Positions 1-32,770 of a stretch of DNA of 32,770 bases are shown here, piece after piece. This stretch comes from a virus (Duplodnaviria; Caudoviricetes), in the IMG/VR virus record IMGVR_UViG_3300037518_000650, positions 1-32,770 of that record. The stretch is one strand, 5' to 3'. The translations under genes were made by a program, and so were the position numbers. The notes beneath the pieces are model-generated. The model worked only from the letters and a program-made list of their open reading frames with translations. It had not been told where the DNA came from and made no database searches. The stretch's first letter is position 1. Every line of letters starts with the position of its first letter.

Positions 1-376
1 CGCCCAGGTGCAAGTCGAGATTCCCGGCAGCCGTCGGCATGAGCGGCTTGCAGAAGTCGTCGCCGGCAGGGTCCGCACCGCTCGTCAGATGGTCCCAGAG
101 CAAATCAAGCAACGTATCGCCGTTCGGCTCGAATCCGGTCTCACTGAACCAGGCTGCGATCATCATCGCCGTGCTGTTGATCTCACGAAGGTCGCCCGTC
201 CCGAGGAGCGCATAGGCAATGTCGGCGATCGGTGCATCGGTCGCAAAGAACGCCAGGTTGGCTTCGGCGTGGCCGGGAATCGAGCGCAGGTCCACCAGCC
301 CGACCATCGCATCCGGCGCACGCCAGAAGGTGAACGGCTCGGTCTCCTCGATCCACGGGCCAAGGTAGTAGTGCAT
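1..376 (-). CDS. hypothetical phage protein, runs off the left edge (MHYYLGPWIEETEPFTFWRAPD...)
   Basis: Hand-translated frame open from ATG at 376 to the window edge; same strand as the neighbouring operon; not in the ORF track because no stop is present. Confidence 0.75.
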   Translation of the reverse strand, partial: MHYYLGPWIEETEPFTFWRAPDAMVGLVDLRSIPGHAEANLAFFATDAPIADIAYALLGTGDLREINSTAMMIAAWFSETGFEPNGDTLLDLLWDHLTSGADPAGDDFCKPLMPTAAGNLDLHLG

Positions 377-388
377 GGGCACTCATAC

Positions 389-640
389 TTAATCGGCTTG
401 AGCAGTCGTCGACCTTGCACAGCGAGGACAAATCGCGCGGCGAACATTTCCAGTCCAGCCGAGACGTTCCATTTCGTCCCACGCCTCACTCAGATTCCGA
501 AAGTCGCCGGCGGTTTCCTCAACACCACAACGCCAACAGTCCCAATGAAACGTTTGCTGCCCGAGCGACGTCCGTTGCCCGCCGTCGCAGCTACTCAGCC
601 GGAAAAGACACCACTGTACCGCGCGCGTCAACAAACCCAT
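389..640 (-). CDS. small putative zinc-ribbon protein
   Basis: 83 aa, CWRC...CPRC pairs, AAAGGGG SD-like sequence before ATG. Confidence 0.6.
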   Translation of the reverse strand: MGLLTRAVQWCLFRLSSCDGGQRTSLGQQTFHWDCWRCGVEETAGDFRNLSEAWDEMERLGWTGNVRRAICPRCARSTTAQAD

Positions 641-673
641 GATGCCCCTTTCTCGGAAATAATTGGCTTAGCA

Positions 674-952
674 TCATGGATTATAGCACGCCCCCAATAA
701 CCCTGCCTTCGCGTTGAGGACGAAATGCCGCTTGCCGGCGGCATCGACAAAACAGCCCGCCGTCGGCTCAAAGTGGCCCTCGGCGCGAATCTGCGACACG
801 AACGAAACTATGCCGTCCCGCAGGTTGACCCCCTCCGTCCAGACGACTTCGCCCGTTTCCTCAACGAACCACTCGACCGTCACACGCCGGCCGTCGCTAG
901 GAGTAATCCGCACTCGCAACGTGCCGTCGTATTGTTGAGCTGGTCCGGTCAT
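674..952 (-). CDS. hypothetical protein (MTGPAQQYDG...)
   Basis: ORF 674-1030; ATG at 952 preferred because GAGGG lies upstream and 975-1027 is a repeat hairpin. Confidence 0.6.
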   Translation of the reverse strand: MTGPAQQYDGTLRVRITPSDGRRVTVEWFVEETGEVVWTEGVNLRDGIVSFVSQIRAEGHFEPTAGCFVDAAGKRHFVLNAKAGLLGACYNP

Positions 953-974
953 CGCTGCCCTCGCGAAGCGGCAA

Positions 975-1027
975 GCCACAGAGTTCACAGAGTGCCAATT
1001 CTCTGTCATCTCTGTGACCTCTGTGGC
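975..1027. repeat. REP-like hairpin of 9-bp NNCACAGAG units (copy 1)
   Basis: GCCACAGAG TTCACAGAG ... CTCTGTCAT CTCTGTGAC CTCTGTGGC; related copies at 14865 and 19982. Confidence 0.8.
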
Positions 1028-1033
1028 CAACCG

Positions 1034-1450
1034 TCAAGTCAGACTGAACAGGTTCGCCCCGAAATCGATCGTGTAGGTTTCGTCTTCGGCCATCGTGAGG
1101 TCACTGCCGTGGTCGTACCAGCAGATGAGCGGATCCGCGGGCGTTGTCGGCGTGTTGTTGTAAATTACGACGTAGCGGAACGTCGCCACCGCGCCGCCCG
1201 ATGCCGTCAAAACCAGATCGGTGAGTACGAGCGCATACGTGCCCGACGTCTGGCCGCTCGAGGCGGTCGTAATATCGCGGCTGGTCAAGTTGGTGTAACT
1301 GATCTCCGTCAGATCGGCCAGCACACTATTGGTCGCCACCGGCGCGTTGGCAGCCGCCGTCAGCGCCACCGTCAGTTGATCCGTCTCCAGATCGTGCACC
1401 CCATGACACAGATCCTCGACGAACTGATTGATTTTGTTATAAGTCGCCAT
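1034..1450 (-). CDS. putative virion structural (tail-associated) protein
   Basis: 138 aa, Thr/Ala-rich beta protein; pattern MATYNK..F.EDL..GVHDL...FRYVVIYN.T...PLI.W.D.G resembles a widespread phage virion family. Confidence 0.7.
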   Translation of the reverse strand: MATYNKINQFVEDLCHGVHDLETDQLTVALTAAANAPVATNSVLADLTEISYTNLTSRDITTASSGQTSGTYALVLTDLVLTASGGAVATFRYVVIYNNTPTTPADPLICWYDHGSDLTMAEDETYTIDFGANLFSLT

Positions 1451-1468
1451 CGCCGATGCCCTTTGACG

Positions 1469-1660
1469 TCAGTTGTTTTGTGTCAGTTGTTTTGTGAATG
1501 CCTGGCGAACTTCCTCGAAGGTCCCGTCCGCGTGTACCGTGACAGATCGCGATTTCGCTCGATACCTGTCGCCGACGAATGCAACGTCCCACGTCAGCGC
1601 GGTCGTATCTTCGAGCCACTGCTTGAGCCGCCATACGACCACATCTTCATGCACGCCCAT
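1469..1660 (-). CDS. hypothetical protein
   Basis: Fills the operon gap; start codon uncertain (ATG 1660 or upstream). Confidence 0.5.
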   Translation of the reverse strand: MGVHEDVVVWRLKQWLEDTTALTWDVAFVGDRYRAKSRSVTVHADGTFEEVRQAFTKQLTQNN

Positions 1661-1750
1661 CAGCGATAAAACCCGCACCACCACAAGAGGCAGCAGGCCG
1701 CGCCGCCCACAACGGCGAGGCACGCCATTTCGAGCACCTGCCAATCCGAT

Positions 1751-1921
1751 TCACTTCTGGGCCAATGCACGGATCGCGTCCTTCTGGGCCTTCGTGAGCG
1801 CCAGTTGCTCTTGCAGCTTTTCGCGCTGGTAATCGGCGTGCTGCTGCAATCGCGTCATCCCCTCGTTGGCGATCTCTTGTTGCGCTTGCCGCGCGTCAGC
1901 CAGTATTTGTTCGATGCTCAT
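1751..1921 (-). CDS. 56-aa coiled-coil protein (MSIEQILADARQAQQEIANEG...)
   Basis: Hand-translated; ATG overlaps the TGA of the upstream ORF (ATGA); GAGAAAG upstream. Confidence 0.65.
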   Translation of the reverse strand: MSIEQILADARQAQQEIANEGMTRLQQHADYQREKLQEQLALTKAQKDAIRALAQK

Positions 1922-2028
1922 TTGTCTTTCTCACCGTCGTAAAAAGACGTCGCCACGATGAATCCAATGGCGGCAGTTGTCGCATGCGATAACGTCAGGA
2001 TGAGCAATACCCGCACATCTTCACTCAC
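1918..2028 (-). CDS. 36-aa single-TM peptide (MSEDVRVLLILTLSHATTAAIGFIVATSFYDGEKDK)
   Basis: GTGA overlap with the upstream gene and ATGA overlap with the downstream gene; hydrophobic core. Confidence 0.55.
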   Translation of the reverse strand: MSEDVRVLLILTLSHATTAAIGFIVATSFYDGEKDK

Positions 2029-2396
2029 GGCTTATGGAGGCCCTTCTCTTCGAGAAATTGCAGCAGGCTGCCGCCCGGTTGCTGCTCAACGACCGCGGGC
2101 GGCGAGGCTGGTTGTGCTGGGTCGGACGTGAGCCAGGCACCGCCGGCAGCGCCTGCGCCCAGGCCGGCCAATGCGAGCAGCGTCGTCTTGACCGCCGCCG
2201 GCATTCGCGACGGCTTTTTCGGTTGCACGTCGATCGCCGGCTCGGCCGGCTGCGGGACCGGATCCATCTCGATATGGCCGACCTGGAATCGCGGCTGCGG
2301 AGTCAGGATCCCGTACCGTCTGGCCGCCGACTCGCGCATCAGGTGCGAGTTCGCCAGGAACTCATTGATCACCGCGTCCTGCTGCTGAGAACTCAT
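2025..2396 (-). CDS. membrane protein, one TM segment, Pro-rich
   Basis: 123 aa, TLLALAGLGAGAAGGAWL; ATGA overlap with the upstream gene. Confidence 0.7.
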   Translation of the reverse strand: MSSQQQDAVINEFLANSHLMRESAARRYGILTPQPRFQVGHIEMDPVPQPAEPAIDVQPKKPSRMPAAVKTTLLALAGLGAGAAGGAWLTSDPAQPASPPAVVEQQPGGSLLQFLEEKGLHKP

Positions 2397-2575
2397 GCGA
2401 AAAAATCCTTGGACCGGATAATGGACGGCAGCGTTTCGATCGCGTGCCGGTGCAGAACGTTCTGGTTGACGGCCGCGTCGATTTGCGAATTGTGCTGGGC
2501 GACGATCCGGTCGCGGATGTCCGCCTGGTCGAGGGCGGCCCGCTTCAATCGATCGAGGTGTTCATCAGGCGTCAT
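2393..2575 (-). CDS. hypothetical helical protein
   Basis: 60-aa ORF coupled to the next gene. Confidence 0.65.
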   Translation of the reverse strand: MTPDEHLDRLKRAALDQADIRDRIVAQHNSQIDAAVNQNVLHRHAIETLPSIIRSKDFFA

Positions 2576-2830
2576 AGATTAACTCAGTCGCACTATGTTA
2601 GTGATAGCCGCCCTCAGGCGCGGTGTGCTTCCGTTACACCAGGGCGGTGGTTTGCCCCGCATCTGTGGCTGCGGGACATCTCGCGTGCGGTCGGGTTGCG
2701 CTCGGCCAATTTGGTTTCCTGCCACAGCAGGCTTACGGCGAGCGGATACGAGCTTGACTCGCCGCGCCACACCTTCCATTGCCCGACCTGTTAGGTATTT
2801 CCTGCCGAGGCGCGCACACCCCGGCGATGG
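2576..2830 (-). ncRNA. candidate structured intergenic RNA
   Basis: Stems GGTCGGG/CCCGACC, CGGCGAG/CTCGCCG, CCTGC/GCAGG, CCCGCA/TGCGGG, CCGCCCT/AGGGCGG enclosing GGTGT/ACACC. Confidence 0.4.
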
Positions 2831-2831
2831 A

Positions 2832-3053
2832 TCAACCGGTCTTGACGACCGGGGTACGTTCGGCCGCATTCAACGCCGCCATCAGGCCCGGATCGTCCTT
2901 CTGCGTCGCGTTTTCCTGGATCGTCAGATTCTGAATGATCCCGCCGCCGTGCAGCAGCGACTCACCCAGGATCCCGAGCCGGCGCATGTCCGCCTGCTGG
3001 CCGGTGAGGCTCAGCGTCGTCAGTTGATCTGCCAAGTTAGCATCGAGAGGCAT
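2832..3053 (-). CDS. hypothetical protein
   Basis: 73 aa, GGAGG SD at the end of the protease gene. Confidence 0.7.
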   Translation of the reverse strand: MPLDANLADQLTTLSLTGQQADMRRLGILGESLLHGGGIIQNLTIQENATQKDDPGLMAALNAAERTPVVKTG

Positions 3054-3055
3054 AC

Positions 3056-4432
3056 TTAAAATCCTCCAACTTCAAAAACGCCCCTCGATACGTTCGAGAG
3101 GACCGATTCCACTTCCGTCTGCCCGCTCTTGACGGCGACTGGATTACCTGCCGTGTCGTACACGACGATCTGCGGCAGCGGCTGGACCAGGAACGGGACT
3201 GCTGACACGTCGAGCGTCAGCACCCGCGGATGCACTTTCTTGGCTTCGCGCACCCACGCTTCGATGCGCGGCCAGCCGCCCGCATCCGTCGCGTCCCCGA
3301 CGACGACGTAGTGCGAGATCGCCGTTGACCGCTGGATAGGAAAGGCGTCGCGCATCCCCTGCACCTCGGCAACCAGGCTGAGGACCGACGTCTCCAGTTT
3401 ATCGAGCCGAGCCGCAAGCGCCTGGTCGGTCTGTTGCGGCCCGCATTGGCACGGCTTGATGGCGGCGATCTGTGCGGACAACTCCGCCCGCAATCGCTCG
3501 ATCTCGCTGACCGCCGGCTTCGGCGGCTCCGGTCGCTTGGGCGCGGCCGGCGGCGGATCGTCACGCAGATAGTCCGGCAGCGTCGGGAACACCGGGTCCG
3601 CGCCGCCGCCAGGCTGCGGCGTACCCGGCAGCGGGCAACGCCCGTCAGGACAGTCTGGATTGACCGGACTGCGATCGAACGGCCCGTTGCGGCCTGGTGG
3701 GACTGGACGATTTTGGCGAGGGCCGAACACAAATCGCCCGGCCCCCCGAGCTGCGCGGCCGATCCCCTGCAGCAGGCCGACTTCCCGGAGATGCTCGACG
3801 TCGAAGCCGGTTTCGCTGCCCCACTCGCCCCGGAAGGCGGCGTGGATCTCGTCACTGGTCATGCCGCGTCCGCTGCTGCCGGCGTTCCAAGCGACCAGGC
3901 CGACGACCTGCCGGAAATCCTCGGTGAAGACTGGCGAGCCGGAACGCCCGTTCTCGGGCGGCGGGACGAACGACAGGAATCGACCATCAGACCTCGTGAC
4001 GTGTCCGGTCCAGGCCGTCGGCCAGTTTCCCTGCGGGCAGCCGATAGACGCGACCGGCGTGCCGGCGGGCAGTTGGCAGCCGCGCGGCGCGATCGGCGTG
4101 CAGCGCAGTCCCGGCACGAGGCCGGCGTCGAGATCGACGACCGCCAGGTCCCGCCCGCCCGCTTGGGCGCGCCAGACCGTCTTGGCCGGCAGCCACTGGC
4201 TCATATGCCCCCGCCGCCAAAACTGCACTTGGCACGCATCGCGATCGGCGACGTGCGCGTTGGTCAGGATTTTTACTCGCCCGTCCTTTTCCCCGAAGGC
4301 GATCCCGGTACCGTAGGAAGTCGACCAGCCAGTCGGCACCCGCACGCGGCAGGTGGCTTCCGTCGCTTGGCGGTAGTCGGCGTGCGCAATCGCCGGCAGG
4401 AACAAAAATATAATGATCGCATGCCGTATCAT
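3056..4432 (-). CDS. secreted trypsin-like (S1) serine protease with Pro-rich linker, coiled coil and C-terminal domain
   Basis: Signal peptide MIRHAIIIFLFLPAIAHA; catalytic motifs LTNAHV, RDLAVV, NGRSGSPVF; AGGAG SD before ATG 4432. Confidence 0.85.
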   Translation of the reverse strand: MIRHAIIIFLFLPAIAHADYRQATEATCRVRVPTGWSTSYGTGIAFGEKDGRVKILTNAHVADRDACQVQFWRRGHMSQWLPAKTVWRAQAGGRDLAVVDLDAGLVPGLRCTPIAPRGCQLPAGTPVASIGCPQGNWPTAWTGHVTRSDGRFLSFVPPPENGRSGSPVFTEDFRQVVGLVAWNAGSSGRGMTSDEIHAAFRGEWGSETGFDVEHLREVGLLQGIGRAARGAGRFVFGPRQNRPVPPGRNGPFDRSPVNPDCPDGRCPLPGTPQPGGGADPVFPTLPDYLRDDPPPAAPKRPEPPKPAVSEIERLRAELSAQIAAIKPCQCGPQQTDQALAARLDKLETSVLSLVAEVQGMRDAFPIQRSTAISHYVVVGDATDAGGWPRIEAWVREAKKVHPRVLTLDVSAVPFLVQPLPQIVVYDTAGNPVAVKSGQTEVESVLSNVSRGVFEVGGF

Positions 4433-4443
4433 CGCCGTCTCTC

Positions 4444-5058
4444 CTACGGTACGAGCGTCATCTTGTACGTGAGCAGGGCGCTGCGCATTAGGTCGCACGG
4501 CTCGACAAAGCTGCACCTCGGCACCAGGTCCCAGTAGGCGCGCTTGACCGAGCGATGCACCGCCTCGCTGCAGACGGGCGCCCGCCGCCAGGCGTCGGGA
4601 TTGGTGTCCGGGCGAAACCGATGCAACCACCGGCAGAACGGCACTCGGCAGACGACCGCGCCGGCGATCGAGAACCAGCCATATTGACCGGGCCTGATCT
4701 CGCGCTTCATCTCGTCGACGATCGTGGTCCTGTCGATCACCATGCCGTCCACCGATTCGACCAAGCTGTACACGTCGATTTGGCCGGGGTAGCGTTGCAC
4801 GTGGTGGCGAAGCGCGCTGATGCGTCCGCCGATCCATTCCCTGACCTCCATGCAGTACCAGTCGCCGTTCAATCTGCCGACCAGGGCCGCGTGCGAATAC
4901 GGGCCTCTGCCCAAGGTCGAGATCAGCCAGCCGACTCCCGCCAAGTGCCGCGGCCGGAGTTCCGCCAAGCGGCGCGGAAAGCAGCGGAAGAGCAACAGAT
5001 CCGCGTCGGCCAGCTCGGTGTGTGCGTCGGCCCATTGCACCTCGATCGCTGGTTCCAA
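4444..5058 (-). CDS. permuted papain-like NlpC/P60 (YiiX/YebB-type) amidase
   Basis: D.LLF...YSHAALV near the N-terminus and VCSEAV near the C-terminus give the permuted His-before-Cys order. Confidence 0.75.
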   Translation of the reverse strand: MEPAIEVQWADAHTELADADLLLFRCFPRRLAELRPRHLAGVGWLISTLGRGPYSHAALVGRLNGDWYCMEVREWIGGRISALRHHVQRYPGQIDVYSLVESVDGMVIDRTTIVDEMKREIRPGQYGWFSIAGAVVCRVPFCRWLHRFRPDTNPDAWRRAPVCSEAVHRSVKRAYWDLVPRCSFVEPCDLMRSALLTYKMTLVP

Positions 5059-5059
5059 C

Positions 5060-5128
5060 TCACCCGCCCGCCCACGCCGCGATTGCCAAGACTACCAGCG
5101 ACACGACCAGTGTGATCAATAGTTCCAT
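5060..5128 (-). CDS. 22-aa hydrophobic peptide (MELLITLVVSLVVLAIAAWAGG)
   Basis: Hand-translated; GGGGG SD-like sequence upstream; stop lies 1 nt before the amidase start. Confidence 0.45.
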   Translation of the reverse strand: MELLITLVVSLVVLAIAAWAGG

Positions 5129-5280
5129 CGCGCTGCCCCCGCTACGGCGCGCAGCGCCAGCCGTGTGGCGACGCGGCAAGTGTTTGGGTGGGGAAGGTAC
5201 GACAACGATGGACTCAACGGCATCCTGCCGCCCGCGGGTCCGTCGCCCGCAGTCTCCGGCCGAAATGGCCCTCTAGCAAG

Positions 5281-5309
5281 ATACTACGCAAAGGCCGCGC
5301 TTAGTGCAA
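5281..5309 (-). promoter_or_regulatory. sigma70-like promoter for the leftward operon
   Basis: TTGCAC-17 bp-TAGTAT on the minus strand. Confidence 0.55.
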
Positions 5310-5317
5310 TGATCTGT

Positions 5318-5346
5318 TTGCATTCGGTCGTGCGCATGGTGATACT
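5318..5346 (+). promoter_or_regulatory. sigma70-like promoter for the membrane protein gene
   Basis: TTGCAT-17 bp-GATACT. Confidence 0.5.
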
Positions 5347-5373
5347 CGAGTCCTTCACAGGGAGACAAATTCA

Positions 5374-5934
5374 ATGAGCAAATTCGGCGAGGGAGTCGGT
5401 CAAGGCGCCGGCTGTGTCATGGGCGGCGTCGGTTGTTTCGTGCTGATTCCAGTGGCGCTGCTCGCAGTGCTGGTATTCGTTGTGGTCGGCGTCCAGACGC
5501 TCGGCACCCCGCCCGAAGACGCAGGATCGCGCTCGCCGGAACCCGCTCCTGCGGTGCAACCGATCATCGTCCAACCGTATGAAGAGTCCTCTGAGTCACC
5601 GCCGCCAACTGCAGCGCCGCCGACGGCGGTGCCGGAGGAAAAGGCCCCTATCGACCAGCGGCAACCGGAGACAGTCGTCAACGAGCAGGCGCCAACTGCC
5701 CTTGATCCTCCTCCGGAGCCGGAGGTTAAGATTACGCTTGACCCTCAGCCTGCCGAGAAAGATTCGCTGCGTGACGTCGGCCGCGCCAAGTTGAAGTTGC
5801 AGCTCGCCGAGAAATACAAGGTCACTGACCCGAAAAGAGCCCGCCGATACTTGGCGGAAGCCCGCGCCCTCGCGCCCCGTGATGCAGTGACCAACGCTGA
5901 AGCCGACCGCATTGAGGGTGAAATCAACGAATGA
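5374..5934 (+). CDS. bitopic membrane protein, Pro-rich linker, helical C-terminus (possible superinfection exclusion or moron)
   Basis: N-terminal TM FVLIPVALLAVLVFVVVGV; AGGGAG SD; own promoter. Confidence 0.7.
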   Translation: MSKFGEGVGQGAGCVMGGVGCFVLIPVALLAVLVFVVVGVQTLGTPPEDAGSRSPEPAPAVQPIIVQPYEESSESPPPTAAPPTAVPEEKAPIDQRQPETVVNEQAPTALDPPPEPEVKITLDPQPAEKDSLRDVGRAKLKLQLAEKYKVTDPKRARRYLAEARALAPRDAVTNAEADRIEGEINE

Positions 5935-5972
5935 CAACTTTTCCCCAATCCGCACTTTTTGCCGAATTCGGT

Positions 5973-6011
5973 TACTGTACGGTTGCACAGTATCAGCGCG
6001 TTTGGTAAACT
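5973..6011 (+). promoter_or_regulatory. sigma70-like promoter with a palindromic operator over -35
   Basis: TTGCAC-17-TAAACT; TACTGT-ACGGTTGC-ACAGTA dyad (CTGT-N8-ACAG) at 5973-5992. Confidence 0.6.
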
Positions 6012-6016
6012 TTGTC

Positions 6017-6090
6017 GATCGGGAGAAACAAGCCGACCACGGACGCCCCCCCGGCACAGCTCACGGACCAGCGTGGACCGCTCTCTCGTC
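6017..6090 (+). ncRNA. candidate Csr/Rsm-type small RNA or CsrA-binding leader
   Basis: Three GGA-loop hairpins (CACGGACG, CACGGACC, GTGGACC) closed by a GGGAGA/TCTCTC stem, directly after the promoter. Confidence 0.45.
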
Positions 6091-6142
6091 GCGCGCAACT
6101 GCTGATTACCTCATGTCTGCCATCAAAGTACTCTGGTTGTGC

Positions 6143-6171
6143 TTGACATCTGCGCCTTGTTTGTCCATGAT
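6143..6171 (+). promoter_or_regulatory. sigma70-like promoter upstream of the wHTH and int genes
   Basis: TTGACA-17-CATGAT. Confidence 0.6.
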
Positions 6172-6230
6172 GTCGATGCGAAAAACAAACGGAGTCCTAT
6201 CCAGATGGCTTCCATGCGAGAATGGAAATC

Positions 6231-6317
6231 GAGAGTGCGGCCCCCGGACGTGTCAACGCTTATGCGTTGGGGCAGTTTCCGCTGCCTTCGCAACACAGCC
6301 GGGGGTCGCTCTCTTTT
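6231..6317 (+). ncRNA. cloverleaf-like structured leader or attenuator
   Basis: Outer stem GAGAGTGCGGCCCCCGG/CCGGGGGTCGCTCTC followed by TTTT; inner hairpins CAACGC/GCGTTG and GGCAG/CTGCC. Confidence 0.45.
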
Positions 6318-6463
6318 CGCAGGGAGGCTCGCCGCGATAACCAGCCTCGCACGCTGATTCCCGCAACATTTTGATGTCCGTTCGAAACCACTGCGCAACG
6401 AAAAGGCCGTTGGAACTGCCATTCCAACGGCCCAGATGGTTCGCACCTGATGAGTGATCACCA

Positions 6464-6937
6464 GTGGCCAAGATATCCGGTGCGCGCCCAGATGTCAATG
6501 CCTGGGCACTGCTCCCCGATGAGATTCTTGTCGAAGACATGAGCGGCTTGACGCGCGGATTCGTCCTGCGCAAGTTCACTGAGGACGAGAATCCCCGCTA
6601 CCGCCTTTATCCGTGCCCCGTCGAGGCGGCCGCGCCGGCGATGGGTTACCTAGGCATCATTCTCGACGAGCGCAACCACGCTGTCGAGTTTCGGGGTCTC
6701 TCGGTCGATTTCTCCGGCAGTCCGCGGCAATGGGAGATTTGCCGCTTGCTTGTGCGCGCCGGGCATGATGGAATCAGCCGTACCGAAATCGCCGACATCC
6801 TGGAAAGCGGACCATCTCTGTCGCCAGAGATCGGCTCACTCGCCGTGATGATCGGCCGCATCAAGGCAAGGCTTTTCGAGGTGCAGTTGACCATACCCCG
6901 AGCTAAACACGGTCGTTATCGGATAGAAGCGTTATGA
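6464..6937 (+). CDS. DNA-binding protein with C-terminal OmpR/PhoB-type winged helix
   Basis: SPRQWEICRLLV...ISRTEIADIL...SLAVMIGRIKARL...HGRYRI matches the Trans_reg_C pattern; no receiver domain. Confidence 0.7.
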   Translation: MAKISGARPDVNAWALLPDEILVEDMSGLTRGFVLRKFTEDENPRYRLYPCPVEAAAPAMGYLGIILDERNHAVEFRGLSVDFSGSPRQWEICRLLVRAGHDGISRTEIADILESGPSLSPEIGSLAVMIGRIKARLFEVQLTIPRAKHGRYRIEAL

Positions 6938-7998
6938 GCATTCGCGTGTGGGTGCAGCGGCGATCGAACAAGCGGTTTTTGTGTCTCGACTGGATTGATC
7001 CCCACACCGGCAAGCGCCACACCAAGTCCTCGGGTACCGCCGATCGCCGGCAAGCCGAACGAGCCGCCCAGCGACTGGAGGACGAACTCAACGCTGGTCG
7101 CTACGCCCCAGCCGGCCGAATGTTGTTTGAGACGTTCGTCGCGTTGTATCTCGAGCATCTCGCTGGCCGTTCGGCGACGCACCGAGCCAAGGCTCGGCGT
7201 GTCTTGCGCGAGTTCGCCGCTGTCGGCACGGTGACGACGACCGCACAAATCAACGAGCGATCCGTATCGCGCTTGCTCCAATCGTTGGCGGAAAAACGCC
7301 GACAACCGACGACCGTCAAGGGGTGCTGCTCGTATCTGCGGTCTGCCTTCCGCTGGGGTTGGGAACATGGTTATTTGCATCGCGTCCCGACGATTCATGC
7401 GCCGAAGCGATCCTCAGGCCATGCGCGGGTCAGAATCGTCAAGGCGTCGAGGATCACGCAGGAGCATTTCGAGCGCCTCGAAGCGAAATGCCCGGACGCT
7501 CGTTGGCGGCTCCTGATCGCCTTCGCATGGTACGCTGGTCTCCGCCGCTCGGAGTTGTTTCGTTTGGAGGGATCGCAGCTTGACCTGCAGCGCCACACCA
7601 TTGCGATCGGCAAGCCCAAGAGCGGCAACGTCGCCGAGACCGCCTTCATTCCGCCGCCGCTCGAAGCATTGATCGGCACGCTGTGGCCGCGTGCGCTTCC
7701 GAAGGATCGATTGTTTGGTCTGGTGACAAACGTCGAAGACTTGAGTCGGGTGTTCGGGTCGATCGCTAAAGCCGCGATGGTGCCGGGAAACTCGAAGGAT
7801 GGGTGGGCGACCCTGCAGGACTTGCGGCGCGCGTTCGGATCGCGCTGGTCCGCGCGCGTTCCCGCACAGGTCTTGCAGCGGATCATGCGGCATTCTAACA
7901 TCCAAGTAACTTTATCTTTTTACGCTGAGACCGACGATGCCGCGTTGCAAGCCATTCGCAACGTGGCGCCAAGCGTGGCGCGAGAATGCGGCGAATAG
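6934..7998 (+). CDS. int: tyrosine integrase
   Basis: N-terminal arm-binding and SAM-like regions; GLRRSE (R), KPKSG (K), QDLRR, RHSNIQVTLSFY (H, Y). Confidence 0.92.
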   Translation: MSIRVWVQRRSNKRFLCLDWIDPHTGKRHTKSSGTADRRQAERAAQRLEDELNAGRYAPAGRMLFETFVALYLEHLAGRSATHRAKARRVLREFAAVGTVTTTAQINERSVSRLLQSLAEKRRQPTTVKGCCSYLRSAFRWGWEHGYLHRVPTIHAPKRSSGHARVRIVKASRITQEHFERLEAKCPDARWRLLIAFAWYAGLRRSELFRLEGSQLDLQRHTIAIGKPKSGNVAETAFIPPPLEALIGTLWPRALPKDRLFGLVTNVEDLSRVFGSIAKAAMVPGNSKDGWATLQDLRRAFGSRWSARVPAQVLQRIMRHSNIQVTLSFYAETDDAALQAIRNVAPSVARECGE

Positions 7999-8196
7999 CC
8001 ATAAGTCCTTACGTAGCAACGATTGGCCGAGTGGTGGAACTGGCAGACACACGGGACTTAAAATAGAGTGTTGATGCTTGGTTGACTTCCGTCTGAATCC
8101 CATCTGCACGTGAATTCAAGCCGTAACAGGCGTTTTCTCCTATCCCTGATGTGCCCAGAAATTATCCCGTCAACGTGGCGCACGACGTGGCGCGAG
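7959..8196. mobile_element. attP: tRNA-homologous core flanked by arm-type direct repeats
   Basis: CAACGTGGCGC-N4-CGTGGCGCGAG at both 7959-7984 and 8171-8196, on either side of the tRNA fragment, between int and xis. Confidence 0.8.
8025..8064 (+). pseudogene. 5' half of tRNA-Leu(UAA), attP core
   Basis: GGCCGAG TG GTGGAACTGGCAGACAC A CGGGA CT-TAA-AA T; similarity to a tRNA ends just after the anticodon loop; no T arm or 3' acceptor strand. Confidence 0.85.
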
Positions 8197-8297
8197 TACG
8201 CGCCAAATGCCCGGCAGAATATTACGCGCATATTACAGCCGAGTAGCGCTGAAAGTAATCTTTTTCGGCTACAGTTGGTTCCGTTGGAGGAATCGAC

Positions 8298-8510
8298 GTG
8301 ATCAACACCACACTGGAAACGAACCGCGTTCTCGACCGCGAGGCATTGGCCGATCTGCTGAAGGTCAGTGAACAGTACCTTGCCAGCGCAGTCGGCATCG
8401 GCGAACTGAAAGCCCATCGCGTCGGCAAAAGAGAACTGTACGTCGGATCGGAAATCCTTCAGTGGGTAATGTCTCGACCGGCAGCGAATGGAGACCGGGA
8501 CCATGCGTAA
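8298..8510 (+). CDS. xis: excisionase-like HTH (HTH_17) protein
   Basis: 70 aa, VLDREALADLLKVS...GELKAHRVGKRELY; GGAGG SD; adjacent to attP. Confidence 0.75.
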   Translation: MINTTLETNRVLDREALADLLKVSEQYLASAVGIGELKAHRVGKRELYVGSEILQWVMSRPAANGDRDHA

Positions 8511-8634
8511 GCGATTCTCTTGCGGCTGCGATCAATGCGGCAGATTTCAGGCCTTGCTGTGGCGACTGATGGGGCTGCAGCTCTGCGAGGACTGCTACCA
8601 CGAACTACACCGAGAATTGGGAGTCGCAGGATGA
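8503..8634 (+). CDS. 43-aa zinc-finger peptide
   Basis: Hand-translated MRKRFSCGCDQCGR...LCEDCYHEL; overlaps both neighbours. Confidence 0.6.
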   Translation: MRKRFSCGCDQCGRFQALLWRLMGLQLCEDCYHELHRELGVAG

Positions 8635-9071
8635 ACATCTACGTTGCCTCAAGCTGGCGGAACGGCCGCCATGAAGACGTTGTCGCGGCAATCACCGCCG
8701 CCGGGCACGCCGTCTACGACTACCGCCACCCCGCCCCGGGCGTCGGCGGCTTCCAGTGGAGCGAGTTAGACCCCCATTGGCAGCAGTGGGACGCCGCCGC
8801 GCAGCGCGATGCTCTCAACTACGACAAGGCGGTCGAAGGCTACCTCTTCGATATCCGCGCACTGGCCGACTGCGACGCCTGCGTCCTGGTCATGCCGTCC
8901 GGACGCAGCGCCCACTTGGAAGCCGGCTTCGCGCGCGGCCGAGGCGCCACCACGATCGTCCTGCTCGACGACGATGCTGAGCCGGAACTGATGTACAAGA
9001 TGGCCGACCATCTCTGCCTCTCGATCGCCGAGGTCGTCGACGCGCTCGCAGTTGAGGCGAAAGAAGATTGA
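8631..9071 (+). CDS. nucleoside 2-deoxyribosyltransferase-like protein
   Basis: MNIYVASSWRN...D...L..CDACVLVMPSGRSAHLEAG pattern. Confidence 0.75.
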   Translation: MNIYVASSWRNGRHEDVVAAITAAGHAVYDYRHPAPGVGGFQWSELDPHWQQWDAAAQRDALNYDKAVEGYLFDIRALADCDACVLVMPSGRSAHLEAGFARGRGATTIVLLDDDAEPELMYKMADHLCLSIAEVVDALAVEAKED

Positions 9072-9076
9072 ACACC

Positions 9077-9154
9077 GGTCCCCCGTGCATGCGCGCTGAA
9101 TGGACTCACAGCCGGACGCGCCGGGCATCTGCCGTTCGATTCGGCAGGGGGCCA
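9077..9154 (+). ncRNA. tRNA-like RNA (acceptor stem plus T arm, no D or anticodon arm)
   Basis: GGTCCCC/GGGGGCC 7-bp stem plus A discriminator; TGCCG-TTCGATT-CGGCA T arm. Confidence 0.55.
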
Positions 9155-9251
9155 TATGCGGCGTAGCGACCGCAGATGCAGGGGAGTGTTTGGCAAGCGC
9201 CCTGATGCGCCGGTCTTTGGCTCCCAGCGGGCCGGCGAGTTTCCCGGCCGG

Positions 9252-9300
9252 GCCAGGGACGGCGCACGGACGCCACAGCAGGACGCAGCGACGGACAGCA
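9252..9300 (+). promoter_or_regulatory. cluster of four GGA motifs (putative CsrA sites)
   Basis: GCC-AGGGAC-GGC, GGCG-CACGGA-CGCC, GC-AGGAC-GC, ACGGAC at about 12-nt spacing. Confidence 0.55.
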
Positions 9301-9307
9301 CGGCCGG

Positions 9308-9365
9308 TTTTTTACTGACCCGTAGTGCGACTTGCCGCGGGTGTGTGTTTTATTGCCAGGTTCGA
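9308..9365 (-). repeat. junction element copy E1 (right half, antisense to local genes)
   Basis: CGAACCTGGCA then CTACGGG-TCAGT-AAAAAA with 39-bp start-to-start spacing. Confidence 0.75.
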
Positions 9366-9393
9366 TTGCGCAATTGTGTGCGGATTTTGCGTG

Positions 9394-9702
9394 ATGAGTA
9401 CGACCCATACCGATCCGATCGGGGCCCAGTGGCAGCGTGCACCGAGGCCCGACGCTTGGCGATTGAAGCGCCTGCGCTACGTGCTGGTGACCGGCGAGCT
9501 GGTCAACGACGATACGCGACCATCGTTGTCGCTGGCCACGGCCGCACGCAAGGCGGTGGTCGGATGCACCACAATCAAACGCCTGGCGGACGAGTATCCC
9601 GAATTGATCGAGATCCGGCACGTGGAATACGAGGCGAAATCCGGCTCCTACGGCGCCAGCCACAAAGTGTTCGCCAAGCGGGTGTATTGGCGAGGAAAGT
9701 GA
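9394..9702 (+). CDS. hypothetical protein, possible HTH
   Basis: 102-aa ORF; SLATAARKAVVGCTTIKRL is HTH-like. Confidence 0.55.
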   Translation: MSTTHTDPIGAQWQRAPRPDAWRLKRLRYVLVTGELVNDDTRPSLSLATAARKAVVGCTTIKRLADEYPELIEIRHVEYEAKSGSYGASHKVFAKRVYWRGK

Positions 9703-9830
9703 GCTGGCACCGCTCGGGGCGGCGTCAGCGGAATGCGAGCCGTCGGCTTCGGCAGGCGGCCGATGTGGGTGGCCCGACCGCCGCGTCGCCAACGGGCGGC
9801 GGCCGGGTTTTATCGAGAAGGACGGTTTTC

Positions 9831-10094
9831 ATGCCCGCAAGATTCGTCCCGGGCGCGCAGACGTGCCCGGACTGCAATCACCCGCTGGGGACCAGCCACT
9901 CGGAAGTCCTCTGCAAAGAGGCGGTCCGGGAGCGGGCGATCCGGCTGGTGATCGAAAACCGCCTACTGCGCGAAGTCGTCCGAGAACTCAAGCGACGACT
10001 GCGCGCACGGACCCCCGACCCAGACAAGGCCGCGGCACCGCGCAACGGCCATGATCGCAACGACTGCATGGAGGAACAAAAGTGCTGGTACTGA
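9831..10094 (+). CDS. small protein with CxxC and a coiled coil
   Basis: MPARFVPGAQTCPDCNH...; GAAGGA SD; overlaps the csrA start. Confidence 0.6.
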   Translation: MPARFVPGAQTCPDCNHPLGTSHSEVLCKEAVRERAIRLVIENRLLREVVRELKRRLRARTPDPDKAAAPRNGHDRNDCMEEQKCWY

Positions 10095-10330
10095 CCAGGA
10101 AAGAGCAGGAGCAAATCCTGATCGGCTCCGACATCGAGATCACCGTGGTCGAAATCAGGGGCGAGAAGGTCCGGATCGGGATCACCGCGCCCCTCGACGT
10201 GGCCGTCCATCGGCGCGAGGTTTTCGAACGCATCCTAAGTGAAAGGGCCAATCATGGCACGCAAACGAGCACAGGCGGAGAAGAAGAAGAAGAAAAAGAA
10301 ACTAAACTTCAGCCTGATCAAGCGGAATAA
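10082..10330 (+). CDS. csrA: carbon storage regulator CsrA/RsmA RNA-binding protein
   Basis: MLVLTRK..EQILIGSDIEITVVEIRGEKVRIGITAP.DVAVHRREVFERI is a canonical CsrA sequence. Confidence 0.93.
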   Translation: MLVLTRKEQEQILIGSDIEITVVEIRGEKVRIGITAPLDVAVHRREVFERILSERANHGTQTSTGGEEEEEKETKLQPDQAE

Positions 10331-10835
10331 GTCGGGGGAGGATCCGACCCCGTACCGGATCATGGATGAGCTGATCGAAAAACATCACCCGCACCTGGCC
10401 GAGGCGAAGATCGCGATCGCGTGGCGGTTCGGCTGGTCCCAGGACGCCGACGGTCTACTCAAGCTCGGCCAGGCCAAAAAAGTCAGCGAGCTCGATCGCG
10501 ATCTGCACGACTACGATTTCATCATCCTCCTCAACCACGAAGTCTGGAACAAGGCCAGCTTCAGCGAACGACAGATGAAGGCCCTCATCGATCATGAGTT
10601 ATGCCACTGCAGTGTCTCGATCGACACCAACGGCGAAAAAAAAATCGACGAACGCGGCCGCGTGATCTACCGCATCCGCAAGCACGACGTGGAAGAGTTC
10701 CGCGAAGTGGCCGCTCGGCACGGCTGCTGGCGCGACGACCTCCGGCAGCTCGCCGAGGCCGCGATCGAGAAGGACCACAATCCTCTGTTTGCCGGCGGCA
10801 AAGCGAAAGCCACCGCCAAGCCGGCGCACGCGTAA
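10254..10835 (+). CDS. putative phage metallopeptidase (HExxH)
   Basis: LIDHELCHC and RKHDVEEF.EV..RHG pattern. Confidence 0.8.
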   Translation: MARKRAQAEKKKKKKKLNFSLIKRNKSGEDPTPYRIMDELIEKHHPHLAEAKIAIAWRFGWSQDADGLLKLGQAKKVSELDRDLHDYDFIILLNHEVWNKASFSERQMKALIDHELCHCSVSIDTNGEKKIDERGRVIYRIRKHDVEEFREVAARHGCWRDDLRQLAEAAIEKDHNPLFAGGKAKATAKPAHA

Positions 10836-10892
10836 AAATCGGTGCGCAAACGGTGTCGAAACGGTTGCGGAGTTTTTTCGGAGGGACCGGGG

Positions 10893-11141
10893 ATGGGCAG
10901 CAACAACATGGCGATCGAAGCGGTGCGTTACCTGCTCGCCCGGACGGTCTTCGATGTGAATTTCCGGTACCACTTTCTCGATACGGAATCTCTCGATCGC
11001 TGCCTGGAGGCCGAGGCGGAATCGCGGGGGGTACGCAGGGACGACATCGAAATGGAGCTTGTGACGCCGCCATCCAGCAACGCACCATCCGCGCTCGGCA
11101 GACAGTACCGACAACCGGACCAATGGAAGGAGATCTCATGA
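10893..11141 (+). CDS. hypothetical protein
   Basis: GGAGG SD; ATGA overlap with the next gene. Confidence 0.55.
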   Translation: MGSNNMAIEAVRYLLARTVFDVNFRYHFLDTESLDRCLEAEAESRGVRRDDIEMELVTPPSSNAPSALGRQYRQPDQWKEIS

Positions 11142-11548
11142 CCGAACCCAACCCCAACCCGGATGCGACAGCGCAATTGGCGGCGCTGATCGCCCAGCTC
11201 CAACAGCAGCCGGCGGCAAGCGGGTCCGCCCCCTTCGGGCTGCAGCCGCTGCAGCCGATGGCGGCGCCGGCCGGAGGGATGCCGCAGCCGCAAGCGGTCT
11301 CCGTGCCGATCGAGCTGCAGACTCCCGACGGCGGCCTGGTCACCTGCTACCTGCACTTCGGCGGCGAGCACGCCCAGAACCTGCCCCTGCTGCTGCAGAC
11401 GCTCTGCCAATCGCTGCCGGTCCGCGTCTACTACCCGCGCAACAACGGCGGCTACGGCGGCGGCCGTGGTTACGGCGGCGGTGGCGGTTACGGCGGCGGT
11501 GGCGGTGGCCGTGGTTACGGCGGCGGCTATGGCGGAAGGAGGTATTGA
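11138..11548 (+). CDS. low-complexity protein, Q/P-rich N-terminus and GYGG/RGYGG C-terminal tail
   Basis: AAGGAG SD; tail NNGGYGGGRGYGGGGGYGGGGGGRGYGGGYGGRRY. Confidence 0.75.
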   Translation: MTEPNPNPDATAQLAALIAQLQQQPAASGSAPFGLQPLQPMAAPAGGMPQPQAVSVPIELQTPDGGLVTCYLHFGGEHAQNLPLLLQTLCQSLPVRVYYPRNNGGYGGGRGYGGGGGYGGGGGGRGYGGGYGGRRY

Positions 11549-11550
11549 GC

Positions 11551-12378
11551 ATGAACGCACCCTACTTGGACGTGACGATCGACATCGAGACCATCGCGGG
11601 CCGGCCGGAGGAGGCCGAGGCCTGGGCCCGCCGCTACTGGTCGCCCAGCCGGAACTGGAAAGACACGACCGTCGGCACGCGCTGGCGCGAGGCGGTCGAA
11701 AAAAAGGAAGCGCGGCTGGCGCTGATCGACGACTCGCCGATCGTGGTCGTCTCGCTGGCGACCGACCGCGATTGCCGCGTGCTGCACACACTCGCCAGCG
11801 GCCCGACCGGCCAGGTCAACGGCGCCCAGGTCGAGGCGTTCGCCTCCGAGCGCGACATGCTGGCCGCGCTGCGCGATTACCTCGACGCCAACTGCGATCC
11901 CGAGACGGTGATCGTGTCGCACAACGGCAAGCGGTTCGATTGGCCGAGGCTGCGGCTCGCCTACACCCGGGCCGGTCTGAGGATCCCGGTCGCCCTCATC
12001 GACCGCAACCAGCCGCGGTTCGACACCATGATTGAATTCTCTCGCTTCACCGTCGAAGATCGCCCGTTCATCTCGCTCGGCGACGTGTGCGACATCCTCA
12101 ACATCCCCCACCACAAGGACCTGCTCGACGGGGCCGACGTGGCCGAGCTGTATAGCCGGGGCCGCTACGGAGAGCTGGTCGCCTACGCGCTGGCCGACGT
12201 GCTGGTCGAGCGCGAGGTCTATCGCACGCTGGCCGGGATCCGCGACGATCGCGAGGTGTCGATCGCGATCGCGCCGACCGGGGCCGAGCTCGCCGACTTC
12301 GAGCCGCTCTTGGACGACGACGAACCACCGGCGCCGGCCTCCCAACCACCAGCGCCGACCAAGACGCCATTTTTTTGA
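11551..12378 (+). CDS. DEDD 3'-5' exonuclease (PolB/DnaQ-like)
   Basis: ExoI DIET, ExoII HNGKRFD, ExoIII YALADV. Confidence 0.82.
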   Translation: MNAPYLDVTIDIETIAGRPEEAEAWARRYWSPSRNWKDTTVGTRWREAVEKKEARLALIDDSPIVVVSLATDRDCRVLHTLASGPTGQVNGAQVEAFASERDMLAALRDYLDANCDPETVIVSHNGKRFDWPRLRLAYTRAGLRIPVALIDRNQPRFDTMIEFSRFTVEDRPFISLGDVCDILNIPHHKDLLDGADVAELYSRGRYGELVAYALADVLVEREVYRTLAGIRDDREVSIAIAPTGAELADFEPLLDDDEPPAPASQPPAPTKTPFF

Positions 12379-12494
12379 TGACGCGGAAGCACTTACCGAG
12401 GAAACCAACGCTTCCTGCCACGTTCGGCAGGCTACCGAACCTGGCAGAAAAACCAGCAACGACAGCAGAGCCAACTACGGGTGAGCAAAAAATG
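12368..12494 (+). repeat. junction element copy E2 (complete)
   Basis: CATTTTTTTGATGACGCGGAAG...CTGCCACGTTCGG-N7-CCGAACCTGGCAG...CTACGGGTGAGCAAAAAATG. Confidence 0.85.
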
Positions 12495-13757
12495 AAGATT
12501 TTGGAAGCTAGAATAAAGAATGTGCTCGGCTGCCGCCTGGCCGAGATCGAGCCGCAGGGCGACGGCTTGGTGATCGTCGCCGGCAAAAATGGCGCTGGCA
12601 AGTCGTCGATCCTGGACGCCATCATGATGACCGTCGCCGGCCTCAAGGGCGCCCCGGCCCGGCCGATCCGCGAAGGTGCCGGAAAAGGCGAATGTACCGT
12701 CGACTTGGGTGACCTCAAGGTGCGGCGCACCTTCACACCCTCCGGCGGCAAATTAGAAGTCACCAGCGGCGACGGTCGGCCGCAGCGGCGAGCGCAAGAG
12801 CTGCTGGACTCGCTGCTCGGCAGGCTCGCCTTTGATCCGCTCCAGTTCACGCGGGTGAAACCAGCGGAACAAGCACAGACGCTCCGTGACCTGGCCGGCC
12901 TTGACTTCACGGCGCTCGAGGCGGAGCGGGCGGCGGCCTATCACGCGCGCACGGAGGCAGGCCGGGAGGTCAAGCGCTTGGAGGCGCAAGTGGGCGGCCG
13001 CTCCGAGTGGTCGGGCGTGCCGGATCAAGAGATCTCCGTCGCTGACTTGGCTGCCGAGCTGAAGGCGGCCAATGAGACCAACGCTGCCAATGCCGAACTC
13101 CGCCGCAGGCACGCCGCCGGCCAGCAAAAGATCGAGGAGTTGCGCCAATCGCTGGCGGAGTTGGTCCGGCAGCGGGACGCGCTTAACCAGGCGATCGCCG
13201 AGCGAGAGACCACCATCAGCAAATGGCAAGACGCTGAGGAAACCAGCCGGCAGAGAATCGCCGCTCTGGCTGACGTCGACACCGACGCCATCGCCGCCCG
13301 GCTGGCCGACGTCGAACGGACCAACGCGAAGGTGCGGGAGAACCAGCAGTGTGCGCAGCTCGCCGCCGAGCTGGCCAAATGGCGAGTAGAGCAGCAAGCG
13401 CTTACAGGCCAGATCGACGTGATCGACGGCCGGCAGGCCGAGACGCTTGCCGCCGCGAAATTCCCGGTGGACGGGCTGGCGGTCGCTGACGACGGCGTGA
13501 CGTTCCGCGGGATCCCCTTCGGCCAGCTCTCGACCGCCCAGCAGACCGGCGTCTCGTTCTCTCTCGCCGCGGCGCTCAACCCCAAGCTGAGAATCGCATT
13601 CATTCGCAACGGCAACGACCTCGATTGCGATTCGCTGGACCTCTTGCGCGAGCGAGCCGAGGCGGCCGACTTCCAACTCTGGATCGAGCGCATCGAAGGC
13701 GGCCCCGGGGCCGTCGTGATCGAGGCAGGAGAGGTTCTGCAACAGGCTAAATCATGA
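12492..13757 (+). CDS. SMC/SbcC-like AAA ATPase with a central coiled coil
   Basis: Walker A GKNGAGKSS, long coiled coil, LSTAQQ signature-like motif. Confidence 0.82.
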   Translation: MKILEARIKNVLGCRLAEIEPQGDGLVIVAGKNGAGKSSILDAIMMTVAGLKGAPARPIREGAGKGECTVDLGDLKVRRTFTPSGGKLEVTSGDGRPQRRAQELLDSLLGRLAFDPLQFTRVKPAEQAQTLRDLAGLDFTALEAERAAAYHARTEAGREVKRLEAQVGGRSEWSGVPDQEISVADLAAELKAANETNAANAELRRRHAAGQQKIEELRQSLAELVRQRDALNQAIAERETTISKWQDAEETSRQRIAALADVDTDAIAARLADVERTNAKVRENQQCAQLAAELAKWRVEQQALTGQIDVIDGRQAETLAAAKFPVDGLAVADDGVTFRGIPFGQLSTAQQTGVSFSLAAALNPKLRIAFIRNGNDLDCDSLDLLRERAEAADFQLWIERIEGGPGAVVIEAGEVLQQAKS

Positions 13758-13800
13758 ACCGCGATGACCACAGAAAATTGCTGTTTGGAAGGAGTTTCCC

Positions 13801-13932
13801 ATGCCCCAGATTACAGAGATTTCTGTTAGTGCCAGTCGTAAGTTCAATCACCCATTTGAGGATTATTCTAACCTCGAATCGCACGTCACTTTGCACGCGT
13901 CACTTACAGATAACGAGGACGTCGACGACTAG
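13801..13932 (+). pseudogene. short or truncated phage gene (MPQITEISVSASRKFNHPFEDYSNL...)
   Basis: Strong AAGGAG SD; TAG at the boundary of junction element E3. Confidence 0.45.
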
Positions 13933-13938
13933 CATTAA

Positions 13939-13997
13939 CGAGCCTGGCAACCACACGTTCACCGACAATACAGCGTCCTACGGGTAATCAAAAAATG
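13939..13997 (+). repeat. junction element copy E3 (right half)
   Basis: CGAGCCTGGCA, 39-bp spacing, CTACGGG-TAATC-AAAAAATG. Confidence 0.8.
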
Positions 13998-14855
13998 CCG
14001 CGCATTCGCACGATCAAGCCGTCGTTTTGGACAGACGAGATCACCGGGAGATTTTCGGATCGCGCCAAGCTGCTCTTTCTGGGTCTCCTGCAGCTCGCCG
14101 ACGACTACGGTGTGGTGAAGTTTTCTGCCGCAGAATGGCGCGCCCAACTGTTTCCCTACGACCCCGTGAGAGCAAACGACGATCTCCTGAGGTGCCTGAT
14201 GGACGAAATACTGCCGACTGGCGTCATCCAACTCTTTTCCGTGGGTGGAGACGAAGGCCGTGTATGCACTTATCTCTTCATCACGAATTTCGGTCGTCAC
14301 CAGGTCGTGGCGCGACCTAGCCAACCGACGTTAGCAGCATGGCAAAAGGGCGACACGCCGACAACGTATGCCGAGAGGATCGGCGCCGAGTGTCACGAAC
14401 TCGGCGTCGCCGGCTCAATGATGAGCACGGAGCACTCATTACCGGAAGGGAAGGGAAGGGAAGGGAAAGGAAAGGAAAGGAAAGGAGGGGAGGGGAATGC
14501 GACGGCTGACGCCGAGGCCTCCCCCGCCGCCGTCGATCCTGATTTTTTTCTCGAAACCTGGAACGAAACCGCATCCTTTTCGCCCGCCCGGTCGATGACG
14601 CCGAAGCTCATTGCCGCTCTGGCCGCCCGCTGCCGCGATCCGATCTGGCGGCAGCTTTGGCGGCAGGCGCTGTGCAAGCTGCCGCAGTCGTCGTTTTTGC
14701 GCGGCGAGCGCCCGCGCGACGGCCGCGATTGGCGGGCGGACATCGACTGGTTCCTGAAGCCAGATTCGGTGTCCAAGATTCTCGAAGGAAAATACGACGA
14801 TCGCGCGCCGACCGTCGACCTGCTCGCCGGCGTCAAGCTCCGCGATCCGCCATGA
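13995..14855 (+). CDS. phage replication initiator / replisome organizer
   Basis: MPRIRTIKPSFWTDE N-terminus, purine-repeat linker, C-terminal WRADIDWFLKP..V.KILEGKYD. Confidence 0.8.
   Translation: MPRIRTIKPSFWTDEITGRFSDRAKLLFLGLLQLADDYGVVKFSAAEWRAQLFPYDPVRANDDLLRCLMDEILPTGVIQLFSVGGDEGRVCTYLFITNFGRHQVVARPSQPTLAAWQKGDTPTTYAERIGAECHELGVAGSMMSTEHSLPEGKGREGKGKERKGGEGNATADAEASPAAVDPDFFLETWNETASFSPARSMTPKLIAALAARCRDPIWRQLWRQALCKLPQSSFLRGERPRDGRDWRADIDWFLKPDSVSKILEGKYDDRAPTVDLLAGVKLRDPP
14444..14497 (+). repeat. GGAAG/GGAAA pentamer run inside the replication gene (possible origin region)
   Basis: About 10 tandem purine pentamers encoding EGKGREGKGKERKGGEG. Confidence 0.6.
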
Positions 14856-14864
14856 GACGGACGA

Positions 14865-14891
14865 GCCACAGAGAGCACAGAGGACACGGAG
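14865..14891 (+). repeat. NNCACAGAG 9-bp repeat, copy 2 (one arm only)
   Basis: GCCACAGAG AGCACAGAG GACACGGAG. Confidence 0.7.
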
Positions 14892-14910
14892 CGTGTAGAG
14901 CGGATCAAAC

Positions 14911-15033
14911 TTTTTGATGCCGCGACCACGCTCGGCCCGCTGAGCCCGCCGCGTGGCCGCGAAGCTCGGAGCAACCGAACCTGGCGAAACGCGTCCTTCG
15001 GCTTCGTGCCGATCTCCGGGTCATGAAAAAATG
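14911..15033 (+). repeat. junction element copy E4 (complete, diverged)
   Basis: TTTTTGATGCCGCG...TCGG-AGCAA-CCGAACCTGGCG, 38-bp spacing, CTCCGGG-TCATG-AAAAAATG. Confidence 0.8.
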
Positions 15034-15591
15034 ACGAGTGCGGAATATCATGAGTGGTTCGAATCGTTCGCCGCCCATTTCCCGCGGGTGGCTGAGCGGC
15101 TGGCGGCGCTGCCGGCGGCGTCCCGGGCCAGGACGGCGCAGGCGATGGCCGACCTGATCGGCACGCTCGGTTACGCCGACGCTTGCCAGGCGATCTTCGA
15201 GGTCGCGGCCTCGGGGGACGTGCCGACCGCGTGGGACGACATCCATCGGGCGGTGCACCGGCAGGCGAAGAGTCTGGCGGTGTCCCGCAGTCGGCGGGCG
15301 TTCCGCCGCTCGGCCGAGCCGCCGGCGCTGGTCGAGGCCCGGGAACGCTGGCGGCAGCTCGATCCTGGCGCGCGGGCGTTGCGGCTGGACGAGGTGCGCG
15401 CGGAGCTCGCGGCGCAGGATGCTGGCCGGTCCGTGCTGCGGGCTGCCGACGACGCGGCTCATCCGGCCCACCGGCTGGCGCACGACGCGATCGAGGCGCG
15501 GGCGATCGAGCGGCTGGCGGGCTGCAACGCTGCCGGCCAACCCGTCGCCGGTGCGCCGGCGCAGGATCCGGAGCTATGGAAAGGTCGCTAA
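15031..15591 (+). CDS. hypothetical protein, possibly a helicase loader or inhibitor
   Basis: Helical 186-aa ORF directly after the initiator; function inferred from position only. Confidence 0.55.
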   Translation: MTSAEYHEWFESFAAHFPRVAERLAALPAASRARTAQAMADLIGTLGYADACQAIFEVAASGDVPTAWDDIHRAVHRQAKSLAVSRSRRAFRRSAEPPALVEARERWRQLDPGARALRLDEVRAELAAQDAGRSVLRAADDAAHPAHRLAHDAIEARAIERLAGCNAAGQPVAGAPAQDPELWKGR

Positions 15592-15592
15592 C

Positions 15593-16000
15593 ATGATCTA
15601 TCTCGCATCACCCTACTCGCACACCAATGCAGCGATCATGCACGAGCGTTATGCCGCGGTGTGCCGCGCCGCCGCCGCACTCATTAAAATCGGTCATCAC
15701 ATCTACAGCCCGATCGCCCATACGAAAGTCATCGGCGATTATGGGCATCTGCCGCAAACAGATTTCGAGTTCTGGCGATCGTTCGACGAGCACATGATCG
15801 GTCTGTCTGAGTCGGTATGGATCCTGACGATTGACGGTTGGTGTGAATCAGTCGGGATCCAGTCGGAATTCAAAATCGCACGCCGGCTCAAGAAGCCGCT
15901 CTATGCGGTCATTCCAACTACCCTCCAGGTAGTGTGCTGGTCAGAGTTCCGGCGCGGATTGGCGTCGGCTCGCAAGAATGGTGAGGTACCAAAACCATGA
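15593..16000 (+). CDS. DUF1937-like (nucleoside deoxyribosyltransferase fold) protein
   Basis: MIYLASPYSH...YSPIAHT...W..FD...GW.ES.GI..E. Confidence 0.8.
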   Translation: MIYLASPYSHTNAAIMHERYAAVCRAAAALIKIGHHIYSPIAHTKVIGDYGHLPQTDFEFWRSFDEHMIGLSESVWILTIDGWCESVGIQSEFKIARRLKKPLYAVIPTTLQVVCWSEFRRGLASARKNGEVPKP

Positions 16001-16455
16001 ACACCGTCGAGGTTATCAAATTCACCGTACCAGCGGTGCCGATTGCGCAGCCGAGGCCTCGGGCCGTTGCCGGCGGTGGCGGGAGCGCGTATGCGCGGAT
16101 GATCGAGGCGTCCAGTTCGCATCCGGTCTATGCGTTCAAAGCATCGGTGCGGATGGCGGCGGCGGCGGCCTACGAAGGACCGCCGCTCGATGTCCCGCTG
16201 CAGATGTCGCTGTTGTTTGTCATGCCGCGACCGCAGTCGATGCGCTGGAAAACCAGAACGATGCCACGGGCGCCCTATTGCGCAAAGAAGAAGGATTGGG
16301 ACAACCTCGGCAAAGCGGTCTCCGACGCGCTAAACGAAGTGCTCTACACAGACGACGGTCTATTATGGAACGTCAATGTCACCAAGGTCTATGCGGCTGG
16401 CGACGAAGCGCCACACGTTGAGGTGACGGTGACAAGATCGGAGTCAACGCGATGA
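15997..16455 (+). CDS. rusA: RusA Holliday junction resolvase
   Basis: PIAQPRPR N-terminus; KDWDNLGKAVSDALN...YTDD. Confidence 0.88.
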   Translation: MNTVEVIKFTVPAVPIAQPRPRAVAGGGGSAYARMIEASSSHPVYAFKASVRMAAAAAYEGPPLDVPLQMSLLFVMPRPQSMRWKTRTMPRAPYCAKKKDWDNLGKAVSDALNEVLYTDDGLLWNVNVTKVYAAGDEAPHVEVTVTRSESTR

Positions 16456-16691
16456 GCGATCCCATCAACCAGCCGCCGCACTACACCTACAGCGCGATCG
16501 AGCCGATCGACGTGATCGAGGCGTGGAATCTCAACTTCCGACTCGGCAATGCGCTGAAGTACATCGCCCGTGCCGACGACAAGGGCGACCGGCTGAACGA
16601 CCTCCGGAAGGCTGCCTGGTATCTGCATCGCGAAATTGCTGCGGAGTTGCAGGAACAGCCGTCGTTCGAGGCACATAGGATGAACTCATGA
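16452..16691 (+). CDS. DUF3310 (SaV / T7 gp1.7-like) protein
   Basis: DPINQPPHY...IEPIDVIE...FRLGNALKYIAR...DLRKAAWYL. Confidence 0.85.
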   Translation: MSDPINQPPHYTYSAIEPIDVIEAWNLNFRLGNALKYIARADDKGDRLNDLRKAAWYLHREIAAELQEQPSFEAHRMNS

Positions 16692-17608
16692 CCACCAAAC
16701 TGCGGGCGATCGATCTCTGTTGCGGGGCCGGCGGCTGGGCGTGCGCGGCCCGCGGGCTGCCGATCGAGATCGTCGTCGCCGTCGATCACTGGGATCGGGC
16801 GTGCCAGACCTACCAGCTCAATTTTCCTGCGACCCAGGTCATCCGTGCCGATCTGCGCCGCAGTGTACTGCAGACGGAAACACTTCGAGGAGAGATCGAT
16901 TTGATCCTGGGCGGGATCCCGTGCAACTGGCTCAGTCGATCCAGAGAGCGGCGGCGTCGCAACAAAGCGTCCGCCGAGGAGGTGGTCGCCAACCAAGCGC
17001 TCTTGGACGCCTGCCTGGCCATCGTGCGGCAGATCGACCCGCCGTACTGGTGCTTGGAGGACGTGCCGCAGTTGGTGGGCCACCTGCCGCCGCTGACGCC
17101 GTATCAGATCCTCGACTCGCGCGAGTATTCGAGCCAGCGGAGAATGCGGTGCTACGTCGGCCACTTCCCGCAGCCCGCGCCGCGGCCGGTGCAGGATCGC
17201 CTGGCGGCCCACCTGCGCCGCGGGCCGTACCGCATCGGCAAGGGCAGCCGAGGCAAGCGACCCGTGCGCCGAAACTGCTGGGGACTCGGCACGGTGATGG
17301 GCTTGTGGACGACGGACCGCTGGGGACCGACGGTGTGCGCGTTCGGTTCGCGCAGAGATTCTGAGCAGGTCGTCGTCGATCCGACGATCCCCGGCGGCGT
17401 GCGCCAGCCGGAATGGCAGGAGATGGCCAGTCTGCAGGGTTACCCGGCCGACTACGTTTTTGTTGGATCGCCGACGGACGTGTCGGTCATGGTCGGCAAC
17501 AGCGTGCAGATCGACACTGCGCGCGCGATCTTGGAAGGCATCGTTGAAGATTGGCGGGAGACTTCGTCGACGGCAGTTGGGAACGGCCGCGAAAGGGCGC
17601 ACGCATGA
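16688..17608 (+). CDS. DNA (cytosine-5) methyltransferase
   Basis: Motif I DLCCGAGG, IV GGIPC, VI LEDV, VIII QRRMR, IX-X LQGYP...VGNSV. Confidence 0.82.
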   Translation: MTTKLRAIDLCCGAGGWACAARGLPIEIVVAVDHWDRACQTYQLNFPATQVIRADLRRSVLQTETLRGEIDLILGGIPCNWLSRSRERRRRNKASAEEVVANQALLDACLAIVRQIDPPYWCLEDVPQLVGHLPPLTPYQILDSREYSSQRRMRCYVGHFPQPAPRPVQDRLAAHLRRGPYRIGKGSRGKRPVRRNCWGLGTVMGLWTTDRWGPTVCAFGSRRDSEQVVVDPTIPGGVRQPEWQEMASLQGYPADYVFVGSPTDVSVMVGNSVQIDTARAILEGIVEDWRETSSTAVGNGRERAHA

Positions 17609-18897
17609 CGGGCATCGAATGGACGGACGCGACGTGGAACCCAGTGACCGGCTGCACTCGCGTCTCGACCGGCTGCGATCACTGTTACGCGGCGAGCATG
17701 ACCCGCCGGCTTGAGGCGACGGGGCAGCAGCGTTACCAGGGGTTGACGACCGGCAAGCACTTCAACGGCGTCGTTCGCTGCCACCCAGACGTATTAGAGC
17801 TGCCGAAGAAGTGGAAACGGCCGAGGCTCATCTTCGTCAATTCCATGAGCGACCTCTTCCACCAAGATGTGCCGTTCGACTTCATCGATCATGTCTTCGA
17901 CGTCATGTACGCCACGCCGCAGCATACCTACCAGGTCTTGACCAAGCGGCCAATGCGGATGATCGAGTACATCCACGACCGCGCCAGTGCCCGCCAATTC
18001 GGCTGGACGGACGTGGATCGGTCCCCGTTTCTGCCTGGCGAGTTCGTCCACTTCGACACTCTCGTCTATCGCAATGAGTGCGGCTACGTGGGAGACGAGG
18101 ACGAAGAGAACGGAATAATTCGCTGCGAACATCCGGAGAACGCGGAAGGCGAGTGCCATCGGTACGGTTGCCCGATCGCCTGGTTGGCCGACACCAAAGA
18201 TGATCTGGAGCAAATAGGGCTCGCGGACGAATACGAATTCGATGAGGAGGGTTTGGCTGAGGACTGCGAATGGATGAAGTACTCGAACTTGCGTCCGCGC
18301 AGAGCCGCCGTCGCCAATGTCTGGCTTGGCTTCTCCGCCGAGGATCAAGCGACGTTCGAATCGCGCATGCGCGAGTTCAGCGCACTACGCCACATTCTCG
18401 GTCCGTACTTCACGCTCTTCTGCAGCTTGGAGCCACTCTTGGGGCCGATCGACTTCTGCATGCGATCCCAGCCAGATCAAGAGCCAGACAGGAAATTGTG
18501 GAACCCGCTGGAACCGTACATCTTCCAGGATGCCGGCTATGAATATCCCGTACCGTTCCTCAACTGGGTGATCACCGGCGGTGAGAGCGGACCGCATGCC
18601 AGACCAGCACACCCTGATTGGTTTCGATGGATCCGCGATCAGTGTGCGGAGGACGGGATCCCGTTTTTCTTCAAGCAGTGGGGTGAGTTTGCTCCACAGG
18701 ACGCAGGTGTAATGTTCAGCAGAGATCTGAAATCATACGTAATCGATGAGCTCGGACGACCCTTCAGTGAAAAAGGCGGCGGAGGCCAACCGACGATCCT
18801 ACGGCGAGTCGGAAAGCAGAACGCCGGCCGGCTGCTCGACGGCAAACTCCATGACGACTATCCGGCACGGGAGATGCTACAACGAGCGGAGTCCTGA
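17605..18897 (+). CDS. phage Gp37/Gp68 (DUF5131) family protein with an internal insertion
   Basis: IEWTDATWNPVTGC.RVS.GCDHCYA; IFVNSMSDLFH; WVITGGESG; FFFKQWG. Confidence 0.88.
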   Translation: MTGIEWTDATWNPVTGCTRVSTGCDHCYAASMTRRLEATGQQRYQGLTTGKHFNGVVRCHPDVLELPKKWKRPRLIFVNSMSDLFHQDVPFDFIDHVFDVMYATPQHTYQVLTKRPMRMIEYIHDRASARQFGWTDVDRSPFLPGEFVHFDTLVYRNECGYVGDEDEENGIIRCEHPENAEGECHRYGCPIAWLADTKDDLEQIGLADEYEFDEEGLAEDCEWMKYSNLRPRRAAVANVWLGFSAEDQATFESRMREFSALRHILGPYFTLFCSLEPLLGPIDFCMRSQPDQEPDRKLWNPLEPYIFQDAGYEYPVPFLNWVITGGESGPHARPAHPDWFRWIRDQCAEDGIPFFFKQWGEFAPQDAGVMFSRDLKSYVIDELGRPFSEKGGGGQPTILRRVGKQNAGRLLDGKLHDDYPAREMLQRAES

Positions 18898-19162
18898 TCG
18901 AAGCTCGCTTCTCGCTGCGGACCCAGGACGGTCTTGGAGCGTGGCCTGGAAACCGGGCCCAGCCGCGCTGGAATGTTTCGTCACCTGCCATGAAGCTGCC
19001 GAGGACGGCGGCAACCTCACCTACCAGGTCGGTCCCGAGCACGATCCCGGCGGCAAGCGCCGCCGCCGGCCCTGCCTCACCTACGCGCAGCAGTTGATCC
19101 GATCCCATACCCCTCTCGTCCGCCGCTACATCCTCCGGCACCGTTTACGGCTCGTCCGCTAG
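18851..19162 (+). CDS. hypothetical protein
   Basis: Open frame filling the gap; start uncertain. Confidence 0.35.
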   Translation: MTTIRHGRCYNERSPDRSSLLAADPGRSWSVAWKPGPAALECFVTCHEAAEDGGNLTYQVGPEHDPGGKRRRRPCLTYAQQLIRSHTPLVRRYILRHRLRLVR

Positions 19163-19210
19163 CCGCCCCGATTTTTTTTCGTCCATCTCAAAAAAATCTT
19201 GCCGTACCGC

Positions 19211-19238
19211 TTGACACATACGTACCAGATGGTATGAT
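19211..19238 (+). promoter_or_regulatory. strong sigma70-like promoter with an internal dyad
   Basis: TTGACA-16-TATGAT with extended -10 TG; TACCA-GA-TGGTA palindrome in the spacer; A/T tracts upstream. Confidence 0.7.
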
Positions 19239-19277
19239 ATCGGTGTGAGGCAAACGCAACCCAGGGGAGAAGAGAAG

Positions 19278-19454
19278 ATGGCCAGCAAGACGACGCGACT
19301 GTGGAAGATCGAGTGGACGCACCGGGACGGGACGCCGACGACGAGCACCTACCGGGCGGCGAGCGAGGACGAGGCGCTGGCGACCTGGGCCGCCGACAGG
19401 CGGACGGAGATCGGGAACCTGGTGGCCAGCCGGCCGGCCAGGCGGACGGGGTGA
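19278..19454 (+). CDS. 58-aa hypothetical protein (moron-like)
   Basis: GGGGAG SD; own promoter and terminator. Confidence 0.65.
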   Translation: MASKTTRLWKIEWTHRDGTPTTSTYRAASEDEALATWAADRRTEIGNLVASRPARRTG

Positions 19455-19470
19455 GTCGCCGAGGGCACGG

Positions 19471-19497
19471 ACGCCCGCCCTGCGGGGCGGGCGTTTT
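19471..19497 (+). terminator. intrinsic terminator
   Basis: ACGCCCGCCC-TGCG-GGGCGGGCGT followed by TTT. Confidence 0.65.
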
Positions 19498-19539
19498 ACG
19501 CTCCCATCTGTTCATATTTGCTGATGCGAGGGACGATCG

Positions 19540-19962
19540 ATGACGTGCGACGAACTGAGAGCGGCAGTGAAGCGGTTGGGCGGCAAGCCTTACGGCAGGA
19601 TCACGCGGACCGACGGCAGCCAGGGCACGCCGCGCAAGGCCGACTTGGTGCGGATCCTGGCCGGACTGCAGCGGGCCGGTGGAAGTGAACCGTTGACTTC
19701 CGCGCCGCCGGCGGAACCCGAGCCGATCGACCTGGACGCGGCGATCCGGGCGGCGCTGTGCGAACTGACGTGGCTGGACGACGAGTACCGCCTGGCGATG
19801 CGGCGGGTGATGACCGGGACGGCCACGGGCCATCACCGGCGGATCCTGGCCGTGCGCGAACTGCAGGCGATCGACCGCGTGCGGCAGTCAGCCTCGATCA
19901 CTGACCGCGACTGGGGCCTCTTGTCCGAGCGGTTCGCCGTCGCCCTGGCAGCGATCGGCTAA
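19540..19962 (+). CDS. hypothetical protein
   Basis: 140 aa; GAGGG SD. Confidence 0.65.
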   Translation: MTCDELRAAVKRLGGKPYGRITRTDGSQGTPRKADLVRILAGLQRAGGSEPLTSAPPAEPEPIDLDAAIRAALCELTWLDDEYRLAMRRVMTGTATGHHRRILAVRELQAIDRVRQSASITDRDWGLLSERFAVALAAIG

Positions 19963-19981
19963 CGCCACCCTTGCCGCGGCA

Positions 19982-20049
19982 GCCACAGAGATCACAGAGG
20001 ACACAGCGTGCTTGCCGCATCAACACGATTGCTCTTTGGCCTCTGTGGC
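19982..20049. repeat. NNCACAGAG 9-bp repeat hairpin, copy 3
   Basis: GCCACAGAG ATCACAGAG GACACAGCG ... CTCTTTGGC CTCTGTGGC. Confidence 0.75.
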
Positions 20050-20050
20050 C

Positions 20051-20127
20051 GGCTTCCGTATCGGCAAGCCCCCGAGCCTGGCGAAGGAACGTCCACCGAC
20101 GGGCCAGCGGGTCCTGGTCATTAAAAG
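20051..20127 (+). repeat. junction element copy E5 (partial, diverged)
   Basis: TCGG-N7-CCGAGCCTGGCG...AACGTCCACCGAC...GTCCTGG-TCATT-AAAAG. Confidence 0.65.
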
Positions 20128-20165
20128 TCATCTGTTCATATTTTAGGATCCTGGCGGAGGGGAAC

Positions 20166-20381
20166 ATGGCACAGCGGAAACGGACGCAGCCGCGGCTGCT
20201 GTCGGACGTCTTGCGGGCGGCGATTGTGGCGGACGAGCGGACGGTGTATCGGCTGAGCGTCGATGCAGGGGTCTCGCAGCCTCAGATCGGCCGCTTCGTG
20301 CGCGGCGAGCGGACCCTCACCCTCACCGCCGCCGAAAAGCTCTGGCACGCCCTCCGCCTACCGCTGCCGCCGGAGCAGTAA
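20166..20381 (+). CDS. XRE-family HTH transcriptional regulator
   Basis: TVYRLSVDAGVSQPQIGRFVRGERTLTLTAAEKL; GGAGG SD. Confidence 0.85.
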   Translation: MAQRKRTQPRLLSDVLRAAIVADERTVYRLSVDAGVSQPQIGRFVRGERTLTLTAAEKLWHALRLPLPPEQ

Positions 20382-20684
20382 CGGTATCGACAGCCACGCG
20401 TTCAGCCGGCGGCGGCGGCGGCCGCAGGCGCAGCAGTGCCGGCGACCGAAGAGGCGGGCGAAGGGACCAGCGAAGATATGCACTAGGTCCCCGAGTCCGA
20501 AGCGGGGTGGTCCATGCATTGCTGTCAGGTCGCGCAGGATAGTGGTCTCGTGCACGAAGCGCGGCGGCTGACCGGAGGGCCAATCGGCGATGCAACGGGC
20601 GCAGACTCTGCCTGCGACGATAAGGCCAGCCAGGCGGCAGTGGTAGGTGCCATTGGGACCGGGCGATTGATGCGGGCAGTTCAT
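20358..20684 (-). CDS. Cys-rich phage protein, last gene of the tail operon
   Basis: CPH...HC...CARC and GLGDLV...CCACGRRRRRLN motifs. Confidence 0.65.
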   Translation of the reverse strand: MNCPHQSPGPNGTYHCRLAGLIVAGRVCARCIADWPSGQPPRFVHETTILRDLTAMHGPPRFGLGDLVHIFAGPFARLFGRRHCCACGRRRRRLNAWLSIPLLLRRQR

Positions 20685-21139
20685 GCGATCCTCTCGATCG
20701 AGACCAAGATACCGACGTCAGATTCGCCGCATTGGGGGTCGTCACCGCCTTGTTGGACACACGCCGGTTCTGAGGTGCTTTCCCACCGCGCGATCGTACC
20801 GCTACTTCCGCAGAGCACATCCACCCGCGTCCGGGCTATGGTCCCGCCACTGCTGTTGTTGTTGATGAAGAGACGGATGCTCACGCCGTCCAGCGGCGGA
20901 TCGAAGACCTTTTCGTAGGTGACGTTGGCCGCGCACCCGTCCCAGAAGCCACCCAGGAAAGTCAGGTCGTGCGTGCCGTTAAGCTCGTTGCACAGGTGCG
21001 TCGTCGCACAGTCCTGGTCGGTGAAGCCGCTGATCCCCACCTGCCAGACCACCGCCGTCGGGTCGGGCCAGACGTCATCGACACAGAAATCGGGGTTAGG
21101 GCACGGGTCACAGTTACACAGGCATGGTCCGATCGGCAT
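20681..21139 (-). CDS. Cys-rich putative tail-tip protein
   Basis: MPIGPCLCNCDPCPNPDFC...CNELNGT; ATGA coupling. Confidence 0.65.
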   Translation of the reverse strand: MPIGPCLCNCDPCPNPDFCVDDVWPDPTAVVWQVGISGFTDQDCATTHLCNELNGTHDLTFLGGFWDGCAANVTYEKVFDPPLDGVSIRLFINNNSSGGTIARTRVDVLCGSSGTIARWESTSEPACVQQGGDDPQCGESDVGILVSIERIA

Positions 21140-21143
21140 CTTG

Positions 21144-21749
21144 CTAGCTCACATTCGAGCACTGCGTGGCGAGGAGGTACCAAGTGCCGTCGACCCGCAT
21201 CGCCCACACCTCGCTGCCCGACGCAACGGATTCGCCCAGCGCCAGCAGACGATCGTGCACGACGATGGTCGTATCCTCACCGTTGATCGCGACTTCGTCT
21301 GCAGGGGCGTCGTTGGCCATATTGCGAATCTGTGCGTCCACGAAACCGCCCGCAGTGAGAGTCCCTTGCAAGACGCAGCCGACGATCGTGGGACCGGCGG
21401 AGAATGCGACCAAGAGGCCGCCCAACCGAAGACACAAGAGTGGCGTGTCGACCGGATTCTGGCCGACGAAACCAAGGTCATAGACCGTCACCTCGGTCTC
21501 CTTGTCGGAGACGGTCAGCGTCTCCTCACCGACCAGCGGCTGATCTCTCTCGAGCGCGTACACGGTCGCCTTCGCCGACGCCGGCGCCAGAAAGTTCCCG
21601 TGCGCCAGCTCCTCGGTCAAGACGCAGATCAGTGCCGGCGAATTCACGCGCATCCGCTTCGGCCGGCGGCGGGTGACGTCAGGCGTGCCCTCCACCGTCC
21701 GCACCGCCGCTACAATCCGCCGCGCCCCCTCCTCCTCAAACGTATACAT
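21144..21749 (-). CDS. putative minor tail protein
   Basis: Beta-rich 201-aa ORF in the tail operon. Confidence 0.65.
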   Translation of the reverse strand: MYTFEEEGARRIVAAVRTVEGTPDVTRRRPKRMRVNSPALICVLTEELAHGNFLAPASAKATVYALERDQPLVGEETLTVSDKETEVTVYDLGFVGQNPVDTPLLCLRLGGLLVAFSAGPTIVGCVLQGTLTAGGFVDAQIRNMANDAPADEVAINGEDTTIVVHDRLLALGESVASGSEVWAMRVDGTWYLLATQCSNVS

Positions 21750-21860
21750 TGCGTAGTCGGTTCTACCCTTGTCGGACGTTCTGCTGCCAGGTTCGGCACT
21801 GTGTCCGAATGTAGCAGGAAGCGCCGGTTTCCTCGGCTAGCGATTCCGCGTGATCAAAAA
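21747..21860 (-). repeat. junction element copy E6
   Basis: TTTTTGATCACGCGGAA...CCGAGGAAACC..CGCTTCCTGCTACATTCGG-N8-CCGAACCTGGCAG, 39-bp spacing, CTACGCAATG. Confidence 0.85.
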
Positions 21861-22226
21861 TCAGTCTTCGAGCAAGAGGACCTTGACTTTGACGGGCGCG
21901 GTGTTGGCTTGCCACCGGAGCGTGATGCCGGGTTCGAGGCGGAGACAGGCGAACTCGCCGGCCTCCAGCCGACCGAACGCCTTCATCGTCGTGTCCTTGG
22001 GTCCGTAGGTGACATAGTTCGTCGCGTCCAGGTTCTGCAGGAATAGCCAGCCGAGCGTCGTAATGTCGCCGATGCCGAGATCCTCTTCCGAGGTGCCGAC
22101 CGTCACGACCGGCGCGTGGGCGCCGACGGTGTTCTGCGTGATCGACGCCTGCGTCGGCGCGAACGTCTCCTTGTGGGCGCCGTTGGTCAGCGCCGCTTGC
22201 AGCGTGATCTTCAATTCGTTCGCCAT
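21861..22226 (-). CDS. putative minor tail / virion protein
   Basis: MANELKITLQAAL...LQNLDATNYV; GGAG SD. Confidence 0.7.
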   Translation of the reverse strand: MANELKITLQAALTNGAHKETFAPTQASITQNTVGAHAPVVTVGTSEEDLGIGDITTLGWLFLQNLDATNYVTYGPKDTTMKAFGRLEAGEFACLRLEPGITLRWQANTAPVKVKVLLLED

Positions 22227-22237
22227 GGGATCTCCGA

Positions 22238-23152
22238 TCAAAGAATGCTGTTCAGCCCTAAAGCGCTGAACGGCTTTTTCTCATAGAACCGAAACTTCCG
22301 GTAGAACGGCTCCTCGCCGTAGTCGGCCGCGGTGCCGTCCTCGCGCAGGTTCACCGCGTCGCTCACCAGCTCGCCTTCGCGGTCGCGGATCTGACGCAGC
22401 TCCTTCACGCCGTCCCCGAGGTCGACCAGCGCCATGCGGCCCTGGTTCAGAATCTCATCTTCCCAGCCGTGCGGCTCAAACTCAAACTCGTAGGTGACGA
22501 CCCAGTACTTGTTCCCCTCCGGATCGAATTCCGGCCCGGCCGCGGTGATCGACAGACACTTGACCGTCTTGGGCGGCGAGCCGTCGAAGGTGTCGGAGTT
22601 GATCGCCTCGGCGTAGTCGTCGGCCTGCGCCTTGTTGTAACTGGCCTCGTTGCGCGTCACGGTCAGCGTGCGGCGGCTCTTGTACTTTTCCGGCGGCGGA
22701 TCGAAGACCTGGCCGGCGGTGTTGACGACCGGCTCATCGTCCGTCTCCTGGCCGCTCTCCTCGATCAGCGTGCCGCGATCAGCCACCACGGTGAGGCGAT
22801 TGCGGCCGTAGCGGATGTCGGGCGTCGCATTGAGAGGATCGTTTTCGTTCTCTTCCTCTTTTTCGCTCTTGTAGGTCGCGACGACGTTCCAACCCTGGCG
22901 CTGCGGGCCGAACTTTTCGCCCTGCAGATTGCTGATCCGCACCCCGCGGCACTTGGCCTGGCTGTCGAACTCGTTGCGATAGGCGTAGGCGTCGCCGATC
23001 TGCGGGACGCCGGTCGCATTGCGGACGACGGCCGGGCCGTCCCCCAAGCTGTCGGTCTCGACGATCAGCGTCCGGGTGTAAGTGCGATTGCCCTTCTCGT
23101 CGACGTCGCCCGTGCGGTCTTCGTTGGCGTCCTTCACGCTGATAACGCTCAT
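22238..23152 (-). CDS. putative distal tail / baseplate protein
   Basis: 304 aa directly after the tape measure gene; GAGG SD. Confidence 0.7.
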   Translation of the reverse strand: MSVISVKDANEDRTGDVDEKGNRTYTRTLIVETDSLGDGPAVVRNATGVPQIGDAYAYRNEFDSQAKCRGVRISNLQGEKFGPQRQGWNVVATYKSEKEEENENDPLNATPDIRYGRNRLTVVADRGTLIEESGQETDDEPVVNTAGQVFDPPPEKYKSRRTLTVTRNEASYNKAQADDYAEAINSDTFDGSPPKTVKCLSITAAGPEFDPEGNKYWVVTYEFEFEPHGWEDEILNQGRMALVDLGDGVKELRQIRDREGELVSDAVNLREDGTAADYGEEPFYRKFRFYEKKPFSALGLNSIL

Positions 23153-23164
23153 CGCCGCCTCTTC

Positions 23165-24670
23165 TCAGAATCTGACGATGGTCGTTGCGCCGATCGCCTG
23201 GTCGCGCAGGACGTTAAAGATCTCCCTGGTGTTCCTGGCGGTCTGCCGCTGGTGTTGCTCCATGCGGCTGGCCTGGCTGCCGGCGAAGCGCTGCCGAGCG
23301 GAGAACTCGGCGGCCGTGCCCTTGATGTTGGCCGCCCCGGCGGTGACGGGCGAGAGCTGTGTGCCCCGCGCCTGGGCTGCCGCCTCGGACGCGACCCGCG
23401 CGGAGAACTGCTCGACCCCCAGCTTGTTGGCGACCGCCAGGGCCGCGGCGACGATGCCGCCGCCAAAGCCGCCGAAGCCGGCCAGGGTCCCGGGCCCACT
23501 GCGGACGTTCCGCGCCGCGGCCGCGTCGGCCGAGGCCTGCGCCCGGGCGGCCGACTCCGCTTGGAACTGGCGGAACTGGCCGACGAAACGCGTGCCGGCG
23601 CCCGCTTGGGTGCCGACGGCTTGCGTGAACTCGCCCCGGAAGCGGGCGGCGTTGGCGCTGGCTCGACTGGCGATCTTGGCCATCGTGTCGCCGAAGGTCG
23701 TTTCGACGCCCGGCAGCAGGTTGATGAGCTCTTGCAGTGCCAAGCCGAGCAAAGCGACGGCGCCTGCGGCCCCGGCGATCGCCGTGCTGATGACGGCCCG
23801 CAAACCCTTGAACGCAGTGCCGAGGGCATCGACCACGTTGCCGGCGATTTCTATTCCCGTCACCAGCCATTCCATACCTTCGGAGGCAAGCGACGCCCCG
23901 CCGCCAAAACTCGTAAAAAACTCCGTCGCTTTGTTCGACGCGAACTCAATGGCGGGTGCGATCTGAATGGCGATCTGGCCGGCGATCCCCTTGACGGCCT
24001 GGCCGATCTTGAAGAAGGCGTCGTTCGCCTGCTCGATCTTAGCGGCGTCGACCCGGTTGACAGCGACGCCGAGTTGGGCCGCTTCCTCGGCGGCGGCGCG
24101 CAATCCGGCCGAACCGCCCGCCAGCGTGTTGACCAAACCGACGCCCTCCGAGTCGAAGAGGGCGAACGCGAGACGGACGCGATCGGACTGATTCGACACC
24201 TGCTGCATGGCGTCGGCAATGTCGCCGAGCGCCGCTTCCGGCGCCTTGCCCGCCAAGCTGCTCGCCGAGAGGCCGAGTTCCTGCAGCGCCTTGACGGCCG
24301 GTCCCGATCCCTGCGCCGCGTCCGAGAGGCGGCGGGTCATGCGCTGTAGCGCGGTGTCCATCGTTTGAGCGCCGACGCCGGACAATTCGGCCGCGTGGCG
24401 CAGACCGGCCAGAGCCTCCGTCGCAATGCCCAGCTTGTCGCTCGTTTTGGCCAACGAATCGATGGCGTCGAACTGGCTCTTGATCAGTGCCCCGAATCCA
24501 GCCGCGCCGGCCAGGCCGGCGATCGCGCCGGTGAACGCAACGACTTTCGCCTTGGCGCTGGTGACGGCGCCGGCGATGCCGCCCAAGCCCTTCTGCACCG
24601 CGCCGACAGAGCGTGCGAAGCCCGCGGTGTTCATCCGCAGACCGATGTTCAGGGTCGCCAGCGTCGCCAT
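23165..24670 (-). CDS. tape measure protein (501 aa)
   Basis: MATLATLNIGL start, Ala/Gly-rich helices, IDSLAKTSDKLG...L.HAAELSGV; follows the tail assembly chaperones. Confidence 0.88.
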   Translation of the reverse strand: MATLATLNIGLRMNTAGFARSVGAVQKGLGGIAGAVTSAKAKVVAFTGAIAGLAGAAGFGALIKSQFDAIDSLAKTSDKLGIATEALAGLRHAAELSGVGAQTMDTALQRMTRRLSDAAQGSGPAVKALQELGLSASSLAGKAPEAALGDIADAMQQVSNQSDRVRLAFALFDSEGVGLVNTLAGGSAGLRAAAEEAAQLGVAVNRVDAAKIEQANDAFFKIGQAVKGIAGQIAIQIAPAIEFASNKATEFFTSFGGGASLASEGMEWLVTGIEIAGNVVDALGTAFKGLRAVISTAIAGAAGAVALLGLALQELINLLPGVETTFGDTMAKIASRASANAARFRGEFTQAVGTQAGAGTRFVGQFRQFQAESAARAQASADAAAARNVRSGPGTLAGFGGFGGGIVAAALAVANKLGVEQFSARVASEAAAQARGTQLSPVTAGAANIKGTAAEFSARQRFAGSQASRMEQHQRQTARNTREIFNVLRDQAIGATTIVRF

Positions 24671-24757
24671 TTTTTAATGCCCCGTAGGAAGCTGTACCGT
24701 CGTTGACCGCTGTGCTGCCAGGTCCGCGAGAACCACCGACCGCAGCAGGAAGCGCCG
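24668..24757 (-). repeat. junction element copy E7
   Basis: CGGCGCTTCCTGCTGC...CGGACCTGGCAGCA, 39-bp spacing, CTACGGG-GCATT-AAAAAATG. Confidence 0.82.
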
Positions 24758-24763
24758 ATACTG

Positions 24764-24789
24764 AGGGGTAACGAACGTTCGTTACCCCC
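24764..24789. repeat. perfect 26-bp palindrome
   Basis: AGGGGTAACGAAC|GTTCGTTACCCCT, no spacer. Confidence 0.9.
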
Positions 24790-25100
24790 TGGCGTCGTCG
24801 CAACGCCTTCGCGATGCCGCGAAGGTGGAGGCAATCGCCATCATTTGCGCGGACGTCTGCTGCTGGGTTTCATGTTCGAGCAACAAAAAGTCGCCCAGCG
24901 GTGCGCTCTTGGCCGCCAGCATCTGGCAGACCTGGGCCGTCAGCAAGTCCAGCAAAATCGCCAACGGCGGCTCGCGCCGGAACCAGACCTGCCACTCCAG
25001 AAACTCCGCGGCACTGACCCGCTCCTGGCACTCGGCCAGAGTCATGCCGAGGTGCCCGGCGAGTCGGAACCAGTCTCGCCGTTCCGGCCGTGCCCTGAGT
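24782..25100 (-). CDS. tail assembly chaperone, T part (reached by -1 frameshift)
   Basis: -1 frame reads LRARPERRDWFRLAGHLGMTLAECQERVSAAEFLEW, lambda gpT-like. Confidence 0.8.
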
Positions 25101-25461
25101 TTTTTTCCGCGCTCTTGGCATCTTCTTTGCGCATCCGGTTGACCCGCTGAGCCACCTCGTAAATCCGGTCCAACAGCGGTCCCAACCCCGGGGCCTGGTC
25201 GATCGCCAGCGCCTCGCGCACGCCGAAGAGCTGCGTGCCCGATTCATCGACCGCACACAGCGCGACCAATCTTGCCCGGCAGCCGACGGCACGGTCCGGG
25301 TCAAAGTTCCCCTCTGCATCGAGCATCGCCGATTGGTACTGGTCGAGCTCCCGGCCGCTGAGAAGGCGGACGTAGACGAAGCCGTCCAGCTCGGGCAACT
25401 CCACGCGCTCCGGCCCAGGGGGCTTCGATTGCAGAATCTCGCTCGCTGATAAACACTTCAT
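25042..25461 (-). CDS. tail assembly chaperone (G part)
   Basis: VELPELDGFVYVRLLSG pattern; A AAA AAC slippery site at 25105-25099. Confidence 0.82.
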   Translation of the reverse strand: MKCLSASEILQSKPPGPERVELPELDGFVYVRLLSGRELDQYQSAMLDAEGNFDPDRAVGCRARLVALCAVDESGTQLFGVREALAIDQAPGLGPLLDRIYEVAQRVNRMRKEDAKSAEKNSGHGRNGETGSDSPGTSA

Positions 25462-25597
25462 TTTTTATGGTGACCCGTAGTAGGCTCTGCTCTTAGTGCA
25501 CGGTTTTCCGCCAGGTTCGGGAGCTCCACCGAACGGGGCAGCAAGCGCTGTGTCTGTTGCAGCGCTTCCGTGTCATCAAACATTCGCGGCATCAAAA
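25459..25597 (-). repeat. junction element copy E8 (left end duplicated)
   Basis: TTTTGATGCCGCG..TTTGATGACACGGAAGCG...GTTCGG-N8-CCGAACCTGGCG, 39-bp spacing, CTACGGG-TCACCAT-AAAAAATG. Confidence 0.85.
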
Positions 25598-25855
25598 TTA
25601 CTTCAAGCCTTGGAGAAGCTGCTTTTCGAATGCGGCCAGGCGAGCGGCGGCCGCTTGCTTCTCTCGGGCGGTCGCCCGTTTGTCCGCCGCCGCCTGTTTG
25701 GCCTGGTAGAGCTTGCACCAGACCTCGGCCTCCTTGTCGGCAGGTTCGGCCACGCCCAGCTTGATGAGCCGATGGGCCTCCGCATGCTCGATCTCGACGC
25801 CCGGCATATGCTCGCCGGAGACCGAGCGGCATTTCTTGGTGATCTTTACTTTCAT
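25598..25855 (-). CDS. hypothetical protein
   Basis: 85 aa, MKVKITKKCRSVSGEH...RLIKLGVAEP. Confidence 0.7.
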   Translation of the reverse strand: MKVKITKKCRSVSGEHMPGVEIEHAEAHRLIKLGVAEPADKEAEVWCKLYQAKQAAADKRATAREKQAAAARLAAFEKQLLQGLK

Positions 25856-25874
25856 GGTTGGTCCCGTTTCGCGC

Positions 25875-26285
25875 TTAGGTCGGGTAGGTGATGTCGCCCG
25901 ACACCTCGATCGTCGAATTGAAGACCACGTGGCCGTCGACGTTGATGCCGCTCGGCTCCACCTTCGTGCAGTAGCCGGTGAACGGCCACTCGGTGCTGGC
26001 CGCATCGGAGAACACCAACTTCCAGTTGTCAATCGTGGTCGTCTTCAGCACGTCGGTCAGCAGTTGGAAGTTCGCGGCGGCCGGATCGCCGACGCACTCG
26101 AAGGTCACCTGTCCGCCGTCGAAGATGGTCTTCAGCTTCTCGCGCGCCGTGGAATCCAGCGTCGTCGCGTCGGTCGTGCCGTATTCGGCCGTCGGGCCGG
26201 AAATGTTGTTGACCGACGCGATCGTCGTATAGACGGTCGATACGTCAAGCTGCAGCTCGCAGCCTTTGCCGACGATCTTGGTCAT
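25875..26285 (-). CDS. major tail tube protein
   Basis: ISGP....DATTLDS..REKL....DGGQVTF...W.F.GY pattern; position after the tail terminator. Confidence 0.85.
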   Translation of the reverse strand: MTKIVGKGCELQLDVSTVYTTIASVNNISGPTAEYGTTDATTLDSTAREKLKTIFDGGQVTFECVGDPAAANFQLLTDVLKTTTIDNWKLVFSDAASTEWPFTGYCTKVEPSGINVDGHVVFNSTIEVSGDITYPT

Positions 26286-26295
26286 GGTTTACCCC

Positions 26296-26712
26296 TCAAA
26301 AGGTTGGCACGCTCTGTTCGAACCACACCACATAATCCCGCACGACGGCGAACACGATGTCATCGGAGCCGTCGCCGCGGGGGACGTCGAGACTGACGCC
26401 GCCCGGCTGCCGGGTGATCGCGCGGATATTGGACTCGCCGATCGATCCCGTGTAGCCGTCGAGCGCATACCTCACGAGCTCGGCGATCGTCCGCGCCTCG
26501 CGCGGGTCCTCGCTGATGGCGTCGATCTGCAACCGGATCGATTCCAGGTCCTGCGGGCCGTCGAGCGTCTGGATCGGCTCCTCGGAGACCGGCAGAAAGC
26601 GGATCAGCGGATAGCGCGCCTGCTGTGGAATCTTGCGGTAGATGCGCGAGCCGACCGCGGCCACGATGTTCGTGTGCTGCGCCAGGAGTGTACGGACGTC
26701 CCACTCGATCAT
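26296..26712 (-). CDS. tail terminator / completion protein (DUF3168-like)
   Basis: VGSRIY...PQ..RYP...RLQID...A..VR.ALDG. Confidence 0.82.
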   Translation of the reverse strand: MIEWDVRTLLAQHTNIVAAVGSRIYRKIPQQARYPLIRFLPVSEEPIQTLDGPQDLESIRLQIDAISEDPREARTIAELVRYALDGYTGSIGESNIRAITRQPGGVSLDVPRGDGSDDIVFAVVRDYVVWFEQSVPTF

Positions 26713-26715
26713 GCG

Positions 26716-27165
26716 TTACCCCGACTCGATCCCTTGCTTGAGACGCCGCTCGACGGCGCGCTGGGCGGCCGCCTTCTTCTGGTCGAACGCCGGCCGCAGA
26801 AACGGCCGCGCCTCGACCTTGGCACGATCGTCGCCCAGTTTTCTCGAGCCGGCCTTGTGACCCAACTCCACGAAGGCGCCGTAAAACGTCTCGCCTTTGA
26901 AAAAGCCCTCGCCCGTCTGGACCAGGTAGCTGATCCCCGTCCGGCTCCGCTTGCCGGCCCGCACGCGGATCGACCCTTTCAGCAGCCCGTCCTTCACCGG
27001 CGCGTTGGCCTTGGCCTGCTGCTGGAAAATCTTCGCCCCCTCGCGCAGTGCTCGGCGGCCGATCTTGCCCGCAAGCTTCGGCCCTAGAGCGTCCAGCTTT
27101 TTGAGCAGCGGCTGGAGTCCGTCGATCGACAAGTCGCCGCCTACGCCGCCGCCGGCACGCGCCAT
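26716..27165 (-). CDS. HK97 gp10-like neck/tail protein
   Basis: APVKDGLLKGSI...FYGAFVELG...ARPFLRPAF. Confidence 0.87.
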   Translation of the reverse strand: MARAGGGVGGDLSIDGLQPLLKKLDALGPKLAGKIGRRALREGAKIFQQQAKANAPVKDGLLKGSIRVRAGKRSRTGISYLVQTGEGFFKGETFYGAFVELGHKAGSRKLGDDRAKVEARPFLRPAFDQKKAAAQRAVERRLKQGIESG

Positions 27166-27167
27166 CG

Positions 27168-27482
27168 TCACACCTTCTCTCTGCACTGCAGGATCAGCAT
27201 GCGGTTGCGTTCCTGCCAGTTAATCACCTGCACGATATTGAGCCGCCGGCCGCGAAACAGGACCCACATCTCGGGCGTGATCCCGCGGCGAAACGCCAAC
27301 TCGACGTCGTGCGTCACGTCCCCCACCGTCTGCTCGGCTTCCCGCCGTTCATTGCCGCTGCGCGGCTTCACCATCGCCCATGGCCTGGCGACTTCCACGC
27401 CGCCGCGCGGCTGCCCAGCTTCATCCTGGTTCTCCTCCGGACCAGGCGGCCGCATGATGGTGATCCGGTGCGGATATTTCAC
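27168..27482 (-). CDS. head closure / head-tail adaptor (SPP1 gp16-like)
   Basis: HRITI...WA.V.P.SG.E...ITPEM.V.F.GR.LNI. Confidence 0.82.
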   Translation of the reverse strand: MKYPHRITIMRPPGPEENQDEAGQPRGGVEVARPWAMVKPRSGNERREAEQTVGDVTHDVELAFRRGITPEMWVLFRGRRLNIVQVINWQERNRMLILQCREKV

Positions 27483-27533
27483 TGACCCGTCTCGCGCTGT
27501 TCGCGGACTGAACGCTTGACCTTCGCCGCAACG

Positions 27534-28127
27534 CTACGCATTGGCTTCTAAGCCGAGGTTCAAGACCCGCTCGGGCCACAACAGATCCTTAAAACCGTCG
27601 AGCACGTCGCGGACCGTCGTCCGCGGCGAGGTCTCCAACCAGAACATCTGGACGGCGTAGAACTTGATCGCCCTCTTGATGCTGGCCGGGATCTCACCCT
27701 GCGTCTGGTAGCCGGCGAGAAAGGTCGCCTGCACCGCGTTCGGTCGCGGCTGGATCGCGGGCCAAGCGATCCCCCACGCCAGGTGCAGCTCGCCGACCAG
27801 GCTGGCCGCGTCGACGACGTAGTTCGCGGCGTCCCACGTTTGCGTCGCCCCGGCGGTGTCGACGTAGGTCAAGGCGCTGACCGAGGTCAGCCGCGGCTGC
27901 AGGCGGAGGAACGGCTCCGGCGGAAAGGCATCCCATCCCTTCCGCAGCGTCGCACTCATGAGCCGCTTGACGCCCAGAATCACTTCTGCTCGCCTGGTCG
28001 CTTCCAGGATCAGTTCCCGGATGCGGCCGTCGTGCTCTGCTTCCTCGACGCCGATCTCAGCTTTCACCGCGCTGAGGTCGACGGGATCGAGTCCGTCCGC
28101 AGGTTCGGTCACCACACTCAGGGACAC
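27534..28127 (-). CDS. head-tail connector (HK97 gp6-like)
   Basis: PVDLSAVKA...V..L.YVD..G...WP....RPNAV...F.AGY. Confidence 0.82.
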   Translation of the reverse strand: MSLSVVTEPADGLDPVDLSAVKAEIGVEEAEHDGRIRELILEATRRAEVILGVKRLMSATLRKGWDAFPPEPFLRLQPRLTSVSALTYVDTAGATQTWDAANYVVDAASLVGELHLAWGIAWPAIQPRPNAVQATFLAGYQTQGEIPASIKRAIKFYAVQMFWLETSPRTTVRDVLDGFKDLLWPERVLNLGLEANA

Positions 28128-28130
28128 CGT

Positions 28131-28414
28131 TCATCTCCAGATGCTCGGATCGTCCATCAGGTCTGCCGCGCTGCGCGGCCGGATGTCCTCGGGCAGCTCG
28201 CCGTACTGTGTATAGCGCCGCCCGTCGTCTACTTTTTTGCGGCGCGGCCCTTGTCGACGTCGACCAGCTCCGCCGCGCCGCGCGCCAAGAAGTGGTTCGC
28301 AGACGCCTCGGGCAGCTGGACGACCTGGCCCTCCTCGTACGTCTGGCCCCGGTCGGCCTGCACGGTGTAGTCACGCACGAACTGCACCTTGATCAGCTTC
28401 GGTTCATCCGCCAT
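28131..28414 (-). CDS. small head-region protein (61 aa, 28229-28414) with a probable -1 frameshift extension to 28131
   Basis: GGGGAG SD; ends GCA AAA AAG TAG; the -1 frame stays open for 33 codons. Confidence 0.6.
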
Positions 28415-28453
28415 CGTTCGCTCTCCCCTTGCCTTGTCTCTGGTATCGCGAGA

Positions 28454-28918
28454 CTAACTGACGATCTCGTCGACGCTGGCGGCGTCGTTGTCGGAGGCCG
28501 GCCCGTAGCGGGGATAGAAGCCGTAGAGGGCGGCTCCCATGTCCGCGCCGGCGGTCCCGAGCGTGACGGTCAGCCGGAGGTAGTCGAAGCCGTTGGCCAC
28601 GTCCAGCTCCTCGGCCCGGCAGTTGATGATCGCTTGCTTGTCGCTGTCGGTTCCGGCGGCGGTGAGTTGGGTGATCGCCTTGCCGGTGACGTCCTTGACG
28701 CCCGTACCGCTGCTGTCGGTGGCCTGCTGCAGCTTGGCGTCGACGGTGCCCGTCGCCTCGATCGTGCCAGCGTAGACCGTCGCCATGAACGCGGCGAAAT
28801 TCTTGGCCGCGATCCAGGCGGTCGAGTAGGCGGCCGCCGCATAGGCGTCAGGATCGATGGCGTCGACCAGCGCCGCCTGGTCGCTGGGCAACAGGTTCGG
28901 ATTCGCTTGCACGGACAT
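28454..28918 (-). CDS. putative head decoration / cement protein
   Basis: Ala/Thr-rich beta protein directly after the capsid gene; AGGAG SD. Confidence 0.7.
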   Translation of the reverse strand: MSVQANPNLLPSDQAALVDAIDPDAYAAAAYSTAWIAAKNFAAFMATVYAGTIEATGTVDAKLQQATDSSGTGVKDVTGKAITQLTAAGTDSDKQAIINCRAEELDVANGFDYLRLTVTLGTAGADMGAALYGFYPRYGPASDNDAASVDEIVS

Positions 28919-28962
28919 TTTTTTCTCCTGGCTTGGGGTCGGTGACGCGGTACCTCTGCGGG

Positions 28963-30312
28963 TTACGCCCGCTCGTCGAGGGTGACGAAATGGCTCTTGG
29001 TCGCCGAGCCGTTGGCCGGCGAGATGGGCGCGGACAGATGCGGCTGGCCGCCGAGCCGGAAGGTCCAGCGGAAGGCCGTGATGTTGTAGTCGAAGTACAG
29101 GTGGATCGAGCTGGCCGATTGAACTCCGCCCCGTTTCATGGTCAGGTAGTAACCCATCGGATCGATCAGGAAGATGTCCCCCTTGTCGCCGAGAGTCTTG
29201 TTGTGCTCGGAGAAGCGGACCGGCCGGCCGAGCAGGAAGCCGCCGGGGGCCTCACGCAGGCCGCTGGACGGCGGCGTCCAGATGGGCTGATCGCCGATGG
29301 TCATCACGCCGAGTTGCGGCAGCACGTCGGGGTTGACCGTCCAGAAGACGTTCTGCAGTCCGGCCGTCAAGAGTCGGCTGAACATCTTCAGCACATTGGC
29401 CGCGACGATGGTATCGGCGGCCTGGCTGCCCTCCTTGGCCACGCTGACCAGCACTGCCGACGAGAAGAAGCCGAGCGGCTGCCCGGCGCCCGTGCCGTAG
29501 ACGATGGCGTCGTTCGCTTTCCACCGAATCGCGCGGGCGGCCTGCACCGTGAGTCGGCTGTTCAGCCGCGAGGCGTCCATCAGCAGCTCGTCGGTCGCCA
29601 GGACAAACGCATAGAGTTCGTCGAGGTTGACGGTGCGTCCCTTCGTCGCCAGGCGGCTGGCAGTCATCTGAGCCCCTTCGGACCGCCAATAGGCCTGCAC
29701 GCCGGTCGATCCCCAGGGCGTCGTTTCATCGGCAATCAGTTGCACCGAGTTCGAATCGGTCGGCTCGCTGTCGACGGAACTCAGGTAATCGACGTCACTG
29801 AAGACCAGCTCCCAGATTTGATCCCGCATGGCCGGCGGTACCATGTACCCGTCCGTGCCGCTGGTTTCGTGGAAATTCGTGGGCGCGGCATAACGGTCGT
29901 TGGTGAACCGCGGATCGAGCCTGCCCCCGGGGATGCAGGCGCGTTGCACCGCGACCGCGAAGTCCGCCGCATTGCGAAAGCCGAGCCAGTGATCGGCCTG
30001 CGCGTTCGGCTCGCTGACCTCGACGCGCGGTCGCTGCGTCGGCTGTCCGGGATTCGTCTGCCGGCCGGGGGATTGGCTGAAGTGCCGATCCAAGCCAGAG
30101 AGCTGAGCGCCACGCTGCTGGCGATTGGTCTGTGCCTGTTCGAGACGGTCCGCTTCGTCGCTCTTGGCCTTCGCCTCAGCCATCAACCGATCGAACTCTT
30201 TTTGCTCCTCGTCGGTCAGGTCGCGATGTTCGGCCTCGCCCTTATCGTGGATCTCCTTCGCTTTGGCCAAGGAGGCTTCGGCCTCGGAACGCAGTTTTGT
30301 GATCGGGTCCAT
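28963..30312 (-). CDS. HK97-fold major capsid protein
   Basis: Coiled-coil delta domain; GYMVP, TDELL.D, G.G.GQP.G, LLGRPV motifs. Confidence 0.93.
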   Translation of the reverse strand: MDPITKLRSEAEASLAKAKEIHDKGEAEHRDLTDEEQKEFDRLMAEAKAKSDEADRLEQAQTNRQQRGAQLSGLDRHFSQSPGRQTNPGQPTQRPRVEVSEPNAQADHWLGFRNAADFAVAVQRACIPGGRLDPRFTNDRYAAPTNFHETSGTDGYMVPPAMRDQIWELVFSDVDYLSSVDSEPTDSNSVQLIADETTPWGSTGVQAYWRSEGAQMTASRLATKGRTVNLDELYAFVLATDELLMDASRLNSRLTVQAARAIRWKANDAIVYGTGAGQPLGFFSSAVLVSVAKEGSQAADTIVAANVLKMFSRLLTAGLQNVFWTVNPDVLPQLGVMTIGDQPIWTPPSSGLREAPGGFLLGRPVRFSEHNKTLGDKGDIFLIDPMGYYLTMKRGGVQSASSIHLYFDYNITAFRWTFRLGGQPHLSAPISPANGSATKSHFVTLDERA

Positions 30313-30519
30313 GGTTGCCCTCCAGAGCCGGCGGGCAACGCAAAACGGCACGCGCCGCCGGCAATGAATCCGAGTTCATTGCTGACGACCCGTGCCGTTT
30401 GAGCTCTGCAAGCGGGTTAGCCGTCGTCTCAGGTGTGCGGCCGCCCATCTCGGCGGGCCGCGCCGCACAACCGGTGACTTCGTTTGTTCTCTTTCAAGAT
30501 AGCGCTGGTGGATCGGCCG

Positions 30520-31386
30520 TCAAGCCCTCTTGCCGGTCGCCAGCGCCATCGCCCGGGCCCGGCGACGGCGATGCTGCGCATTTCTCGTCCGCTCGGCCAT
30601 CGTCTCGTCCAAGGTGGCGATCGTGTCGACCAGACCGTTTTCCACACTTTCTGGCGCCGTGAAGATTCGCCCGTCGCCGAGCTGACGGACCTTTTGCTCC
30701 GTCATGCCCCGACCGCGACTGACGGCGGCGACGAAATCGTCCATCGCCGCATCGACGATCCGCTGAAAGTCCTGGCGCTGCTCGGGCGTGATCTCCGTGC
30801 CGATCAGCCCGGCCGACTTGTACTTCCCCGTATCGATCGAGACCACCTCGACCCCCTCGTTGGCGAAGAGGCGCGAGGCGTCGATCAGCGTCATGCGGAC
30901 GCCGATCGAGCCGACCAGGTTGTCGCGGCCGGCCCGGACCGTGCTCGCCTGCACCCCGGCGAAGAGTGCGGCCGAGGCCATCATGCCGTCCACTTGTGCG
31001 ATCACCGGCTTCTGCTGCCTGGCCAGGTAGATGGCGTCGGCGAGTTCCTGGGTGCCGTCGACGGCGCCGCCGGGCGAGTCGATCCGCAATACGATGTCGT
31101 TGGCGCTCGAGTCAGCGGCTGCCGCCTCGATAGCCCGCTGAACCTTGCGCGTCGAGGCGAAGCCGTAGAATTCGAGCCAGCCCGCGTTCCGGAGCATCGG
31201 CCCGACCAGGTGGACCACCGCAGTGTTGCCGACCCGTTCGATCGGCAGCCGCGCGCGGATGGCGTCGTCCACTTTGGCGGCGTCGATGTGGACGCCGGCC
31301 AGGAACCGGAGCATGGACGCGAAGGCGATCGGCTCCATCGCCCAGAAGTTTCCCAAGGGTAACGCGGCAAACAGTTCAGGATGCAT
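30520..31386 (-). CDS. S49 (SppA-like) prohead protease
   Basis: RIDSPGG, MASAA, VGSIGV, GKYKS, A.E.V..GLVD. Confidence 0.9.
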   Translation of the reverse strand: MHPELFAALPLGNFWAMEPIAFASMLRFLAGVHIDAAKVDDAIRARLPIERVGNTAVVHLVGPMLRNAGWLEFYGFASTRKVQRAIEAAAADSSANDIVLRIDSPGGAVDGTQELADAIYLARQQKPVIAQVDGMMASAALFAGVQASTVRAGRDNLVGSIGVRMTLIDASRLFANEGVEVVSIDTGKYKSAGLIGTEITPEQRQDFQRIVDAAMDDFVAAVSRGRGMTEQKVRQLGDGRIFTAPESVENGLVDTIATLDETMAERTRNAQHRRRRARAMALATGKRA

Positions 31387-32770
31387 GACAGAGTTCCTTT
31401 TTATCTAGCGCGGCTTCAGCGTTCATCAGCACGATGCCGGCGGTGAGGGCCGGTTCGATCGACTGCCAGCGTTCGCAGAGGTCGGCCACCGAGCCGCAGC
31501 GGAACGCGTCGAGCGCCTCCGTGCGGCGCTGCTCTGCGTGGTCTGTCGCAATGACGGACAGCCTTGCTGTCGGGCAACCGAGCGCGGCGAAAAGCGGCGC
31601 GAACGCCTCGACAATCGTGCGCCGATCCTCGGCAAAGAAACGGCTGACCCGTTCGTCAAACGCCCGGTAGTCTCCCGAAGTGCTCTTCGCGGCGCGGGCG
31701 ACCGCGTTGGCTTCGCGGTGTAGGACGCGCGCGGCGGCGTCCAACACCCATGGCCCGTGCACCGCGCCGGCGTCGCCGTCATCGCTTTCGCTGTCGTTCG
31801 CTCCGTCTGCAGAGGAGTTGTCAGCCTGGGCATTGGTTTCCCGCGTCTGCATCGGCTCAATGTTGTCGACGATCCGGTTGATCTGTGCTTCGCCGGTCGC
31901 CGGGAACGAGACGTTGATGACGCCCTTGGCCGCCTCTTTCGACAGCACCGATTGGGAGACGAATTCCGCGACCTGCAGTAGTGAGGTGACTTGGGCGCCG
32001 TTGAGCGCCGTCCGCTGCACGTCGGCCGCTTCGCCCGTGCTGGCTGAAGAGGCCGCCTGCGCGGCACCATCGGCAGCTCCGTCCTCTTTCGTGCCGCCGG
32101 CCGCTTGCTCCAAGGTGTGCATGTTCATCGGTACCAAGCGAACGTCGCCGATCGCGCCGATCGTATTCATGTCCTCCAGCCGCAGGATGTCGTTCACGGA
32201 AAAGGCGCCCAAGTCGCGCATAGTCTGGTAGAAGTTCGCGCGCGCGCCGCTGTCGCCGCGGGCCATCGCCATCAGGTTCATCTTCGTAAAGCGGCGCGGA
32301 TCGGCCAGTAGTTTGAGGTTGGCTTCAGCTTCCCATCGCACCGCCCACGGCGCAATCGTGTCCGTGGCGAACTGGATGTTCTGGGCCTCGATGTTGCTGA
32401 ACGTCGCCCGTTCGAGGTCGCCGATCTTGTGCGGCGGGATCCGATAAATGCGGGCGATCTCGATCACTTCAAATTTTCGGGTTTCAAGAAACTGCGCGTC
32501 TTCCGGCGGGATGGTCAATTGCTTGTATTCGATACCCTCCTCGAACAGCAGAAATCCCATTCGGTTCGGTCCGCCGGCTCGGTACTCGCGCATCGACTTT
32601 TTGAGGTTGGCGCGCGCGTCGTCGGACAGGATACCCGGATGCGTCACTACGCCCGAGGCCTGCAGACCGTTGCCGAAGAAGGTGGCGCCGAAATCCTGCG
32701 ACGCCAAGCCTAAACTGATCGAATCGCGGTGCATGCGGATCGGCGAATAGCCCACCGTGCCGTCGTACCC
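31376..32770 (-). CDS. HK97-type portal protein, N-terminus outside the window, long C-terminal extension
   Basis: GYSPI, FFGNG...G, PEDAQFLETRKF...IARIYRIPPH.IG..ERATFSNIE. Confidence 0.92.
   Translation of the reverse strand, partial: GYDGTVGYSPIRMHRDSISLGLASQDFGATFFGNGLQASGVVTHPGILSDDARANLKKSMREYRAGGPNRMGFLLFEEGIEYKQLTIPPEDAQFLETRKFEVIEIARIYRIPPHKIGDLERATFSNIEAQNIQFATDTIAPWAVRWEAEANLKLLADPRRFTKMNLMAMARGDSGARANFYQTMRDLGAFSVNDILRLEDMNTIGAIGDVRLVPMNMHTLEQAAGGTKEDGAADGAAQAASSASTGEAADVQRTALNGAQVTSLLQVAEFVSQSVLSKEAAKGVINVSFPATGEAQINRIVDNIEPMQTRETNAQADNSSADGANDSESDDGDAGAVHGPWVLDAAARVLHREANAVARAAKSTSGDYRAFDERVSRFFAEDRRTIVEAFAPLFAALGCPTARLSVIATDHAEQRRTEALDAFRCGSVADLCERWQSIEPALTAGIVLMNAEAALDKKELCHAS

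Follow-up and report, generated by a model that had tools for sequence, protein, structure and literature searches.

A family of 124-bp palindromic elements ending on start codons in a temperate siphophage genome, possibly derived from a miniature insertion element

The window that we analysed is the whole of IMG/VR record IMGVR_UViG_3300037518_000650 (32,770 nucleotides), and it belongs to an uncultured temperate siphophage. Its plus strand carries the integrase, CsrA and replication genes, and its minus strand those for head and tail. Near-invariant copies of the same phage are present in sediment and soil metagenomes, and a second record of it reaches the terminase through a 2.4-kb extension. 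The collections searched hold no close relative of this phage, and its closest relatives by protein identity stand at 44% for the tail chaperone, 44% for the integrase and 51%, over part of the protein, for the initiator. Sequence matches point to a planctomycete as the probable host: among 28 integrase homologs, one carries a planctomycete name (40% identity), and the att fragment matches a tRNA-Leu(TAA), with three mismatches, in 3 of 301 Planctomycetota genomes, an att search that covered Planctomycetota only and so leaves the assignment weak.

The genome contains eight copies of a non-coding, palindromic element that measures about 124 bp when complete. A complete copy reads, in order, T-run, outer box, left hairpin, 13-bp inner box, spacer of 5-8 bp, mirrored inner box, 29-bp linker, outer box and A-run. 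All eight were located at the positions and on the strands given in a preliminary description of this DNA, and they are listed here with the features next to them.

9308..9364, minus strand: right half only (the 9365 copy), broken at the dyad centre and opposing the operon direction
12370..12492, plus strand: complete copy (the 12368 copy), with T-run left end, left hairpin, central 13-7-13 dyad at 12415-12447, outer box and A-run
13801..13932, plus strand: 43-aa reading frame, its stop 6 bp before the 13939 half copy
13939..13995, plus strand: right half only (the 13939 copy), broken at the dyad centre and ending on the replication initiator start codon
14911..15031, plus strand: diverged complete copy (the 14911 copy) with a 5-bp spacer, ending on the start of gene 15031
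20051..20127, plus strand: decayed copy (the 20051 copy), adjoining a CACAGAG-type palindrome and not anchored on a start
21749..21860, minus strand: copy with its right end truncated beyond the outer box (the 21860 copy)
24670..24757, minus strand: copy without left end (the 24757 copy), ending on the tape measure start codon
24765..24788, minus strand: 24-bp perfect palindrome, taking the place of the 24757 copy's left end
25461..25583, minus strand: complete copy (the 25597 or TAC copy), its end on the start codon of the tail assembly chaperone gene
25584..25597, minus strand: extra 14-bp left end, between the upstream stop and the copy that begins at 25583

The eight copies are one real family of homologous elements. 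With nhmmer in a leave-one-out design, models built from seven copies recovered the eighth every time, scoring 18.6-83.7 bits (E 2.9e-25 to 3.8e-5), while ten shuffled windows gave at most 12.8 bits and the best non-element site at most 6.9 bits; the family thus stands clear of shuffled DNA, the comparison on which the preliminary description had staked it. Inner and outer box lie 39 bp apart in six copies and 38 bp apart in two, as described before, with the register of the 20051 copy, whose outer box is degenerate, set by its A-run. Across the six with 39-bp spacing, the boxes are much better conserved than the linkers, and the consensus is matched at 58 of 60 positions in the inner box, 30 of 30 in the outer core and 112 of 162 in the linker. 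The right inner box is retained in all eight copies with at most one change, and the left arms are decayed or absent in five. Conservation of the boxes in copies that are otherwise diverged indicates that something keeps them or has kept them. The divergence of the linkers, which had also been pointed out, is true of the right arms, but their linkers are still clearly homologous (mean 52% versus 29% when shuffled; 0 of 5000), and from this we conclude that the copies spread as whole units. The right linkers show no codon-phase bias, and an encoded peptide was rejected on that ground and on in-frame stops.

The central spacer is indeed variable (7, 8, 8, 8, 5 and 7 bp in six copies), and the spacers have a central AGC in common. 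That the left half mirrors the right holds for both boxes, which the arms have in common, but for nothing beyond them (middle parts, z at most 2.0), and the outer inverted repeat is imperfect: of 17 possible pairs, one of the two scored copies forms 12 and the other 11. The right end had been written as CTACGGG, five bases and an A-run, a formula that needs an exception for the TAC copy, where seven bases precede the A-run and an extra left end is present.

In six of the eight copies, the last base of the element is the A of a start codon. Only five copies had been counted as ending in ATG, and the sixth is the right-truncated 21860 copy, which lies directly behind the stop of gene 21861-22226 and ends on the start of gene 21144-21749. 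For the initiator and the tail chaperone, the element-led start codon agrees with the starts of homologs. If any harmless AT had served as a site, 0.27 start-anchored copies would be expected instead of six of eight (p 0.006), an expectation calculated from 149 intergenic AT sites and 54 listed starts, although not every intergenic site is harmless. Seven of the eight copies follow the direction of transcription (two-sided p 0.07), in agreement with the earlier count.

Complete copies had been said to begin at or to supply the upstream stop codon; the left end of the 12368 copy does provide the exonuclease stop (12376-12378), just as its A-run supplies the A of the AAA-ATPase start codon, but the 14911 copy starts 55 bp past the stop. 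For the 24757 copy the upstream stop lies within the perfect palindrome that replaces the left end, the longest perfect palindrome in the window. Reconstructed from this one genome by removing the element in silico, the junctions would read ATGA (12368), TAATG (25597), TGATG (21860) and TAATG (24757), and tight stop/start junctions like these are common elsewhere in the phage; the 14911 site with its element removed gives no ordinary stop/start junction. At the TAC junction, the extra left end matches that of the 14911 copy at 14/14 positions and that of its neighbour at 10/12, so that a 14911-identical left end stands beside a different full copy. Most simply, this junction represents two arrivals at one start codon, with 25584..25597 likely a remnant of the earlier one; local duplication followed by conversion is an alternative.

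The two half copies share one breakpoint, at a base next to the spacer. Behind the half copy at 9308..9364 there is no start codon, and a candidate left-arm remnant at 9365-9397 was rejected (p 0.28); the predicted structure of the 9394 protein (pLDDT 44) was too poor for use. Before the other half copy, the 43-aa frame has one homolog (E 1.2e-4, 40% over residues 3-42), which is the N-terminus of a frame of about 225 aa in 1 of 301 Planctomycetota genomes. By this match the 43-aa frame is likely the front of a longer gene, and, given the length of the single homolog, one deletion likely took the end of that gene and the left arm of the 13939 copy together. The genes behind the copies are mixed (ATPase, initiator, chaperone, tape measure), the capsid and portal genes are without copies, and the neighbourhood of the copies shows an ordinary gene order. 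The 20051 copy lies 39 bp upstream of an HTH gene that has its own Shine-Dalgarno sequence.

Other repeats were seen in the same window. A second family, of CACAGAG type, occurs at 975-1027, 14865-14887 and 19982-20049, just behind stop codons; it is palindromic in two of these places, and two of its three copies adjoin the 124-bp element. A 15-bp direct repeat at 19505-19519 and 20129-20143, just upstream of gene 19540 and of the HTH gene at 20166, is a candidate part of an operator or promoter.

The element-led starts have no clear Shine-Dalgarno sequence, as had been remarked, with a mean pairing of -4.5 kcal/mol at six such starts versus -6.6 at 37 others (p 0.028), calculated with a generic anti-Shine-Dalgarno sequence and with four further starts left out because the coordinate used for them missed the codon. 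Such weak pairing would suit a structured RNA acting in cis, by which the upstream stop and the downstream start are uncoupled and translation begins without a Shine-Dalgarno sequence, as would sense-strand folds that in some copies exceed shuffles in stability (z -3.4, -2.8, -2.0) and the left hairpin of the 14911 copy, which persists though its letters differ. However, Rfam has no match for the element, covariation is at the level of shuffles (0.051 versus 0.047, with 174 of 500 shuffles as high, in an alignment that misplaces the 14911 copy), and mismatches in the dyad divide 6 to 4 between G-T and A-C with no G-U excess. Moreover, the two half copies fold at chance (z 0.1-0.3), yet one of them leads a gene, and the antisense strand folds equally well or better in two of four copies. 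We consider this RNA, which was one of the four options in the preliminary description, highly unlikely to explain the family. Other candidates at the RNA level were rejected, including a frameshift at the T-run, which precedes a stop in the 12368 copy only, a tRNA or tRNA-derived element (no tRNA was found, and a likeness to a D-arm has the wrong spacing), and a CsrA site, with GGA in the left loop of only two of four copies. Elsewhere in the window, a 256-bp gap in the late operon (2576-2831, minus strand) contains GGCAGGAAA twice, as well as a stretch resembling a tRNA D-arm (2625-2640), and has no Rfam match; given the phage's csrA gene (10082-10330), it is a candidate CsrA-binding small RNA.

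We give about an even chance to the reading that the family is a MITE-like mobile element that inserted at A^TG and has been partly domesticated, with the right arm now likely providing the downstream gene with its translation start. In its favour we count the homology of whole right arms, the better conservation of the boxes, the placement on start codons, the tight junctions obtained on removal, the two different ends at the TAC junction, and the mixed set of genes behind the copies together with the absence of copies at capsid and portal genes. From the observed family, its placement and the conservation of its boxes, we infer a helper, an insertion chemistry and a present function as follows. 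A helper protein or enzyme would read the two boxes of each arm, which we propose as the reason that the boxes outlast the linkers. Insertion would take place between the A and the T of ATG, or with duplication of AT, and the ATG would survive because the element ends in A, while an overlapping upstream gene would still stop because the element opens with a T-run and TGA. Only copies sparing a gene would survive. The right arm would have taken over from the gene's original ribosome site or coupling and, with these replaced, would be retained, while left arms would decay through palindrome-driven deletions.

Of the options put forward earlier, a MITE at stop/start junctions fits best, but not in every detail, as the proposed CAT...ATG ends are present in one of the four copies with a left end and flanking AT in three of the four. 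There, AT at both flanks is indistinguishable from the T-run and A-run; the 14911 copy is without it, and the copies have no target duplication longer than AT. We compared the element with MITE criteria of terminal inverted repeats of at least 10-15 bp and a target duplication of 2-10 bp; at about 124 bp, with eight copies and no codon-phase bias, it is short, multi-copy and non-coding. Its size lies within published MITE ranges, as its imperfect inverted ends may, and it resembles bacterial and viral MITEs such as ERIC (about 127 bp), Correia and RUP in size, lack of coding, inverted ends, hairpin potential and intergenic multi-copy spread, as these are described in the available text of PMC3184786 and PMC11602168. 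Unlike them, it has two boxes in each arm, a centrally placed inner dyad, flanking AT instead of TA and anchoring on start codons, and its eight diverged copies lie in one phage with no cognate IS or host copies found. MITEs are reported from 0.01% of viral genomes. Mobile elements specialised on start and stop codons have a precedent in IIB1 group II introns of the Avi.groEL lineage, as far as PMC12584367 was available; these are large self-splicing retroelements, whereas our element is a 124-bp DNA palindrome for which no reverse transcriptase was found.

The MITE-like reading also agrees with the presence of other palindromic repeats at junctions, both in this phage and in other Planctomycetota-type prophage regions. 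Unrelated palindromic repeats were found in this phage, in at least 3 of 19 other regions scanned and in 1 of 4 further records, and we conclude that invasion of such phages by short palindromes is ordinary. Planctomycetota-type prophage regions (L152 at 4281-8071; L154/L183; L233-L234) have REP-like or other palindromic families of 3-12 members. Orientation with transcription and the retained right arm count against this reading, since a regulatory site would explain them as well. A search of the window and its 2.4-kb extension turned up no transposase with matching ends; a PHROGs label of 'transposase' at 10254-10835 looks wrong, with Pfam identifying a phage metallopeptidase with an HExxH-like motif. 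No empty allele was seen among the near-invariant copies of the phage across sequencing runs, and the closest relatives are at most 44-51% identical in protein. MITEs are usually abundant in the host, and no copy was present in the host-type sequences that we examined. We also rejected the idea that the spacers are target duplications left by gene cassettes, since the common central AGC fits common descent and the gene order is ordinary.

The element was not found outside this phage in IMG/VR, GTDB, JGI metagenomes, INPHARED, PLSDB or the prophage regions that we fetched. Pattern scans of IMG/VR gave one locus, which was the same phage, then 112 loci, of which only the same phage scored and all others reached 14.3 bits or less, and 26 loci, where those outside this phage reached 17.9 bits or less. 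Seven of the last 26 are one single-copy intergenic stretch, without the dyad, of an unrelated phage group and were rejected. This conserved, GC-rich stretch of about 75 bp (L200, L203, L205, L210, L211, L214 and L217, at about 300-520) lies between two co-directional genes, once per record, and is a candidate origin or RNA. The GTDB scan gave four loci, each within a reading frame, of which three presumably encode FtsK near Walker A, and the JGI metagenome scan gave four, namely the same phage once and three loci at 10.7 bits or less; the IMG/VR, GTDB and JGI scans used exact patterns and would miss families with drifted boxes. BLAST against INPHARED and PLSDB gave nothing matching more than 27% of the query, and a sequence model run on 150 Planctomycetota genomes gave a single match of 18-22 bits in 14 of them, none with the two-box layout. 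In four whole metagenome assemblies searched at 80% likeness, we found only the phage's own copy, and since sibling copies were missed as well, this excludes near-identical host copies only. Rfam, the sequence databases and the literature searched have no match, which bears out the statement that this is not a named element. That literature, mostly without subscription papers and with the supplementary MITE lists of PMC11602168 outside the comparison, neither describes the element nor contains a start-codon-targeting short DNA element, and the family apparently has gone undescribed so far; the published comparison set also took in the available part of PMC3733652.

A serious rival, though one that we consider unlikely, is that each copy is a protein-bound control module made up of a start region and an operator or promoter and carried from operon to operon by recombination, with a phage regulator on the central dyad tuning low-abundance genes. 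The preliminary description had proposed such an operator/promoter array, and it is favoured by the conservation and regular 38-39-bp spacing of the boxes, the right inner box in every copy above all, together with the orientation of seven copies along transcription and the HTH gene behind the 20051 copy. Against it, no sigma-70 match was found inside the copies except one of 9/12 from the 14911 A-run, which is within chance. The extended start-associated sequences (ESAS) of Cluster K mycobacteriophages are likewise imperfect inverted repeats with a 4-13-bp spacer before starts (PMC3203893, in the text available), and, with 13-bp arms and a 5-8-bp spacer about 60 bp before the start, our element resembles the SAS/ESAS pair as an imperfect, variably spaced and gene-oriented repeat upstream of a start box. 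It differs from them in that SAS, as the accessible portions of PMC3203893 and PMC12699233 describe it, has another sequence, is ribosome-site-like and serves non-structural genes only, whereas the element pairs weakly as a Shine-Dalgarno site, carries a mirrored left end and also precedes tail genes; by inspection its start-proximal box differs from the 13-bp SAS consensus, and three copies lie in the tail operon. The 17-bp repeat of Cluster O phages has identical GTTCGG/CCGAAC arms, a hexamer likeness that may be chance, but it has a fixed 3-bp spacer, more than 30 invariant copies and, in the part of PMC4351075 available, no flanking arms, unlike a 5-8-bp spacer set within a 124-bp unit. 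Neisseria REP2 and Borrelia IR-A/IR-B, repeats of 120-180 bp, likewise terminate in the ATG of the gene downstream, but REP2, in the accessible text of PMC3184786, carries a promoter and ribosome site and no terminal inverted repeats, whereas the element has inverted ends and no recognised promoter. Further against a control module, the variable spacer is a poor fit to a single dimer, a mirrored left end at the upstream stop would be of no regulatory use, the genes behind the copies form no obvious regulon and the 9365 copy faces no gene.

The window also contains the following recombination functions.

6934..7998, plus strand: tyrosine integrase; no other recombinase was found in the window
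7960..8193, plus strand: likely attP, with the 5' half of tRNA-Leu(TAA) at 8026-8064

Direct repeats with a 12-bp period at 7960, 7972, 8172 and 8184 lie on both sides of the tRNA half and are candidate arm-type sites, with a core that resembles the inner box of the element. Related integrases have similar adjacent repeat pairs beside them, one with the same 5'-half layout, which is why we take 7960..8193 as the likely attP with arm-type sites. An attP usually carries the 3' half of a tRNA. Here the 5' half is co-directional with the integrase, a layout that locus L224 has with another tRNA, and integration would place the restored tRNA under a phage promoter. The integrase has Gln at the His of H-x-x-R, which is His in 11 of 11 aligned homologs, and from this alignment its activity may be altered. 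A 76.5-kb provirus record (G407; L219 and L220) has a related integrase near each of its ends, with 39% and 42% identity to the window's integrase.

If the inner boxes were arm-type sites of this integrase, the element would be a mini-att substrate or an integrase-bound operator, subject to deletion, inversion or movement, a reading that we hold to be doubtful, and decidedly so. A matrix made from the element boxes only ranks the four att repeats 19, 20, 108 and 165 of 63,690 positions, and an outer-box matrix puts the attP core side at rank 37 of 63,674; chance would give this at about 0.0005 raw, or 0.005-0.02 after a rough correction for possible comparisons, but the common motif is only 9 bp and was spotted post hoc. 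The half copies, broken at one base by the spacer and in one case adjoining a likely truncated gene, would fit recombination, and in the available part of PMC10516654 there is a precedent in MrpR, an integrase-fold protein on the dispersed phage repeat SPBRE. On the other hand, the arms are direct repeats at att and inverted in the element, the spacer length varies, and none of three phage records with related integrases has inverted pairs of its own arm motif or a match to the element. Likewise, none of the 15 joints among those listed (47 more exist) links two copies, contigs span five copies unchanged, although assembled contigs drop rare forms, and the gene order around the copies is ordinary. 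Combining this with insertion, a miniature element read by the tyrosine integrase through arm-type boxes and inserted at start codons, with the integrase as both transposon helper and regulator of replication and tail genes, is in our estimate improbable.

The attC-like or loxP-like sites also proposed earlier were not borne out. A loxP-like or lambda-type crossover spacer is 6-8 bp and fixed for each system, and the spacers here, at 5-8 bp, are not fixed. No RYYYAAC or GTTRRRY core of attC was found on either strand of the five longer copies, and no integron-integrase family reached the cut-off in the window, where only sub-threshold Xer-type matches occurred. Integron attC sites resemble the element in lying between one gene's stop and the following gene and in being imperfect palindromes, with lengths of 57-141 bp (PMC3053210, as available), but the element has neither the cores nor the integrase and flanks core phage genes. 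A GTAG tag of the kind seen in REP sequences (GTAG/GTGG) is present on the bottom strand of six of the eight copies, but REP was rejected because the best stem in tagged copies has 3-6 pairs, whereas the accessible text of PMC6006769 calls for 7-20 bp starting 0-2 nt past the tag.

If the MITE-like reading is true, this would be a DNA element that lives harmlessly in a dense phage genome through insertion at start codons, providing every gene concerned with a new start region. In viruses, miniature transposons are reportedly rare, and the eight natural variants with their two conserved boxes could be used to identify the protein that binds them. Should this be the phage integrase, site-specific recombination would be linked to transposition and gene control.
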